Below, in pieces: positions 1 to 64,000 of a DNA stretch of 64,000 bases. The stretch comes from Candidatus Bathyarchaeia archaeon. Its GTDB lineage: Archaea > Thermoproteota > Bathyarchaeia > 40CM-2-53-6. The position numbers were made by a program, and so were the translations under genes. Under the pieces are notes generated by a model that was given only the letters and a program-made list of their open reading frames with translations, made no database searches and was not told where the DNA came from. The stretch spans positions 96,001-160,000 of the forward strand of contig JBEKSC010000001.1 of NCBI GenBank assembly GCA_049517415.1, read 5' to 3'. Within the stretch, counting starts at the first letter, position 1, and each line of letters opens with the position of its first letter.

Positions 1-1827
1 GGCAACGTGTTGGAAGACGAAGAAGCTAAGGTGGTTGCCCACCAAGTCCTTGCCTGAGTTACGCAAATCGACTGGGTACCAGTAAAGAAACTCTTCCCGT
101 ATCTTCTCCAAAACTCTCCGATCGGCACCGGTTTGCTTGCTCAGTTCCTCGGACTTCCCCGTCCCGTAGAATATGAAATCGAAAATCTCAGGGATGAGCT
201 GCTCGGGCTTGATGTCCCCTGCATTGACAAATTTGCTCACCATGTAGTATGCCATGTAAATGGTTGAGTCGCTAAGCGTCTCTACGATCCAGTCCGGACT
301 CCATGGAAGAGGTGTGCCTAATCCTGTCTTTCGCGCACAAGGCCAGTCTTGCAGCCAATCGATGATGCTGTTCATCCATGTTCTGGCCTCCTCTGGATAG
401 AATGACATCTTGGAAATTGCCCCGTGCGTCCGTTCCTTCCATTCTGGGTCAGAGTACTTCAGGAACCATTGGTCCGCCAGGATTTTGGCTACACATTCAG
501 TGGTGCACCGGCAAACAACACGCTGCGGCAGCTCGTACATTACGTCCGCAATTCCCTTTCTTCTGAATTCAGCCACGAGAGATTGCTTGACGTTCGCAAC
601 CTTCTGCTTGGAGTAAGGGCCACAACTATCTTTGAGGAAACCACTGTGAAATTCTGCCTTGTAAATTTCCTTCGTCGCTTCCTCAGCTAACGGGTCGTTT
701 TGGTCACGAATTCTCATGCGGTCAACGATCTCTATTGCGGGAAATTCACCGTAGCCTTCGACCGATATTACTGAGATGGGTTGAATCACTGAAACGTCAT
801 CAGACTTAACGGCGAAGCCCTCCACGCTCGCCGGATTCTTCTGAATATCTCTTAAAGCAAGCCAGTCGAACGGGGCGTGTGCGGGAACGCTGTACACCAA
901 GCCAGACGCGTTATTTGTGTTCACGAATGTTCCAGGTAAAATCAATAGCTCCCTGTCCTGAATGAGGTCAAAGCATTTCTTTCCTACAAGTTCAGCGCCC
1001 TTCAGGTTCCTGATGACGGTGACACTTTTCAGTTGGTTGCGTAATTTTTCTGACGCGGGTCTGCTTATGACCCAATGTTCTCCGTTCACATCGGCCTCAA
1101 CGTACTCACCGTGAGGGTTGACCCAGAGATTAGTGACACCATAAATTGTCTCGGGCCTGAAAGTTGCGCAGGGTAAGAAGATCTCTCCCATTTTGAACTT
1201 CATTAGAATGAATTCTTCCGGTCTGACGCCTTCGCCCTCAAGCCTATCGTGATCACCCGTTGGGCTTTCGTCTTTCGGGCACCACACTACCGGGTGCGTA
1301 CCCTTGATGACGTACCCCCTTTCTCGAAGGCGTAGGTATTGCCAAACAACAAACTTGCTGAAAGCCTCGTCCAGAGAACTCGTGTGAAAATCTCTTCGCC
1401 AATCCACCGATATCCCTAAACGCTTTATCGCGTCACGATTGACGTCAGTATAATATTTCGCCATATACGCGGGGTCAACAAACTTCTTCAAATCGTCCTC
1501 TGCGACCTCGTCTACCTCCCTTATCGGTCGAATGAATTCTTCGTCTCCCATTTTGATGCGTTCAGCCGCGCCGGCAAGGGGCTTGCCAGTCCAATGCCAA
1601 GCCCACGGGTAGAGGACGTTGACACCGCACATCCGTTTGTAGCGTGCGTACACGTCTATTCTAGCGGCGGTGAAGCCGCTCCCGACGTGCAAGGGCCCGC
1701 TCATGTATGCGAAGGGAAATGTGACGAAACATTTCGGCCGTTTCGGGTCGGGGTCGGCCTCGAAGAGTTTTGCCTTAGCCCATTCTTCCCGCCATTTCTT
1801 GTCCAAAGCCGGCCAGTCAACAGGCAT
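1..1827 (-). CDS. leuS: Leucyl-tRNA synthetase, archaeal type (5' part; runs off window start)
   Basis: Not in ORF track. Manual translation from ATG 1827 gives MPVDWPALDKKWREEW...FVTFPFAYMSGPLHVG (HIGH-like motif)...WHWTG...THPVVWCPKDESPTGDHDRLEGEG...TFRPETIYGVTNLWVNP. Starts 5 nt after the alaS stop. Confidence 0.95.
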   Translation of the reverse strand, partial: MPVDWPALDKKWREEWAKAKLFEADPDPKRPKCFVTFPFAYMSGPLHVGSGFTAARIDVYARYKRMCGVNVLYPWAWHWTGKPLAGAAERIKMGDEEFIRPIREVDEVAEDDLKKFVDPAYMAKYYTDVNRDAIKRLGISVDWRRDFHTSSLDEAFSKFVVWQYLRLRERGYVIKGTHPVVWCPKDESPTGDHDRLEGEGVRPEEFILMKFKMGEIFLPCATFRPETIYGVTNLWVNPHGEYVEADVNGEHWVISRPASEKLRNQLKSVTVIRNLKGAELVGKKCFDLIQDRELLILPGTFVNTNNASGLVYSVPAHAPFDWLALRDIQKNPASVEGFAVKSDDVSVIQPISVISVEGYGEFPAIEIVDRMRIRDQNDPLAEEATKEIYKAEFHSGFLKDSCGPYSKQKVANVKQSLVAEFRRKGIADVMYELPQRVVCRCTTECVAKILADQWFLKYSDPEWKERTHGAISKMSFYPEEARTWMNSIIDWLQDWPCARKTGLGTPLPWSPDWIVETLSDSTIYMAYYMVSKFVNAGDIKPEQLIPEIFDFIFYGTGKSEELSKQTGADRRVLEKIREEFLYWYPVDLRNSGKDLVGNHLSFFVFQHVA

Positions 1828-1832
1828 GATTA

Positions 1833-4595
1833 TCACTTCAAGACCGCTTTCAGCGCCGATTCCGAGTTCCGCATCACTTCGTCAACCGCATTTAGGTTTG
1901 TTCCGCCGCCTTGGCCGAAGTAGTCTTTGCCCCCGCCACCTCCGCCTAGCATTGCGGCAAGTTTGCTGGCGAGCTTCCCCGCATTCACACCTTGAGCAAT
2001 TGCATCTTTTCCAGCACCGACGAAGATTCGGGCCGAATCCTTGACGAGGATTAGTACAATGACCGCGCTAGGTTCTTTCTCGACGATCTTGTTGTTCAAC
2101 GCGACTAAATCGCTCTCTTCACCACGATCATATTTGGCAGAGCACATCATTACGCGGCCGACGATTTTCGGAGACTGCAGAAGTCTTACAGCCTCTTGCT
2201 CCGCCCATTGTTTAGATAGTTCTTCGAGGCGTTTGGCCAGCTTTGTCCTATCTTCAACAAGTGTCTGAACGTATTGGTCTACTTTTTCGATGGGCGCTTC
2301 GACGACCGTTGAAATGCTTTTGATTTTCTTCTCCTGTTCTTGGAAGGCACGTAAAGCTTGAGTGCCTGCGGCGAAGATTATTCGTTCTACGCCGTCCTGA
2401 ATGCGCTCTGTGTGCAGAATCTTGATGGTCCCAATCTGTCCTGTCCTAGTGCAATGCGTTCCACCACATGCTTCCACATCCCAATCGCCAATCTTGATTA
2501 CCCGTACCTCCCGGCCGGGCACAACCCCTCCTTGGTAGAGCTTGAAACCATAAGCCTGCTCAGCCTTCTCCCTGGGCAGCCACTCGGACTCTACAGGAAT
2601 GTCTTGGAGGGCTACTTCCGTTGCAAGCCTTTCAATTTCTCTTGCCTGTTCCTCCGTAATTCTCTCGTAATGCGATATGTCAATTCGGCTGGAGTCAACG
2701 CCCTTCTTCGCGCCGGCCTGCCAAGCATGTTGACCCAGCACCCTTCTAGCCGCACCCAAAACCAAGTGTGTGCCTGTATGATGACGCATCAAACTGATGC
2801 GCCTGTTCCATTCAATTGAACCTCGCACGATTTCCCCAATGCGAGGTGGTGTACCTTCTATTTGGTGGACTATGATTCGGGTAACTTTCTGTGTGTCTAC
2901 GACTTTGATTGGCCCATTAGAGGTCTGAAGGACTCCGATGTCGCCGGGTTGGCCACCCCCTTCGGGGTAGAAGCAGGTTTGGTCCAAGACGACGAACCTG
3001 TTTTCGAGGATCGCGATTACTTTTCCTTGGAACTCCTTCTGGAAGGGGTCTTTGTAGTATAATGTGGCAGTGTCCTGTAGCCCGCTGACCTTGTCCTTCA
3101 GTGAGTCAATCACTTTCGATTCTGTTTCTTCCTCTGAAACGCGCTTTACAGACAAATGCTTCTGGGCGACCATTCCATAGAAGTTTCCCGGAGGATCCAC
3201 TGATACCCCGAGCGGTTCTGCGATCTCTCGCACTATGTCCGGAACCATTCCGTGAGAGTCATACAAGTCAACGAGAGTCTGCGGAGGAATTTCGTTAAGT
3301 CCCTTAGTTTTCAGGTCGCTTGCAATTTTCTTTACTAGGTCTGAGCCCCGTTCGATTGTTCTTCGATACTTGGATTCTTCTGACTTGATTTCTCCCGCTA
3401 TCTCACTCTTCATTCCTTTTAGTTGAGGGAAGTCGCCACCCCAGTAGTCTACTTGGGCGTCGATTATATCCAACATTTTGTCTTCAATGCCCAATTGGCG
3501 CAGCATTCGGTAGGTCCGTCGAATCAGCAAACGGATCAAGTAGCCTTCTTCAACGTTTGAGGGAACAACGCCCTCTGATAGTAGGAAGGCAATTGCCTTT
3601 GTGTGATCGGCAACCGCCATCGCACTTTCAATCGGCGTAAGAGCCTTCTCGAGTTCCCTCCAATCCATGCCTATACTTTCGGCAACTTTCTTTCGGGCAT
3701 CAATACGGCTCTCGTTGCGTTCGATGTTCATGTAACTCGAAAACGGAACAACTTTTGCAACCAGCTTCTCGTCATACTTGAGGTTGGCTAGTTGGAATAT
3801 GCTGTCTAATACCTGGCCGTAAAGGACCTCGAAAGCGCTGGCTGTTCCCTGGCTTAACCATGCCCAACGCTCTATCCCGTATCCCGTGTCGACGGTTCGG
3901 ATCGGGAGTTTGACGAGTTGATCGCCCTGAACCTTGTACTGCATAAAGACTAGGGTGGAGATTTCTAGTCCGGCGCTAAGACACTCAAGGTCGGGGCCAG
4001 CGTTTCCGCCTCCTGACCAGAAATGCTCTTTGTATGAAATCGATTCCGACTTCAGGCCGAACTCTTCGGTGGCTAGCTGGTGGTGGTAGCGGATTGTTTG
4101 GTCCATCCAGTAGACCTCCTTGTCAGGGTAGTTGAAGGCGTGAGCGCCTCCCATTTCGAACATTAGCTCATGGCGCCCCAATGTTGGGCCGACATTGTCT
4201 ATGTCCGTGAACCTAATGGATGGCTGACTGACGACGAGTGGGTTTGCTGGGGGCGGAATCATACCTTCCGTAACGTAGGGCTGGAAATCGTAGATCGACG
4301 CTCCTACAAGGAAGACATCATCCCGCCACCGTGCCACAACCGGGTACGGGTTGATCCTTTTGTGTCCATTCCGTTCGAAGAATGACAAGAAAAGTTCACG
4401 CATATCATGAATGGAGTACCGCCGCTTAGCTGGAGGTTTCCCAATAAACGAGTATTGAACGCAGGGACTGTCTCCGCAGAATTTCTCGTCAGGCCTCTGA
4501 GTCCAGAAGTAACCTTTGCAGCATTCACACTGCTTGCGCTGAAACCCATTCTCCTTGAAGAACGGGACGGCGAATTCTTTCTCATTAATCTCCAT
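1833..4595 (-). CDS. alaS: Alanyl-tRNA synthetase
   Basis: 920 aa. Archaeal N-terminal CxxC zinc motif, ARWRDD, WSGGGNAGP, DTGYGIER, editing HxxxH/CGGTH, C-terminal GGGGG. Confidence 0.98.
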   Translation of the reverse strand: MEINEKEFAVPFFKENGFQRKQCECCKGYFWTQRPDEKFCGDSPCVQYSFIGKPPAKRRYSIHDMRELFLSFFERNGHKRINPYPVVARWRDDVFLVGASIYDFQPYVTEGMIPPPANPLVVSQPSIRFTDIDNVGPTLGRHELMFEMGGAHAFNYPDKEVYWMDQTIRYHHQLATEEFGLKSESISYKEHFWSGGGNAGPDLECLSAGLEISTLVFMQYKVQGDQLVKLPIRTVDTGYGIERWAWLSQGTASAFEVLYGQVLDSIFQLANLKYDEKLVAKVVPFSSYMNIERNESRIDARKKVAESIGMDWRELEKALTPIESAMAVADHTKAIAFLLSEGVVPSNVEEGYLIRLLIRRTYRMLRQLGIEDKMLDIIDAQVDYWGGDFPQLKGMKSEIAGEIKSEESKYRRTIERGSDLVKKIASDLKTKGLNEIPPQTLVDLYDSHGMVPDIVREIAEPLGVSVDPPGNFYGMVAQKHLSVKRVSEEETESKVIDSLKDKVSGLQDTATLYYKDPFQKEFQGKVIAILENRFVVLDQTCFYPEGGGQPGDIGVLQTSNGPIKVVDTQKVTRIIVHQIEGTPPRIGEIVRGSIEWNRRISLMRHHTGTHLVLGAARRVLGQHAWQAGAKKGVDSSRIDISHYERITEEQAREIERLATEVALQDIPVESEWLPREKAEQAYGFKLYQGGVVPGREVRVIKIGDWDVEACGGTHCTRTGQIGTIKILHTERIQDGVERIIFAAGTQALRAFQEQEKKIKSISTVVEAPIEKVDQYVQTLVEDRTKLAKRLEELSKQWAEQEAVRLLQSPKIVGRVMMCSAKYDRGEESDLVALNNKIVEKEPSAVIVLILVKDSARIFVGAGKDAIAQGVNAGKLASKLAAMLGGGGGGKDYFGQGGGTNLNAVDEVMRNSESALKAVLK

Positions 4596-4603
4596 TAACT
4601 GAT

Positions 4604-4679
4604 ACCCCCAGCCGACAGAACGAAGCAGACTAAACTAGTTAGCTATTTGCCCGCTCCCTCTGTCAGCGAGGTGCGAGCA
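4604..4679 (-). promoter_or_regulatory. alaS leader RNA: SD-sequestering hairpin and alternative hairpin
   Basis: ACCUC-GCUGACAGAGGGAGCGGGC pairs with GUCUGCUUCGUUCUGUCGGC-UG-GGGGU, covering the SD 8 nt before the alaS ATG. The alternative stem UGCUCGC-A-CCUC/GAGG-GA-GCGGGCA is mutually exclusive with it. Confidence 0.65.
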
Positions 4680-4716
4680 CGAGGGCCTGAAGCAAAAGCA
4701 GAAGATTAGCGGACAT
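4663..4716 (-). CDS. Putative Leu/Ala-rich leader peptide MSANLLLLLQALVLAPR
   Basis: ATG TCC GCT AAT CTT CTG CTT TTG CTT CAG GCC CTC GTG CTC GCA CCT CGC TGA: 7 Leu and 3 Ala codons of 17, directly upstream of alaS-leuS. Confidence 0.6.
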   Translation of the reverse strand: MSANLLLLLQALVLAPR

Positions 4717-4802
4717 GAGGCCCAGCTCTAACTCAGATATTCAGCTAAGCATACTCATAATGTTTACTTCAGAAGCGTTGCGGCCGGGAAACAGAGCAGG
4801 AC

Positions 4803-4970
4803 ATGGTCATGAACCTGATGCGGTGTACGCCTCAGCCCACCATGCCGTTAACCTACATTCGCGAACAAGAATGGTACAGCACACAATGCGACAATATTGA
4901 GCAAATAACGAAAGAGGTCACGGAGCCAACCGGTAAGCAGCGCATGTTCAACCGGGTAATACGCAAGTGA
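4803..4970 (+). pseudogene. Possible degenerate zinc-ribbon microprotein (55 aa)
   Basis: RCTPQPTMPLTYIREQEWYSTQC resembles an archaeal CxxCxxPLTYIxxxxRWYCxxC ribbon that has lost cysteines. Confidence 0.2.
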
Positions 4971-5080
4971 AGACTACGAGATCTCTTCACGGACACGGGT
5001 CTAGTACGTGTCATCCTAAGTTGCAACTCGATATTGAATTGCTCGCTCACGAAACTAACAGTTCCCTATAGAGCCGAGGG

Positions 5081-5836
5081 TCATTGGGAGATGGTTTCGG
5101 TTTTGAGTAATGCTGGAAAAACCGAGCGAACCTTGTTCGGTGGGCGCATTGAAGTCAGACGGCTCTGTTTCAGGCCCATCGAAACGAGTACCTCGGCAAG
5201 CTTAAGGCATGCCGCTGCGGCGTTCACCACTGGGACCTCGTAACCGTCCTCCTTGAGTAGACTTTCAACCTTCTTGGCTACGCCCGTCATGCCCGTGCAA
5301 CCGAGTACGAGAACATGCGCGCCATCTTCTTGTATGGCCGCAATCATCTCCTTGTGTAAGGCCTCGACAAGCTTCCCTTTTTCTTCCAAGCCAAGAACCG
5401 GAATATTCGCAAACCTAACGGAAGCAAGCTTCTTCTCAAGACCATACTGAGCCGCGAGGTCTTCTGCTAACGGAAGAAAATTGCGTAACGTCGTGACTAC
5501 AGAGAACCGCTGCCCAAGACAGGATGCGAAGTGCATTGAGGCTTCCGCGGCTCCGACTACGGGAATGTTCAGGATCTCTCTGGCAGCCTTCACTCCCGGA
5601 TCACCGAAACAGTTGCTTATCACAGCGTCGTATCCTTCAGCCTCAGCTTGCTCGGCTTGGCGAAGGAAATCGGGTACGCAAAGAGCTTCATCTAATTCGC
5701 ACTCAATGGATTCCGGTCCGAAGTCTAAATGCGTAAGGGTTATCTGCGTTCCAGGAAAAGCGTAACTGGACATCTCTCGCTCCTCCTCGGCATCAAGTTG
5801 ACCGGACGTGATCGGGTTAATGACTTTAAGTTTCAA
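5081..5836 (-). CDS. Asp/Glu/hydantoin racemase family (allantoin/hydantoin racemase-like)
   Basis: KVINP, GPESIE, CFGDPG and LGCTGM two-Cys motifs. Likely TTG start at 5836; the ORF extends to 5893. Confidence 0.88.
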   Translation of the reverse strand: MKLKVINPITSGQLDAEEEREMSSYAFPGTQITLTHLDFGPESIECELDEALCVPDFLRQAEQAEAEGYDAVISNCFGDPGVKAAREILNIPVVGAAEASMHFASCLGQRFSVVTTLRNFLPLAEDLAAQYGLEKKLASVRFANIPVLGLEEKGKLVEALHKEMIAAIQEDGAHVLVLGCTGMTGVAKKVESLLKEDGYEVPVVNAAAACLKLAEVLVSMGLKQSRLTSMRPPNKVRSVFPALLKTETISQ

Positions 5837-5886
5837 GGACTTCGCAAATTGATACTCGTACCCGCCCTTAAATGATTTTGATTCAA

Positions 5887-6099
5887 TCACCAAGATGCGA
5901 AATGGTCGAACGACGGGTGCACTTCACCTACTTCACATACTCTCTCTTCTGCATAGGCTGAAAGACTGAAAATCCCAGAACTGTAGACTCGCGTCGCCAC
6001 CGAAATGTCTTTGACGTTCTCGTCGACCTTTTCGACAATCCCAGCAGCCTCGATGCCGGGAAGAAGAGAAACTAACTTATTGTGGCAGCAGTCATTCAA
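5887..6099 (-). pseudogene. Fragment of MDR/quinone oxidoreductase (GroES-like domain)
   Basis: LPGIEAAGIVEKVDENVKDISVATRVYSSG...AYAEE matches the MDR N-terminal domain. No Rossmann domain follows. Confidence 0.6.
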
Positions 6100-6113
6100 A
6101 CTAGGTTAGTTTC

Positions 6114-6497
6114 TTGGAGTCTGATGCAAAACCATATGTGAAAGACGAAATCAAATTCTGTAGACTTTCCGACCTAAAGGAAGAATGGCTAAATCCAAAG
6201 CTTTCGAGGAGGACTATCTCGGGAAATAATGAGATGCTCGGCTATATCGTCCTGTTGAAAGGGTGTGTTGTTCCACCCCACAAGCATGTGAGCGAACAAA
6301 TCACAGTCATTCTAAAGGGTGCGCTGAAATTCACAATAAACGGAAAAGATACCGTCGTGAAAGAGGGAGAGGTTTTGGTAATTCCGTCGAACATTGAGCA
6401 TACTGCAATTGCGATTGAAGATACACTAGACCTTGACTGTTTCAGCCCTCCTCGAGAAGATTGGGTTGCAGGTAAAGATAACTATCTGCGTGGCTAG
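6114..6497 (+). CDS. Cupin domain protein
   Basis: PPHKHVSEQ...GEVLVIPSNIEH...FSPPREDW. Confidence 0.9.
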   Translation: MESDAKPYVKDEIKFCRLSDLKEEWLNPKLSRRTISGNNEMLGYIVLLKGCVVPPHKHVSEQITVILKGALKFTINGKDTVVKEGEVLVIPSNIEHTAIAIEDTLDLDCFSPPREDWVAGKDNYLRG

Positions 6498-6733
6498 GGC
6501 GGTTGTGCATTTAGAGTTCGGGCACGACTCCGGTACTCATCGACGCTTTCTACGGATTCGTTGGGTCTGTAGGGGCCATCATAGTATGTTGCCACTCAGC
6601 TAGGAGCCGACCTCAACAACTTGAACACTGATGCTGAGGTTTTTCGGCCTTGATTGATTTTGTGACTCATACATGCAATTGTAAATCTAACTAGAGTATG
6701 TATCGACCCCTTATATCGGCTCCCGACTTCTAG

Positions 6734-6803
6734 CCCTAGTTGCTCCCATCCCAAGCTTGCGAGCGTCCCGCCGGACAGAGGGGAGCAGACTTAGGGATTC
6801 GAA
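6734..6803 (+). promoter_or_regulatory. Structured 5' UTR candidate of the pdh-like operon
   Basis: TATA-like TTATAT at 6711. P1 CCCTAG-TTGCTCCC/GGGAGCAG-AC-TTAGGG encloses hairpins GCT(TGCG)AGC and GTCC(CGCC)GGAC. Confidence 0.4.
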
Positions 6804-8411
6804 ATGAAGGACGATCGAATTACGGACCATCCTATTGTGCGATTCGACCGCGGAGAACCCGTCACATTCTTCTTCGAAGGGAGACCCGTTGAGGGATATT
6901 CAAATGAGACCATCGCAGCCGCGCTCTATGCGAGTGGCGTAAGGACCTTCAGTCGAAGTATGAAGTATCATAGACCCCGAGGCTTCTTTTGCGCAATAGG
7001 CCGCTGTTCAGCCTGCATGATGACGGTTAACGGCATACCAAATGTTCGAACTTGCATGACGAACATCCGTGACAGTATGAAAGTGCAACGGCAGAGCGGT
7101 TTTCCTAATGCTGATCATGATCTCTTTTCAATAATGGACAAGCTTGGATTCTACTTCTCGCTGAAGTCAGGTTTCTATCACCGAAAGATGATCTCTCCAA
7201 GCTTCATGAGAGGCACCTACATCAAAGTAATCACGTCGTTTACGGGCTTGGGAAAACTTCCAACGAAAAAGGCCATTCCAACCACCAGAACCGATAAAGT
7301 TCACGAGAATGTTGACTTAGTAATAATCGGAGGCGGACCTGCCGGGCTTACGGCTGCGTTGGAAGCTGGGCGAAGGGGCGCGAAAGTCGTTATACTCGAC
7401 GACAAGAAAATGCTAGGAGGACAACTCGTAAAGCAAACGCACCGGTTCTTCGGCGATGCCCGACACCACGCGGGAGTGAGAGGTATTCGAATCGCCGAGA
7501 AGTTGACGAAGAAAATCTTTGAATTGAGAAATATCAAACCCTACGTAGGCGCAAGCGTCTTCGGAATATTCGATAAACATACAGTCGGAGCGGTACAAGA
7601 GGATAGGTTACTGAAGTTTGAAGCCCGAAAGATAATCATTGCGACAGGCGCCTACGAGAGGACTCTGGTTTTCGAAAACAACGATCTACCAGGCGTGTAC
7701 GGGGCGGGCGGTGTCCAAACTCTGATGAACACCTACGCAATAAAGCCGGGCTCAAGAGCCTTGGTTGTAGGGTCTGGGAACGTTGGCCTCATCCTTACCT
7801 ACCAACTCCTTCAAGCAGGCGTCAAAGTAGTAGCGATCGTTGAAGCACTCCCAAAGATTGGCGGGTATTTGGTTCATGCAGCCAAAGTTCGTCGACGGGG
7901 CATCCCGATACTCACATCGCACACGGTTCTCAAGGCACTAGGACGCAACCGCGTCCAAGGAGCGGTGGTCGCGCAGATCGACAACTCATTCAAGCCGATA
8001 GCTGATACTGAACGGCGCTACGAATGCGATCTCATATGCATCGCAGTCGGACTCACGCCCACTTACGAACTAGCGTCTCATGCAGGAGCGCAGATGCAAT
8101 TTGTTCCGGAACTAGGCGGGTTCGTACCGCGAAGAACCAAGTCATTGGAAATTTCAGAAGGAACCTACATAGCGGGGGATTCTTCCGGAATCGAAGAAGC
8201 AACAACAGCTATGCTAGAAGGCCAGATTGCTGGAGTTGACGCCGCGACAAAGCTAGGTTACGGCCTGCCTGGTGATGAAGAGCAGCTCGCGGGATGGATC
8301 AAGCAACTGGACGACGTTCGGTCTGGGCCATTTGGCGAGAAGATTCGACGAGGACTTGAGAGCGTAATAACAGAAGAGGGCATGATTGGAGCAAAATCAA
8401 TTGTCCATTAA
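6804..8411 (+). CDS. pdhA: Dye-linked L-proline dehydrogenase/sarcosine oxidase-like alpha subunit (2Fe-2S + FAD/NAD)
   Basis: RPRGFFCAIGRCSAC...C 2Fe-2S domain, GGGPAG, LGGQLVKQTHRFFG, ATGAYER, GSGNVG. Confidence 0.85.
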   Translation: MKDDRITDHPIVRFDRGEPVTFFFEGRPVEGYSNETIAAALYASGVRTFSRSMKYHRPRGFFCAIGRCSACMMTVNGIPNVRTCMTNIRDSMKVQRQSGFPNADHDLFSIMDKLGFYFSLKSGFYHRKMISPSFMRGTYIKVITSFTGLGKLPTKKAIPTTRTDKVHENVDLVIIGGGPAGLTAALEAGRRGAKVVILDDKKMLGGQLVKQTHRFFGDARHHAGVRGIRIAEKLTKKIFELRNIKPYVGASVFGIFDKHTVGAVQEDRLLKFEARKIIIATGAYERTLVFENNDLPGVYGAGGVQTLMNTYAIKPGSRALVVGSGNVGLILTYQLLQAGVKVVAIVEALPKIGGYLVHAAKVRRRGIPILTSHTVLKALGRNRVQGAVVAQIDNSFKPIADTERRYECDLICIAVGLTPTYELASHAGAQMQFVPELGGFVPRRTKSLEISEGTYIAGDSSGIEEATTAMLEGQIAGVDAATKLGYGLPGDEEQLAGWIKQLDDVRSGPFGEKIRRGLESVITEEGMIGAKSIVH

Positions 8412-8892
8412 AGACGGTATAATCCGGCTTGAAGAACTGCACGCTCTGCACCTCGTGCCCCCACTTGCAAGGCTGAGGGAGAAGCGGCCGATCGTTATGA
8501 TTGAATGCGTTCAAGAGATTCCATGCAACTCATGCGCCATGGCATGCAAACTAGGCGCGATAAGGATGGAAAACGTGAACGCCATCCCAACAATAGACTA
8601 CAATAAATGCATTGGCTGCATTTCCTGCCTCATGGTATGCCCGGGGCAGGCGGTCTTCCTTCTGAAAGTAGCCGAGGGCATGGGGCAGATAACAATGCAA
8701 TACGAATTTCGCTCCGTCCCGGAGATTGGAGATCTGGTTCACGCTCTTGACCGCGACGGCAGAGTGCTTGGCGAAGCAAAGGTGATCCGAGTGTTTCCAG
8801 CTGACCGAAATGATGGAACAGCCCTCATAACGATCCAAGTACCAGAAGACTGGCTGTTTAGCGCAAGGGGCATTGCAGTTGGCGATCCATAA
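8386..8892 (+). CDS. 4Fe-4S ferredoxin subunit of the PDH-like complex
   Basis: IECVQEIPCNSCAMAC and CIGCISCLMVCP motifs; overlaps the alpha subunit gene. Confidence 0.88.
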   Translation: MEQNQLSIKDGIIRLEELHALHLVPPLARLREKRPIVMIECVQEIPCNSCAMACKLGAIRMENVNAIPTIDYNKCIGCISCLMVCPGQAVFLLKVAEGMGQITMQYEFRSVPEIGDLVHALDRDGRVLGEAKVIRVFPADRNDGTALITIQVPEDWLFSARGIAVGDP

Positions 8893-9158
8893 TGGGCAAG
8901 AAGATAGTTTGTTACTGTGAAGATCTCACCGAGGAGGATTTCCTTAAGGTCATCGAAGAGGGATACGATGACATTGAGAGCCTGAAGAGGTACTCCGGTT
9001 TCTCGACTGGGCCATGCCAAGGAAAAACCTGTATGATGCATGTCCTAAGGTTACTTGCGCAACAGCAGAAGCTGAAACCCACCGAACTCCGTCTGACAAC
9101 TCAGAGACCCCCGGTAGATCCCGTGGCACTGAAAATCCTCGCTAGAGATGAGAAGTAA
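8892..9158 (+). CDS. BFD-like 2Fe-2S small subunit
   Basis: VCYCED...TGPCQGKTC...TQRPP; TAATG coupling. Confidence 0.88.
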   Translation: MGKKIVCYCEDLTEEDFLKVIEEGYDDIESLKRYSGFSTGPCQGKTCMMHVLRLLAQQQKLKPTELRLTTQRPPVDPVALKILARDEK

Positions 9159-10243
9159 TGCGAGTCGTGGTCATAGGCGCGGGCATAACCGGGCTTAGCA
9201 TAGGATACAACCTCGCAAAGAGGGGCGTGGATGTCGTAGTATTAGAGGACAGGTATCCGGGAAGTGGAATAAGCGTCAGAGCGATCGGAGGAATCCACTG
9301 CCAATGGGACAACGAGAATGATATTACAATGGCAAAGAAGGGTCGAGAGATACTAAGCAGGTTACCTAACGAACTTGATTTCTTCATACCGTTTCGACGA
9401 GATGGTTACTTGATGGCTGCAACTGAGGAAGAGGAATTCAAACTACTGGAAAAGAATGCAATGCTGCAACGGTCGCTAGGAGTCGATACGGTCACGGTTT
9501 CAGCGGAGCAGATGAGCAAGCGATACCCGTTCCTCGAAACCGATTCAATCGTGGGTGGCACATTTTCCAAAGGAGACGGTGTAGTTCACCCGTTCTCCGT
9601 CGTTTTCGGATATTGGCATGGGCTTGAAGCCAATGGAGGGAAATTATGTAAGTCAACTAAAGTTGGCAAATTGGAGACGGATAGGAATCAGGTTATCGCA
9701 GCGTGGACAAATCAGAACAAGTTCGAGGCGGATGTGTTTGTCTTAGCGGCAGGCGCCGGAACAAGAGAAATCCTGCGCCCGTTGAATCATGAAATCGCAT
9801 CAGAACCAATTAGGCACGAGATGCTAGCTACAGAACCGCTGAGATTTTTCATCAAGCCAATGATACAGCTACGCCCGAATGGCTTGTATCTCAATCAGAG
9901 TATGAGAGGCGAGGTGATATGCAGCGTGGCGCGTCCCAAAGACACTGCTCACGAAGAGAGAAGATCAACCTTAGAGTTTCTTGAATACGCTGCAACTGAG
10001 TTAACCCGTCTAATGCCCTCGACCCGCGGGGTGAAGGTACTGCGTCAGTGGGCTGGTGTGATTGAAACCACACCAAACCTCAGGCCATTTTATGGTAAGA
10101 TTGGGTACGATAACCTATGGGTAGCCTACGGAGATTCTGGCAAGGGGATAATATTCGCTCCCGCAATAGGAGAAATGATCTCGAACTCCATTGTAACCAA
10201 TGAAACCGACCCAGATCTGTTGGACTACAAGAATACGTGCTGA
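9158..10243 (+). CDS. pdhB: FAD-dependent amine oxidase (PDH/sarcosine oxidase beta-like)
   Basis: IGAGITG FAD motif, DAO-family fold, RQWAG..TP; operonic with the alpha and ferredoxin subunits. Confidence 0.82.
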   Translation: MRVVVIGAGITGLSIGYNLAKRGVDVVVLEDRYPGSGISVRAIGGIHCQWDNENDITMAKKGREILSRLPNELDFFIPFRRDGYLMAATEEEEFKLLEKNAMLQRSLGVDTVTVSAEQMSKRYPFLETDSIVGGTFSKGDGVVHPFSVVFGYWHGLEANGGKLCKSTKVGKLETDRNQVIAAWTNQNKFEADVFVLAAGAGTREILRPLNHEIASEPIRHEMLATEPLRFFIKPMIQLRPNGLYLNQSMRGEVICSVARPKDTAHEERRSTLEFLEYAATELTRLMPSTRGVKVLRQWAGVIETTPNLRPFYGKIGYDNLWVAYGDSGKGIIFAPAIGEMISNSIVTNETDPDLLDYKNTC

Positions 10244-10378
10244 CGCCGTGAATCAAGGAGCGTCTGATGAGCGAGCGGCAATACGTGCATTATCTACTTG
10301 CATTGTCCACGTCAAAGCACTAAAGATAAAGTCCTAGTGCTTGAGGCTGGCACGTGATCCTGTTAAGGAGGGTGACTA

Positions 10379-10492
10379 GTGAGTAGAGCGAAATGCCTTG
10401 TGACCTTAGATTGCGGTCATGTCGCTACTATCGGTGCTGTGAAGTCCTCGTCGGACAGGTTTGGATGTGAAAAACCGTCGGGTGTGTGCTAA
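10379..10492 (+). CDS. Putative 37-aa Cys-rich microprotein or remnant
   Basis: Strong SD GGAGGGTGA before GTG; MSRAKCLVTLDCGHVATIGAVKSSSDRFGCEKPSGVC. Confidence 0.3.
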   Translation: MSRAKCLVTLDCGHVATIGAVKSSSDRFGCEKPSGVC

Positions 10493-10812
10493 GTGTCTGT
10501 CAGCCCAAGAAGTCTAGCGATAACCGAAATTTGAGCTTCTTGTCGTTTGTTCTGTCCGGTAATCTGTTTTGCTTCATCATACTCTTTACGAGCCTGTTCC
10601 ACAGAAGCAATGTGCCTATCAACAATCTCATCTAGAACTGGCTTGTCAGTATCATCAAGACCGGCCATAACTATAATCACAGTTTTGTTCGGAGGAGCCG
10701 TCACGCTACCACTAAAATTTGGAAATCTTCGCTTTATGGCCTCACTTAACTTCGATGTGTTGCATGTCTTACCATAAAAGTAGCTTTGCATCGACAATGC
10801 CCATTTCCACAA
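10489..10812 (-). CDS. Hypothetical protein (probable start MQSYFY at 10791)
   Basis: Open ~100-aa ORF with protein-like composition and a helical C-terminus. No family recognised. Confidence 0.55.
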   Translation of the reverse strand: MWKWALSMQSYFYGKTCNTSKLSEAIKRRFPNFSGSVTAPPNKTVIIVMAGLDDTDKPVLDEIVDRHIASVEQARKEYDEAKQITGQNKRQEAQISVIARLLGLTDT

Positions 10813-11192
10813 TACGGAGACTTGCTTAAGAAATCATCCAGTCAAGTTCTCTCAACGGCTATTTCTCATATATTTCTGTCCTTGCTTTCTTGGTTCTGTT
10901 CTCTACGGACGACTTTTTTTGCAGTCTGAATTAAGTCGTCAATTTCGTTCCGTTTGCCGTTACCAAGTAGCTCCCGCTATGGAAAGGAAAGCTAGCAAAG
11001 TATATTCAGAAAAGAATGCAGACATAGACGACCCTCGACCTTAGCCCAGCTGCTGTTCTGTGACGTGAAATTATTCTCGGACTGGATCAACTGATGAGCG
11101 ATTTGATTTCCAGAAAGAGTTTTCCAAGGCTCGGTCCTGTCTCGGTTGAATTGGTCTAGTGGGAACAATCTTTCTGGTCACTAACTATGGAT

Positions 11193-11681
11193 TTAGGATG
11201 GAAGACCGCCCTTTGCCTTTGAATATAATTCCTCAAGCCAGATTTGGTGGTATTTTTCCATGTTGTTAGGTCTAAATAGTTTGTTGAGTTTGGCTAGAAT
11301 GCCTTTCTGGTTTTCTTCTGTCAGAATATAGCAACCAGACTCTCTCTTTTCTATCAGCCATGCATGATAAGCGTCTATCCCGATGCCATGTGCAGTCCAG
11401 GCCAGGCGTTCATTTGGGACAAATTCCTCGACCTTTGATTCAAGGTTCAGGCCAAAGGTCTTCCACTTGAATTTGGTGCCGAGGTGCAGGTCTGGTTTTC
11501 CATCATCCATAATTACATTGGCAGAATTGCCGTACCATGTTGGCCATAGTTTTGCTCTGATTAGCCATGCCCACACTATATCAGCAGATACTGACATCTC
11601 CAATTCGTTACTTACATGCACATCCACATTGTTTTGGCTATATTGTTCCGGCCATTTTATTGACCTAGAATCTTTATCCAA
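11193..11681 (-). CDS. SRPBCC/START (polyketide cyclase-like) family protein
   Basis: VWAWL...WPTWY...LGTKFKWKTFG...VEEFVPNERLAW; visibly AT-richer than its neighbours. Confidence 0.85.
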   Translation of the reverse strand: MDKDSRSIKWPEQYSQNNVDVHVSNELEMSVSADIVWAWLIRAKLWPTWYGNSANVIMDDGKPDLHLGTKFKWKTFGLNLESKVEEFVPNERLAWTAHGIGIDAYHAWLIEKRESGCYILTEENQKGILAKLNKLFRPNNMEKYHQIWLEELYSKAKGGLPS

Positions 11682-11844
11682 ATTACCACCATAAAATTTG
11701 TATTAGCATTTAATACAGAAGTTAAATCTTATAAAAGTCTCTAGTCCAGTTGGAGAGACCTCGTCGATGTGCATGGCGTCTTCAGGTTCTATTTCATCGT
11801 AAGTAACTACTCTCAAACCAAAACCGCCTCGCTGCCCGGTTCAG

Positions 11845-12045
11845 TCATCGTTGGCTAGATCTGCTGGGACGGGAATATTCCCTCCTGGAACCTGAATCTT
11901 GTGGGACGCTGCCTTGCTTCCCGCACCAGGATTGATGAAGATCGTAGAGGCGCTTTCCTTCCGCATCGTTTGTGAATTTAGCCCCGCACCGGCAGACAGT
12001 GTATTCCTCAGACAAAGAACAGCCAGCACCTAGCCGAGGAAACAA
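11845..12045 (-). CDS. Small putative zinc-finger protein (CxC-x16-H-x3-C)
   Basis: VCRCGAKF...YDLHQSWC; likely TTG start at LSEE. Confidence 0.45.
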   Translation of the reverse strand: MFPRLGAGCSLSEEYTVCRCGAKFTNDAEGKRLYDLHQSWCGKQGSVPQDSGSRREYSRPSRSSQR

Positions 12046-12105
12046 CGTTAACGTAACTGTAAAAGGTTAAGCCGCATCCTCCAATCTGAATGTTCAGGGC
12101 CAAAG

Positions 12106-12501
12106 ATGCCATCATTTGTTGTTCATGAACACTGGGCGACGGCCCACCATTTCGATTTCCGTTTGGAAATGGACGGCGTTCTGAAATCGTGGGCTGTCCC
12201 CAAAGGGCCTCCACTAGAGGCTGGGATCAAACGTCTCGCGGTAGCGGTGGATGACCATCCGATCGATTACGGCTCATTCGAGGGAACTATTCCGGAAGGT
12301 GGGTACGGCGCTGGAAAAGTAGTGATTTGGGACAAGGGAGAATACACTCTCATCGAACGAGGACCCCGTTTGCTACGCCTCGAACTTCACGGGAACAAGC
12401 TGAAGAGCGAGTATGCACTCGTCTACTTCAAAGAAGAACGTGGCCAAGCACAGTGGCTACTATTGAGAAAAAGTGTGGTAAGCTCCTCGAAGCGGAAATA
12501 A
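12106..12501 (+). CDS. Stand-alone LigD 3'-phosphoesterase (PE domain)
   Basis: FVVHEHWATAHHFDFRLEMDGVLKSWAVPKGP...DHPIDYGSFEGTIPEGGYGAG. Confidence 0.93.
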   Translation: MPSFVVHEHWATAHHFDFRLEMDGVLKSWAVPKGPPLEAGIKRLAVAVDDHPIDYGSFEGTIPEGGYGAGKVVIWDKGEYTLIERGPRLLRLELHGNKLKSEYALVYFKEERGQAQWLLLRKSVVSSSKRK

Positions 12502-12629
12502 AGATAGGGATTGTTCGCTCCAACCAGCCCAATTATGAGGGTAGCTTTCTCAAGAAGCGTATTTTCGATCTTGAACCGCTGCTCGGAGCACTAAAAACAA
12601 AGTGAAAGGGCGTTAGGTTGCGAGAGAGC

Positions 12630-12935
12630 TCAACCGAACAACGCGCCGAGGCCGGCTAATGCTTCTTCTCCTTTCTTTTTCTCGTCTTCTGCTCCTTCCT
12701 TCTTGTCCTTCTTTCCTTCAGCTGGGGCTGCGGCTGCAGGTGCTGCGGCCACCGGCATTGCTTGCGCGGCCTTTAGGGCGTCGTCTATCTTGATTTCTGA
12801 GAGCGCCGCGACTAGGGCCTTAACTCTTGGCTCATCAGTCTTGACTCCGGCTGCTGTTAGAACTTTCTTTACACCATCTTCAGTTATTTTGCCGCCTGCT
12901 GAATGTAGCAGAAGAGCAGCGTAGACGTATTCCAT
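12630..12935 (-). CDS. rpl12: 50S ribosomal protein P1 (L12)
   Basis: [11 protein letters not shown]...GLGALFG. Confidence 0.98.
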
Positions 12936-12987
12936 TTTTCACACCGAATTTTGACAGGATTCCTGTGCTTACCCGAAGTCCCTCTTT

Positions 12988-13935
12988 TCAACCTTTTCCT
13001 TCAGCGGATGCAGGTGCCGGGGGACCTGGTTGCTCTTTCGTCTCGCTCGCAGTTGACGGAGGCGTGATTGCTTCAGGCTTCACAGCAGCAATCGCTGAGG
13101 ACAATGCATTCATGTTCGCGTAGGCCTTCTGGATGATAAAGTCCGCAGTTTGTTTCGTAAAGAAGCCTGACTCGACGCTGACGGCAACCGCCTGCCGATA
13201 CGCTTTCGAGATAATTATAGGCGCAGTCTCCGGTAACATGATGTTTGCCTCAACCGCCACGCCCAACGCCATCCTCGCGGCTGAGGAGAAATCAGACTTC
13301 ATTTGGTCAAGGTCAAAGATGAGATCGTTCGGGCCGAGAACTGATCCGTTATCGTAAGCATATGAGAGCGCTAACCCCGCTTCCATCGGTTTCATTCCAA
13401 GCTTCGACAGAAGTGAGGCGGTCTTAACTGGAATCACTTCTCCTTTCTCAACAACGACAGTGTCCTTTGCAACGAAGATACTGCCGCCCTCGATCCGTGT
13501 TTGAACCTTAGCCTCGTTGAACTCGCTAATCACCGGACCGGGCTGTATTCCCGTGTTGCCGGCTGGAATCATAATATCGCTTGTCGCCACATCTCCGCCC
13601 TTTGCTGGAACCCTGACTTTGTTCTTGTTGAGAAAGATAATGAGTTCAAAGGGGTTCATTTGCGTGAAAATTAGAACCTTGGATCCGGTCAACGAATCTG
13701 CAAAGTTATCAATACCTTTCTTTTCACCGGCGATCTTCTCGCTGGCTTTGCGTAGAATCGTATTCTTCGCGACAATTAGGTCCGCCTTGCCACGCAGCTT
13801 CTTCCGAATCTCTTGTATTTGCGATGAGCGTACTTTCTGCAGGTCGGCGACGGCTATAACTGAGTATTCGTTAAGCAGTTTCGTTAGGTCTTCGTAAATT
13901 TCCTTTTTCCAAACCGCGACCTGCTGAGCTAGCAT
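12988..13935 (-). CDS. rpl10: 50S ribosomal protein L10 (P0)
   Basis: QIQEIRKKLRG, KNT, GNTGIQPGP; lies between rpl1 and rpl12. Confidence 0.97.
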   Translation of the reverse strand: MLAQQVAVWKKEIYEDLTKLLNEYSVIAVADLQKVRSSQIQEIRKKLRGKADLIVAKNTILRKASEKIAGEKKGIDNFADSLTGSKVLIFTQMNPFELIIFLNKNKVRVPAKGGDVATSDIMIPAGNTGIQPGPVISEFNEAKVQTRIEGGSIFVAKDTVVVEKGEVIPVKTASLLSKLGMKPMEAGLALSYAYDNGSVLGPNDLIFDLDQMKSDFSSAARMALGVAVEANIMLPETAPIIISKAYRQAVAVSVESGFFTKQTADFIIQKAYANMNALSSAIAAVKPEAITPPSTASETKEQPGPPAPASAEGKG

Positions 13936-13941
13936 TAATCA

Positions 13942-14610
13942 TCACTTCGTCAGGGTGATCTTTACCGGTTTGCTCATCGTTGCCTTAATGAGTATTTCAC
14001 CAACATTCTTGAAACCCCGCTCGAGCTTCTGTTCAATTCGGGAAACTACCGCCTGGATATTCTCCACTAGCTTCTCGTCCGGCATAGCTTCCGTCCCAAC
14101 CCTACACTGGAGGACGGGCTGTTCTCGCATTCGAACCCGAACCATCTTGCGGTGGCCGGAGATGATTTGATCAATAGCCGCGTTAGGCGGGACTGGTGTG
14201 GGCATCTTGCCCCTTGGGCCAAGGAATGACCCCAGGGCCTTTCCTACGAGGGGCATTAGGGGGGCTTCGGCGATGAAGAAATCATAATCTTGAGCTAACT
14301 TCCGAGCCGATTTCTTGTCCTTGCTCAAGTTATCCATCTCCTGCCTGGTAACCAGCATGTCTGCGCCAGCCGCTTTTGCCCTGGTTCCCAAATCCCCTGA
14401 CGCTATCACGCAAACCTTCAGTGCCTTATCCGGTGGATTCGGCAACGTAATTGTTTCATTGATCCTGTTTTCGGGCCTCTTTAGGTCAACTTCTCGGAGG
14501 CGAACAACCAAATCGATGGATTGTGAGAACTTTCTCTTAGTTAGATTCTTACGTAGCTCACCGAGTGCCCTAGCAATTTCATCCTTGGCAAGTGGCAATG
14601 AGGGGACCAT
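13942..14610 (-). CDS. rpl1: 50S ribosomal protein L1
   Basis: KRKFSQSIDL, LGPRGKMPTP. Confidence 0.97.
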   Translation of the reverse strand: MVPSLPLAKDEIARALGELRKNLTKRKFSQSIDLVVRLREVDLKRPENRINETITLPNPPDKALKVCVIASGDLGTRAKAAGADMLVTRQEMDNLSKDKKSARKLAQDYDFFIAEAPLMPLVGKALGSFLGPRGKMPTPVPPNAAIDQIISGHRKMVRVRMREQPVLQCRVGTEAMPDEKLVENIQAVVSRIEQKLERGFKNVGEILIKATMSKPVKITLTK

Positions 14611-14728
14611 CTAGTCAAATTTCTAAGGCGTCAATCCCCCTGCCTAATAAAAACGTTTTCAGCGCGGCCACTTGTTTCGCGACCTTCAGATTAATAGCGG
14701 ACACCGATGCCATAAGGCGAGGTCACGA

Positions 14729-14941
14729 ATGTCAGAAGTGAAGAAGTTCAAGATTACAGGCGAGATCAGGAAGGGACAAAGCAGAATCCCGTTTTCCGTC
14801 GAATTCAACGCGCTGAAAGAGGAAGACGCCGTCCAGCGTCTTTATTCTGAGATGGGCAGCAGACACCGCGCTAGAAGATTTGAAGTTAAGATAGCGAAAA
14901 TCCAATCCGCCCTCCTAGAGGCGGCGCAGGCTAAGGAATAG
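14729..14941 (+). CDS. rpl18a: 50S ribosomal protein L18Ae (LX)
   Basis: MSEVKKFKITG...LYSEMGSRHR; SD GAGGT before ATG 14729. Confidence 0.93.
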   Translation: MSEVKKFKITGEIRKGQSRIPFSVEFNALKEEDAVQRLYSEMGSRHRARRFEVKIAKIQSALLEAAQAKE

Positions 14942-14943
14942 GA

Positions 14944-15396
14944 ATGTCATCCCCCCAACCAAGGGCAGAAGACATAGTCAGGCAACTGGCCACCGAGATT
15001 CGTATCTTAGAAGGATCCATCGGGGCTCTTCAATCCAGACTTAATTTCGTCCGAGCAGCGATCAGCGAAGTTACCTTAGCATTCAACACCCTCGATGGCC
15101 TGAAGAATCTACAGGACGGCGATTCCACGCTCGTCCCGGTCGGAGCCGGCTCATACGTGAGAATGAAAATTGCGGATTCCAAGAAGTTGATTATGGGTAT
15201 AGGAGCAGGAGCCGCGATGGAGAAAGACGTGGGAACCTCCGTTGGCGAGCTGAAAGGTAGACTTGAGGAATTAGATAAAGCAAGAACATCTATTCAACAA
15301 CAATTAGACCAAACCATTGGCCGATACCAACAAGACCGCGATGCCCTCGAGGAACTCCTAAGACGCCAGGGGACAACAGAACAGGCTCCGAGCTGA
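14944..15396 (+). CDS. pfdA: Prefoldin alpha subunit
   Basis: Coiled coils flanking LVPVGAGSYV...MGIGAG. Confidence 0.93.
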   Translation: MSSPQPRAEDIVRQLATEIRILEGSIGALQSRLNFVRAAISEVTLAFNTLDGLKNLQDGDSTLVPVGAGSYVRMKIADSKKLIMGIGAGAAMEKDVGTSVGELKGRLEELDKARTSIQQQLDQTIGRYQQDRDALEELLRRQGTTEQAPS

Positions 15397-15476
15397 GTTT
15401 AGATGCGAAGTCCTGAAATCTCCGCTTAACCCTGCGGGAGACAAAACTTAGTCACGGTTCTCATCAGTGACATAAG

Positions 15477-16382
15477 GTGTTCGAGAAACTCAAATCAGGC
15501 GTCAATAGCCTAGTTCAGAAGATTTCGCAGAAAGAACTGTCTGATCAAGACATCTCAAAGGTTCTCGATGAGTTTCTGTTGTCCTTAGTCGAGAATAATG
15601 TTGCCTACTCGGTGGCCAAGCAGATATGCGACAACTTACATGAGAAACTCAAAGCAACACAATTTCGACGGTTCACAGACTCAACGCAACCAGCTAAGGA
15701 GGTGCTGCGGGAGGTCTTGCTTGACTTATTGAAGGGAAGCGGCGAGGAATCCTTCTACAAGGTTCTCAATGAAAGCAAAAGTGTCCACAAACCGGCCATC
15801 ATACTTTTCGTGGGAGTTAACGGGACCGGTAAGACGAGTTCCATCGCGAAGGTAGGTCATCTATTGCTTCGGAAGGGTTTCTCAGTCGTCGTGGCTGCCG
15901 CAGACACTTACCGGACTGGTTCTATAGAGCAGATTGAGGAGCACGCTCGGCGAATCGGAATCAAGACTATCAAGCATGATTATGGCGCTGACGCTGCTGC
16001 GGTAGCATTCGACGCTGTGAATTATGCGATCGCACACGGCATTAACGTTGTCTTGATTGATACGGCTGGTAGAATGCAAACAAACAAGAACCTCTTGGAA
16101 GAAATGAAGAAAATTGCTCGAGTGGCCAAGCCGAACCTGACAATCCTTGTTGTCGACTCACTCACCGGTAACGATGCGGTTGAGCAAGGAAAATCCTTCT
16201 CGAACGCCGTGAACATCGACGGTGTCGTGCTGACCAAGTTGGACGCTGACGCAAAGGGTGGTAGCGCCATTTCTATTGCCGCCATCATGGGCAAGCCGAT
16301 CTTCTTTGCAACCGTCGGGCAGAATTATGAGGACTTGGTCTCCTTCGAACCTGAACAAATGGTTGAGAAAATCATAAGTTGA
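15477..16382 (+). CDS. ftsY: SRP receptor FtsY
   Basis: GVNGTGKT, DTYR, DTAGR, TKLD, GGSA. Confidence 0.97.
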   Translation: MFEKLKSGVNSLVQKISQKELSDQDISKVLDEFLLSLVENNVAYSVAKQICDNLHEKLKATQFRRFTDSTQPAKEVLREVLLDLLKGSGEESFYKVLNESKSVHKPAIILFVGVNGTGKTSSIAKVGHLLLRKGFSVVVAAADTYRTGSIEQIEEHARRIGIKTIKHDYGADAAAVAFDAVNYAIAHGINVVLIDTAGRMQTNKNLLEEMKKIARVAKPNLTILVVDSLTGNDAVEQGKSFSNAVNIDGVVLTKLDADAKGGSAISIAAIMGKPIFFATVGQNYEDLVSFEPEQMVEKIIS

Positions 16383-16394
16383 AGCTGGCATGAG

Positions 16395-17198
16395 TTGACG
16401 GTTCTCATTGCCGCCTCCAAGCGTGACGTAGCAGCTCAAAACATCGCACGAGAGCTAATTCGGCTGAAAGGTTTTCAACCGGCCTCAGGTGTTCCTGACC
16501 TATTTCAAAACGGCAATGTCTACTTGAAACTCGTGGAATCCGATGGCATATACACCGATAGCCTAGGCGTCGATTCAAGACCAGAAGTTGTTATCTTCGC
16601 TTCGAGGCATAGAAGCGAGAGCGGCGAACCAGCGCTAACGGTCCATTGGACTGGGAATAGTACAAGTCGTGCTGATTTCGGCGGCAAGCCCAAGAGCCTG
16701 TCCTTTGCAGACCCTCCTCGATTACGCGCAGCGTTGTTGGGGTTGGATAAAGCGCGTGAAGCTTTGAAGTTGAATTACGCAGTAACCCTTGAGGCTACTC
16801 ACCATGGACCAACCGAGCTGGGAGTTCCAACGCTTTTCGTGGAATTAGGTAGCACGGAGAAAGAATGGAATGATCCGCTGGCCGCTGTAGCGGCTAGTGA
16901 AGCCATATGGGAGGCTGCAGTGGCCCCGGTAAGAGGAACGGCGGCTGTTGGTTTTGGAGGGGGACACTACTGCAACAAGCAATGCATCGCGGTTAGGAAT
17001 GATAACTACGCTTTCAGCCATATCTTCTCCAAGTATTTCTTTGAAGATTACGATGAACGAATGGTTCAGTTGGCGTTTGAGCGCACAATTGGAGAATGCC
17101 GCAGCGCCGTTGTCGATTGGAAAGGTATCCGCGGCGCGGAGCGATCGAAGCTCGTAGAAACCCTGAAACGGCTGCACATCGACGTTGTTCGTGTTTAA
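16395..17198 (+). CDS. dtdA: D-aminoacyl-tRNA deacylase (DTD2)
   Basis: SRHRS, EATHHGPT, FVELGS, GFGGGHY. Confidence 0.92.
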   Translation: MTVLIAASKRDVAAQNIARELIRLKGFQPASGVPDLFQNGNVYLKLVESDGIYTDSLGVDSRPEVVIFASRHRSESGEPALTVHWTGNSTSRADFGGKPKSLSFADPPRLRAALLGLDKAREALKLNYAVTLEATHHGPTELGVPTLFVELGSTEKEWNDPLAAVAASEAIWEAAVAPVRGTAAVGFGGGHYCNKQCIAVRNDNYAFSHIFSKYFFEDYDERMVQLAFERTIGECRSAVVDWKGIRGAERSKLVETLKRLHIDVVRV

Positions 17199-17305
17199 CT
17201 CAAAGAATTGAATCCAACACGCTCTTATTTTCAAAGGTTAAAATAGCTGGCTTTTCACTTCAATCAACTTGATTCAAGAGCCAACTATCTAGAAGGATAT
17301 ACGAT

Positions 17306-17512
17306 ATGAACGCACGCGAATTCCTGGATTCATCGAAAAGGCTTGTGCACGTCACCACGAAACCTTCACGGGATGAAATTTCGTTGATGGTAAAGATTAG
17401 TTTCCTAGGAGTTGCTATCGTGGGTTCACTTGGATTCGTAATTCGAGTACTCTTTCTGTTCTTCAACCTATTGCCGCAAACACAGACTGGCGCCACCGGA
17501 GCCACTCCTTGA
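17306..17512 (+). CDS. secE: Protein translocase SecE/Sec61-gamma
   Basis: KPSRDE plus one TM segment; upstream of spt5. Confidence 0.92.
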   Translation: MNAREFLDSSKRLVHVTTKPSRDEISLMVKISFLGVAIVGSLGFVIRVLFLFFNLLPQTQTGATGATP

Positions 17513-18006
17513 TGAGCACCGAACACAAGATGCTCATCTACGCTGTCCGAACAACAAGTGGCCAGGAAAGGACGGTTGTAGACCTCGTCTCGTCAAGAAT
17601 TGGCCTGAAGAAACTGCCCATCGCCAGCGTCTTGGCCCCAGATATGGTCAAGGGGTACATCTTCGTCGAATCAGCAGGACCTCACTATGTGGACGACTTG
17701 ATTGCCGGCGTTCGGCATGCCCGAGCACGTACGAAAGGCGTCATATCGGCCGAAGCCCTTGACAGGTTCATCGTCAGCAAGCCCGTCATTGAAGACCTAC
17801 GGAATAATGATTCAGTAGAAGTGATCAGTGGACCTTTCCGTGGGCTGAAAGCGCGAATCACGAATGTTGACAAACTCAAGGAAGAGGTAACCATAGAGCT
17901 CTTGGAAGAGGGATTCGCAACCCTTCCGATCACCGTGCACGCGGATTACGTGAAACTAGTTAGCAGAGGCAGTGTGGCTGAAGTTGGGCGACAAGAAGCA
18001 AGTTGA
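17509..18006 (+). CDS. spt5: Transcription elongation factor Spt5
   Basis: YAVRTTSGQE, KGYIFVE, KOW motif GPFRG. Confidence 0.96.
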   Translation: MMSTEHKMLIYAVRTTSGQERTVVDLVSSRIGLKKLPIASVLAPDMVKGYIFVESAGPHYVDDLIAGVRHARARTKGVISAEALDRFIVSKPVIEDLRNNDSVEVISGPFRGLKARITNVDKLKEEVTIELLEEGFATLPITVHADYVKLVSRGSVAEVGRQEAS

Positions 18007-18475
18007 AGCATTACTGAACGGTGGAGAAGCCAACGCCGGTCCACCACTAGGACCAGCATTGGGACCACTCGGAGTAAACGTGCTTCAGATCGTTAACAAG
18101 ATCAATGAGATGACTAAGGCATATTCTGGTATGAAGGTCCCCGTCCGCGTCGTCGTGGACGTTGAAACGAAGGAATTTGAAGTCGAGATTGGGACGCCTA
18201 CCACGTCAGCCCTAGTAGTGAAGGAACTTGGGATCGCGAAGGGGTCAGGCAATCCCAAAGCTGAGAAGGTGGGTAACCTCACGATGGACCAAGTGGCCAA
18301 AATTGCTGCGATGAAAATGCCAAGCAGCTACGCAAAATCTGTTAGGACGGCCGCTAAAGAGGTAATGGGAACTTGCGTCAGCCTCGGAATCACAATTGAA
18401 GGAAAAGACCCACGCGATGTCCAGAAGGAATTGGACCAAGGAAAGTGGGATCAAGTCTTCAAGACGGCAAGCTAA
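17984..18475 (+). CDS. rpl11: 50S ribosomal protein L11
   Basis: GGEANAGPPLGPALGPLG; TTG start at 17984. Confidence 0.97.
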   Translation: MGDKKQVEALLNGGEANAGPPLGPALGPLGVNVLQIVNKINEMTKAYSGMKVPVRVVVDVETKEFEVEIGTPTTSALVVKELGIAKGSGNPKAEKVGNLTMDQVAKIAAMKMPSSYAKSVRTAAKEVMGTCVSLGITIEGKDPRDVQKELDQGKWDQVFKTAS

Positions 18476-18490
18476 CCGCATTAGATACTT

Positions 18491-19150
18491 CTAGACGCCT
18501 AGTGCACGGCTGATTTGCATCAGTTCAGCGCCGCGCGTCAATGGGCCTACGACAGCGCCCTTAGTATTCGCAAGTATCCCTGACTTGACGAATGGTACGC
18601 CACCGTTGGTGGAACTCTGTTCTACGGTCACATGCAATGCAGATGCAATCATTGACTGTTCTTCATTGAGCGCATTCGGGCTAACCAAAGCGCCTTTGTT
18701 AGTAGCTATAGCTAGGGAGCCAACAAAAGGCAATGCCCCAATTTCGCCCAAAGCAGAGGTCACTTCCAAGTGTTGATTCACGGCTGTAATTATCTCCGGA
18801 GGGGCGTCTTTGTGTATGACCGCACCGAGGTCGTTTGTCAAAACCACATTCCCCAGCGCAGTCCAGTTGGACTCGACTACTACCACTTTCGTGAATTCTT
18901 CAATCCTTTCTAATTCGTATTGTCGAATCGTGTGGGGAACCAGCACTCCGTTAGAGTTTCCGGTAACCAGCGCTCCTACTAAAGTGGAGCCGCCTATCGT
19001 GGTCTTGCAAACGCTTACGCCAAGCGTTTCTGTGAGTTGGTTGATCTTGCGGTTTGTTAGGCCTGGCGGCACTATGGCTACTTTTTCATTGCAGAAGCAA
19101 TATACGCCAATATTCGGGCTGCCGAAAACATCGGCTAGGATGACGGTCAT
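18491..19150 (-). CDS. eif6: Translation initiation factor 6 (aIF6)
   Basis: GSPNIGVY, GNSNG, TNKG pentein repeats. Confidence 0.95.
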   Translation of the reverse strand: MTVILADVFGSPNIGVYCFCNEKVAIVPPGLTNRKINQLTETLGVSVCKTTIGGSTLVGALVTGNSNGVLVPHTIRQYELERIEEFTKVVVVESNWTALGNVVLTNDLGAVIHKDAPPEIITAVNQHLEVTSALGEIGALPFVGSLAIATNKGALVSPNALNEEQSMIASALHVTVEQSSTNGGVPFVKSGILANTKGAVVGPLTRGAELMQISRALGV

Positions 19151-19192
19151 TCCTAGAGTCCCATAATGCCAGGTCGGCGAGCCAATACTGGT

Positions 19193-19618
19193 TTACGCCG
19201 CTTTTGCTGGGTAGACTATTACTTTACCTTCCTTATCCTTGACGGCACGAACTGTAATCTTCCTAGGCGGCTTGTTGATGCTTCGAGACCAGAGTGCCGC
19301 ATTAACTTCGTTGCTCATCGCTACCTCCTCTGCTTTCATGTGACGAGCAACGAAATCCCTTACGTCTCTTACCGCCCTCGGTGCCCTTTTGCCTCGAGCC
19401 GTTACGACCCAAACATGTCGGAGTGAAATCGTGTAGATTTTTTCCTCGACTACTTCTATTTCTTCTTCTCCTTCGGCCTCTTCTTCTTCGGCTGCAGGAG
19501 CTGTTTCGACGGGCGCCTTCTCTTCTTCTACCGGCTCAATAGCTTCGCTAACGGGCTCTTCCAGTTTTTCTTCTTCTGCCTCCACAACTTCTTCCTCTTT
19601 CGGCTCTGGTTCACTCAT
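19193..19618 (-). CDS. rpl31e: 50S ribosomal protein L31e with acidic N-terminal extension
   Basis: EKIYTISL...KRAPRAV...WSRSINKPPRKI core, preceded by ~55 aa of Glu-rich sequence. Confidence 0.95.
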   Translation of the reverse strand: MSEPEPKEEEVVEAEEEKLEEPVSEAIEPVEEEKAPVETAPAAEEEEAEGEEEIEVVEEKIYTISLRHVWVVTARGKRAPRAVRDVRDFVARHMKAEEVAMSNEVNAALWSRSINKPPRKITVRAVKDKEGKVIVYPAKAA

Positions 19619-19635
19619 TTAGGCTGTTTCTCCCT

Positions 19636-19791
19636 TTACGCTTTCAGCTTGGTCCTTCGCCAGTGCCGTTTCTTCGGGTGAGTCCTAGTGTGGCCAGATG
19701 TCCTCGCCATCACCCATGTTGGGACAGGTTTTCTAGTTTTGCCCGCACTAGCGAGCCTACGTTTTCGCGCTGTTGGTTTATTTCGTGCCAT
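19636..19791 (-). CDS. rpl39e: 50S ribosomal protein L39e
   Basis: Not in ORF track (51 aa): [51 protein letters not shown]. Confidence 0.97.
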
Positions 19792-19794
19792 AAG

Positions 19795-20145
19795 TTAAGC
19801 TCTCCTAATTCTAATTTCCTTTCGTGAAGATTGTAGGCGGGCGAGCGCTTCCTTCAATTGCTCATCACTAATTGGAACTTTGATTCTTCCCGACTGTGCT
19901 AGTTGAATGAGCTGTAATTCGATTTGATCTGCGAATTCGGGTTTTACCATTCTGATGTTGGTCAACCTTTGCCTTGCCTCAGGGGTCAGTATCTGTTTAA
20001 GTGCACTTTGTTTTTGGGCTTCGATTTGTCTGCGGGTTTCTGCTTGCCTCTGTTCATCTATTGCTGAGCGTTGTAGGTCTGAGTATCTCCTTCGCCTAAT
20101 CTCTTCAAGTTCCTCGTCGGAGTAATCTTCATCCTCACTCATCAT
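19795..20145 (-). CDS. PDCD5-like DNA-binding protein
   Basis: ILTPEARQRLTNIRMVKPE; conserved position after rps19e. Confidence 0.94.
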   Translation of the reverse strand: MMSEDEDYSDEELEEIRRRRYSDLQRSAIDEQRQAETRRQIEAQKQSALKQILTPEARQRLTNIRMVKPEFADQIELQLIQLAQSGRIKVPISDEQLKEALARLQSSRKEIRIRRA

Positions 20146-20588
20146 GACTGGCCTTCCGCCTTCTGGGCACCCTTCAAAACATCGGCAGCAACTCGGTTGA
20201 GAAGGCTGATTCCTTCAGGCGTAAGCTTCCTACCCTTTTTGGCCTCAACGGCAATGAAACCTGCTTTCTGAAGTTGCTGAAGCGGTTCTCTAATAGCTGA
20301 GCCGCCGGCTACTCTGGAATGCTCAATATGCGTCCCATGACGTAAACGGCCTCCATACTCGACCCGAAGGCGGGCTATCCCCACTGGTCCGTGCAGGTAC
20401 AGTTTTCTTAGGAGGGAAGCGCAACGATTGTACCACCAATCCGGACTTGCCGGGGGGCGTTCCCGATGAGATCCTGTTTTTGCGGTCAATGCCCAACTTG
20501 GTGGTGCAACTTCACCTACGTTCTCCTTCAGGAATTTCGAGAGATTGTTGATTAGGGTATCTGAAGGAACATCTAGCGGTGTTGGCAT
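20142..20588 (-). CDS. rps19e: 30S ribosomal protein S19e
   Basis: KTGSHRERPP...WWYNRCASLLRKLY. Confidence 0.97.
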   Translation of the reverse strand: MPTPLDVPSDTLINNLSKFLKENVGEVAPPSWALTAKTGSHRERPPASPDWWYNRCASLLRKLYLHGPVGIARLRVEYGGRLRHGTHIEHSRVAGGSAIREPLQQLQKAGFIAVEAKKGRKLTPEGISLLNRVAADVLKGAQKAEGQS

Positions 20589-20677
20589 TGAGATTCATCC
20601 CGGTAATGGAATCTTGACGGTACAACCGGTGAGCGCCATATAAGTTTAGTTTGGAGAGTACGATCGGTAATTGTATT

Positions 20678-20956
20678 TTACCGCTTTCTTTCAAGTTTGG
20701 TTGTTTCGTGGCGTTTGTAAAGCGTGAAGGTGTGGCCCATAACTTCTACGAGGGTCGAGCCTGTCGAAGATGCTACTCTACCCGCCAAAATTGCGGTTTC
20801 AGTCTCCGCTAAGGCAGATTTCTGAACTTTAACTTTGACCAGTTCACGGCTTTTGAGCTGGTTTGCGACATGTTTCAACAGTTCCTTCGAGACACCTTCT
20901 TTACCAACCCAGATTGTTGGATCGGTTTCCCTGGATCTCGATTGTAACCGTCTCAT
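20678..20956 (-). CDS. YhbY/CRM RNA-binding protein
   Basis: PTIWVGKEGV...RELVKVK...GHTFTLYK; ATG overlaps the rnp4 stop. Confidence 0.9.
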   Translation of the reverse strand: MRRLQSRSRETDPTIWVGKEGVSKELLKHVANQLKSRELVKVKVQKSALAETETAILAGRVASSTGSTLVEVMGHTFTLYKRHETTKLERKR

Positions 20957-21291
20957 CCGTCTTTTTTCGAAAGTCGTTCCCTCACAGTGGGGTACCGTTT
21001 CTTTGTTCCACAATCCAGGCAGGTAATTAATACCGTTGTCCCAAGGTCGGACCGTGTTCTGACTCGGGAATTAACGCCTGGGACGAGTAAGCTTCCACAT
21101 CCCTTGCAGATGAAAAGCTTCTCTTCCTTAGGTAATCGAACTCCGGCCTTCATTCCGATTCTGCGGGCGAGTTCCACGTACCGTTTCGCCAGGTCCCGAT
21201 CCTTCGGGAAAGTGTTCTTTGCAAGCCCGAGGAGGATACGAATCCGTTCAAGCGCAATCTCTTTGATGTTTCCGCCCTTTCTCCAAACCAA
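20953..21291 (-). CDS. rnp4: RNase P protein component 4 (Rpp21)
   Basis: IALERI...RYVELARRI...CKGC...CLDCG..KRYP; start uncertain. Confidence 0.93.
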   Translation of the reverse strand: MVWRKGGNIKEIALERIRILLGLAKNTFPKDRDLAKRYVELARRIGMKAGVRLPKEEKLFICKGCGSLLVPGVNSRVRTRSDLGTTVLITCLDCGTKKRYPTVRERLSKKDG

Positions 21292-21372
21292 TGGGCCGAC
21301 CGCATCAAGGAGTAAGGGGATGATCTTGTAACCTTTTTGTGGCGCCACCGCGACAACGGATTCGACCCCTCC

Positions 21373-22095
21373 ATGGTATTGACCCTCGCTCTTGTAGAAT
21401 CGGCCTTACAGCTTGTCCCACGACAAATACAATCGCATCCACAGATCAAACGATACGCCGAACGAAGGTCAAAGAGCCCAGCTGAGGTTCTACTAGATAG
21501 GGCCTTTCATAATACAGCCATGCGTAAACTCGCTAAGATAGGATATTCGATTCCAGTTGAGAAGATGGGAAGGCCTGACATTATCCACAACACCCTCCTC
21601 CAAGTTCTTGAAACCCCCTTGAATTGGGAGGGACAACTTCGCGTCCTAGTCCATACTCAAGAGGACCAAGTCATCATCATAAATCCGAAAGTGCGTCTAC
21701 CGAAGAATTACGTTCGTTTCGTTGGATTAATTGAGCAACTCTTCGCACAGGGAAAGGTGCCGGAAAAAGGTGAGCCGCTTCTCAGTCTTGAGAAAGGAAA
21801 TGTCCGAAAGCTCGTGCGAATGGTTTCGCCGAACAAAGTCTTCGGGTTCAGTACGTTGGGCAAGCCATCTCTGTTACGGGTTATTTCGAATCAAATAAGT
21901 AGAACAAAAGCTCCTTTAGCTTTTATTGGCGGCTTTCCGAGGGGGCACTTTGCCGAAGAAACTAGGGGCGCGGTGAATGAGATTTTCTGCGTAGACCGAG
22001 AGCCGCTGGATGCATGGGTTGTGGCTGGGCGTTTCGTTTATGACTTTGAATGGGCATTAGGGCTCGCCAAAGACCGCGTAGATCTCATGAGATGA
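21373..22095 (+). CDS. nep1: 16S rRNA pseudouridine methyltransferase Nep1/Emg1
   Basis: GRPDIIH, RLPKNYVRFVGL, IGGFPRGHF. Confidence 0.93.
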   Translation: MVLTLALVESALQLVPRQIQSHPQIKRYAERRSKSPAEVLLDRAFHNTAMRKLAKIGYSIPVEKMGRPDIIHNTLLQVLETPLNWEGQLRVLVHTQEDQVIIINPKVRLPKNYVRFVGLIEQLFAQGKVPEKGEPLLSLEKGNVRKLVRMVSPNKVFGFSTLGKPSLLRVISNQISRTKAPLAFIGGFPRGHFAEETRGAVNEIFCVDREPLDAWVVAGRFVYDFEWALGLAKDRVDLMR

Positions 22096-22108
22096 AAAGG
22101 CGACTAAC

Positions 22109-22486
22109 ATGAGCGATGATTCGGAACTTGAGAGATTGAAACGCCAACGGTTAGCGGCGATGCAGAAGAGACTGAACGCGAAGCAAGAGCAAACCGCAGT
22201 CACATCTGGAAAACTCGATCCTGTAAAGATTTTAGAGAAAGTTTTCGTGGGACGCGCCTGGGAAGTTTACCATGCGACAAGGCAACAGTATCCTACAATA
22301 GCGGACCAGCTATTTCAAGAACTGGCCGAACTCGTCCGCCTTGGCCGAGTGAAAGGCCAGATTACGGGAGAACAACTATACGGGCTACTCCGCCAGATTG
22401 GTTTGGACGTTAGGCTAGAAACCAAAATCCAAGTCTTGGACCACGGCGAATTAAAGCCAATAGCGGACAAATTCCGGGGCGACTAG
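22109..22486 (+). CDS. Second PDCD5-like protein
   Basis: MSDDSELERLKRQRL...GRAWEV...GEQLYGLLRQIGLDVRLET. Confidence 0.75.
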   Translation: MSDDSELERLKRQRLAAMQKRLNAKQEQTAVTSGKLDPVKILEKVFVGRAWEVYHATRQQYPTIADQLFQELAELVRLGRVKGQITGEQLYGLLRQIGLDVRLETKIQVLDHGELKPIADKFRGD

Positions 22487-22680
22487 GGTAAGGCATCCTT
22501 AGGCAAATGTTCAGTTTCGTGCGGTTTCCCGTCGCCAGCGTCCACGAAGAGCTTTCCGCATTTTTCGCATCGCCAGGCCTCGAAATCCTTCAGGTGTGAA
22601 GGGGCTGCGCTTTCCAATCGTACGTCGAGGATGTATCTGCCAACAAAATCCATAGGCAGACTGCAATTTGGGCAGCGGAT
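22483..22680 (-). CDS. Zinc-ribbon microprotein (CPNC...CEKCG) lacking a canonical start codon
   Basis: 65-codon frame IRCPNCSLPMDF...WRCEKCGKLFV...; SD-like GAGGGTGA 6 nt before an ATC. Confidence 0.5.
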   Translation of the reverse strand: MRCPNCSLPMDFVGRYILDVRLESAAPSHLKDFEAWRCEKCGKLFVDAGDGKPHETEHLPKDALP

Positions 22681-22783
22681 CGTCTTTCACCCTCTACCGA
22701 GTGAGTACGATGCTTTCGCTGCTTCCTAAGTTATACTATTCAGCAACTTCGCCGGAAAAAAAGAGAGGGAAAAGATTCGCTGC

Positions 22784-23671
22784 CTACGTGGTAGTCAGAG
22801 TAGTTGCTGTGTTCGCTACGGTCGTCGTTGCGGTCACAGTTATGGTTGTCGCGCTTGCGGACGTATTTGTCTGTGTGACTGTTTGGTTGCTAGTTATAGT
22901 GAGGGTTATTGTTGCGGCTGATTGCGTTACTGTTTGCGTCGCCGTGACAGTTTGAGTTGCAGCGGAGCTTCCGACGGTCTCTGTGACCGTAGCCGGGTTG
23001 TTAGAAGTCTGAGTTACTGTTTGCGTTACGGTTACGCCTTGATTAGTAGTGATCGTCTGGGTGTTGTTCTGAGTTGAGGTTACAGTGCTTGTTTCGGTTA
23101 CTGTGACGGTTTGGGTCAGCTGACTTGTGCTGCTATTAGTGCTGTTAGTCGTGCTAGTTGTGGTCAGGTTGATAGAGATCGGGCCATTCAGAGATAGGAA
23201 GAAGTCTGAGGCAAGTTTGCTTTGAGGCGAAGTGAAAACCACATTGCTGCCCTGCATGTTGCCGTGCAGAATTAGCTCAGATCCACCTTGTGCATTGGTA
23301 TTGATTTGCAATGAACTCTTGTTGGTTCCTTCACCTTGCCCTCCCGAAAGAGGATAACTTTTGTTGTCGATTTGTAGCGAGCCTGAAAGGCTGCTGAATT
23401 GCATTATGCCGCCATTGGATGCGACGTTACCTGTCAAAGTTAGTGATGCGCTGCTCGAAGCGTTGCTGTTCTTACCTTTTCCGTTACCGTTGCCGTTCCC
23501 ATTTCCGTTACCGTTTCCGATCGGAGTTGCTTGACCTGTTGCGTTGATAGAGAATGTGCCCTGCTGTTGTAGGTGCTGGTCTGCAAAGATTGTTCCGGGC
23601 TGAACTGCGAGTAGTGTGACGACGAGGAGAAATGCTGCTAATGCGAGTTGTCGATTACTTGTTTTTTGCAT
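22784..23671 (-). CDS. Secreted Thr/Asn/Gly-rich surface protein
   Basis: N-terminal signal peptide, (GN)6 tract, beta-rich domain, long TVT/TQT Thr-rich tail. Confidence 0.8.
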   Translation of the reverse strand: MQKTSNRQLALAAFLLVVTLLAVQPGTIFADQHLQQQGTFSINATGQATPIGNGNGNGNGNGNGKGKNSNASSSASLTLTGNVASNGGIMQFSSLSGSLQIDNKSYPLSGGQGEGTNKSSLQINTNAQGGSELILHGNMQGSNVVFTSPQSKLASDFFLSLNGPISINLTTTSTTNSTNSSTSQLTQTVTVTETSTVTSTQNNTQTITTNQGVTVTQTVTQTSNNPATVTETVGSSAATQTVTATQTVTQSAATITLTITSNQTVTQTNTSASATTITVTATTTVANTATTLTTT

Positions 23672-23938
23672 TTATTCCCACCATTTTCCTAGTTCCCTTC
23701 TGGCATGGAGGTAGGTATATCAGTGTTTCGTAATCAGTACAACAATGTTCCATATGGTCGTTCGTGAGCTACGCGTAGGATGGGCAACTACGAAGCGTAG
23801 TCAAGGCTCGAAATCAAGAACCAACAGCGGAGAACCACACCAAGTTTACAGATCTTTCATAGGTGCGCGGTCCACTGACCCACACGCACGAAAATTGCCG
23901 CCTGAACGTTCACGAATGAATTTGCTTGAACTAGGAGA

Positions 23939-24346
23939 CTAGCCCACGATCTTGGTTATCTCCTTGATTATCTCGCCTTCTACATGCCTAGTCCACAGCA
24001 TCTCGGGCACATCTATTGCGAGAAATAATACTGAGAGAAGCAACGCTTCCGCGGCAGCCACCGCTATGTTCTGAATCCACTTTCCAATACCAACACGTAT
24101 TGTGAAGTCATTAGGCTGCCCCGCTATCATTATCGTGAATGCTCGATCTGCTGTAATAATATCCCGCAAGATCCCCGCCTTCTGAGCCTGGATAACTATT
24201 CCTATTGGCGGCGACGTGGATTGAACCTTGTAACCCTCCGATTGGAGTTGTTGCACTAACTGATCAGCTAACTGTTTCAAATCCTTATTCTTGCCTTGGA
24301 AGTGCAGAACCTTCTCAGAGACCATATGCATCCGAATGCTCTGCAT
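23939..24346 (-). CDS. Conserved hypothetical protein (likely start MVSEK 24325)
   Basis: Clean ORF with alpha/beta N-terminus and a hydrophobic segment. Confidence 0.7.
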   Translation of the reverse strand: MQSIRMHMVSEKVLHFQGKNKDLKQLADQLVQQLQSEGYKVQSTSPPIGIVIQAQKAGILRDIITADRAFTIMIAGQPNDFTIRVGIGKWIQNIAVAAAEALLLSVLFLAIDVPEMLWTRHVEGEIIKEITKIVG

Positions 24347-24539
24347 GTCATGCTCGCTTTAAATCTCTTCTGTGTCCGATCTCACCCCTGCAGGATACCG
24401 GATTTGAACTTGTCATCCGAATTGAAGGCCAGCACACAATTATCACGCGCGGAAGTCTTGCAGTAGAGGGCTCGTTATGATATACTTCCTCTAACGACAG
24501 AAACGGACAGGTCGTTTTAATCTCTCTATGTGAGGGTTA

Positions 24540-24671
24540 TGGTGCGGCCGCCGGGATTTGAACCCGGGCATCTTCTCGCCCCGTGTTAAGAGGCGATCAG
24601 AAGCGTGGCAGGCCTCCGTCAGCAAACTTCCGTTGCTGTTCCCGTCCTAGACCAGGCTAGACTACGGCCGC
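24540..24671 (-). tRNA. tRNA-Gly(GCC) with two non-canonical introns (~29/30 and 45/46), CCA encoded
   Basis: Removing 24614-24639 (26 nt) and 24570-24597 (28 nt) gives a 78-nt cloverleaf with acceptor GCGGCCG/CGGCCGC and anticodon loop CT-GCC-AC. Confidence 0.93.
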
Positions 24672-24844
24672 AACGATAACCGTGATGCACAACGTTGCCG
24701 TATAAAACGTTACTTCGATACATGTGTTGATACCCACACTACTCTTGCTGGGGCGTGATAGGTGGAACATCAGAATATCGAATGGCTCAGGGCCTACATC
24801 GACTCGATAGCGGATGCATGTCCCTCAGATTATGTTCCTATCGT

Positions 24845-25624
24845 TCATTTGCCTTTGAAGCGGGGTGGTCGTTTCTCTTGAAAAGCCCGGATTCCCTCTG
24901 CGTAGTCTTCGCTGTCGTAAACAATGCGCCGGTAGCTTTGGATTCTTTCCGCGGTTTCCGCATCGATAGTGGCCCCTTTCGAGAGGAGCGTGAACTGTTT
25001 CTTGAAAGCCTTTACTGCTAAGGGGGCGTTCTCAAGGATTTTGTCCGCCAACTCTCGTGTGAAACGTTCAAGGTCTGCTATGGGGACCAGGTGGTTCAAG
25101 ATTCCGACGGTCAGCGCGTCATTTGCGGTTATCGGGGTAGCAGTGAAGAACATCTCTTTCGCCTTGTTCAAACCGAGTGCGTTGATGAAGTGCATCATTC
25201 CGGAAGCGGTGTATGGAACTCCAATTTTTGCGGGTGTGATAGCGAAGGACGCGGTCTCAGAACCGACCAGTATGTCGCAAGTAAGCGCGAGGTCGCAGGC
25301 ACCGCCCCAGACACCGCCCTCAATCATGGCTAAGACCGGGCCAGAAAAGCTTTGGACGCGCCGTAGGAGGCGCCCGAACGGGGCTGCGTAGGCGAGCGGG
25401 TCCCTCCCGGGATGGGGGAGCTCATTAACATCATAGCCAGCGCTCCACACCTTCACGCCTGGCTGGGCACGCAGTATGACCACTCGAACTCCTGAAGCTT
25501 CGAACTCGTCTAGTGCGTTGCAGAACTCAAGGATCAACGCCGCGCTGAGAGAATTGCGCTTCTCAGGATTGTTAAGTGTGATTACGCCGAGCGCTCCGTC
25601 AACCTTCTTGAGAATTAGCGGCAT
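24845..25624 (-). CDS. scpB: Methylmalonyl-CoA decarboxylase (crotonase superfamily, ScpB-like)
   Basis: VVILRAQPGVKVWSAGYDVNELPHPGRDPLAY, EGGVWGGA and TPAKIGVPY closely follow E. coli ScpB motifs as I recall them. Confidence 0.8.
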   Translation of the reverse strand: MPLILKKVDGALGVITLNNPEKRNSLSAALILEFCNALDEFEASGVRVVILRAQPGVKVWSAGYDVNELPHPGRDPLAYAAPFGRLLRRVQSFSGPVLAMIEGGVWGGACDLALTCDILVGSETASFAITPAKIGVPYTASGMMHFINALGLNKAKEMFFTATPITANDALTVGILNHLVPIADLERFTRELADKILENAPLAVKAFKKQFTLLSKGATIDAETAERIQSYRRIVYDSEDYAEGIRAFQEKRPPRFKGK

Positions 25625-25764
25625 TCGAGAGTCACCCCATTGTCCTATGGCTTACGAAGTTTCTTGGAATGCACGTTGAAGAACTTACCTGCACCTTCGG
25701 GGGCTCACCCTGCTTTCGTACTAGCGTAACATAATCGGGTTCGGAATTCGCATTTGCGTATTAC

Positions 25765-25778
25765 TTCAACATGTTGAA
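25765..25778. promoter_or_regulatory. Perfect 14-bp palindrome in the scpB/ppsA divergent region
   Basis: TTCAACATGTTGAA, abutting an AT-rich TATA-like AAATATA. Confidence 0.4.
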
Positions 25779-25848
25779 ATATAGTACGAACGTTATGCGG
25801 AAGCTCGTTCACTTTCACTCACAAAAATCGCGGATTTGAGGATTCGTA

Positions 25849-28272
25849 ATGGCTAAGCCACTGAAGAAGAAAACCCCCTTGGAAACGAACGCCGAGTCCT
25901 ACGTTATTCCATTCGACCGGATAGCAATTCACGACGTACCATTGGTCGGTGGCAAGAACGCTTCGTTGGGTGAATTAACTCGAATCGGGATTCCTGTCCC
26001 ACCAGGGTTTGCCTTGAGCCTACTCTTTTACAGGGAATTCCTTAGCAAGAGCGGATCAACGGACTATATTCGTAAGCAATTGGCAGGCTTGGACGTTAGC
26101 AACGTCGAAGAGCTTCAGAAAGTTGGCGGCAGCATAAGGTCGAGAATTCTGAGTTCATCGTTTCCTTCCAATTTGGAGAAAACCATCAGAGAAGGATATT
26201 TGGCGCTGAGCGGAGGAGCGGCGCTTCCGGTTGCGGTGCGAAGCAGCGCAACTACTGAAGACATGGCGGACGCTTCTTTTGCGGGTCAACAGGACACTTA
26301 CCTGAACGTAGTTGGCGAAGAGAAAGTCCTCAATTGCACGAAGAAATGCATTGCATCATTGTTCACGGACAGAGCGATCAGCTACAGGGCGAAAATGGGG
26401 TTCGATCACATCGATGTCGGCCTCAGCGTTGGAATACAAAAGATGGTCAACAGCGAAGCCGCGGGCGTCATGTTCACAATAGATCCTGACTCTGGAAACG
26501 AAAATTTCATTGTGATCGATTCAAGTTGGGGGTTAGGAGAATCAGTTGTTAGTGGAAAGATCATACCTGACAAGTTCTTCATTTACAAGGAAACGGGAGA
26601 GGTAGTTGGAAGAAGGTTAGGGCAGAAGGAAGTATTCGCAAAATACCATAGCACTGGAACGGCGTTCGTTAGCACTCCGCTGAAGCGGAGAGCCCAGTTT
26701 TCACTGACCAGGGAACAGGTCAAAGTTCTAGTTGAATATGCACGAAAAATCGAGAATCATTATGCGAAGAGAATGGACATTGAGTGGGCAGTAGAAGGTG
26801 GCAAGGTATACATCCTTCAAGCTAGGCCTGAGACCGTTCAATCATCAAAAGGAACCCTTGAGGAAACTTACCATCTAAAAGGCGAAGGCAAACTGCTCGT
26901 CGCCGGAATTGCTGTCGGGGGAAAAATAGGGCAAGGTAAACCCAACGTAATGGCTGATGTTAGCGAGATGAAGAGCTTCGAACCCGGTGAAATTCTAGTT
27001 ACAAGGGAGACAACACCAGCTTGGGAACCAATTATGGAGAAATCCGCGGCGATTGTCACGGAGCAAGGCGGAACCACTTCACACGCCGCAATCGTATCAA
27101 GGGAGCTTGGAAAACCCTGCGTAGTCGGGGCGAGAAGAGTTACACAGCTACTCCATAATCATAGCAACCCGATAACCGTGGATTGTAGCACGGGAGTTGG
27201 AAACATCTATGATGGATTGGTGCCTTTCGAAACTGAAACCTTCGACCTCAACACCATTCCGCAGACCCACACCAAGATTATGATGAACATGGCCGTACCG
27301 GAGGGCGCGTTGGCCCATGCAAAGAAGACGGATGGAGTGGGTTTGCTCAGGATTGAGTTCGTCTACGGAAATAGCGTCGGCATTCACCCCGCCGCTCTAC
27401 TCAATTTTGAAAACCTGAAACGAGACCCACAGAACTTCCTCCGTGCACCGCCAAAGACCAAGGACGTACAATACCTCAAAAGAACTATCGCAGAAATCGA
27501 AACTCGAACTCAAGGCTACGATGATAAGCCTCAATTCTTGGTGGAGAAGTTGAGGGAGGGAATTGCTATGGTTGCGGCCGCGATGCATCCGAAACCTGTC
27601 ATAGTCAGGTTTTCCGATTTCAAATCTAACGAATATGCGGCGCTGGTCGGTGGCGAGATTTTCGAGAAAGGTGAGAACAATCCGATGCTCGGTTGGAGAG
27701 GTGCTTCACGATATCCGCACACGGAATTTGCGGAAGCGTTTAGACTGGAATGCCGGGCGCTGAGAGAAGCCAGGAAACTAGGGCTGGATAATATTATCCC
27801 TATGATTCCATTCGTGCGGACGGTCGAAGAGGCGAAGGCTGTCCTCGAACTTATGAAAGCAGAGGGATTAGAGAGGGGAAAGGACGGGTTACAGGTTTAC
27901 ATGATGGCAGAGATTCCATCAAACGTCTTCCTGGCACAAGAATTCTCTAAGCTTTTCGACGGTTTCAGCATTGGCTCAAACGACCTAGCCTCGCTTGTCT
28001 TGGGCGTGGATAGGGATAATGCGAAACTTGCGAAGAGTACTTTTGACGAGAGGAATCCCGCCGTGAAGATGGCCATAGAACATCTAATAAAAATTGCTCA
28101 TAAGAACGGGCTCAAAATCGGAATCTGCGGCCAGGCTCCCAGCGACTATCCAGAGATTGTTGAATTCCTAGTCGAGAACGGAATAGATAGCATATCTTTG
28201 AACGCAGACGTCATTGGCAAAATGAAGCAAGTTGTCGCAAAGGTCGAGAAAAAGTACTCACAAGGACGCTAA
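25849..28272 (+). CDS. ppsA: Phosphoenolpyruvate synthase
   Basis: VGGKNASLGEL, AVRSSA, SFAGQQDT, GGTTSHAAIVSRE, NPMLGWRG, CGQAPSD. Confidence 0.96.
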   Translation: MAKPLKKKTPLETNAESYVIPFDRIAIHDVPLVGGKNASLGELTRIGIPVPPGFALSLLFYREFLSKSGSTDYIRKQLAGLDVSNVEELQKVGGSIRSRILSSSFPSNLEKTIREGYLALSGGAALPVAVRSSATTEDMADASFAGQQDTYLNVVGEEKVLNCTKKCIASLFTDRAISYRAKMGFDHIDVGLSVGIQKMVNSEAAGVMFTIDPDSGNENFIVIDSSWGLGESVVSGKIIPDKFFIYKETGEVVGRRLGQKEVFAKYHSTGTAFVSTPLKRRAQFSLTREQVKVLVEYARKIENHYAKRMDIEWAVEGGKVYILQARPETVQSSKGTLEETYHLKGEGKLLVAGIAVGGKIGQGKPNVMADVSEMKSFEPGEILVTRETTPAWEPIMEKSAAIVTEQGGTTSHAAIVSRELGKPCVVGARRVTQLLHNHSNPITVDCSTGVGNIYDGLVPFETETFDLNTIPQTHTKIMMNMAVPEGALAHAKKTDGVGLLRIEFVYGNSVGIHPAALLNFENLKRDPQNFLRAPPKTKDVQYLKRTIAEIETRTQGYDDKPQFLVEKLREGIAMVAAAMHPKPVIVRFSDFKSNEYAALVGGEIFEKGENNPMLGWRGASRYPHTEFAEAFRLECRALREARKLGLDNIIPMIPFVRTVEEAKAVLELMKAEGLERGKDGLQVYMMAEIPSNVFLAQEFSKLFDGFSIGSNDLASLVLGVDRDNAKLAKSTFDERNPAVKMAIEHLIKIAHKNGLKIGICGQAPSDYPEIVEFLVENGIDSISLNADVIGKMKQVVAKVEKKYSQGR

Positions 28273-28289
28273 GACAAGTTCAGAGAAAA

Positions 28290-28700
28290 CTACGCCATGC
28301 CCATCTTAGCCAGTTTTTGAAAGTCCGTCATGTTCTGGACTAAATCTGTCTGGCTGATTATTCCAATTATTTTATCGTGTTCAGTCACGACCAAACGCTT
28401 CACCTGTTTCTCAACCATTTTCCTAGCAGCATCGATAAGCGAGCCTGATGCATCAATGGTAGCTAACGGTGCGGTCATTATGTCAGCGACCGTAACCTTC
28501 GACGGATCAGTAACATGGGCGACGATCTTTTCAACTAAATCGCGCTCCGTAACAATGCCGAAGGGCAACCCGTCCCTATTGGCAATCAAGGAGCCTATCC
28601 GCTTCTCAACCATCAACCGTGCGGCGTCTTTCGCTTTCGCCTTCGAGTCTATGGAAACAATTGTTCGCATTATCTGGCGTATTGTGATTTCCGCGGGCAA
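28290..28700 (-). CDS. CBS domain pair protein
   Basis: GIVTERDL and GIISQTDL repeats. Confidence 0.92.
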   Translation of the reverse strand: MPAEITIRQIMRTIVSIDSKAKAKDAARLMVEKRIGSLIANRDGLPFGIVTERDLVEKIVAHVTDPSKVTVADIMTAPLATIDASGSLIDAARKMVEKQVKRLVVTEHDKIIGIISQTDLVQNMTDFQKLAKMGMA

Positions 28701-28753
28701 GTTTGCTTCACACCGGTAACTAGCTTAATCAAATTAAAGGCTTATCGGGGCAA

Positions 28754-29515
28754 TCATCGCGAATACGCTTGTGGCATCCTATCTCTTAGAAGATTGTTTC
28801 TCGACGTCACAGCCTTGTTGCGAGCCATTCCCAGGTCTATTTCCCGCACGGCACATTCTTCTTCGTTTTCCGAAGCTCGGTAAATTACTTGGCCCCGTGG
28901 ATTCACGATTTCTGATTGCCCTATGAAGCGGAGACCTCGCTCCGCGCCTACACGGTCAGCGGTCACAGTGAATACCCTGTTTTCTAGTGCCCTTGTCTTC
29001 ATAGCCTCGGGACAATTTGGCAAAACAAGGTTCGACGGATGAGCAATTACCTCGGCACCTTTCAGCATCAATGAGCGGGCAGACTCAGGAAAGTACCAGT
29101 CAAAACATACCATGACGCCAACGTTGCCGAAAACTTTGAACGCATGCCCCGGTTTGAAGAACTTCTTCTCATTACTGAAAAGGTGAACCTTTCTGTAGGT
29201 TCCCAAGTACTTGCCATCTCTCACCACAACTGCAGAATTGTACATGGTCGTTCCCCTGCGTTCCGCGATACCAGCGACAACCAGCGTTCCATCGCGCTTC
29301 GAGAAGTCCTTCAGTGCCTGCGTCGTTTCACCTTCTGGAATCTGTTCGGCCACACTCGCGGCTTGCCGTCGGTTCCCAAAATTGTAGCCTGTGTTGAAAA
29401 GTTCTGGTAGAACGAAGAGATCAGCCCGTTTCCGCTCCATAAGTCGAAAGGCCGCGTTAACATTGCCCTCCACGTCAAGAAGTCTAGAATTGACTTGCGC
29501 GAACCCAACTCTCAT
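28754..29515 (-). CDS. Nitrilase-family carbon-nitrogen hydrolase
   Basis: LPEL, YRKVHL, CFDWYFPE (E-K-C triad). Confidence 0.93.
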   Translation of the reverse strand: MRVGFAQVNSRLLDVEGNVNAAFRLMERKRADLFVLPELFNTGYNFGNRRQAASVAEQIPEGETTQALKDFSKRDGTLVVAGIAERRGTTMYNSAVVVRDGKYLGTYRKVHLFSNEKKFFKPGHAFKVFGNVGVMVCFDWYFPESARSLMLKGAEVIAHPSNLVLPNCPEAMKTRALENRVFTVTADRVGAERGLRFIGQSEIVNPRGQVIYRASENEEECAVREIDLGMARNKAVTSRNNLLRDRMPQAYSR

Positions 29516-29645
29516 CGCAACTGGACCTCACGAATACAGCCGTACGTCTGTGATAGATAATTGATTCGACTAAACAGATTACCCAACGAGTATCTCAAAG
29601 AAAGGAGGCGGCGACGCCTAAAGCCCCGAACAAGTTTGGGTTGAG

Positions 29646-29783
29646 TGGTGCCGAGGGCGGGATTTGAATCCGCGATTTGGCCTACGCTTGGTATAGCGTA
29701 GTCAACCCGGTCTTCAGCTTCACCACGATTTGTTCGGGTGCTCTCCCAGGCTGAGCTTTCGAGGGAATCCGTCCTACCTCGGC
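29646..29783 (-). tRNA. tRNA-Phe(GAA) with three non-canonical introns (8/9, 30/31, 46/47), CCA encoded
   Basis: Removing 29758-29775, 29719-29734 and 29676-29702 gives a 77-nt cloverleaf GCCGAGG-TA-GCTC...CCCGG-CTGAAGA-CCGGG...CCTCGGC-ACCA. T-stem has A53.C61. Confidence 0.9.
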
Positions 29784-30139
29784 GTTCCCCGGCACCGAGC
29801 AAGGCAGTTTTCCGCTCAACAACTTAAGCCTTCTTCTAGCTGCACCCACCTCATCCAGCGCTGGACTGATCTCGAGCATTCTATCCCAAAAACCTTGTAA
29901 CTCTAGTACACAAACCAGCCGCGGTCGGACAGCTCTAATCAACGTGCGCCCTCGGCATACGTTCGCGTCACAAGACCGTTCACAATTAGTTTCCGTAACA
30001 GGACAATGATTGATATCACACGGGTTCGCCAAGATTAAGCTTGAACGGTAAACCTCTGATGTGGCCTTGGACAAGGCGGAGAACTGAACGAAAGTAGTAC
30101 GAAGGTTTTTAGGCGGAGGTGGAAAGCAGTCGAGCCGTT

Positions 30140-30247
30140 GGGCCGGTAGATCAGCCTGGTATGAGCATCGATGATTGAACACGATGCGATCACATCGTCC
30201 GCTTGGCATGCGGGAGGTCGCGGGTTCAAATCCCGCCCGGTCCACCA
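30140..30247 (+). tRNA. tRNA-Ala(GGC) with one intron at 22/23, CCA encoded
   Basis: Removing 30164-30193 (30 nt) gives a 78-nt cloverleaf with G3:U70 and anticodon loop TT-GGC-AT. Confidence 0.93.
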
Positions 30248-30266
30248 AAAGCAACCCACGTGAGTC

Positions 30267-31082
30267 TTGAGAGATTTGTTCGATGATAATGGTAAAGCGA
30301 TGGAGCTGATGAAGGCTCTGGGCTTGTCCGCTGGCGAATCCAAGGTATACCTAAAATTACTTTCCCAACCTGAAGGCGAAATGTTAGACAAAGTGGTCAC
30401 GGCATTCGGAATCCCTGCAGCCATAGCTGAGGATTCGCTGAAATCGCTGGCTGACAAAGGCCTTGTAAGAATCTCAAGCAACAGGGTTGAGGTCATCCAG
30501 CCCCGCACGGTTCTCCAGAAAATACTTGAACAGAGAAAACGTTCGCTCGAAAGCCAGGTGAGCAAGGAAACCTCTGTAGCCTTGGAGTTGGAGAAGCTCC
30601 TTGAACCTACGTATTGGGAAAGTAGGCTCGGGATCAGGCCCGAAGAAATCATCGAACCCTTACGCGACCTTCCAGAAATGGAGTTACGAACGGCTCGAAT
30701 TCTCGGAAACGCACTGAAGGAAGTATCAATTTTCGCGGAGACTTTCGGATGGTACGGTAAAGTTCGTGAATCATTATTCCAAGCCCACGATCGGGGAGTT
30801 GGCATGAGGGTTTTGATGATGGTGAAGGATGACTCAACAAAGGAACGAGCCAAAGAACTCCGTGGTGTGGGAGTTCAAGTGCGCCACTGCGCCGAGGAAT
30901 GGTACCCTGTCAGGGGAACCCTGGTAGACGACCAGGAACTTGTTTTCGTGGTCTGGGCGACGAAGAAGAGCGCGATGCCTCGCCCCATTTACTATCGCCC
31001 AAACTATACGAGAAACCAAGGGTTGATCAGGATTTTCCGTGACGCATACTCGAAAAGATGGGAAGAAGGCCAGCCGATATAG
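30267..31082 (+). CDS. TrmB-family transcriptional regulator (paralogue 1)
   Basis: LGLSAGESKVYLKLL wHTH, coiled coil, PLD-like C-domain. Start may be ATG 30300. Confidence 0.85.
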   Translation: MRDLFDDNGKAMELMKALGLSAGESKVYLKLLSQPEGEMLDKVVTAFGIPAAIAEDSLKSLADKGLVRISSNRVEVIQPRTVLQKILEQRKRSLESQVSKETSVALELEKLLEPTYWESRLGIRPEEIIEPLRDLPEMELRTARILGNALKEVSIFAETFGWYGKVRESLFQAHDRGVGMRVLMMVKDDSTKERAKELRGVGVQVRHCAEEWYPVRGTLVDDQELVFVVWATKKSAMPRPIYYRPNYTRNQGLIRIFRDAYSKRWEEGQPI

Positions 31083-31579
31083 AAATCCTCGCCCGAATAA
31101 AGGCGCGGCACTCCAAATCTCGAGTAGGTTCGTTTAAGTCGATTTAACAATTTGATTTTGCTCAAAGATTCGGTAACCCTCACTAAGTGCGCTTCACACT
31201 TGCAATCGCTCGCGCCTAGCTGCTGAAGAATTGCCTGCGTATTCATGTTCTTCCTTATTGCTCGGTTGATTTTGCACTCGAAACGTTGGTTGGAGATCAA
31301 GTAAACGGCTCCGTTGAGCTTACAGCCTCGGCGTGCTGTAAGGTAGTCGATATGCCATCTCTTCTTTTTGAACGAACGATTGTGCCGCGTAAGCCTTCCC
31401 TCTAGCGATACGGCTCCGAGTCCTCGGGCTGAACCGGTGTACAGATAGTAGCCAACCTTTACCTTCACGCGCCCAAGCCTTCCGAACCTGACTTGCACAG
31501 GTCTTTCACAGACCAAAACGATAGTGTAGGTTCCTCTCACACGACCCGTCTCCGAAGCACAAATAGCGCCAAGGTTCAT
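31004..31579 (-). CDS. DUF123 / GIY-YIG (Uri) nuclease family protein
   Basis: GTY...GYYLYTGSA...RH...WHIDYL...GASDCKCEAHL. Confidence 0.88.
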   Translation of the reverse strand: MNLGAICASETGRVRGTYTIVLVCERPVQVRFGRLGRVKVKVGYYLYTGSARGLGAVSLEGRLTRHNRSFKKKRWHIDYLTARRGCKLNGAVYLISNQRFECKINRAIRKNMNTQAILQQLGASDCKCEAHLVRVTESLSKIKLLNRLKRTYSRFGVPRLYSGEDFYIGWPSSHLFEYASRKILINPWFLV

Positions 31580-31605
31580 CCTATGAACTGCTTGTGTGTA
31601 AGGGT

Positions 31606-32703
31606 ATGAAGGCGGTCATTCTTGCAGGTGGGTATGCGACTCGCCTTCGGCCTATCAGCTATGCCTTGCCTAAACTCCTTTTTCCAGTGCTTGGAAAACC
31701 GATGATTTACTGGACGCTCGACCTTTTGAAAGGTATCGGCGTCGGCGAAGTCGTATTAGCAGTAAATTATCTTGCCGATTCGTTGCGCATGGAGGTGGGC
31801 TCCGATTACAATGGAATCAACATCAAGTACTCTCTTGAGAAAGCGCCACTGGGAACCGGCGGTCCAATAAAGTTGGCATCAGAGGACACACGTTTTGACG
31901 AGACATTTATTGTAACGAACGGTGATGTAATCGCTGAAATCGACCTAGCAAAAATGTTGAACCATCACGAGCAAACTGGGGCGATGATTACAGACGCTCT
32001 TCACCAAGTGAAGGATCCTACCAGATTTGGAGTTGCTCAACTTGACGGCGAAGGCCGGATTCGGCGGTTTGTTGAAAAACCTAAGGCCAAGGAAGCTCGT
32101 AGCCGCCTAATTAACGCCGGAATTTACGTGGTTGAACCTGACGTTCTGCAAATGATTCCTGCAAACCGTAAGGTCTCGATGGAGAGGGAAATATTCCCCG
32201 TTCTTGTTAACGAAGGAAAGCTAAGCGGATTTCCGTTTTCAGGCGACTGGTTCGACATCGGAAGCCTTTCAGATTATCAAAGGGCGAACTTTTCACTACT
32301 TCAAAAACATGCCCAGCCGCTAACTTCGCGTAGCCGTGAAATTAAACTAGCCAGGGGCGCGGTGGTACGAGCGCCTGTCATTCTCGGCGAGGGTTCGCGA
32401 CTAGAGAGTTTGGCTTCGGTGGGACCACGCGTCGTTGCAGGGAAGCACGAGTTAATCGAAAGTGGGGCACGAGTATCAAACTCCATCTTATTCGATGACG
32501 TTTCAATAGGTGAGGGTTCAGTTGTTTCAGGTGCAATCCTGGCTTCTGGGGTGAAGGTAGGCAGAGGCGTAAGAATCGCTACCGGATCGATTATTTCGCC
32601 GCATGTTCAGATCCGCGACGGAGTTAAGATCGGGAGAAATGCCATAATTCACCCGTACAAAGAAATCGAAGCGAGCATAAGACCGGGAACGAACGCAATG
32701 TAA
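31606..32703 (+). CDS. Sugar-phosphate nucleotidyltransferase (NDP-sugar synthase with LbH domain)
   Basis: ILAGGYATRLRP, PK, LGTGG, FVEKP, hexapeptide C-terminus. Confidence 0.93.
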   Translation: MKAVILAGGYATRLRPISYALPKLLFPVLGKPMIYWTLDLLKGIGVGEVVLAVNYLADSLRMEVGSDYNGINIKYSLEKAPLGTGGPIKLASEDTRFDETFIVTNGDVIAEIDLAKMLNHHEQTGAMITDALHQVKDPTRFGVAQLDGEGRIRRFVEKPKAKEARSRLINAGIYVVEPDVLQMIPANRKVSMEREIFPVLVNEGKLSGFPFSGDWFDIGSLSDYQRANFSLLQKHAQPLTSRSREIKLARGAVVRAPVILGEGSRLESLASVGPRVVAGKHELIESGARVSNSILFDDVSIGEGSVVSGAILASGVKVGRGVRIATGSIISPHVQIRDGVKIGRNAIIHPYKEIEASIRPGTNAM

Positions 32704-32705
32704 CC

Positions 32706-34094
32706 TTGGCGATTAGGTTGGAAGAAAGGAAGCTTTTCGGAACAAATGGTGTGCGCGGCGTTGTAAACAAGGAACTAACACCTGAACTCGCCTTGAAATT
32801 GTCCATGGCAACTGGCACTTACTTCAAAGGGGCGGATTTGACCGTTGGGTGTGACGGGCGGGTTTCCAGCCCCGTCTTCTTGGATATCGTCTGCGCCGGG
32901 TTGGCCAGCGTTGGTTGCCAGGTCTGGAAATTGGGCATGATAACGACGCCCGGTTTACAGTTTCTGACGAAGGACTGGGGGCTCAAAGGTGGCATAATGG
33001 TTACTGCCAGCCATAACCCGCCTGAGTACAATGGGTTGAAAGTCATGGGAAATATGGGAGTTGAACTCCCACACGAGGACGAGTTGAAAATTGAACGGAC
33101 ATACTTCCATTCAAAGTGGAAGGTCACAGACTGGGATAGAATCAAGCAACCTCTCCCCGTAGCCGAGAAATTCTCAGCCTATATCAGGTCCATCATTGAC
33201 AATGTGGGCGAAATCCCACGACAAGCACACCTAAAGGTACTAATTGACGCAGCGAACGGAGTCAGTGTCCTTTCGATGCCCACTCTAATTGAAAGATTAG
33301 GTGGAACTGTCTCCATTGTAAATGGCAATATCGACGGAACATTTCCAGGAAGAATGTCAGAACCAACACCAGCAAATTTACGAAAAACTTCCGATATCCT
33401 CCCCTCCCTCCATGCTGACTTCGGCGTCGCATTCGACGGTGACGGAGACAGAGCCGTCTTCCTCGATGAACATGGCTCCGTCTGCTGGGGGGACCATACA
33501 TTTGCCCTAATCGTAAAAGATTTCCTGGAAAATCATCCCGGGCAGAAGATCGTAACACCGATCAGCTCCTCCATGATTATAGAGGAAATTGCTGAGAAAT
33601 ACGGCGGCGAAGTTGTATACACACCTGTTGGAAGCGTGTACGTTTCGAACCTCATGCTGAAAATACGGGCTAACCTGGGTGGAGAAGAGAATGGAGGAAT
33701 CTTCTACGCACCCCACGTAGCTGCCCGAGATGGGGGAATCACAACCGCTATGGTCTACCGAATCCTTGCCGAGAAAAAGCGACCCCTATCAAGACTAATC
33801 GGTGAGCTACCCAAGTCCTACATTGTCAAAGACAAAATGCCATGCCCAGATTCAATCAAGGCAAAGGTAACACAAGCAGTCCGTGACCTACCAAGAAAAG
33901 GCAAAGTCCTAGACATAGACGGAATCAAGGTGTGGATTCCACCCCGTTCTTGGATACTTATCCGCCCCAGCGGAACAGAACCCATCTTCCGAATTCTAGC
34001 AGAAGCGCCAACGAAAGGCTTTGCGATGAAAGTGGTGAACGATTACAAAAAGAAACTCGCCCGAATAATCAAGGAGTGCATAAAGAATGTTTGA
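32706..34094 (+). CDS. glmM: Phosphoglucosamine mutase / phosphohexomutase
   Basis: FGTNGVRG, TASHNP, DGDGDR, GGEENGG, RPSGTEP. Confidence 0.9.
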   Translation: MAIRLEERKLFGTNGVRGVVNKELTPELALKLSMATGTYFKGADLTVGCDGRVSSPVFLDIVCAGLASVGCQVWKLGMITTPGLQFLTKDWGLKGGIMVTASHNPPEYNGLKVMGNMGVELPHEDELKIERTYFHSKWKVTDWDRIKQPLPVAEKFSAYIRSIIDNVGEIPRQAHLKVLIDAANGVSVLSMPTLIERLGGTVSIVNGNIDGTFPGRMSEPTPANLRKTSDILPSLHADFGVAFDGDGDRAVFLDEHGSVCWGDHTFALIVKDFLENHPGQKIVTPISSSMIIEEIAEKYGGEVVYTPVGSVYVSNLMLKIRANLGGEENGGIFYAPHVAARDGGITTAMVYRILAEKKRPLSRLIGELPKSYIVKDKMPCPDSIKAKVTQAVRDLPRKGKVLDIDGIKVWIPPRSWILIRPSGTEPIFRILAEAPTKGFAMKVVNDYKKKLARIIKECIKNV

Positions 34095-35094
34095 TTTCTA
34101 TTCAGTGACGAACATCGCGCTCATTTTCATTATCACGTTCCTTGCGACATTCATAGCCACTCCCGCAGTGGCGAAACTGATGAAACGCCGCGGCATAACG
34201 GGCGAAGATGTCCACAAACTTTCGAAAGTCAAAATACCCGAAATGTGCGGCCTAGCTATCTTAGTTGGGCTTACAATTGGAATAACAGCCTATGTAGCCC
34301 TGCGCCCATCTGCCATTCGCGAAGCTGTTGCTTTTCTAGGGACAGTTCTGATCGCGGGAGGGATAGGCGTAGTTGACGATTTGCGGCCCCTAGGCGCCAG
34401 GGTGAAACCGCTTCTCACGGCCGTTGCATGTTTGCCCATTCTAATCCTACGGACATATGTGCCGGACCCAGTTATTCCATTCATTGGCCCTGTGCGGCTT
34501 ACGTTGGTCTATCCAATCCTAATACCAATAGCGATCGCAACCACATCTAATGGCATTAACATGATGGATATTATGAATGGATCAATGCCCGGCACTGTGG
34601 CCATAATCGCGGCTGCAGCAACTGCCGTCCTATTAATCTCAGGTGATTTGCAGACAGCTTCTCTCGCTGCGGGGTTGTTAGCGGCTATGCTCGCATTTTA
34701 CTACTTTAACCGATTCCCTTCACAAGTTTTCGATGGGGACACCGGAAGCCTTGCCGTAGGGGCTGCCCTCGGAGCCCTAGCGATCCTGGGCAGGGTCGAG
34801 ACAGTTATGGTTGTGGCGATGATACCCCACATCATGAATGCGTTCTACGGCCTCGCGTCAGTAGGAGGACTGCATGAAAGGCGCGAAATCCATCAGCGAC
34901 CAATCAGATTATTGGATAATGGATTACTCAAGGCCAGTACCGAAAAAGGTGCACCTGTCACGGTTGCTAGACTCATATTGGCTGAAGGGCCGCTCGGCGA
35001 GAAAGATATCGTCAAGGGAATGATGATTCTTACAGCAGTTTCTTCCTGCCTTGCACTCTTAACTTATTGGATAATGGTTGCTGTTAGGCTTTGA
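34087..35094 (+). CDS. UDP-GlcNAc:dolichyl-phosphate GlcNAc-1-P transferase (AglH/Alg7-like, MraY family)
   Basis: Multi-TM; DVHK..IPEMCG, GVVDD, NMMD.NG, FDGDTGS. Confidence 0.87.
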   Translation: MFDFYSVTNIALIFIITFLATFIATPAVAKLMKRRGITGEDVHKLSKVKIPEMCGLAILVGLTIGITAYVALRPSAIREAVAFLGTVLIAGGIGVVDDLRPLGARVKPLLTAVACLPILILRTYVPDPVIPFIGPVRLTLVYPILIPIAIATTSNGINMMDIMNGSMPGTVAIIAAAATAVLLISGDLQTASLAAGLLAAMLAFYYFNRFPSQVFDGDTGSLAVGAALGALAILGRVETVMVVAMIPHIMNAFYGLASVGGLHERREIHQRPIRLLDNGLLKASTEKGAPVTVARLILAEGPLGEKDIVKGMMILTAVSSCLALLTYWIMVAVRL

Positions 35095-35327
35095 AACGCA
35101 TTCTGCCACTAGCTGCGATTGAGGTATTTGTCTGGTTGATTCTTCTTCTGTGTACGCTGCTCGTATCGAAGTTTGCTTTTTCCATAAACCTAGGTAATGC
35201 GACAATACTGCAACGCATCGCTACCCAAGTGGCGCGAAATTCCTTAGCTGGTGTAATTGTTGTCATTTGGTTACTGGTTTGGAAGAAAGTCACTGACTCA
35301 TACTTGTGGCGTGCCCTAGGCCGATAA
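35091..35327 (+). CDS. Small two-TM membrane protein
   Basis: Two hydrophobic helices; overlaps the aglH-like stop. Confidence 0.65.
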   Translation: MKRILPLAAIEVFVWLILLLCTLLVSKFAFSINLGNATILQRIATQVARNSLAGVIVVIWLLVWKKVTDSYLWRALGR

Positions 35328-35331
35328 ACGG

Positions 35332-36399
35332 TTAGGACTTGAAAATTCGCTGAATGATGACGCGGAGTGGATCTTCCATACTTCGCACTAACTTAGCTGA
35401 CTTCTTCTGGTAGAATTCACGGAAGTCATCGCTCTTTGATATCGCAAAGGCCCTTTGAGCGATTCGACCCGGGTCCAGGACCCTTTCAACCAAACCGTAT
35501 TTTATGAGAAACCTCTCTACGAAAGTTGGTTCGCCGGGGTAATACGAGATCACCGGAACTCCGAGCAGGGCGGCCTCTGCGGTCATGGTCCCACCACCTC
35601 CGACGAACACAGATGAGGCACGTACGAGAGGTATAGCGTCGATAACATGTTCAGGAACAATTACGCGGTCTCCGAAACGTTTCTTAAGCCTGTCACGTTG
35701 CACGTCGTACCTCGGCAAGATCACAATCTGCATGCCGTCACCGTTGATTTCCAAGACTTTCCCGATAACATCCGTCACCTTACTCGACAAAGTTGGTGAC
35801 CTTTCAGTGAGATATGCTGCGAACTCTTCAGGGGTTCTAACCACAAGGATAGGCTTGTTCGGATCTAACTTTAGACCGTCGAACGCCTCCTTGTTACTTT
35901 TGTAGCTACTCAACCATACTATCGGATCTAGAGCCTTGTACCTGACAACATCCCTCGGAGCTGCACCGTACCGCGACCAAGCGTATATTGGAATCACCCA
36001 GGGCGTGAACAGTTTTTGTGAGAGAGGTATTGTCAGCCTGCAGACTGCGTCAGCATGAGGCGAATCACTGACGCAAAAGTGAGGAACCTTTAGGCCGAAT
36101 GCGACTCTGGCTGCCTCGGGCGATGAAAATGAAATTGCGACATCTGGTTTTTGGTTTTCTATGACTTCAGTTAGATCTGAAACCCGTCTGGAACTTTCGA
36201 GTAGTTTGTCCTTGAGCTCTCCGCCGCCATGGCGCCCGACTTGAATGGCTTTAGTCCCTTTGAGGTCCAGCAGTTCATTTACTTCTCGGTATTGTCGTGT
36301 AGTCAAGACGGTCTTGAAACCTTTGGCAATAAGACGGTGTTGGAGTTCGCCTAGGAAATTGGCTTGCTTTGGCGTAAGTACGTCTAACCAAACCTTCAT
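35332..36399 (-). CDS. DUF354 GT-B fold protein
   Basis: KVWLDVLTPKQ, GRHGG, SPEAARVAFGL, GGGTMTAEAALLGVP. Confidence 0.9.
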   Translation of the reverse strand: MKVWLDVLTPKQANFLGELQHRLIAKGFKTVLTTRQYREVNELLDLKGTKAIQVGRHGGGELKDKLLESSRRVSDLTEVIENQKPDVAISFSSPEAARVAFGLKVPHFCVSDSPHADAVCRLTIPLSQKLFTPWVIPIYAWSRYGAAPRDVVRYKALDPIVWLSSYKSNKEAFDGLKLDPNKPILVVRTPEEFAAYLTERSPTLSSKVTDVIGKVLEINGDGMQIVILPRYDVQRDRLKKRFGDRVIVPEHVIDAIPLVRASSVFVGGGGTMTAEAALLGVPVISYYPGEPTFVERFLIKYGLVERVLDPGRIAQRAFAISKSDDFREFYQKKSAKLVRSMEDPLRVIIQRIFKS

Positions 36400-37229
36400 T
36401 TAACTATCAGCCTCGCCGTTGGCGATTTCTTGGAATTGCTCCATCGGTATAGAAACGATTCGCGAAAAATTCTGATCAAACCAGGGTTCTTTGTGTGATT
36501 TGGAGTATACACAATTGGATTCCAATGTCGCTCCGCTTCTTCAGCTGCCCATATCACGAAGATCAGATCTTTATTATCTACTAGGGTTCCGCGAACGGGA
36601 TGCCATGGGTCAGGCGTTTCTCTGATTTGTGCCCCCATATCTCTCAGATCATCGAGATGCCGTTTAACCTGGCTGTCGGCGAACTGCATCAAGATCTTAA
36701 CACTCACACCTCTCGCCAAAGAGTTCCTGAGTTGAGGTTTCAGCTTGGGAAGCCAAGAGAACAACGCAGTGGATATCAAGACCTCATTAGAGGCTTCTTG
36801 AACATACTCGCTGGTTCTCTTTTCCATCACTCTTAGATCTTCCAAAGACTCAAGCAGTTCCTCGGCCTTCACTTGGAGATGGCTTTCCACATAGATCGGC
36901 TCCACCTGTCTTTGCAGATCTCCCATAGTTTCCTCCATCGTGAGTAGGTTTCTTTCAAAATTCCTACGCGCATGCGTTAGGTATTCGCGCTTGGCTTCCT
37001 CGGGGGAAATGGCACGAAACTTTTTCGGCCTGCTCTCCACTATTCTCGCGAAGCCCTTCTGCATCAGTTGCTCAAGGGTTCCATAAACCCGCGTTATCGG
37101 TACGGAAGTCATTTTGGAGATTTCTTCCGCTGTTAATTCTCGGCTTTTCAAAAGCGCAAGATACGCCTCCGATTCATAGGAGGTTAAGCCGATGCTTCGC
37201 AAAGATTCCGTGATGCGTGAAGCGGGCAT
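36396..37229 (-). CDS. TrmB-family transcriptional regulator (paralogue 2)
   Basis: IGLTSYESEAYLALL...VPITRVYGTLEQL...RPKKF. Confidence 0.9.
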   Translation of the reverse strand: MPASRITESLRSIGLTSYESEAYLALLKSRELTAEEISKMTSVPITRVYGTLEQLMQKGFARIVESRPKKFRAISPEEAKREYLTHARRNFERNLLTMEETMGDLQRQVEPIYVESHLQVKAEELLESLEDLRVMEKRTSEYVQEASNEVLISTALFSWLPKLKPQLRNSLARGVSVKILMQFADSQVKRHLDDLRDMGAQIRETPDPWHPVRGTLVDNKDLIFVIWAAEEAERHWNPIVYTPNHTKNPGLIRIFRESFLYRWSNSKKSPTARLIVK

Positions 37230-37231
37230 GA

Positions 37232-37250
37232 TTAACTCGTGTAGAGTTAA
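37232..37250. promoter_or_regulatory. Inverted repeat TTAACTC-N5-GAGTTAA in the trmB/wecC-like divergent promoter
   Basis: Perfect 7-bp arms directly before the trmB start. Confidence 0.45.
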
Positions 37251-37296
37251 AAACAGTTAAATATTTCTATGGCTGCCCCTACGCAAGGTCCGGTCA

Positions 37297-38700
37297 ATGT
37301 CTTCACCCACACCATCGCCTCAGACACTCATGTCCCTTGAGCCCGGTGAAATTGCTGTCAGAATTCGTGCTGGCGCACTAACCATTGGGGTAGTCGGGCT
37401 AGGTTGGATGGGATTACCGACAGCATGCCTCTACGCCGACGCAGGTGCCCGGGTTATCGGTGCGGATATGAATCCTAAGGTTGTCGAACGAGTGGGTAAA
37501 GGAGACCCACCAATCGATGAGACAGGCCTCCCCGCCATGCTGAAGAAAGCGACGAGGTCTGGCAAACTTACGGCGACTACGAGCACAGAAGAAGCCGCTG
37601 CCGACTCGGATGTTTTATTCATCGTCGTTCCAACAATGATCGATAGACAGAAACGAGCAGATTACTCTGCCGTCGAAGACGTCTGCGTGAGCATTGGGAA
37701 GGGGTTGAGGAACGGTAGCCTAGTGATATTCATGAGCACTTGTGGGCCAGGTGTAACCGAACGTGTAGTAAAGGCGACAATTGAGAAATACTCAGGACTC
37801 ATCGCAGGCCAAGGATTCGGTCTCGCCTACAGTCCGATTCGTGCCATGGGCGGAAGAGCGCTCCAAGACATGCAGAGCTATAGCAAAATTGTTGGAGCCG
37901 TTGATAAGAAAAGCCTTGAAGCAGCTTGCGCCGCAATCTCAGTAATAGTGAAAGGGGAACTGATCCGCGTCCGAGATATTCGGACTGCAGAATTATCAAA
38001 GCTCTTTGAGACGATTTACAGAGACGTTAACATTGCACTCGCCAACGAGTTCGCACTTCTCTGCGAGGAGGTGGGTGTGGACTACTTGGAGACTATGAGG
38101 ACCGCCAACAGTCAACCATTTTCTCATCTCCATTCAACGGGCGTTGGCGTGGGAGGTCACTGCTTACCAGTCTACCCATACCTACTGGCGAGCGAAACTT
38201 ACGCGCTCGACGCTCGACTCAGGTTAGTCCTAGAGGGGCGGAAAATAAACGACCTCATGCCCCGCCACGTCACAAAGCTTGCTTCCGATGGCATGCGGGT
38301 TTCAGGCAAATCACTCAAAAGAGCAAAGGTGGTTGTCCTCGGAATCAGTTACCGACCCAACGTCAAAGAGACACGCTATTCCCCATCTCTCGACCTCATA
38401 GCAATCCTAAGGAAACGTGGGGCACGAGTCACAGCCTTCGATCCTCTCTTCAACGCATCCGACATGGAGTCGCTCGGACTCACGTCTGAACAAACCCTGC
38501 GCAAGGCCGTTGAGAAAGCGGACTGCGTGATATTAACGGTCGCACACGACGATTTCAAGAATATGGATACCGTTGAGCTTGCCGCGCACATGTTGAAGAA
38601 GGGGCTGATCATCGATTGCACAGGGATCCTTGACCCCACAAGTGTGGAAAAGAGCGGGCTCGTCTACAGAGGTGTCGGGAGGGGTCTGTGGACACGTTGA
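37297..38700 (+). CDS. UDP-N-acetylhexosamine 6-dehydrogenase (WecC/WbpA family)
   Basis: GLGWMG, VPT, ST, RDVNIALANE, GGHCLP. Confidence 0.9.
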   Translation: MSSPTPSPQTLMSLEPGEIAVRIRAGALTIGVVGLGWMGLPTACLYADAGARVIGADMNPKVVERVGKGDPPIDETGLPAMLKKATRSGKLTATTSTEEAAADSDVLFIVVPTMIDRQKRADYSAVEDVCVSIGKGLRNGSLVIFMSTCGPGVTERVVKATIEKYSGLIAGQGFGLAYSPIRAMGGRALQDMQSYSKIVGAVDKKSLEAACAAISVIVKGELIRVRDIRTAELSKLFETIYRDVNIALANEFALLCEEVGVDYLETMRTANSQPFSHLHSTGVGVGGHCLPVYPYLLASETYALDARLRLVLEGRKINDLMPRHVTKLASDGMRVSGKSLKRAKVVVLGISYRPNVKETRYSPSLDLIAILRKRGARVTAFDPLFNASDMESLGLTSEQTLRKAVEKADCVILTVAHDDFKNMDTVELAAHMLKKGLIIDCTGILDPTSVEKSGLVYRGVGRGLWTR

Positions 38701-39656
38701 AGAAGCTTAGGACAGCAGTTATCGGGACAGGTTTCTGGGGAAAAAACCAAGCGCGCGTGCTATCGCAGTTGGATGTTGCGGAACTAGTGTGCGTCTGCGA
38801 CATCAACGAAGTCAGCGCAAAGGTTGTAGGAGCAGAATTCCAAGTACCTTACTCCACGCGTCTCGACGAGGTACTCTCACGCAAAGACCTAGACGCCGTA
38901 ACGATTTGCACCCCGACCACAACCCACAAGCAAGTCGCAACACAGGCTTTGTTGGCGGGTAAGCATGCCCTCGTTGAGAAACCGATGACAAATACGGTTG
39001 CGGAAGCTCGTGAACTACTCTCCCTTGCAAAACGAGAGGGCCGCAGGTTGATGCCCGGTCACATTGAACGGTTCAACCCCGCAGTTGACTACCTGAAAAC
39101 CTTGCTTGATGATGGAAAACTCGGGACGGTTACGCTCCTTCTCGCGAGGCGGGTGGGAAGGTGGCCGGAGAGGATTGGTGATGTCGGTGTTGTGAGGGAC
39201 ACGGCCATCCATGATATCGACTTGGCTAGATATGTATTCAATGATAATGTCAGCTCAGTTCACGCGAGAACAGGCAGCATTAAACACACGAAGGAAGATT
39301 ACGCCGAGATTATGCTCCAATTTCAAAACGGAGGGACAGCCTTCATTGATGCAAACTGGTTAACACCCAGAAAAGCACGCACACTGATCGTAACTGGAAG
39401 CGAAGCCACCGTGCAGCTTGATTACATTACACAGGAAGTCCTCGTCGAAAATTCTAACACATCTTTCAAACCGAATTTGGAAAGAAAAGAGCCTCTACGA
39501 GCTGAACTCGCACATTTTTGCACCTCTGTGCTCAATGATCAACCATTTCGTGCAAACGCCGAGGACGGATTACGTGCCGTCGAAATCTGTGAAGTTGTTC
39601 TTCAATCCGGTACCTTGGGGCGGACGGTCACGCTAACCGTTCCCTCCCCGAGTTAA
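38688..39656 (+). CDS. Gfo/Idh/MocA oxidoreductase (UDP-GlcNAc(A) 3-dehydrogenase-like)
   Basis: GTGFWG, EKP, GHIERFNPA, DVGVVRDTAIHDID. Confidence 0.88.
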   Translation: MDTLKKLRTAVIGTGFWGKNQARVLSQLDVAELVCVCDINEVSAKVVGAEFQVPYSTRLDEVLSRKDLDAVTICTPTTTHKQVATQALLAGKHALVEKPMTNTVAEARELLSLAKREGRRLMPGHIERFNPAVDYLKTLLDDGKLGTVTLLLARRVGRWPERIGDVGVVRDTAIHDIDLARYVFNDNVSSVHARTGSIKHTKEDYAEIMLQFQNGGTAFIDANWLTPRKARTLIVTGSEATVQLDYITQEVLVENSNTSFKPNLERKEPLRAELAHFCTSVLNDQPFRANAEDGLRAVEICEVVLQSGTLGRTVTLTVPSPS

Positions 39657-40013
39657 CTGATGTTGAGAGACGAAATCACGAATGAAATTTGTAGCGAATA
39701 AGTCAGCTCGCTTCTCCACTTGTCCCCTTCTCATGATCTGCGAAGCCCTGAGATGGTGGTAGAACTCGTGCAAGATCACGAAGGGGTTTGTTATGTATTC
39801 ACTCTTCGACAAGTAGATCCGCCTCTCTTTCTCCAAGTAGCAAGCCAAAACCCTTCTGTGCCGCTTTACTGTGCCAACCTTCAGAGCTGGCTCGCTAACT
39901 GTGTAGTATTTTGAGAGGAGCTTCAGGGCAAGCTCGGCCCGTCCGTCGATTATGAGACCGACCACTCTCGCGCGAAACAGCTGCTCCGAACCATCAGGGG
40001 CCTGTGGATTCAT
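39633..40013 (-). CDS. Small HExxH metalloprotease-like protein
   Basis: ILHEFYHHL followed by E..AD.FA. Confidence 0.7.
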   Translation of the reverse strand: MNPQAPDGSEQLFRARVVGLIIDGRAELALKLLSKYYTVSEPALKVGTVKRHRRVLACYLEKERRIYLSKSEYITNPFVILHEFYHHLRASQIMRRGQVEKRADLFATNFIRDFVSQHQLTRGGNG

Positions 40014-40179
40014 TGGGCAACAGGCTGAGGAGACTCGAACGTGGTATATTTTTCTTGGGAGCGATTGGTTGCTCGACTGTTTTGACGGGTAACGTTGAAG
40101 GCGTTGCGGGTGCTCCGCACGATGGACAGAATCTCAGATTAGCTGTGGATTGGCTTCCACAGTTCGTGTAGAAAGCCAA
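39994..40179 (-). pseudogene. Truncated zinc-ribbon protein
   Basis: MAFYTNCG...FCPSCGA with the first Cys replaced; the ORF ends where a TM segment would usually begin. Confidence 0.45.
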
Positions 40180-40427
40180 GTCTTACCGAGTATTACATGT
40201 CTATCAATGTGCACCTAAGATTTCGGCCCCTGCGTATCACTCTCTACTAGGAGCTCTTGTTACGGTATGTGTTCGTCTATATTTTGAGAGAAAGGAATCC
40301 TTCAGATGCGTCCTGACTTTGGCAGCGGCCACTAGCGATATTGTAATTTAATTGCCCCGCGTTTCCAGAAGTTCGTAGATCGTCACATAGGAAGCCGTTT
40401 AGAGAAGCATGCAGGTATAGTTGTCAC

Positions 40428-41063
40428 ATGTCTCAGAATTTCGATGGGCGACGACCTCGTCCTAGGATTGAAGGACTCGCTGACCTAGTTTTCGGGCTTT
40501 CGCTCTCGCTAGGCTCTCTATCTCTAGTCATCAGTCTACCCAACAGCGTCTCCGAACTTGACAACCACATACTTGCGTTTGTTTTCACATTCTTCTTCTT
40601 GATCACAGTGTGGATTAGCTACACTGGTTCTATGTCCGTTCTGCCTGCGGAGACGACGCTGGTCCTCGGCCTCAACATCATACTGTTACTGTTAGTTGCG
40701 ATTGTACCGTTCCTGTTGAATGTAGTAGCACTCGGAAATCCCTCGCTCACCGCCGCAGAAAACATTTTGATTCGTAACCATGCTTCGACGCTATTCGCAA
40801 TAGACCTTTCTGGACTATGGCTGATACTTGCACTCTTCTACCATATTCTAGGACAAGAGAAAGCGAAGTTGGTTGCACAAGACCTGCTAAGAGTATACAG
40901 GAATAGAAGAAACATGATGTTCATCTTAGTGGGCATCATGCTCTTGTCCACCGCACCTATCTTCTTAGCCTACACGATTCTGGGCTACCCAGCGAAGTTC
41001 TACATATGGTACGTACCGATCATAATTTTTTGGGCGAGAAGATTAACCAACTTTCGTTGGTAG
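40428..41063 (+). CDS. TMEM175 (DUF1211) potassium channel family protein
   Basis: RIEGLADLVFGLSL (RxxxFSD-like), W and LN..LL...PF motifs, ~6 TM segments. Confidence 0.8.
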   Translation: MSQNFDGRRPRPRIEGLADLVFGLSLSLGSLSLVISLPNSVSELDNHILAFVFTFFFLITVWISYTGSMSVLPAETTLVLGLNIILLLLVAIVPFLLNVVALGNPSLTAAENILIRNHASTLFAIDLSGLWLILALFYHILGQEKAKLVAQDLLRVYRNRRNMMFILVGIMLLSTAPIFLAYTILGYPAKFYIWYVPIIIFWARRLTNFRW

Positions 41064-41312
41064 ACTAGCAGTGAAACGAAGACTAGAGGGGGCGTGGAAA
41101 CAACTCTGGAACGTCAATTCGTGGGTGTATGCTGGGGCGTAGAAAGGGCGAGCGTAAGCGAGGAGCTGGGTCAGTTGGCGCGGGCAACTGAATTTGAACC
41201 GTCAATAAAAATGAAACTTTGGTGGCTAGACCTACTATGATATTTAATTAGAATGGGAGACCAAAATGGTATATTTCAGTTGAAACGTGAGTAAAATACG
41301 GATGATTCTGCG

Positions 41313-41591
41313 TTGAAGCGGAAATTGATGGATATACTCGCCTGCCCAATAGACAAATCCTATCCGCTTGACCTGCTCGTCTTCGAGGAAAAAGAAGAAA
41401 TCAGTTCAGGAATAATCACATGCCCAAAATGCAACCGATACTACCCGATAATTGACGAGATTCCGCACATGCTTCCCGACGAGCTGAGAGAGCGAGATGA
41501 AGATCTGAAATTCCTTGAGAAATGGCGAAGCAAGATTCCCGAAAAAGTTCTCACCGAAGGAAAACCTTTCAGCCTTAAACCACCCGGATAA
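41313..41591 (+). CDS. Trm112 family methyltransferase activator
   Basis: LMDILACP...CPKCNRYYPIIDEIPHMLP. Confidence 0.92.
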   Translation: MKRKLMDILACPIDKSYPLDLLVFEEKEEISSGIITCPKCNRYYPIIDEIPHMLPDELRERDEDLKFLEKWRSKIPEKVLTEGKPFSLKPPG

Positions 41592-41621
41592 AACCTTTAG
41601 AGAGCAAAATGAATGTGAAAG

Positions 41622-42011
41622 GTGGGAAGTGCGTTGAAGCAACTCGTTCGAACACCTAATGGCCCCCAACCCTTGGGGCCATACTCTCAGGGTGTCATAG
41701 CAGGTAATCTTCTGTTCGTGGCAGGCCAAGGAGCAACCGAGCCTAAAACTGGACAGATGGCTGAGGGAATAGAGGCCCAAACTCGTCAGACATTAGCGAA
41801 CATCAAAGGCATCGTCGAAGCCTCAGGCTTTTCAATGCGCGACGTGGTAAAGATATCAATCTTTCTCAAGAACATGGATGATTTCAAGAGGGTGAACGAA
41901 GTCTACAAGACGTTCTTTGCCGAGGCCCCCCCAGCAAGAACTACCGTCGAGGCTAAACTACCTGTACAAGGCATGCTCATTGAGATTGATGCCATTGCAT
42001 ATAGGGAATGA
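41622..42011 (+). CDS. RidA/YjgF family deaminase
   Basis: GPYSQG, PPARTTV, IEIDAIA. Confidence 0.94.
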   Translation: MGSALKQLVRTPNGPQPLGPYSQGVIAGNLLFVAGQGATEPKTGQMAEGIEAQTRQTLANIKGIVEASGFSMRDVVKISIFLKNMDDFKRVNEVYKTFFAEAPPARTTVEAKLPVQGMLIEIDAIAYRE

Positions 42012-42069
42012 TTTCGTGAAATAGGTTTATCGAGCAGGACACTGCAAAAGCAAAACGGTGCCGTCAGTA

Positions 42070-43053
42070 ATGGCGCTCTTTCTGACCAGAAAAGACGTTG
42101 AAGCATGCCTCACCATGGATGACACACTGGATGCTGTTGAAAGAGCATTCAAGGAACATGGGGAAGGAACTACAAACATGCCAGTCAGGTCGGGCATCAG
42201 GCTTGAGAAGGCTAAGGGAACAACTCTCTTCATGCCCGCCTACATGGAGACAATGGGCGCAATTGGGATCAAAGTGGTGTCCGTGTATCCCGACAACCCC
42301 TCAAGATACGCCCTGCCAACAACCCTAGGCGTAGTGCTCCTTACAGATCCGAAGAATGGTGAGTTACTTGCAATAATGGATGGAACTTTTCTGACGGCTA
42401 TGCGAACGGGTGCCGCGGGAGGGGTGGCCGCCAAATACTTAGCTAGAAAAGACGCAAAGAAAGTTGGAATACTAGGCGCGGGGGTCCAAGGAAGGACCCA
42501 GATCATTGCGGCCTCCAAGGTCAGGAGAGTGGAGAAAGTAAAGGCTTACGACGTCGCCCGCGATAGGTGTGAACTCTTCTGCAAACAGCTCTCGAAGGAA
42601 CTTAACATTCAAATCGAACCGGTTGATAGCGCCGAGAAGGCTGTAAGGGGATCTGACATAGTCATTACAACCAGCACTTCAAAAATGCCGATTTTGAACG
42701 GCGACTGGCTAGATGAGGGAACCCATGTGAACGCGATCGGCTCTCATACGCCGGATACCCGAGAACTCGACGCCGCATCCATAAAACGAGCGAAATTGGT
42801 CGTTGATTCTAGGGAAGCCGCATTGAAAGAAGCTGGAGACATAATGATCCCACTTTCACAGGGCCTTATCACCCCTGATCAAATCCATGCTGAACTCGGG
42901 GAAATTGTAACGAACAAGAAAGTGGGCAGAATAAGTGATAATGAAATAACTATTTTCAAATCCTTAGGGCTCGCAATCCAGGACGTCTCAACAGCTAACA
43001 AGGTATACGAGCTTGCGTTGAAACGTGGCGTGGGAACACGAATGGCAATCTAA
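42070..43053 (+). CDS. Ornithine cyclodeaminase/mu-crystallin family (archaeal alanine dehydrogenase-like)
   Basis: MPAY, KVVSVYPDNP, LTAMRTGA, GAGVQ, FKSLGLAIQD. Confidence 0.88.
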   Translation: MALFLTRKDVEACLTMDDTLDAVERAFKEHGEGTTNMPVRSGIRLEKAKGTTLFMPAYMETMGAIGIKVVSVYPDNPSRYALPTTLGVVLLTDPKNGELLAIMDGTFLTAMRTGAAGGVAAKYLARKDAKKVGILGAGVQGRTQIIAASKVRRVEKVKAYDVARDRCELFCKQLSKELNIQIEPVDSAEKAVRGSDIVITTSTSKMPILNGDWLDEGTHVNAIGSHTPDTRELDAASIKRAKLVVDSREAALKEAGDIMIPLSQGLITPDQIHAELGEIVTNKKVGRISDNEITIFKSLGLAIQDVSTANKVYELALKRGVGTRMAI

Positions 43054-43130
43054 ATGGCTGAACATCCCACGGTTACCGCAATGGCTTATTTCTCTAGGGC
43101 ACCTAGATATGATGCAGGAAAATCGAAACC

Positions 43131-44387
43131 TTGCCCAAGCTAACTTTCATCGACTGTCAAACTGCAGGCATATCGGGAGACATGCTGTTAGCCGCTTTGA
43201 TCGATGCCGGGGCACATATCGGCAGAATCCAAGAAATCCTAGAACTAATCCCGAAACACTATCCCAGATGCAAGTCACTTGATCTTACGACTAAAGAGGT
43301 CAAGAAACATGGGTTTCGATCTTGCTCAGTGGATTTCACAATCTCCGAGAAGGATGAAGAAACCCCAGCCCAAGAACTCATTCAAGCAACTGATGAAATA
43401 GCAGATGCATCAAACCTGAGCGAAAGAGCGAAGTCTTTCGCGCGGACTACGATCCGAACCCTAACGGAAGCTGAGAGTAAACTGCATGGTGTTCAAATTT
43501 CGGAGGTACATCTCCATGAGGCTGGTTCGACAGACACTTTGGCGGACATTTTCGGGGTAGCAACTGCCTGCGACTCCCTAGGAGTTTTTGATGGCGAAAT
43601 ATGTTCAACTGTGGTGGCTGTTGGAGGCGGCCCCATTGCTTTTTCACATGGAACCGTCGCAAGCCCGGCGCCTGCCGTTCTGGAGATAGCTACCCGAGGT
43701 GGAATCCCAATAATCGGCGGCCCTGAAACTGGGGAACTTGCAACTCCCACGGGTGTTTCTATGCTTTCCGCCTTGACAAAGAAATTTCTCGAATTGTATC
43801 CGCCAATGGTCCCCGATAACGTGGGGTATGGTGCTGGCAAGAATGAGCTGGCAAAGACGCCAAATTTACTCAGGGTCGTTATTGGACACGATGTGTCGGG
43901 AGGGTTCGGGTCTGAAACGGTTCTAATTCTTGAGACGAACCTTGACGACGTACCGGGTGAGACAGTGGGTCACGCCTTACAACGGATTCTTGAGTCCGGT
44001 GCAATGGATGCCTGGATTACCCCAGCACTGTTCAAGAAGACACGTCCAGGTCAAGTTCTACATGCGATTTGCGAGCCACGTGATGGCCAAAAGATCGCCG
44101 AGATTATGATTCAAGAAACGGGAACGCTTGGCGTTAGGTTTCAACAATGGAATCGCATCACTTTGCAAAGAGAAATTACAAAACTCAAACTACACCTGGC
44201 GGGCAAAATCTTTGACGTGAGAATGAAAGTCGCTAAGGACGGGTTCGGCAAAGTTGTGAGAGTCAAACCGGAATTCGAAGATATCCGTGCGATAGCTCAG
44301 GTGCTATCCATGCCCGCCCGAGAGGTAATAGATATGGTGATGCGAGAAGCGATGCAATCGGAAGCACGTAGAAAAGGTGGCGTTTAG
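43131..44387 (+). CDS. larC: Nickel-pincer cofactor Ni-insertion protein LarC
   Basis: GISGDM, HLHEAG..D, HG..PAPA, TPTG, ETNLDD, ETGTLGVR, KPEFED. Confidence 0.92.
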   Translation: MPKLTFIDCQTAGISGDMLLAALIDAGAHIGRIQEILELIPKHYPRCKSLDLTTKEVKKHGFRSCSVDFTISEKDEETPAQELIQATDEIADASNLSERAKSFARTTIRTLTEAESKLHGVQISEVHLHEAGSTDTLADIFGVATACDSLGVFDGEICSTVVAVGGGPIAFSHGTVASPAPAVLEIATRGGIPIIGGPETGELATPTGVSMLSALTKKFLELYPPMVPDNVGYGAGKNELAKTPNLLRVVIGHDVSGGFGSETVLILETNLDDVPGETVGHALQRILESGAMDAWITPALFKKTRPGQVLHAICEPRDGQKIAEIMIQETGTLGVRFQQWNRITLQREITKLKLHLAGKIFDVRMKVAKDGFGKVVRVKPEFEDIRAIAQVLSMPAREVIDMVMREAMQSEARRKGGV

Positions 44388-47341
44388 GTTCGGCGCTTGA
44401 AGTATTCAACTAACTCAAGCGCTGGCATGATGCTTCCTACCAGCAAAGCTGTTAGAACAATTGCCGCACTCGCAGCCATCATCAGAACAGGTAATGTGAA
44501 TAACTCTGAAACAGCAAAGCCTGCGAATAGTGTTACGAAAGCTACGGCAATCCATTTCGCAACTCTGCGTTTTGTCTTGGCGCTGACTCTTTTTCTCTCA
44601 AGCCAAAGTACCGCCGAGAGTGGGAGGGCAAGGTATGCGACCCCGATGAGGGAACTGGCGAGTAGTCCAGCGACTAGGGCGGCTGCTTCTGGTTCAAACC
44701 CGAGCAAGGCGTAGGTGGAGGATGCGAGATGTAGGATGCCCATCAAGGGGTATAGAGATTGCTTGATCATAAACCGAGTTGTAGAATGCGTGTACTCATA
44801 CTGTGCGACTGCGGGACTGAAGGAGTAATACCACGCATTGAAAACCTGCATGAAGTTTGAGCCAGCAAACGTTTGCATTATTTGCTGGTCGCGGAAGTCC
44901 CGTAGAAACTGAACTTCAGGCGCAAGCTCGGAGCCAAACGTGGCCGTTGCGATAATGCAGGGTGATACGCGAACGCCGATGACTATTTGATGCGTTTTAG
45001 ATGGGTTGGAGCTTGTTCCAGTAATTGTTAACTGATAGGTTCCGGATGTATCTTTGAACGCAATAATCTCCATGGTCGTTGATCCAGCCTCTCCCGGGAT
45101 GAGTTGCACGTTTGCGGGCGAAAAACTAGCGCCTAAACCAATTTCTAATGGTGAGAAGGAAGCGTCGAGGTTCACGATGCCGTTGAAGGCTCCGATAGAG
45201 GTTACAGTGATCGGGATATCGTCTCGAGATCCTTGCACCAATATGACCTGGCTGACAGGCGAGGATATGTTGAAGTCTCTGAACAATGCAGTAATTACCA
45301 AAACCGGGCTCTCGGCCGGATGTTGGGGCGATCCACCGCTGGACATTCCTGTAATCGTTATTGGGTATGAGCCAGCTGGCGTATCGGCGCCAGTCTGGAT
45401 GTCAAGTTGAGAAGTAAAAGTTGGTAGCCCGCTAGGGTTGGAGAACGAAGCAGTCGCAAGAGGCGGGAGGCCAGCGTAGTTTAGGCTTACAGACTGGGAA
45501 GTTCCACTCGTGAGGGTAACCACCAAGCCGAAAGACGCTGCTCCTCCTTGCGGAATTGTCACAGTGCTGGTACTGGTCACATTGATGCTGTAGCCAAATG
45601 CTGGTGGGGGTGGCGGTGGAGCGATTTGCACTGTTAGAGTGATTGGAATAGTCTGGTTCTGGCCTCCGCTGCTAGCATGAACATTCATCGTGTAATTCCC
45701 CGTTAGCGTCGCATCCGTTGTGGCAATAGTAAGAGTCGACGCAAATGGCGGGTCTTGAGTCTGTGGGTTGAACAAGGCAGTTACGTTTTGAGGAGCATTC
45801 ACAAGCGAAAGTTGTACGGGCAGCGGGCCGCCGCTGGTCAACGCCACTTTCACATCATAGGTTGCTGTTTGTCCCTTGTTGACGATCCGCGAGGTTGGAG
45901 AGACAGAAACTTGGAAGGCATAAGGAGTGCTGAGTCGCCCTATCCTATTTACAGTAGCATTGCTTTCTGTAAACCAGAGATTATTAGCTGAGTCTAAAGC
46001 CATTTGGTCCGGTCTAGGTTCGGCTTGGGTGTTGGTTATGTTATACTCAGTAAAACCATTCACAGGACCCTGAAGTATTCCTACGTTTGAGGTTTCGAGA
46101 GGAGCTACAGTTTGCGAACTCGCCGGTGCATTAGCCGTAACTGTCGATGACAAGATGTTCGAAGTCATTGTTGCGGGAGAGGGACAGGAGGGTACTCCTA
46201 CGGGTGGTGGGATTGTGCAGTAATCCGCAGTTAGGGATATGGGAGTGAAAACATTTGTTGTGTTCAAGCTCGCAATTTTCCCCGCGTTGATTTCTGCGAA
46301 CCATATCGCACTTCGGGAAGAATCAAATGTTACGCCTGTCGGCCCTGAACCAACGGTTGGGATAACGGAGTCCATGTAGCTTGATAATGCTCCACCGGTG
46401 TCATTCCAGAGAATCGAGATCCGGTCGGCGTTAGCATCTGAGAAAATTATTGAGGGAATTGAGGTTACCGTACCGTGCGTTATGTCCGTCGGATGGAATG
46501 AAGTGCCTAGGGTGTTAAGGTTCCAGAGAGTCAGCCGATTACTGTTTGCCTCTAACCGGCCAATCATGTTACCTGTGGTTTCAGTGAACCATACGAATCG
46601 GTTGGTATATCCAACGTTCAAAGGCGTGATCACTTGAACGTAAATGCCCCAGGGTGTTAGGAGTGGCGAGCCTGGAGTTGTGGTTGCTCCTGGTAAGGTC
46701 CATTCTGTTAGGTTGTTATTGCTAGTATGGATTCTACCTATTGCGTCTCTTCCGGACTCTGTGAACCAGATATCATTGTTTTCGTCGACGTATATTCCAA
46801 CAGGGTTAGCCCCAGGCGCGAGGTGCCATTCGGTGAAGGTGTTGTTGGCTACGTTGAAACGAGCGATAGCATTCGCCGCATATTCCGTGAAGAAAACCTG
46901 AGTATAATTAACTCCTGAGATGCTGACCTCTTTGACGAACAGGTTCCGTGGCTGACTTTGCGTTGAAGGCGTGCTCCATTCAGTGAAATTTTTATTGGTG
47001 GGGTCGAAACTAGCGAGTTTACTAGTCGCGTTCTCAGTTATCCAGACTTTCCCGGCGTTGTCTATTCCGATTCCAACTGGACCGCCAGACGTTGAGGGCA
47101 CAGCCCACTCAGTAAGGCTGAATTGGGGTATGGGAGTGATTGCTGCAACGTGAAGGTCAGGCGAAAAGTTTCCCGTGTTGGCAAAAACGTTCGTAGTGTA
47201 ACTAGTTCCGGAGAACAGAACTACGACCATCAATGCGATGGCGGGGATGATTTTTCTCCTTGAATTCCCCGTTGGCCTCTTTAAGGACATCCAGGGCACT
47301 CTCTGGGCATGTTTAGGTGCGAATAAAGGTGTTTTTGCCAT
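44384..47341 (-). CDS. Large surface protein: Vgb-like beta-propeller, Ig-like repeats, CFI-box-CTERM, TM anchor
   Basis: Repeated WFTE..N.IGR blades, three Ig-like repeats, CIIATATFGSELAPEVQFLRDFRD...WYYSFSP, C-terminal TM segments. Confidence 0.85.
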   Translation of the reverse strand: MAKTPLFAPKHAQRVPWMSLKRPTGNSRRKIIPAIALMVVVLFSGTSYTTNVFANTGNFSPDLHVAAITPIPQFSLTEWAVPSTSGGPVGIGIDNAGKVWITENATSKLASFDPTNKNFTEWSTPSTQSQPRNLFVKEVSISGVNYTQVFFTEYAANAIARFNVANNTFTEWHLAPGANPVGIYVDENNDIWFTESGRDAIGRIHTSNNNLTEWTLPGATTTPGSPLLTPWGIYVQVITPLNVGYTNRFVWFTETTGNMIGRLEANSNRLTLWNLNTLGTSFHPTDITHGTVTSIPSIIFSDANADRISILWNDTGGALSSYMDSVIPTVGSGPTGVTFDSSRSAIWFAEINAGKIASLNTTNVFTPISLTADYCTIPPPVGVPSCPSPATMTSNILSSTVTANAPASSQTVAPLETSNVGILQGPVNGFTEYNITNTQAEPRPDQMALDSANNLWFTESNATVNRIGRLSTPYAFQVSVSPTSRIVNKGQTATYDVKVALTSGGPLPVQLSLVNAPQNVTALFNPQTQDPPFASTLTIATTDATLTGNYTMNVHASSGGQNQTIPITLTVQIAPPPPPPAFGYSINVTSTSTVTIPQGGAASFGLVVTLTSGTSQSVSLNYAGLPPLATASFSNPSGLPTFTSQLDIQTGADTPAGSYPITITGMSSGGSPQHPAESPVLVITALFRDFNISSPVSQVILVQGSRDDIPITVTSIGAFNGIVNLDASFSPLEIGLGASFSPANVQLIPGEAGSTTMEIIAFKDTSGTYQLTITGTSSNPSKTHQIVIGVRVSPCIIATATFGSELAPEVQFLRDFRDQQIMQTFAGSNFMQVFNAWYYSFSPAVAQYEYTHSTTRFMIKQSLYPLMGILHLASSTYALLGFEPEAAALVAGLLASSLIGVAYLALPLSAVLWLERKRVSAKTKRRVAKWIAVAFVTLFAGFAVSELFTLPVLMMAASAAIVLTALLVGSIMPALELVEYFKRRT

Positions 47342-47457
47342 CTATGGAGATTCCAAGTAGATATGAAGCAAACAATAGCCTCTATGGAATGGAAAGCAAG
47401 CAACCCTAAATCAAGTTTGACGAAAGCCAGGGCGTCATAGAATAGCCAGAAACTCTG

Positions 47458-47799
47458 CTAAGCGGGACGTTTCTTCTCCTTCTTTTCATCCTTGTTTTCC
47501 AAAACTCGGCCGCATTTGGCGCAGAATTTTGCTTCGACCAAGTTCTTGTGCTTACACACAGGGCAAATGACTGACGGCGCAACCACTAACGCAGACTTGG
47601 CTTTCACGAAGACAACATCGCCTATCTTTTCTATGTCGTCGAAGGAAAGAAACGATTCTTCCTCCTCCCCTAACTCAATAACCAACGCTAACCTGCCATC
47701 AGATGACCATGCGAAATCTTTCGTAACACCCAATTTCTTAGCTTCGCTATCGACTACTTCTTTGCCTATGACTTCTTCCCGCCTTCGCCATTGCACCAA
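47458..47799 (-). CDS. PRC-barrel plus zinc-ribbon protein
   Basis: IGKEVVDSEAKKLGV...IEKIGDVVFV plus CPVC...FCAKCG. Confidence 0.85.
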   Translation of the reverse strand: MVQWRRREEVIGKEVVDSEAKKLGVTKDFAWSSDGRLALVIELGEEEESFLSFDDIEKIGDVVFVKAKSALVVAPSVICPVCKHKNLVEAKFCAKCGRVLENKDEKKEKKRPA

Positions 47800-47889
47800 A
47801 GCTAAAGCCTCATCCGCGTTTTGTTAGTGGACTGCTTGAGTATTTAGCATTGTGCAGCTCAATGCGCACATAGTACCATCTCAAGCTGG

Positions 47890-48984
47890 ATGGGCTGGAC
47901 TTTGAAGGAACAAGATGGGATACTTTTACCCTTGAGCGTGGCAGAAAAAGGACTCCGACTATTGCGAGAGCTTGAGCTCCTTGATAACACACGCCAATTT
48001 CTTCGGACAGATAGGGCCATCCACGTGCCCCTTCTCCGTGAGTTGACAGAAAACGAAGATCGACTAATGAAAGTGCAAGTTGGTGACTTTAGAAGGCAAC
48101 GCGGCTTTTTCGGAGAAATCCAGAGGAAACCAAGAAGGCTTGACGAATATCTTCGAGGTAAAATTCCGGATGAATTGATATCAAGATTGCCTCGGTCTTT
48201 CGACTCGATTGGCGATATTGCCGTCATCGAGTTACCCGAAAGTATGGAAAAGTTCTCAGCAGTTATTGGACGAGGAATCATAGTAACAAACCCCCACATT
48301 CGACTCACGTTAAGAATATCTAGCCAAGTTGAGGGCCCATTCAGGACTCGAAAGTTCGAAGTCATGGCAGGGGTTGGCGGGACTGAAACATTCTATCGTG
48401 AGTTTTCATGCCGGTACCATCTCGACGTCTCAATGGTCTACTTTAGCCCAAGGCTTTCCCGTGAGCGAATGCGAATCGCTCAACAGGTTATGCCTGATGA
48501 GCTTGTTGTCGACATGTTTGCTGGCGTGGGCCCATACTCCATACTGATCGCGAAACTCCAACCAAAGTCCACTGTCTATTCTGTGGACATCAATCCAGCC
48601 GCTGTAAAGTATCTTAGGGAGAACGCCTTGGCGAACGGCGTTGCCGACCGGCTAATTCCAATGCACGACGACGTGAAGGAACTAGCCGGAAGAGACTTAC
48701 GCGGACTGGCTAACCGCGTCATTATGAATCTTCCTTCTGAAGCTGTGAATTACCTTCCTGCTGCTTCTCAGATCCTCAAGGACGAGGGCGGTATGGTTCA
48801 CTTCTACGCGTTCGCACAGCGAAAAGAAAGCATCGATTCGGTCCTTAGCTCATTCCGATTGACTATGGAAGGACAGAATAGGCGGATAAAATCGGTGCCT
48901 TTCTGTAAGGTGATAAAAGAAGTTGCACCAAACCGAGTTCAGGTGGCAATCGACGCGCTCTTGGGCGCTAGAGCTCCACGATGA
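47890..48984 (+). CDS. trm5: tRNA m1G37 methyltransferase (Trm5 family)
   Basis: SFDSIGDIA, YFSPRLSRER, DMFAGVGP, DINP, MNLP. Confidence 0.88.
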   Translation: MGWTLKEQDGILLPLSVAEKGLRLLRELELLDNTRQFLRTDRAIHVPLLRELTENEDRLMKVQVGDFRRQRGFFGEIQRKPRRLDEYLRGKIPDELISRLPRSFDSIGDIAVIELPESMEKFSAVIGRGIIVTNPHIRLTLRISSQVEGPFRTRKFEVMAGVGGTETFYREFSCRYHLDVSMVYFSPRLSRERMRIAQQVMPDELVVDMFAGVGPYSILIAKLQPKSTVYSVDINPAAVKYLRENALANGVADRLIPMHDDVKELAGRDLRGLANRVIMNLPSEAVNYLPAASQILKDEGGMVHFYAFAQRKESIDSVLSSFRLTMEGQNRRIKSVPFCKVIKEVAPNRVQVAIDALLGARAPR

Positions 48985-49402
48985 TTCGTACCAACAATCT
49001 TGTATCCGAATGAGTCAGAGCATCGATAAGTTCCCGGTCAAGGTCGTTTGCAGCTTTATCAGCTCTAAGCATAATGGTGCGACTCGAAACATAAGATGAC
49101 TTTCTACCAACTGACTCGGTTTGATGGGTGAATGAAAGTTTGGGGCTACCGCTTCCTTCGATGGAGTCAGTGATTCCGGCAGCTTCAAGTTCGACTCGTA
49201 TTGTGGATTCATCGTGTTTACACAGCTCCTGGAAATTATATGATAAGTCGAGTGGGCCCTTGTTAGCGTTGACACCGATAATACAATCCCCGCGTCGTGT
49301 TAGCTCCGTGTGTTTGGTGATTTCGAACGTAGTTCGGTGCGTAGCCACTACGTTTGGATGACCTTGCGCAGAAAGTACCTCAACACTTCTCAAAGGGGCC
49401 AA
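48968..49402 (-). CDS. DUF371 protein
   Basis: GHPNVVATHRTTFEITK...RGDCIIGV...RKS...ADKAA.DL. Confidence 0.9.
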   Translation of the reverse strand: MAPLRSVEVLSAQGHPNVVATHRTTFEITKHTELTRRGDCIIGVNANKGPLDLSYNFQELCKHDESTIRVELEAAGITDSIEGSGSPKLSFTHQTESVGRKSSYVSSRTIMLRADKAANDLDRELIDALTHSDTRLLVRIIVEL

Positions 49403-49467
49403 AGAACGAATGGAATCAATCCTTTGAATCTTTATTGGCTCGATCCGGTGGTTACGACCCGAAAGAA

Positions 49468-50151
49468 TTGACGGACTTCGCCGAGTTAAGGCGCCAAGCT
49501 GTTGACGACCTCATGCATGAGGGGATTCTCCGGAACCGGGAAATAATTAGGGCAATGAGCAAGGTTCCACGCGAGGAATTCCTACCCCATGAGGTTAGGT
49601 CATATGCCTACACAGATTCTCCTATCCCCATTGGATACGGCCAAACGACAAGCGCCCTCCACATGACCGCCCTATTTTGCGAATTTGGCGAAATGAGATT
49701 AGGCCAGCGTGTCTTGGAGGTTGGGGGCGGCTGCGGCTACATGAGCTGCGTTTACGCCGAAGTGGTCGCACCTTCAGAACAACCGAAGGAGACATGGGGT
49801 CATGTGTGGTCGGCGGAGATCGTGCCACAGTTGGCAGAGTTTGGGAAGAGAAATGTTGAACGGCTTGGATACGCTACTCGAGTGACCTTCATAGAAACAG
49901 ATGCCTCGGGAGGTTTGAAAGGCCAAGCACCGTTCGACCTAATCATAGTAACTAGTGCAGCCCCTGAGATCCCGTCCGAACTCACAGATCAAGTTAAACC
50001 CGGGGGCACTCTTCTCATCCCCGTGGGCGGGCCTCAGTTGTACCAAGAACTAATGAGGATAAGGAAAAACAAGAACGGCGGCCTTTCTCGTGAAAGCATG
50101 GGAGGAGTTGCCTTCGTGCCTATGAGGGGAAGGCGAGGCTGGAATAGGTAG
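49468..50151 (+). CDS. pcm: Protein-L-isoaspartate O-methyltransferase
   Basis: VPREEF, AY.D.P.PIGYGQT, LEVGGGCGY, APFD, FVPM; likely TTG start at 49468. Confidence 0.92.
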   Translation: MTDFAELRRQAVDDLMHEGILRNREIIRAMSKVPREEFLPHEVRSYAYTDSPIPIGYGQTTSALHMTALFCEFGEMRLGQRVLEVGGGCGYMSCVYAEVVAPSEQPKETWGHVWSAEIVPQLAEFGKRNVERLGYATRVTFIETDASGGLKGQAPFDLIIVTSAAPEIPSELTDQVKPGGTLLIPVGGPQLYQELMRIRKNKNGGLSRESMGGVAFVPMRGRRGWNR

Positions 50152-50184
50152 ATAGATCCGCATTTCGCCGACATGAACACTTGA

Positions 50185-51219
50185 CTAACCGAAGTAAGAA
50201 TCGAGTGTCGTTTTCGGAGAGGGAAGCGTAGCAACTGTGATCATTCTTGACACAGCTTTTCGCACCCGGTCCTCGGAAAAATCACATTCACCGCATAGGA
50301 ATGATACTACCTTCTCTTCATCAGGTCTCGACCATTTTAGCAAGTAGTCAGGGGTTACGTCCGGTTGTAGGAATATCTTTCGTATGCTTTCGGGAGTAGG
50401 GTAGATCTTTACTTCAGGGTTGTTAGCCATCACTTTTTCGAGATTACCGTGCTCGCGGATCAGTTTCACGGCGGTCTTAGGACCGATACCCTTGACACCA
50501 TCTGGATCGAAATCAGTTCCAATCAGTATGCCCACGTCGACAAGTTGCTCTCTTGTTAGAGCGAGTTCCTCGAGTACTTTTGCCAATTCAATTATTTTGG
50601 GTTCGACCTCAACGTAGGCATCCCTGCGTGGCAGTTTTCTGCGTCCCGTGATAGCAAGGTTCTTCACCATTCTTGGCGCCCCAAAGAGTAGTGAGTCGTG
50701 GTCCTGAGATGCAACCGCCCAGACATCTCCACGGGACGCTATGAATGATGCTTGGGCTTCTCCCTCTGAGGGGGCCTGAATCCAAGCAACGCCTAGGGCG
50801 TCGAGAAGTTTCTTGGCGTCGTCGACCATATCATCTTTCAGCCGTGAGGTTGCTTGGGCGTATGTTCTCGCCTTTTCCATCCTTCCTTCTTTCAGTGCCC
50901 GTTCGTAGCGCACCACCGCTTCCTCTTTCACCTGCCGTCGCCGACGGATTTCCTCTTCCTTCAGTTCCGGCGGTTTCCCATCAAACACGAAGACAAGCTT
51001 GATGCCTTTCTCGGCAAGGTTTGCAGTCCTATACAATAAACCACTGAGATGGCTTGTAATTCTCCCATGACGGTCCTTAAGTGGCGTTCCGTCTGGCTGT
51101 CGAATTATAGCCAGGAACTGGAATAGCGCGTTGTATGCGTCCACCGCTAATGTCTTATTCGATAAACTGTCGAGAGAAGTTGCCTGCTCTGGTATGATGT
51201 CCGCTAGGTCAACACCCAA
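50185..51219 (-). CDS. fen: Flap endonuclease 1
   Basis: MGVDL, DAYNALFQFL, APSEGEAQ, SQDHD, GTDF, C-terminal PIP box KTTLDSYF. Confidence 0.97.
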   Translation of the reverse strand: MGVDLADIIPEQATSLDSLSNKTLAVDAYNALFQFLAIIRQPDGTPLKDRHGRITSHLSGLLYRTANLAEKGIKLVFVFDGKPPELKEEEIRRRRQVKEEAVVRYERALKEGRMEKARTYAQATSRLKDDMVDDAKKLLDALGVAWIQAPSEGEAQASFIASRGDVWAVASQDHDSLLFGAPRMVKNLAITGRRKLPRRDAYVEVEPKIIELAKVLEELALTREQLVDVGILIGTDFDPDGVKGIGPKTAVKLIREHGNLEKVMANNPEVKIYPTPESIRKIFLQPDVTPDYLLKWSRPDEEKVVSFLCGECDFSEDRVRKAVSRMITVATLPSPKTTLDSYFG

Positions 51220-51314
51220 GGCTTATCCCTACCTCCCCCAGCATTTAGTTGTACTTGCTCCCTACAAGATTTGTGTGGAGAGTCGCTAGGGGTAATTGAG
51301 GTTAAGAATTGCAT

Positions 51315-51476
51315 CTAGCAGTCGTGGCCGTCCCTGACCTTGACGACAATTTCGCGAAGCTCTCCTCTAATGTAGACTTTGACAATGGCCCATTTACCAT
51401 GAACGAAGTGCTGCTCTAACAGTTCTAACCTACGGACTTCTGATTCAAGTCGCATTGGGCCGTTTGCGCCTTGCAT
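51315..51476 (-). CDS. Putative 53-aa hypothetical protein
   Basis: Manual ORF MQGANGPMRLESEVRRLELLEQHFVHGKWAIVKVYIRGELREIVVKVRDGHDC fills the gap co-directionally. Confidence 0.3.
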   Translation of the reverse strand: MQGANGPMRLESEVRRLELLEQHFVHGKWAIVKVYIRGELREIVVKVRDGHDC

Positions 51477-51571
51477 AAAGACGCCTGCCGAAGCTAGATT
51501 AGCCGTTTAGACTTCCACAAGGCAACCTGGGAATTTGTCTCCGAAGGTAGGTGCACTATTGTGGTTGGCTT

Positions 51572-52030
51572 TCACGTGTCTGCGAAAGCTTCATGAATCG
51601 AGTTTGCAGGCTCTTCCCTCACTGATTCTGGTTCCGTTTCAGTTTCAGTTTCTGCTTCACGGCCAGCTATTGCGTAGGACTCTGACAGAGCCTGGGAAGC
51701 GAATAGGTTGACCAGTGTGTTTGGGCTCGCCTCACCGCTCAGTCGGCCGACCCTGCCTTTCAGGTGCCGCCACTTCAATTGGGTTCGGCCGCTCTTGGAG
51801 TTGTAAATTATTCCCAATACATTTGACACCCTAGTGAACCTGATCTCGCGTATTTGTTGAAGAGTCTCCTTATCTTCGGCCTCAACATACATGGTCCCTT
51901 TTTCCGAGGATCTTTCGGGGTATATGGTCTCGTCTTCGTCCATGTCTAGTGGAATGTAGGATTGGCAGGTGCTCATGATCATGAAACGGCGGAAACGATC
52001 GAGATCGCAAACTGAATCTATTTTGACCAA
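51572..52030 (-). CDS. Conserved hypothetical protein
   Basis: Clean 152-aa ORF with globular composition and an acidic tail. Confidence 0.7.
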   Translation of the reverse strand: MVKIDSVCDLDRFRRFMIMSTCQSYIPLDMDEDETIYPERSSEKGTMYVEAEDKETLQQIREIRFTRVSNVLGIIYNSKSGRTQLKWRHLKGRVGRLSGEASPNTLVNLFASQALSESYAIAGREAETETETEPESVREEPANSIHEAFADT

Positions 52031-52211
52031 CGTTGTGTCCCTAGCGTAAGCTGGAATAGGCTACTGGAAGTGTTACCAAGCTGCTGTTTGAATTTGTCGG
52101 TTCTTCCAATCGTTGACGTCAAACCCGGCCTTGACCCAATACGTTGCGTGAAGTTAGCAATCAATTTATAACCTTCAGAGCTGTGCGTGTGGGAACCCGA
52201 AGTGCGATTAG

Positions 52212-52415
52212 ATGAGCGCTACTGCCACGATGTCCAGCGAAAAAGGTATTCGCATGCCCACGTGTACGTGGTGCGCGCGAACCATCCTCCCAGGCGAAGG
52301 GGCTGTAAAGTTTCCATGTCCCAGTTGCGGCGAAGTGACCATCTGGCGGTGTGAGAAATGCCGAATGTTCGGCCGACCTTACCGTTGCGTTAAATGCGGC
52401 TTCACCGGCCCATGA
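52212..52415 (+). CDS. Zn-ribbon RNA-binding protein (DUF1610/HVO_2753-like)
   Basis: Four CxxC motifs ending CGFTGP; conserved position before ef1b. Confidence 0.92.
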   Translation: MSATATMSSEKGIRMPTCTWCARTILPGEGAVKFPCPSCGEVTIWRCEKCRMFGRPYRCVKCGFTGP

Positions 52416-52438
52416 GAATTTTTGCTAGTTGAGAGCTC

Positions 52439-52708
52439 ATGGCTAAGGTACTTGCATCAATCAAGATCTTTCCATCGGATGCAAATATTGACCTAGGCGG
52501 CTTGAAGGCCAAGATTCAAGCGTCTCTACCGGCTGGTTCTACCGTTCAGAGATTCGAGGAAGAGCCTATCGCTTTTGGCTTAGTCGCATTGATTGCGCAT
52601 GTTCTACTTCCGGAGGACGTTGAGGGGAAAATGGATGAGGTCGAAGAAGCTATACGTTCGGTGGAATTGGTGAGCGAGATACAGGTCCAACGCGTCGTTC
52701 GCTACTGA
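52439..52708 (+). CDS. ef1b: Elongation factor 1-beta
   Basis: KIFP...EEPIAFGLVAL. Confidence 0.96.
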   Translation: MAKVLASIKIFPSDANIDLGGLKAKIQASLPAGSTVQRFEEEPIAFGLVALIAHVLLPEDVEGKMDEVEEAIRSVELVSEIQVQRVVRY

Positions 52709-52712
52709 AACT

Positions 52713-52761
52713 GTTACTGTAAGTAACGTTTATATCCGCAGATTGTTACCATACGTAACAA
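52713..52761. promoter_or_regulatory. cdc48 promoter: TATA box flanked by two GTTAC-N5-GTAAC palindromes
   Basis: GTTAC tgtaa GTAAC (52713-27), TTTATAT (52729-35), TTGTTAC catac GTAACAA (52743-61). Confidence 0.6.
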
Positions 52762-52919
52762 AATCTTGGTGGATCCCAACATGAATGAATCTGCACGCCA
52801 GACCATCTTGCCGACTAATGTGATGGTAGAGGATGGATATTACACAAGGGATTTTAGTATCAAGAATCAAGGTCTGACCAGCACGACTCGCACTGGAATC
52901 CTATTGAAGGTGTCAAACT

Positions 52920-55100
52920 ATGAGCAGTAAAGAATCTTCGTTGAGAGTTGCCGATGCCAGACAACGTGATGTTGGTCATGGCAAGGTCCGAATAGACAAC
53001 GATACGATGCAGAAACTTGGCATTACAGCCGGTGACTTCGTCGAGATACATGGTAAGAAGATGACCGTCGCCGTAGCATGGCCAGCCTACGCCGAAGACC
53101 AAGGCCAGGAAATCATTAGAATGGACGGTTTGATTCGAAGAAACGCCGGTGTAGCCCTCAATGAATACGTTAGCGTTAGAAAGGCGGACGTGAAAGACGC
53201 TCAAGCCATAATCTTCGCGCCGACCGATGTCAGACTGAGCGTGGATGAAGAGTTCGTCAGCTTCGTAAAACGCCGATTCATGGATATGCCCTTTATCGAA
53301 GGCGACATGACGCTACTGTCAATATTCGGTAGCGCCGTCCCACTAATTGTTACTAGGACAAGGCCGCATGGCGCCGTAAAGATTACTGAAACAGCTCACG
53401 TGCAAGTACTTAGCGAACCGACACCCGAGAAGAAAGGGATTCCAATCGTCACCTATGAAGACATAGGCGGTCTACACGAGGAGATTCAACGCATCCGTGA
53501 AATGGTAGAACTTCCGCTGAGGCACCCTGAGCTCTTCCAACGGTTAGGCATCGAGCCACCTCGTGGGGTTTTCCTATACGGCCCTCCGGGATGCGGTAAA
53601 ACCTTGCTAGCCAAGGCCGTCGCTAACGAATCCGACGCCAATTTTTATGTAATCTCCGGACCGGAGATTATGTCGAAGTTCTACGGCGAATCAGAAGCGA
53701 GGTTGCGGGAAATCTTCCAGAAAGCCCAAGAAACGTCGCCAAGCATCATTTTCATAGATGAAATGGATGCCATAGCACCCAAGCGCGAAGAAGTCACTGG
53801 AGAAGTTGAACGTCGAGTCGTCGCACAACTGCTCTCACTAATGGACGGTATGGGTTCTCGAGGGAACATCATTGTTATTGGAGCCACAAACCGACCTAAC
53901 GCAATAGATCCAGCTCTCCGCAGGCCGGGAAGATTCGACCGTGAAATAGAAATTGGCGTCCCTGATAAAGCAGGACGCTATGAGGTTCTACAGATTCACA
54001 CACGTAATATGCCGTTAGCAGAAGATGTAGACTTGAAGCGGCTGTCTGATGTCACCCACGGGTACACGGGAGCCGACATGGCTTCCCTCTGTCGGGAAGC
54101 AGCAATGAAAGCGCTGAGGCGATACATACCTGAGTTCAACCTTGAGGAGGAACGGATACCGCCTGAAATCTTGGAGAAAATGACAGTCAAGATGGACGAC
54201 TTCCTCTCGGCGTACAGGGAGATAACACCGACCGCTATGCGTGAGGTGTACGTAGAAGTCCCGCAGGTTCACTGGAATGAAGTCGGCGGCTTGGATCAGG
54301 TTAAGCAGGAACTGATGGAGTCAGTCGAGTGGCCTCTCAAGAAGCCAGAAGTGTTCAAGAAAATGGGCATCAAACCTCCGCGTGGAATCTTACTTTACGG
54401 GCCCCCCGGATGCGGAAAGACACTCTTGGCAAGGGCAGTGGCTACGGAAAGCGAAGCGAACTTCATCTCCATAAAGGGTCCCGAAATATTCTCGAAATGG
54501 GTAGGCGAATCGGAGAAAGCAATTCGCGAGGTCTTTAGGAAAGGCCGGACCGCAGCACCCGCTATAATCTTCTTCGACGAACTCGACGCAATAGTGCCAA
54601 GACGCGGCTTAGGTTACGCTGACTCGGGTGCTAGTGAACGCGTCATCAGCCAACTGCTGACTGAAATCGACGGCATCGAAACCCTCCAAAACGTGCTAGT
54701 GATAGCTGCGACGAACCGGCCGGACATGCTAGACCCAGCTGTCATGAGACCGGGCAGGTTCGACCGATTAATCTACGTGCCCTCGCCAGACTTCGACTCT
54801 CTGAAGGAAATCTTCAAAATTCATACAACTGGAATGCCGTTGTCTAGAGACGTGGTGCTTGACGAGTTGGCCAGGAAAGCCCAAGGATATTCCGGCGCGG
54901 ACATTGAAGGTATCTGCCGGGAGGCCGCCATGAACGCATTGAGGGAGGACATTGAGTGCACGGAGGTTTCAAGGCGCGACTTTGATGTTGCGATGGAGAG
55001 GGTCGGCCCAAGCATAACCGCGGAAGACGACGCGTGGTACCAGAAGTTCTCGAAGCGACTTAGAAGAGAGCGAGCATCAGCCCCCACACCAGTCGCGTAA
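52920..55100 (+). CDS. cdc48: Cdc48/VCP AAA+ ATPase
   Basis: N-domain plus two GPPGCGKT modules and RPGRFDR arginine fingers. Confidence 0.97.
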
Positions 55101-55127
55101 AGCAAGGAAACTGACAGTGCAAAATCC

Positions 55128-55367
55128 TTGGAAAAAGTTTGGGGCCCCCGCCCTCTACAACTCCTAGTACTAGACGTCATAACACGAAAAGGCGCATTGA
55201 CGGACGACGAATTGCTTCGAGAGATCCGGAACGGCAAAGAGGACCTCAGCTTTCGCGAGCTGAATCGAATCCTCTTGAAACTGGAAGTTACCGGAATGGT
55301 AAGGGTTTCTCGGCAAACGAAGGGCAAACGGCGAGTAGAATTAGCGGAACCACAGTCACAAGCCTAA
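55128..55367 (+). CDS. Small winged-helix protein
   Basis: LTDDELL...SFRELNRILLKLEVTGMVRV wHTH pattern. Confidence 0.75.
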   Translation: MEKVWGPRPLQLLVLDVITRKGALTDDELLREIRNGKEDLSFRELNRILLKLEVTGMVRVSRQTKGKRRVELAEPQSQA

Positions 55368-55440
55368 CTGCTTCCATCAAGTTCATCTCTTTGCCCCTCC
55401 TGAACCGTGCAGTGGCACGGCATCGCTGTGAAAAAGAAAC

Positions 55441-56697
55441 TTGCACGCATACTCAGCTGATATAGCGATCGTTGGATGTGGGGTAAGCGGAGCAAGTGCA
55501 GCCATCGCCGCCGCGAAGCGCGGCCTCTTCGTATCAATCTTCGAAGAACACGAACAGGTTGGAGAACCTTCTCACTGCTCTGGCCACGTGGGCATTCTCG
55601 CCTTCAAACAATTCGCCCCTGACATGCCAACAAAGATCATAGAGAATGAGATCAAAGGCGCAGTCCTCCACCCACCACACGGAAGGTCCCTAACACTCTA
55701 TAGGTCGAAACCGGTCACATGGGTTCTGAACCGGGCTGAATTTGATAAGCATCTAGCTTCTCTAGCAATTGAAAGCGGGGCGTCCCTTCGGCTTGGTTCC
55801 CGTGTCGAGAGTTTCGAACGTTCTGGAGGAGGAGTTAGGCTCAAGACTGGTGGCCGAAATGCACGAGACTTCTCTTGCAAGATGCTAATTGACGCCAGCG
55901 GTTGTGGGGCATCTATTTCGAAATACGTTGGCCTCGCGAAGCCCGGGAGAGGAATGCTTGTGAATTCAGCCCAGTTTACTGTGGAGAACCTGACTGACGT
56001 AGATGAAGACTTTGTTGAGGTTTATTTCGGGCAAGGCTTTGCGCCTGGTTTCTTTGGTTGGATTATACCCCGCCGCAATGGATCGGCCAAGGTTGGGATA
56101 GCAGCCGGCGGGCGTGCTAACGTTCGGGAATGCTTCAACCGCTTCATTCACAGGCACCGTGTCGTATCAGTGAAGCTCAAACACGCGAAACCTACAACTG
56201 CCCCTATGTACCACCCCATCCCCGTAGGCGGCGCGGGAAGCCGCACGTACGCTGACAACATACTAACTGTGGGAGACGCGGCATCGCAGGTTAAGCCAAC
56301 GACGGGGGGTGGCATCGTGTTTGGCCTAGCCTGCGGACGGATTGCTGGTGAAACCTCTGCAGGAGCCGTAGAAGAAGGAGACGTGTCTGCGTCTAACCTT
56401 AGAACCTATGAGAACACGTGGCGGCGATTAATAGGGCTGGACCTAACCGCCATGTCGTGGCTCCGTAGGCTGCTCTACAGATTACCCGATCAGCAGTTAA
56501 ACCGCATCTTTAGAATTTCAGCGGAGTTGAGGGCGGATGACATTCTCAACAGAACGGCGGACATTGACTTCCAAGGCAGAACTTTACTTTCTTTGGCTCG
56601 GGACCCGCGCCTCTTCATAACCCTCGTTTCAGCATCCGTCCTTTCAGTTCCCTCACTAATTGGGAAGGGGTCTACCAAAGGAAGCCATAGCGCCTAA
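55441..56697 (+). CDS. Geranylgeranyl reductase family flavoprotein
   Basis: GCGVSG, PGFFGWIIP, GDAASQVKPTTGGGI. Confidence 0.9.
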   Translation: MHAYSADIAIVGCGVSGASAAIAAAKRGLFVSIFEEHEQVGEPSHCSGHVGILAFKQFAPDMPTKIIENEIKGAVLHPPHGRSLTLYRSKPVTWVLNRAEFDKHLASLAIESGASLRLGSRVESFERSGGGVRLKTGGRNARDFSCKMLIDASGCGASISKYVGLAKPGRGMLVNSAQFTVENLTDVDEDFVEVYFGQGFAPGFFGWIIPRRNGSAKVGIAAGGRANVRECFNRFIHRHRVVSVKLKHAKPTTAPMYHPIPVGGAGSRTYADNILTVGDAASQVKPTTGGGIVFGLACGRIAGETSAGAVEEGDVSASNLRTYENTWRRLIGLDLTAMSWLRRLLYRLPDQQLNRIFRISAELRADDILNRTADIDFQGRTLLSLARDPRLFITLVSASVLSVPSLIGKGSTKGSHSA

Positions 56698-56806
56698 TCT
56701 CCTCAATGCGCATTCGATGTCAATGTTGTGCTTCGATTCCATAGAAAAGGTTCAACACCTATTCTCAGCGAAAATAACGATGCTTCTTTAGCCCGTAACT
56801 TTCTGG

Positions 56807-57784
56807 TTAGGATTTGGCCAATTCTTTGAGGGCTTCTGTAAAGGCTGGGATTATCTGGTACAGGTCGGCCACGATGCCGTAGTCGCTGAACTCGAAAATC
56901 GGAGCCTTCGGATCATTGTTCACGGCAACTATGATTCTGCTGTTTCTTATTCCTGTCAAGTGCTGTATTTGCCCTGAAATTCCGAAGGCAAAGTATAGTT
57001 TCGGACTAACTTTCTGGCCGGAAAGGCCTATGTATTGCCCCTCGGGGAGCCACCCTAAATCTTCAGCAATTGGCCGGGAACAACCAACGACACCACCGAC
57101 TGTTTGAGCGAACTGCTCGATTAACGCCATGTCCTCTTTCTTGCGTACTCCGCGCCCAAACGATACAATCACGGAAGCATCAACAAGCTTCACATCTCTT
57201 GCGGGTTTCGGCTTAGTCTCGATGAGTTTTGTGCTTGGAGCTTTGATCTTTGGTTCAACCTTGATAACTTCCCCTTTGCGCGAAGCATCAGGAGCTATCG
57301 GGGAGAATAAGCCCTTTGGAATTGTTGCAATTTGTGGTTTCGACCTTGATATTTGCGTCTCCACTAAATTGCCACCCAGAGTAACTCTGTCCATGAGTAC
57401 ATAGTTCTTCTCGGCGTCTGGTTCTAATCTAGTTGCTTCGGTTACGCAACCAGTCTTCAACCGCTCAGCTAGTCGGGGTGCCAACTCTAGTCCGCTTCGA
57501 GTTGCGCCTATGAGTAGAATGTCAGGTTTGCGTTCGGTGACGAGCGCGGCAAGGGCATCGGTATATGTGTCAACATGAAAGGTCTTCAACGCGGGGTCTG
57601 GAATTGAGAGGACCTTGTCAGCGCCATTCTGAATGAACCTTTGGGCGTCTTCGCCGACTGCTGTCGACACAACGGTTACGTCGGTTCCGAGTTGGTCTGC
57701 GAGGCTTCTTCCTTTTCCTAAGAGTTCGAGTGTTAACTGCGATAACTCTGAGAACACCCAAACGCCTTTGTCTTCTTGCGCCAT
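56807..57784 (-). CDS. etfA: Electron transfer flavoprotein alpha subunit
   Basis: Start MAQEDK; GRG, GCSRP, IGLSG..V.P, GISGQIQHLTG. Confidence 0.94.
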   Translation of the reverse strand: MAQEDKGVWVFSELSQLTLELLGKGRSLADQLGTDVTVVSTAVGEDAQRFIQNGADKVLSIPDPALKTFHVDTYTDALAALVTERKPDILLIGATRSGLELAPRLAERLKTGCVTEATRLEPDAEKNYVLMDRVTLGGNLVETQISRSKPQIATIPKGLFSPIAPDASRKGEVIKVEPKIKAPSTKLIETKPKPARDVKLVDASVIVSFGRGVRKKEDMALIEQFAQTVGGVVGCSRPIAEDLGWLPEGQYIGLSGQKVSPKLYFAFGISGQIQHLTGIRNSRIIVAVNNDPKAPIFEFSDYGIVADLYQIIPAFTEALKELAKS

Positions 57785-57786
57785 GC

Positions 57787-58581
57787 TTAGTTCGCCTTTA
57801 GGACTCCTTCTTGGAGTAGAGCCTTGACAAGTTTCGGCCCAATTTCTTTCGCTTCTCCTTGAAGCATGATGCGCTTTCTTTCTCCCACGGAAACAGTGCT
57901 CCGTAAGACTTCGACAAGTGAGCCGTTGAAGCCTAGCTCGTCCGCGCCAAGGCTGAGGTCTTCGGCAGACCAAATGTTTGTGGGCCTCTTGGAGGCGGCC
58001 ATTATCGCCATCAGCGTGGGAAGCCGCGGTTCATTAATCTCCCTCACAACACTGATCAAGCATGGGAGTGTGCCCTCTACAATTTGACGTTCGTTCTCTA
58101 GATCTCTTTCGACAACAACTTTCCCTGTTTCGAGGGCGATTTTTGCGGCATAGGTAATTTGGGGAAGGTTGCACATCTCCGCAAGTCTTGCTCCGATTTG
58201 GAACGCGAAGAGATCCTCTGAGTATGCTCCACAGAGGATTAAGTCGTAATCAAGTATCTTAGTGACTGCAGCGGCCAAGACGTTGGCGGTTGCATGGGCG
58301 TCGGATCCTTCAAAGAGCGGGTCGGTTAGAAGACAGGCTTCGTCGGCGCCCATCGCCAAGGCTTCCCTTAGTGCCTCTTTCGCTTCGGGCGGACCGAGGC
58401 TTACTACGGTAATTTTTCCGCCGTGTTTCTCTTTAATCCTGACTGCTTCCTCAATGGCGTTCTTGTCGGTTTCACTAATGACCCGAGGAACACCTTGAGT
58501 AATCATGGTCTTGGTGTTCTTGTCAACCTTCAGCTCTGCAGTTTGAAGAACCTGTTTTACGAGTACGATGATGTTTACCAT
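57787..58581 (-). CDS. etfB: Electron transfer flavoprotein beta subunit
   Basis: VLVKQV, DKNAIEEA, ALAMGAD, INEPRLP. Confidence 0.94.
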   Translation of the reverse strand: MVNIIVLVKQVLQTAELKVDKNTKTMITQGVPRVISETDKNAIEEAVRIKEKHGGKITVVSLGPPEAKEALREALAMGADEACLLTDPLFEGSDAHATANVLAAAVTKILDYDLILCGAYSEDLFAFQIGARLAEMCNLPQITYAAKIALETGKVVVERDLENERQIVEGTLPCLISVVREINEPRLPTLMAIMAASKRPTNIWSAEDLSLGADELGFNGSLVEVLRSTVSVGERKRIMLQGEAKEIGPKLVKALLQEGVLKAN

Positions 58582-58633
58582 CGCCAATCACTGGATAACC
58601 TGGCTTCCCTCAATTTCCTATCGGATTAAAAGG

Positions 58634-60667
58634 TTAGGAAGAATCGATTTGGCCTGCAACAAGTTCGGCGATATCCCGAACCGCTACCGACCCCTTTGTC
58701 CCTAGGGCAACCGACGCGTCTTCGAGCATCGAGGTGCAGAAGGGGCAGGCAGTTACTAATGTGCCAACGTTAGTTTGTTGTGCTTCCTCGAAACGTATCA
58801 CGCCTATTTTCTTCTTTTGCTCTACTTTATACCAGAAGTTCGCTCCTCCCGCGCCACAGCAGAAACTGGCCTCGCGGGACCTAGGCATCTCCCTAATCCC
58901 TTCTGGGCTGAGAGAGGTTAGGATTTCTCTAGGTGAATCATAGACGCCATTGTACCTCCCCAAGTAGCATGGGTCATGAAACGTAACGTTCCCCTGCAAC
59001 CCTTTCTTGAGCTTCAACTTTCCAACAGCGATGAGTTGAGCGATGAGCTGTGAGTGGTGCATAACTTGTAAGTCAGCGCCGAATTGTGGATATTCGTTCC
59101 TGAAGGTGTTGAAACAATGTGGGCATTGGGTGAGAATTGTTTTGACGTTGTATTTCTTGAATAAGTCGACTAGCTCTATGGCTGCTTGTTGAAAACGCCC
59201 TTCCTCCCCTAGCCTCCGAGCAACCTCGCAGTTACATTTCTCTTCGTTTCCAAGGACTACAAAGCGAATTCCTGCCGCTTTCAATATCTTGACGATAGCT
59301 CTGGATACGTTCTGATTTCTGGGATCATATGACCCTGAGCAGCCAACCCAATATAGGAGGTCAAATTCCGGTTGCTCCTTCACAGTCTTTACATCAAGGC
59401 CTTCCGCCCATTTCATGCGGTCCGATGGTGGCAAGCCGTAGGGGTTGGAAACGTTAGTCAGGTTCGTGAGTAAGTCCCGTTTGCCACGGTCAAGTTTTCC
59501 TTCGCCGACTAAGTGCCGTCTCATGTCGACTATTGCGTCGATGTGATCGATGAGAACAGGGCACTCGCTAACGCACGCCCTGCAGGTTGTGCATGCCCAG
59601 AGTTCCTCGGGGTTCACGACATCGGAGACTGCTGTGGTTCCGCCATCAGTCGTAGTTTGTGTTAGCATCAGGCCTCTGAGCTTCAGTATGAGGTGCATTG
59701 GTGAGAGGAGTGTTCCAGCGGCGGTTGCGGGACAGGCGTTTGTACACCGGCCACATGACGTGCATGAGTCAAATGTTAGCCTCTGTTGCCACGAGAAGTC
59801 AGTGATAGCCGCGACTCCGACTTTGATGTCGAAGTTGCCTGAAGCCAAGAGCTGTTTCAGGTCAAACGGTGTGCCGAGTTGACCGTTCGGTCGCAAGTGC
59901 ACGAAGAGGGCATTAAGAGGCGAAGTGATTAGGTGAAAGAGTTTCGTGTACGGAATGCTCGCAACGGCAGTGAACGCCAGAAGTGCGTGGAACCACCACA
60001 GCCCACGGTAGAAGGGTACGATTCCTTCGGTGTCGAGCCCATGGCTTATCAGCAATAAGGAAAGTTGGTATCCTACGAATGACCACTGCGCCCAAGTTGG
60101 CTTATCAACCGCAAGCCGTATGGCCTCTAACACATACCCTGTTGTCAGGATGACCAAGAGAACTGAAAAAATGTGGATGTCATCCCGGGACGTAGGGAGA
60201 TTCGGTGGCCTAGAGACCGTTCTTCTGAAGATAGCGATTAGCAGGCCCGTTATGGCAACAAGGCCAAAAGCGTCCAAAAAGAGTTCAAAGAATAGGTAGA
60301 AGTTGCCGACCAAGATTTGGCTATGAAAGATGGTCTGCCAAAAGTCGGAATCAATGAACACTAAAGTCGTACCTATCAAAAGGACGATTATTCCAGAGTA
60401 AATGAGAAGGTGCATAATGCCAGGGTATTTCTTCTTCAAAACCTTTCGCTGCATGAACGCGTTTGCTATTGCCTTGAGGGCTCTTTCTTTTAGGTGGTCA
60501 AACCTTGGTGGAGAACTTCCCCTGAAGTAGATTCGCAAGCGCCTGTAGACTCCGTAGAGAAAAACTGCGGCGAACAATGTGAGAATTGAGTACATGAAAA
60601 CAGGCGTCAAGGCGGGCATGAGGTCATAGTTCATGCGGTGGGGTAAATCCAACAGTGGCTCAAGCAA
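58634..60667 (-). CDS. Membrane FeS oxidoreductase (FadF/EMO type: cytochrome b, 2x4Fe-4S, two CCG domains)
   Basis: N-terminal TM domain with His ligands, CTSCGRC...CP, CTTCRAC...CP, HDPCYLGR, CCGAGG, ACPFC. Confidence 0.9.
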   Translation of the reverse strand: MLEPLLDLPHRMNYDLMPALTPVFMYSILTLFAAVFLYGVYRRLRIYFRGSSPPRFDHLKERALKAIANAFMQRKVLKKKYPGIMHLLIYSGIIVLLIGTTLVFIDSDFWQTIFHSQILVGNFYLFFELFLDAFGLVAITGLLIAIFRRTVSRPPNLPTSRDDIHIFSVLLVILTTGYVLEAIRLAVDKPTWAQWSFVGYQLSLLLISHGLDTEGIVPFYRGLWWFHALLAFTAVASIPYTKLFHLITSPLNALFVHLRPNGQLGTPFDLKQLLASGNFDIKVGVAAITDFSWQQRLTFDSCTSCGRCTNACPATAAGTLLSPMHLILKLRGLMLTQTTTDGGTTAVSDVVNPEELWACTTCRACVSECPVLIDHIDAIVDMRRHLVGEGKLDRGKRDLLTNLTNVSNPYGLPPSDRMKWAEGLDVKTVKEQPEFDLLYWVGCSGSYDPRNQNVSRAIVKILKAAGIRFVVLGNEEKCNCEVARRLGEEGRFQQAAIELVDLFKKYNVKTILTQCPHCFNTFRNEYPQFGADLQVMHHSQLIAQLIAVGKLKLKKGLQGNVTFHDPCYLGRYNGVYDSPREILTSLSPEGIREMPRSREASFCCGAGGANFWYKVEQKKKIGVIRFEEAQQTNVGTLVTACPFCTSMLEDASVALGTKGSVAVRDIAELVAGQIDSS

Positions 60668-60801
60668 CGGGATACCACCAGAATGCGACGGCTCTAATAC
60701 TGTTAAAAGAAGTTTCGCGTTTATTGTATGTGCGGTCGTTGAATGCCTTTTACGTAAGTTCCTAGATAGGGCCGCTACGTGAATGGATAGGGAAATAACG
60801 A

Positions 60802-61842
60802 ATGAAGAGCTTGAAAGTCGTTCAATACGGCCTGGGCCCTATTGGAATCGGGATAATTGAAGTTCTTCTTACTCGACCTTGGGTGCAACTCGTTGGGGCC
60901 ATCGACATCGACAGGAACAAAGTTGGAAAAGATGTTGGAGAGCTATTTCAGCAACCGAGGAAAATTGGTATCACGATCAGCGATAAAGCGGAAGACGTCC
61001 TCAAACGGGCTTCGCCACAAATAGTGACCCATGCCACCTCTTCGTACATGAAGACAATTCATCCAGAGATCATTCAGCTCATAGAACACGGGGCAAGTGT
61101 TGTATCGACTGCAGAGGAGTTATCGTATCCGTTTGTCAAGTACCCTGAAATGGCAAAGGAAATTGATGAGCGTGCGGCAGATCGGAAAACTGTGGTCCTT
61201 GGGACCGGCATTAACCCGGGCTTTCTATTGGACACTCTAGCCGTCGCGCTTAGTGGCGTCTGCCAAAAGTTGAATACTATTCGCGCCGAACGCGTCGTGG
61301 ACGCTTCGAAGCGCCGACTCCCATTACAAAGGAAGATCGGAGCGGGATTGTCCCCCGCCGAGTTTGAGAAGAAGGTTGCCGAAGGGACGATCAAACACGT
61401 GGGTTTGCCGGAGTCTGTGGGCCTTATCGCTTTAGCCATGGGTTGGAAGGTAGGGGAAATCCAGGAGAGGATTAGCCCCGTAATCGCAGAAAAGGGGGCC
61501 AAGAGCGATTACATTACGGTCCCAGCAGGTTCCGTCGCTGGAGTTCGCCAAGTCGCAAAAGGTATTCTCGCAGGTCAAGAATTGGTGGTCCTCGACCTAC
61601 GAATGTACCTAGGGGCTGAGAACCCGCATGACTCCGTACTGCTCGACGGCATCCCCCCAGTCGACATGGTCATACGCGGTGGGGTACAAGGAGACAGAGC
61701 GACACCTGCTATCATAGTCAACGCACTCCCGAAAGTCGCTAACCTGCAACCAGGGTTAAGGACAATGCTCGACTTACCTCCAATTCCACCCTGTCAGAGC
61801 CTCCCTGATCAGGATCGGTCAGTAATGCTGAAGACCTTCTAG
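60802..61842 (+). CDS. 2,4-diaminopentanoate dehydrogenase (Ord)-like NAD(P)-dependent amine dehydrogenase
   Basis: YGLGPIG, TAEEL.YP, LGTGINPGF, HVGLPES, GDRAT. Confidence 0.78.
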   Translation: MKSLKVVQYGLGPIGIGIIEVLLTRPWVQLVGAIDIDRNKVGKDVGELFQQPRKIGITISDKAEDVLKRASPQIVTHATSSYMKTIHPEIIQLIEHGASVVSTAEELSYPFVKYPEMAKEIDERAADRKTVVLGTGINPGFLLDTLAVALSGVCQKLNTIRAERVVDASKRRLPLQRKIGAGLSPAEFEKKVAEGTIKHVGLPESVGLIALAMGWKVGEIQERISPVIAEKGAKSDYITVPAGSVAGVRQVAKGILAGQELVVLDLRMYLGAENPHDSVLLDGIPPVDMVIRGGVQGDRATPAIIVNALPKVANLQPGLRTMLDLPPIPPCQSLPDQDRSVMLKTF

Positions 61843-63170
61843 CGGCTCCGCTTTCGGTTATTGCTCTTTACGAATTTCTCCACAGTGGTAGCTAAGTCTC
61901 TAATGTTTTTGTCGGAGTGCGCGTTACTGATCGCTCCATGGAGCATTTCGGGTATGATCATTAAGATCTCGTTATCGAGGAAATGGTTGAAGAGTTTTCT
62001 GGAGAGCTCGTGGTCACTATTAGCAAAACTCTTGGCATCTATTATTGGTGCCTTGTCAGTTAGGTGGATAGCAAAAAGCGAACCTACCCCAGTCGCACGC
62101 GCTGGAAAGGCGTGTTGCTCAAATAGTGTGTTGAGCGCGTCGCGGGTTTGCTTCCCAAGGCGATCAATGTGCTCGTAAACAGGTGAGTGTTGCAAAACGT
62201 TGATTGTTGCGAGGCCTGCGGCCAATGTGATTGCGTTGCCCGCGAAGGTGCCTCCATGGTAAGCATAATCAAGGCCGCTGTATTTCGTGTGATCCATCCT
62301 TTCCATTATATCGCTTCGGCCACAGACCGCACCGATCGGTAGCCCACCTCCGATGACTTTTCCCATTACAGTAACGTCTGGTGTTACGCCGAAGTACCCT
62401 TGAGCGCCAGCTAAGCCAAGTCGGAAACCGGTAATCACCTCATCAAAGATCAGTAAGGTTCCAGTATCATCGCAGTACTCCCTCAATCCTTTTAGAAAAT
62501 CCTTTTCGGCAGGTATCATTCCACCCGCCCCTAGGACAGGCTCCAAGATTACGCAGGCCAATTTCTCCTTGTTAACACGCCTGAGGTAACCATCAAGGTC
62601 GTTGTATGGGACAAGAATAGTATCTTTCTGCGATGCCTGGCTAATACCTCCCGACAAAGGCTGGTCTAGAGGTGGCCGCATCGCTAAGTGTAAAGGATCA
62701 TACGCCCCATGCCAACAACCTTCGAACTTAGCAATCTTCTCTCGTCGGGTGAATGTTCTAGCTAACCTAATCGCGAAGAAGTTTGCTTCGCTACCAGAAC
62801 TCGTGTATCGAACTAGTTCGGCGCTCGGAACGTTTTTGGCTATAGTTTCTGAAAGGGTAACTTCCAACTCGTGCGCGAGTCCAAAATGCCACCCGTTTTC
62901 CGTTTGCGCCTCAATGGCTTGCATGACTACGGGATGTGCGTGCCCAAGAATCATTGCAAAGTGCGTACACCAGTAGTCCGTGAACGCGTTTCCGTCTAGG
63001 TCAATCAGTTTTGCACCGCGGGCCTCTCTGACGAAGAATGGGTAGGGCTCGAAGTATCTATATTTGTATGAAACACCGGCGGGCTCAACCTTCTTGGCAC
63101 GTTCAAACATCGCTCGAGACTTTGGAGTTCGTTTGGCGTATACCGACTCTTTCAGAACGACATCAGACAT
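61839..63170 (-). CDS. Class III aminotransferase (GSA aminomutase-like paralogue)
   Basis: LGHAHP, SGSEA, KFEGCWHG, FDEVITGFR, GKVIGGG; lacks the HemL GGVNSPVR motif. Confidence 0.85.
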   Translation of the reverse strand: MSDVVLKESVYAKRTPKSRAMFERAKKVEPAGVSYKYRYFEPYPFFVREARGAKLIDLDGNAFTDYWCTHFAMILGHAHPVVMQAIEAQTENGWHFGLAHELEVTLSETIAKNVPSAELVRYTSSGSEANFFAIRLARTFTRREKIAKFEGCWHGAYDPLHLAMRPPLDQPLSGGISQASQKDTILVPYNDLDGYLRRVNKEKLACVILEPVLGAGGMIPAEKDFLKGLREYCDDTGTLLIFDEVITGFRLGLAGAQGYFGVTPDVTVMGKVIGGGLPIGAVCGRSDIMERMDHTKYSGLDYAYHGGTFAGNAITLAAGLATINVLQHSPVYEHIDRLGKQTRDALNTLFEQHAFPARATGVGSLFAIHLTDKAPIIDAKSFANSDHELSRKLFNHFLDNEILMIIPEMLHGAISNAHSDKNIRDLATTVEKFVKSNNRKRSR

Positions 63171-63344
63171 GGTTCAGGCACATCGATGTGGATAAATCGA
63201 ACTGAATTTCAGGCTTCCGATTGAGTTGTAACTTTGCTTAGAGCTTGTAATAAGCGGACGGCGAGCTCTTCGAAGGTTGGCAGATACAATAAAGAAATGT
63301 CAAAATGAAAAACAGGTGATGCCTAGACGTTGAGGTTAGATACG

Positions 63345-63458
63345 ATGTATGGCTCAACCTATGTAAGATGTGCATATTGCGGCCAGACAATCCCACGCGT
63401 AACTCCATCCTGCCCATATTGCCAACATAAATTTCTCCTTAAAGGACTTGGGCTCTAA
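63345..63458 (+). CDS. 37-aa zinc-ribbon microprotein
   Basis: MYGSTYVRCAYCGQTIPRVTPSCPYCQHKFLLKGLGL (CxxCG-x9-CPxC). Confidence 0.5.
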   Translation: MYGSTYVRCAYCGQTIPRVTPSCPYCQHKFLLKGLGL

Positions 63459-63557
63459 CGGTAATCTTTCGCTTGAAGTCCCGATTTGACGCGCAGATAC
63501 ACAACAAAAGGGCGGCTTGGATCCTTTGAGCAATGGCTTCTTGGTGCACCCGAGCTA

Positions 63558-64000
63558 TTACTTCTCTTTCGCCGTCAGGGTCACTTCTTTCAGCTCTTCT
63601 AGGTATGCGAGGGCATCCAGAGCGGCCTTACAGCCTTCCCCAGCCGCTGTCACAGCTTGACGGTACTTGAAATCGTGAACGTCTCCTGCGACGAAAACGC
63701 CGTCAACCGAAGTCCTCGTCCCCTCTCCAGTAATTATATAGCCCTTCTCATCCAGTCGCACCTGACCCTCGAAGATCTTGGTGTTGGGTTCAAACCCAAT
63801 TGCTACGAAGACACCATCACAGGCCACGATTGATTGCTCATCCGTCTTGACGTTCTTGAGCCTTACACCTTCGACGCCCTGCTCCCCAAGAACATCGTCG
63901 ATTACCGAATCCCAAACGAATTTGACCTTCTCGTTAGATAAGGCTCGTTTTTGCATAATCTTGCTGGCACGCATCTCACCGCGTCTATGGACAACAATGA
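63558..64000 (-). CDS. trxB: Thioredoxin reductase (3' part; start outside window)
   Basis: VHRR..MRASKIM, GVFVAIG, GVFVAGDV...YRQAVTAAGEG. Confidence 0.95.
   Translation of the reverse strand, partial: IVVHRRGEMRASKIMQKRALSNEKVKFVWDSVIDDVLGEQGVEGVRLKNVKTDEQSIVACDGVFVAIGFEPNTKIFEGQVRLDEKGYIITGEGTRTSVDGVFVAGDVHDFKYRQAVTAAGEGCKAALDALAYLEELKEVTLTAKEK

Follow-up and report, generated by a model that had tools for sequence, protein, structure and literature searches.

Ribosome-read amino-acid sensing through leader peptides is textbook knowledge for bacteria. In Escherichia coli, pheM-pheST and the leu, thr and ilv operons carry leader-peptide transcription attenuators, and the thr and ilv leaders sense several amino acids. 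The leader described here, which precedes the alaS-leuS operon of an uncultured Candidatus Bathyarchaeia archaeon, is like them in placing cognate codons ahead of synthetase genes and in having one RNA strand with two partners; it differs from them in that an intrinsic terminator is lacking, the hairpin ends at the Shine-Dalgarno (SD) sequence, and the alternative helix is no anti-sequestor in the folding model. A classical transcription attenuator of the trp/leu/thr/pheST type was therefore rejected: the cognate-rich leader ORF is present, and a terminator with its U-tract is not.

The closest working likeness is offered by the mycobacterial poly-Cys short-ORF attenuators (Ms5788A; 10.1101/834739, in the portion available), in which a short ORF is built of cognate codons, the stalled ribosome blocks a structure sequestering the site of the next gene, and the operon follows, as is proposed here. 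The stall-frees-site logic has been shown in mycobacteria (same source, same portion). The present case differs in being archaeal, in being leadered with its own SD-like site (the mycobacterial ORFs are leaderless), in involving two amino acids and tRNA synthetases, and in being known from sequence and models. In ermC and cat-86, as summarised in the accessible part of 10.1101/834739, a stalled ribosome likewise frees the SD, the signal there being an antibiotic together with the nascent peptide. The actinobacterial LEU element before leuA (PMC1262725, available sections) shares with our locus a uORF with a Leu run and a base stem covering the SD; in the LEU element pairing with the SD falls to the Leu codons themselves, and a pseudoknot has been proposed; here the last codons do the pairing. 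Membership in the LEU group was rejected, since the anti-SD (4672-4668) lies downstream of the Leu run and no pairing of the run with the SD is found. According to the same sections, mutations of the Leu codons in the LEU element behaved contrary to the prediction of attenuation, which counts against an attenuator reading here; they also give a Streptomyces leuS attenuator as a predicted case of a cognate-codon leader. Finally, in the coupling of E. coli rpmI and rplT (PMC12548453, as far as its accessible text goes) an upstream ORF ends in a structure inhibiting the next gene about 50-70 nt away. Our leader has a similar layout, and differs in that the modelled opening precedes the stop codon, on Leu/Ala codons, and hardly occurs at termination.

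No archaeal leader-peptide amino-acid sensor was found in the literature searched, which included the available portions of PMC11456600, PMC10117724, PMC7261190, PMC12186497, PMC7531240, PMC13158618 and PMC1854888; subscription coverage was partial, and an earlier report is possible. Archaeal Ribo-seq papers, in their accessible parts, list uORF candidates without function, and the Methanosarcina and Haloferax uORF tables may hold comparable leaders. The matching of synthetase levels to tRNA charge in archaea is little described in the same partly accessible literature.

The window, i.e., the whole 64,000-nt stretch of DNA analysed, carries the operon on its minus strand. alaS (1833..4595) encodes an archaeal-type alanine-tRNA ligase of 920 aa (NCBIfam TIGR03683, 1102 bits), and leuS (1..1836), identified as leucine-tRNA ligase by its NCBIfam match, extends past the window edge. 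Its start was placed by the earlier note 5 nt past the alaS stop, and an ATG is indeed found there (1827); an in-frame GTG (1836) overlaps the alaS stop as well. Among the listed loci that reach far enough, leuS follows alaS throughout the order. The ancestral upstream neighbour of alaS is rpl12, encoding the P1 stalk protein, which outside the genus of the window usually ends 30-140 nt before alaS (among the loci listed). In the window, rpl12 (12630..12935, minus strand) lies about 8 kb from alaS, so the rpl12-alaS junction has been opened by insertions; since the distance between the two genes ranges from 0.3 to more than 3.6 kb across the genus, the junction is a rearrangement hotspot. The roughly 7.5 kb of genes between rpl12 and the leader (5081-12501) include an Asp/Glu/hydantoin racemase-family gene, a cupin, a START-like protein, a LigD phosphoesterase domain and, on the opposite strand, a sarcosine-oxidase-like cluster. 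A small Cys-containing gene without a Pfam match follows rpl12 (11845-12045, minus strand); judged by eye, a frame resembling it seems to lie just upstream of alaS in the genus loci L009, L011-L013, L015, L016 and L114. Elsewhere in this genome a single strand carries a cluster of four synthetase genes, pheS and pheT with two class Ic genes around them (G000:C7:5306-11123).

Upstream of alaS, a uORF of 17 codons (4663..4716, minus strand; ATG at 4716, TGA at 4665-4663) contains seven Leu and three Ala codons. Five consecutive Leu codons form a Leu run (codons 5-9, 4690..4704, minus strand), which in relatives usually numbers three; after it comes an Ala/Leu block (codons 11-15, 4672..4686, minus strand) whose codon 13 is Val. 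The composition and position claimed earlier, namely 10 of 17 codons Leu or Ala and a run of five Leu between 4716 and 4663, were thus borne out in full. The bias extends beyond the part of the uORF involved in the alternative helix discussed below, 8 of the 11 codons outside it being Leu or Ala. Among 6,941 short upstream ORFs of this genome (8-35 codons, upstream of 2,522 crudely called ORFs) the uORF ranks first for Leu plus Ala (binomial 4e-5); the pair of amino acids was picked because of the downstream genes and the next-ranked ORFs are close behind, so the weight of the rank lies in its match to alaS-leuS and not in the p-value alone. Part of the bias may also be structural, since the final codons of the uORF can complement the hairpin's purine strand. 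Across the aligned leaders of relatives (alignment A1, described below), the Leu codons flanking the run and those in the block are mostly CTT or CTC (18% and 24% of Leu codons genome-wide), a preference that may point to one tRNA isoacceptor; ARAGORN finds 30 tRNAs in the assembly, none of them reading CTT/CTC. The gap between the uORF stop and alaS is 67 nt. The archaeal reinitiation range is given as 30-40 nt in the accessible part of PMC12548453, and the gap therefore exceeds what termination-reinitiation from the uORF to alaS would require.

The distribution of this leader was studied in loci gathered by AlaS similarity, blind to the leader. The genus set, delimited by an AlaS N-terminal identity of 83% or more, consists of 79 distinct leaders, of which 45 have the full element, 8 the hairpin only and 26 neither; the loop motif of the hairpin occurs in 53 of the 79. 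All 45 leaders carrying segment 1, the conserved stretch just upstream of the uORF, have a start codon in the Leu/Ala frame shortly after it; the segment-1 pattern was written after the sequences had been seen, with variants added for divergent loci, which makes the count of 45 partly circular. Of the genus genomes, 20 include the start of alaS; the complete leader is found in 10 of them, the hairpin alone in 4, and neither in 6. In a short alaS tree, complete leaders occur across the deepest branches of the genus, and up to 20 separate clades lack one, a number that, with a tree of 366 nt, serves as an upper guide; the 34 leaders lacking the full element include genomes with 98% AlaS N-terminal identity. 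The element thus looks ancestral in the genus and often lost, as far as its sequence distribution goes. The conservation of the uORF in relatives on which the earlier note had staked its reading is therefore found in 45 of 79 leaders, with selection at the codon level. Two uORF classes can be distinguished: in one the stop lies at the hairpin base, and in the other a one-base shift after the last Ala moves it into the loop, so that the C-terminal codons of the two classes differ. Indels before the Ala/Leu block preserve the reading frame, and the spacing from the Leu run to the opening window described below is constant in relatives.

A covariance model built from the element of the genus (g1) recovered the window copy in its own genome plus one hit with E=3.2, found nothing in five of five genus genomes with a leaderless alaS (a run without a positive control), and in 150 other genomes of the class, under stricter filters, gave only two weak hits (E 0.005 and 0.007). 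The latter come from other families and from contigs not bearing alaS (the L253:1501-1594 region and L254). A subclade of leaderless loci (L011, L053, L060, L067, L072, L076, L080, L083, L086, L087 and L089) shares a conserved block with an A/T-rich core 70-190 nt before alaS, which may represent a substitute promoter or the remains of a gene.

Segment 1 itself (4719..4728, minus strand) comprises the SD-like sequence of the uORF and a 5-nt arm and is conserved in alignment A1, which contains 43 of the 45 full leaders, two near-duplicates being excluded. The arm (4723-4719) can pair with 4687-4683 and would then enclose the uORF start; this 5-bp helix is 93.5% paired over the 43 rows, with one pair showing a two-sided change. 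Further upstream, a purine-rich BRE-like tract and a TATA-like box form a candidate archaeal promoter (4755..4770, minus strand), with a predicted start at about 4735-4730. In 42 distinct upstream stretches the A+T content reaches 81-93% at -45 to -41 from the uORF start, an A-rich block lies at -52 to -48, and a TATA-like word is present at -47 to -42 in 31 of the 42. We take the A/T-rich box and the preceding A-rich block to be TATA and BRE, and the usual TATA spacing would presumably put the transcript start about 17 nt upstream of the uORF. The reading of the earlier note depended on a start that does not fall downstream of 4716, and the position predicted from the box agrees with it.

Selection on the codons was assessed in A1 by parsimony counts of substitutions over the nine codons that begin with the Leu run and end with the last Ala; the rows are kin and not independent, and transition bias was left uncorrected. 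The peptide frame shows 35 synonymous and 32 non-synonymous changes, a dN/dS-like ratio of 0.42 as against 1.62 and 2.99 in the other frames (binomial 3e-4), and no row of the 43 has an in-frame stop over the tested codons (5 and 11 rows do in the other frames). The four N-terminal codons have a ratio of 1.01 and no stops. These figures make it very probable, from sequence comparison, that the uORF is translated. The three Leu-run positions shared by relatives hold Leu in 34, 39 and 40 of 43 rows, and the middle codon of the run has undergone 12 synonymous and 3 non-synonymous changes. Block codons 11-15 are Ala in 43, Leu in 43, Ala in 32 (Val in the window), Leu in 41 and Ala in 40 of 43 rows. 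The Leu following the first Ala is invariant with five synonymous changes, the invariant Ala before it lies within a helix and uses the same codon in 41 of 43 rows, and the last Ala has 7 synonymous and 3 non-synonymous changes. At the Ala position best placed for sensing, which is Val in the window and non-Ala in 11 of 43 relatives, 8 non-synonymous changes stand against 1 synonymous, and sensing of Ala is for this reason less secure than that of Leu. The dual Leu/Ala sensing claimed earlier is consequently better supported in its Leu half; sensing of both amino acids is possible, at a little under an even chance.

The last uORF codons constitute an anti-SD (4668..4672, minus strand) whose pairs are conserved in relatives. 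A long hairpin (4611..4667, minus strand), made of a purine strand (segment 3), a loop and a U/C-rich pyrimidine strand (segment 4), keeps it beside the alaS SD, which is G-rich here (4604..4609, minus strand, 8 nt before the ATG) and of the GGAGG type in most relatives. The region 4680-4596 folds with -37.8 kcal/mol (z -4.2; none of 200 shuffles matched it), and when segment 4 was shuffled 60 times at each of 15 genus loci, no locus gave more than one equally stable shuffle. In the minimum-energy structure the SD (4609-4604) pairs with 4672-4668, so that, as in the poly-Cys leaders, the uORF pairs with the downstream SD; four anti-SD pairs are retained in 39-41 of 43 rows. The anti-SD/SD helix is absent from the centroid, and this bottom helix is therefore marginal. 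The masking hairpin postulated in the earlier note thus stands as the minimum-energy fold and in the retained pairs, and does not extend to the centroid. In the alignment the closed structure has 90.9% of cells paired and 6 of 25 pairs with a two-sided change (3 of 500 shuffles as high), and its covariation score is not above that of shuffles (161 of 500 as high). RNAalifold gave 12 pairs only, blurred by register shifts, and was not used as a full model. A T-box or another Rfam cis-regulatory RNA was rejected as an identity of the element, since no curated covariance model matched the leader at the gathering threshold (one chance hit, E=3). Taken together, the element is a real, conserved leader within an SD-masking structure.

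The end of the uORF can also pair with the purine strand in an alternative helix (4648..4679, minus strand), a folding intermediate: it is the minimum-energy fold of transcript prefixes ending from 4647 to 4617 and would form first during synthesis. The earlier note had assigned to this mutually exclusive hairpin the role of freeing the SD. The helix exists; forcing it, at a cost of 9.1 kcal/mol, lowers the opening cost of the alaS site in the window only from 8.0 to 7.6 kcal/mol, and a drop above 1 kcal/mol is seen at a single locus of 20, since the pyrimidine strand set free pairs with the SD region. Its pairs are kept in 89.5% with no covariation within the genus. As the SD-freeing state at equilibrium it was rejected on the forced-fold opening costs. 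A second proposal, that the Leu run competes for the purine strand, fared no better: the 7-nt repeat on which it was based is present at both 4702-4696 and 4629-4623, and pairing of the run with the purine strand was rejected, since no covariation signal appears (427 of 500 shuffles as high) and the central G-C is broken in 19 of 43 rows. The alternative helix is moderate in g1 and strong in most loci of the genus g15, in several of which it is near-isoenergetic with the closed form. Such early folding would suit control at the level of transcription, in which the position of the ribosome sets the exposure of segment 4 to FttA/aCPSF1 and the main output is premature termination and not SD access; segment 4 is pyrimidine-rich, and FttA is held responsible for archaeal polarity (PMC12548453, in its accessible part). 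The absence from the leader of any terminator-like hairpin with a U-tract, the hairpin leading directly into the SD, and the fact that the conserved pairing targets the SD itself speak against this explanation, which we regard as hardly probable.

A translational attenuator is the reading that we favour. Transcription would start about 17 nt before the uORF, and ribosomes would translate it. The last uORF codons, as seen in the sequence, are an anti-SD that the long hairpin holds on the alaS SD; the alaS site is modelled as mostly closed on ribosome-free RNA, and likewise while a ribosome occupies the stop, and when the purine strand is covered the pyrimidine strand could pair with the SD region instead. 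The best opening is predicted when the leading edge of the ribosome lies over the anti-SD and leaves the stem uncovered, a state reached while the A site holds one of codons 13-15. A shortage of charged Leu-tRNA, and probably of Ala-tRNA too, would prolong the dwell and allow more alaS initiation; leuS would follow through coupling over the 5-nt gap or overlap, possibly also through relief of FttA polarity. We infer the stalling, the sign and size of the response and the share of FttA.

The opening window comes from folding with ribosome-footprint constraints, an approach that the earlier note had proposed and that places the opening of the alaS site on the last Ala/Leu codons, barely or not at the stop. 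The masked footprint extended 7, 9 or 11 nt beyond the first base of the A-site codon (the 11-nt reach was taken from Haloferax; PMC7261190, available part), with equilibrium folding and hard masks, and the outputs give direction, not fold change; the rows for L214, L222, L228 and L216 were left out. In 18 base-stop loci the best median change in opening cost for the three reaches was -2.0, -2.2 and -3.2 kcal/mol, with codons -5 to -3 in the A site, compared with -1.2, -0.3 and -0.2 kcal/mol for a ribosome at the stop; for one on the Leu run the change was -0.1 to -1.7. Six loop-stop loci showed -1.8 and -2.6 kcal/mol at the homologous codons for two reaches, no fall at the shortest, and a rise near the stop and at it (by 1.0 to 1.5 at the stop itself). 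In the window the cost falls from 8.0 to 4.1-4.3 kcal/mol with codon 13 (Val) or 14 (Leu), depending on the reach, and to 5.5-7.7 kcal/mol with codon 15 (Ala); a ribosome at codon 11 or on the Leu run brings no opening (8.0-8.9 on the run versus 8.0). The stall at codons 11-15 supposed earlier to unmask the SD is therefore reproduced for codons 13-15 and not for codon 11 or the run, which in relatives opens the site weakly. Overall the modelled opening is modest, with a median of 1.5-3 kcal/mol at the last Ala/Leu codons, and varies with the mask edge.

That the Leu run is under codon selection and yet opens no site in this genome counts against the attenuator. The run may work by slowing ribosomes or making them queue, by a kinetic effect while the RNA is being transcribed, or by way of the nascent peptide. 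TnaC, SecM and ErmCL are precedents for arrest peptides. A hydrophobic peptide that pauses the ribosome, constitutively or on a free amino acid or other cue, would use the same RNA switch with a signal other than tRNA charge, and the Leu run would be inside the exit tunnel while codons 13-15 are decoded. Arrest of this kind would explain amino-acid-level selection on the run without a structural route, and the constant spacing between run and opening window fits it. The composition, however, is exactly that expected for the two synthetases downstream, the two uORF classes diverge in their C-terminal codons, and the peptides of g15 and of family f5 share composition and not a fixed motif; nascent-peptide arrest is accordingly improbable.

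Further lineages connect the hairpin with rpl12. In g15, 8 of the 9 genomes that include an alaS start were covered, and a hairpin occupies the same place in all 8; the g1 covariance model missed these leaders, so homology between g15 and g1 rests on position and architecture only. In the two g15 loci where rpl12 is far away the uORFs have 12 of 16 and 13 of 18 codons Leu or Ala (7 of 11 and 9 of 13 outside the helix). Four loci still beside rpl12 have weaker uORFs, enriched overall, with an outside-helix excess that is not significant (p 0.10-0.28); the remaining two show one weak candidate uORF and one block out of frame. In family f5, two genomes with alaS detached from rpl12 have uORFs with 9 of 15 and 5 of 10 Leu/Ala codons (5 of 8 and 3 of 3 outside the alternative helix), and three rpl12-attached genomes have no Leu/Ala-rich uORF. 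In families f6 and f9 the long hairpin begins directly at the rpl12 stop, Leu or Ala occupies 5-6 of the final 10 rpl12 codons, and an alternative helix is present. The footprint model applied to the rpl12 tail at six loci predicts an opening of 1-3 kcal/mol on its Leu/Ala codons in three, at its far end in one and none in two. The Ala/Leu-rich tail could thus have been the original sensor of an rpl12-hairpin-alaS-leuS unit, replaced by leader ORFs in g1, g15 and f5 after rearrangement, a scenario that we consider rather doubtful. In leaderless relatives outside the genus (L152, L154, L156, L157, L159, L162-L165, L167, L168, L172, L173 and L175) a near-invariant 35-nt motif lies between rpl12 and alaS within the first 55 nt after the rpl12 stop. 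It consists of an SD-like 5' arm, a 4-bp hairpin with a conserved 8-nt loop, and a closing stem (8 pairs, none two-sided, 14 of 14 aligned), and is possibly a binding site for a protein (ribosomal protein or AlaRS).

The same junctions raise the alternative that the hairpin, inherited from the rpl12-alaS junction, is unfolded by any translating ribosome with no sensing of amino acids; the uORF would have replaced rpl12 after rearrangement, and its Leu/Ala bias would be mostly a by-product of complementarity to the purine strand. The hairpins of f6 and f9 that begin at the rpl12 stop, the non-significant outside-helix excess in the four rpl12-adjacent g15 loci and the frequent loss of the element are in line with this. 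So is the f9 locus L228, which lacks rpl12 and has in the same place a uORF with only 3 of 15 Leu/Ala codons, ending in the hairpin; since it is not Leu/Ala-rich, it counts against sensing as the sole job and provides a natural non-Leu/Ala control. This uORF, located 120-72 nt before alaS and equipped with a strong SD, takes over the final bases of rpl12 in a different reading frame, and its end lies in the 5' arm. Of the 8 genus loci that have the hairpin only, 5 show an ordinary ORF, 31-113 codons long, whose end falls within the 5' arm or the loop (among the other three, one ORF ends further in, one locus has only ORFs of at most 20 codons and one meets a contig end), although such an end within a 65-nt stretch holding a conserved stop is partly a chance expectation. 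Against constitutive coupling stand the modelled ribosome at the stop, which barely opens or even closes the alaS site, and the synonymous excess together with the Leu/Ala enrichment outside the helix; we consider it unlikely.

The attenuator, by comparison, fits better than plain coupling and is the probable reading, with codons that match both downstream enzymes (first of 6,941) and a synonymous excess in the peptide frame. Weighing against it are the 34 of 79 genus leaders without the full element and the absence, by eye, of any obvious cognate-rich uORF at 18 other synthetase-family genes and two HMGL-like genes of this genome. The alaS-leuS leader is thus most likely a Leu- and perhaps Ala-sensing translational attenuator, of a kind known from bacteria. 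If the descent from the rpl12 tail is true, it would be a two-amino-acid, ribosome-read archaeal attenuator whose derivation from an ordinary protein gene can be traced. The element makes a compact test object of 140 nt: 45 natural variants in two structural classes are available, together with natural losses and a control leader that is not rich in Leu/Ala. In these archaea, the levels of two synthetases may be set by its reading of two amino acids.
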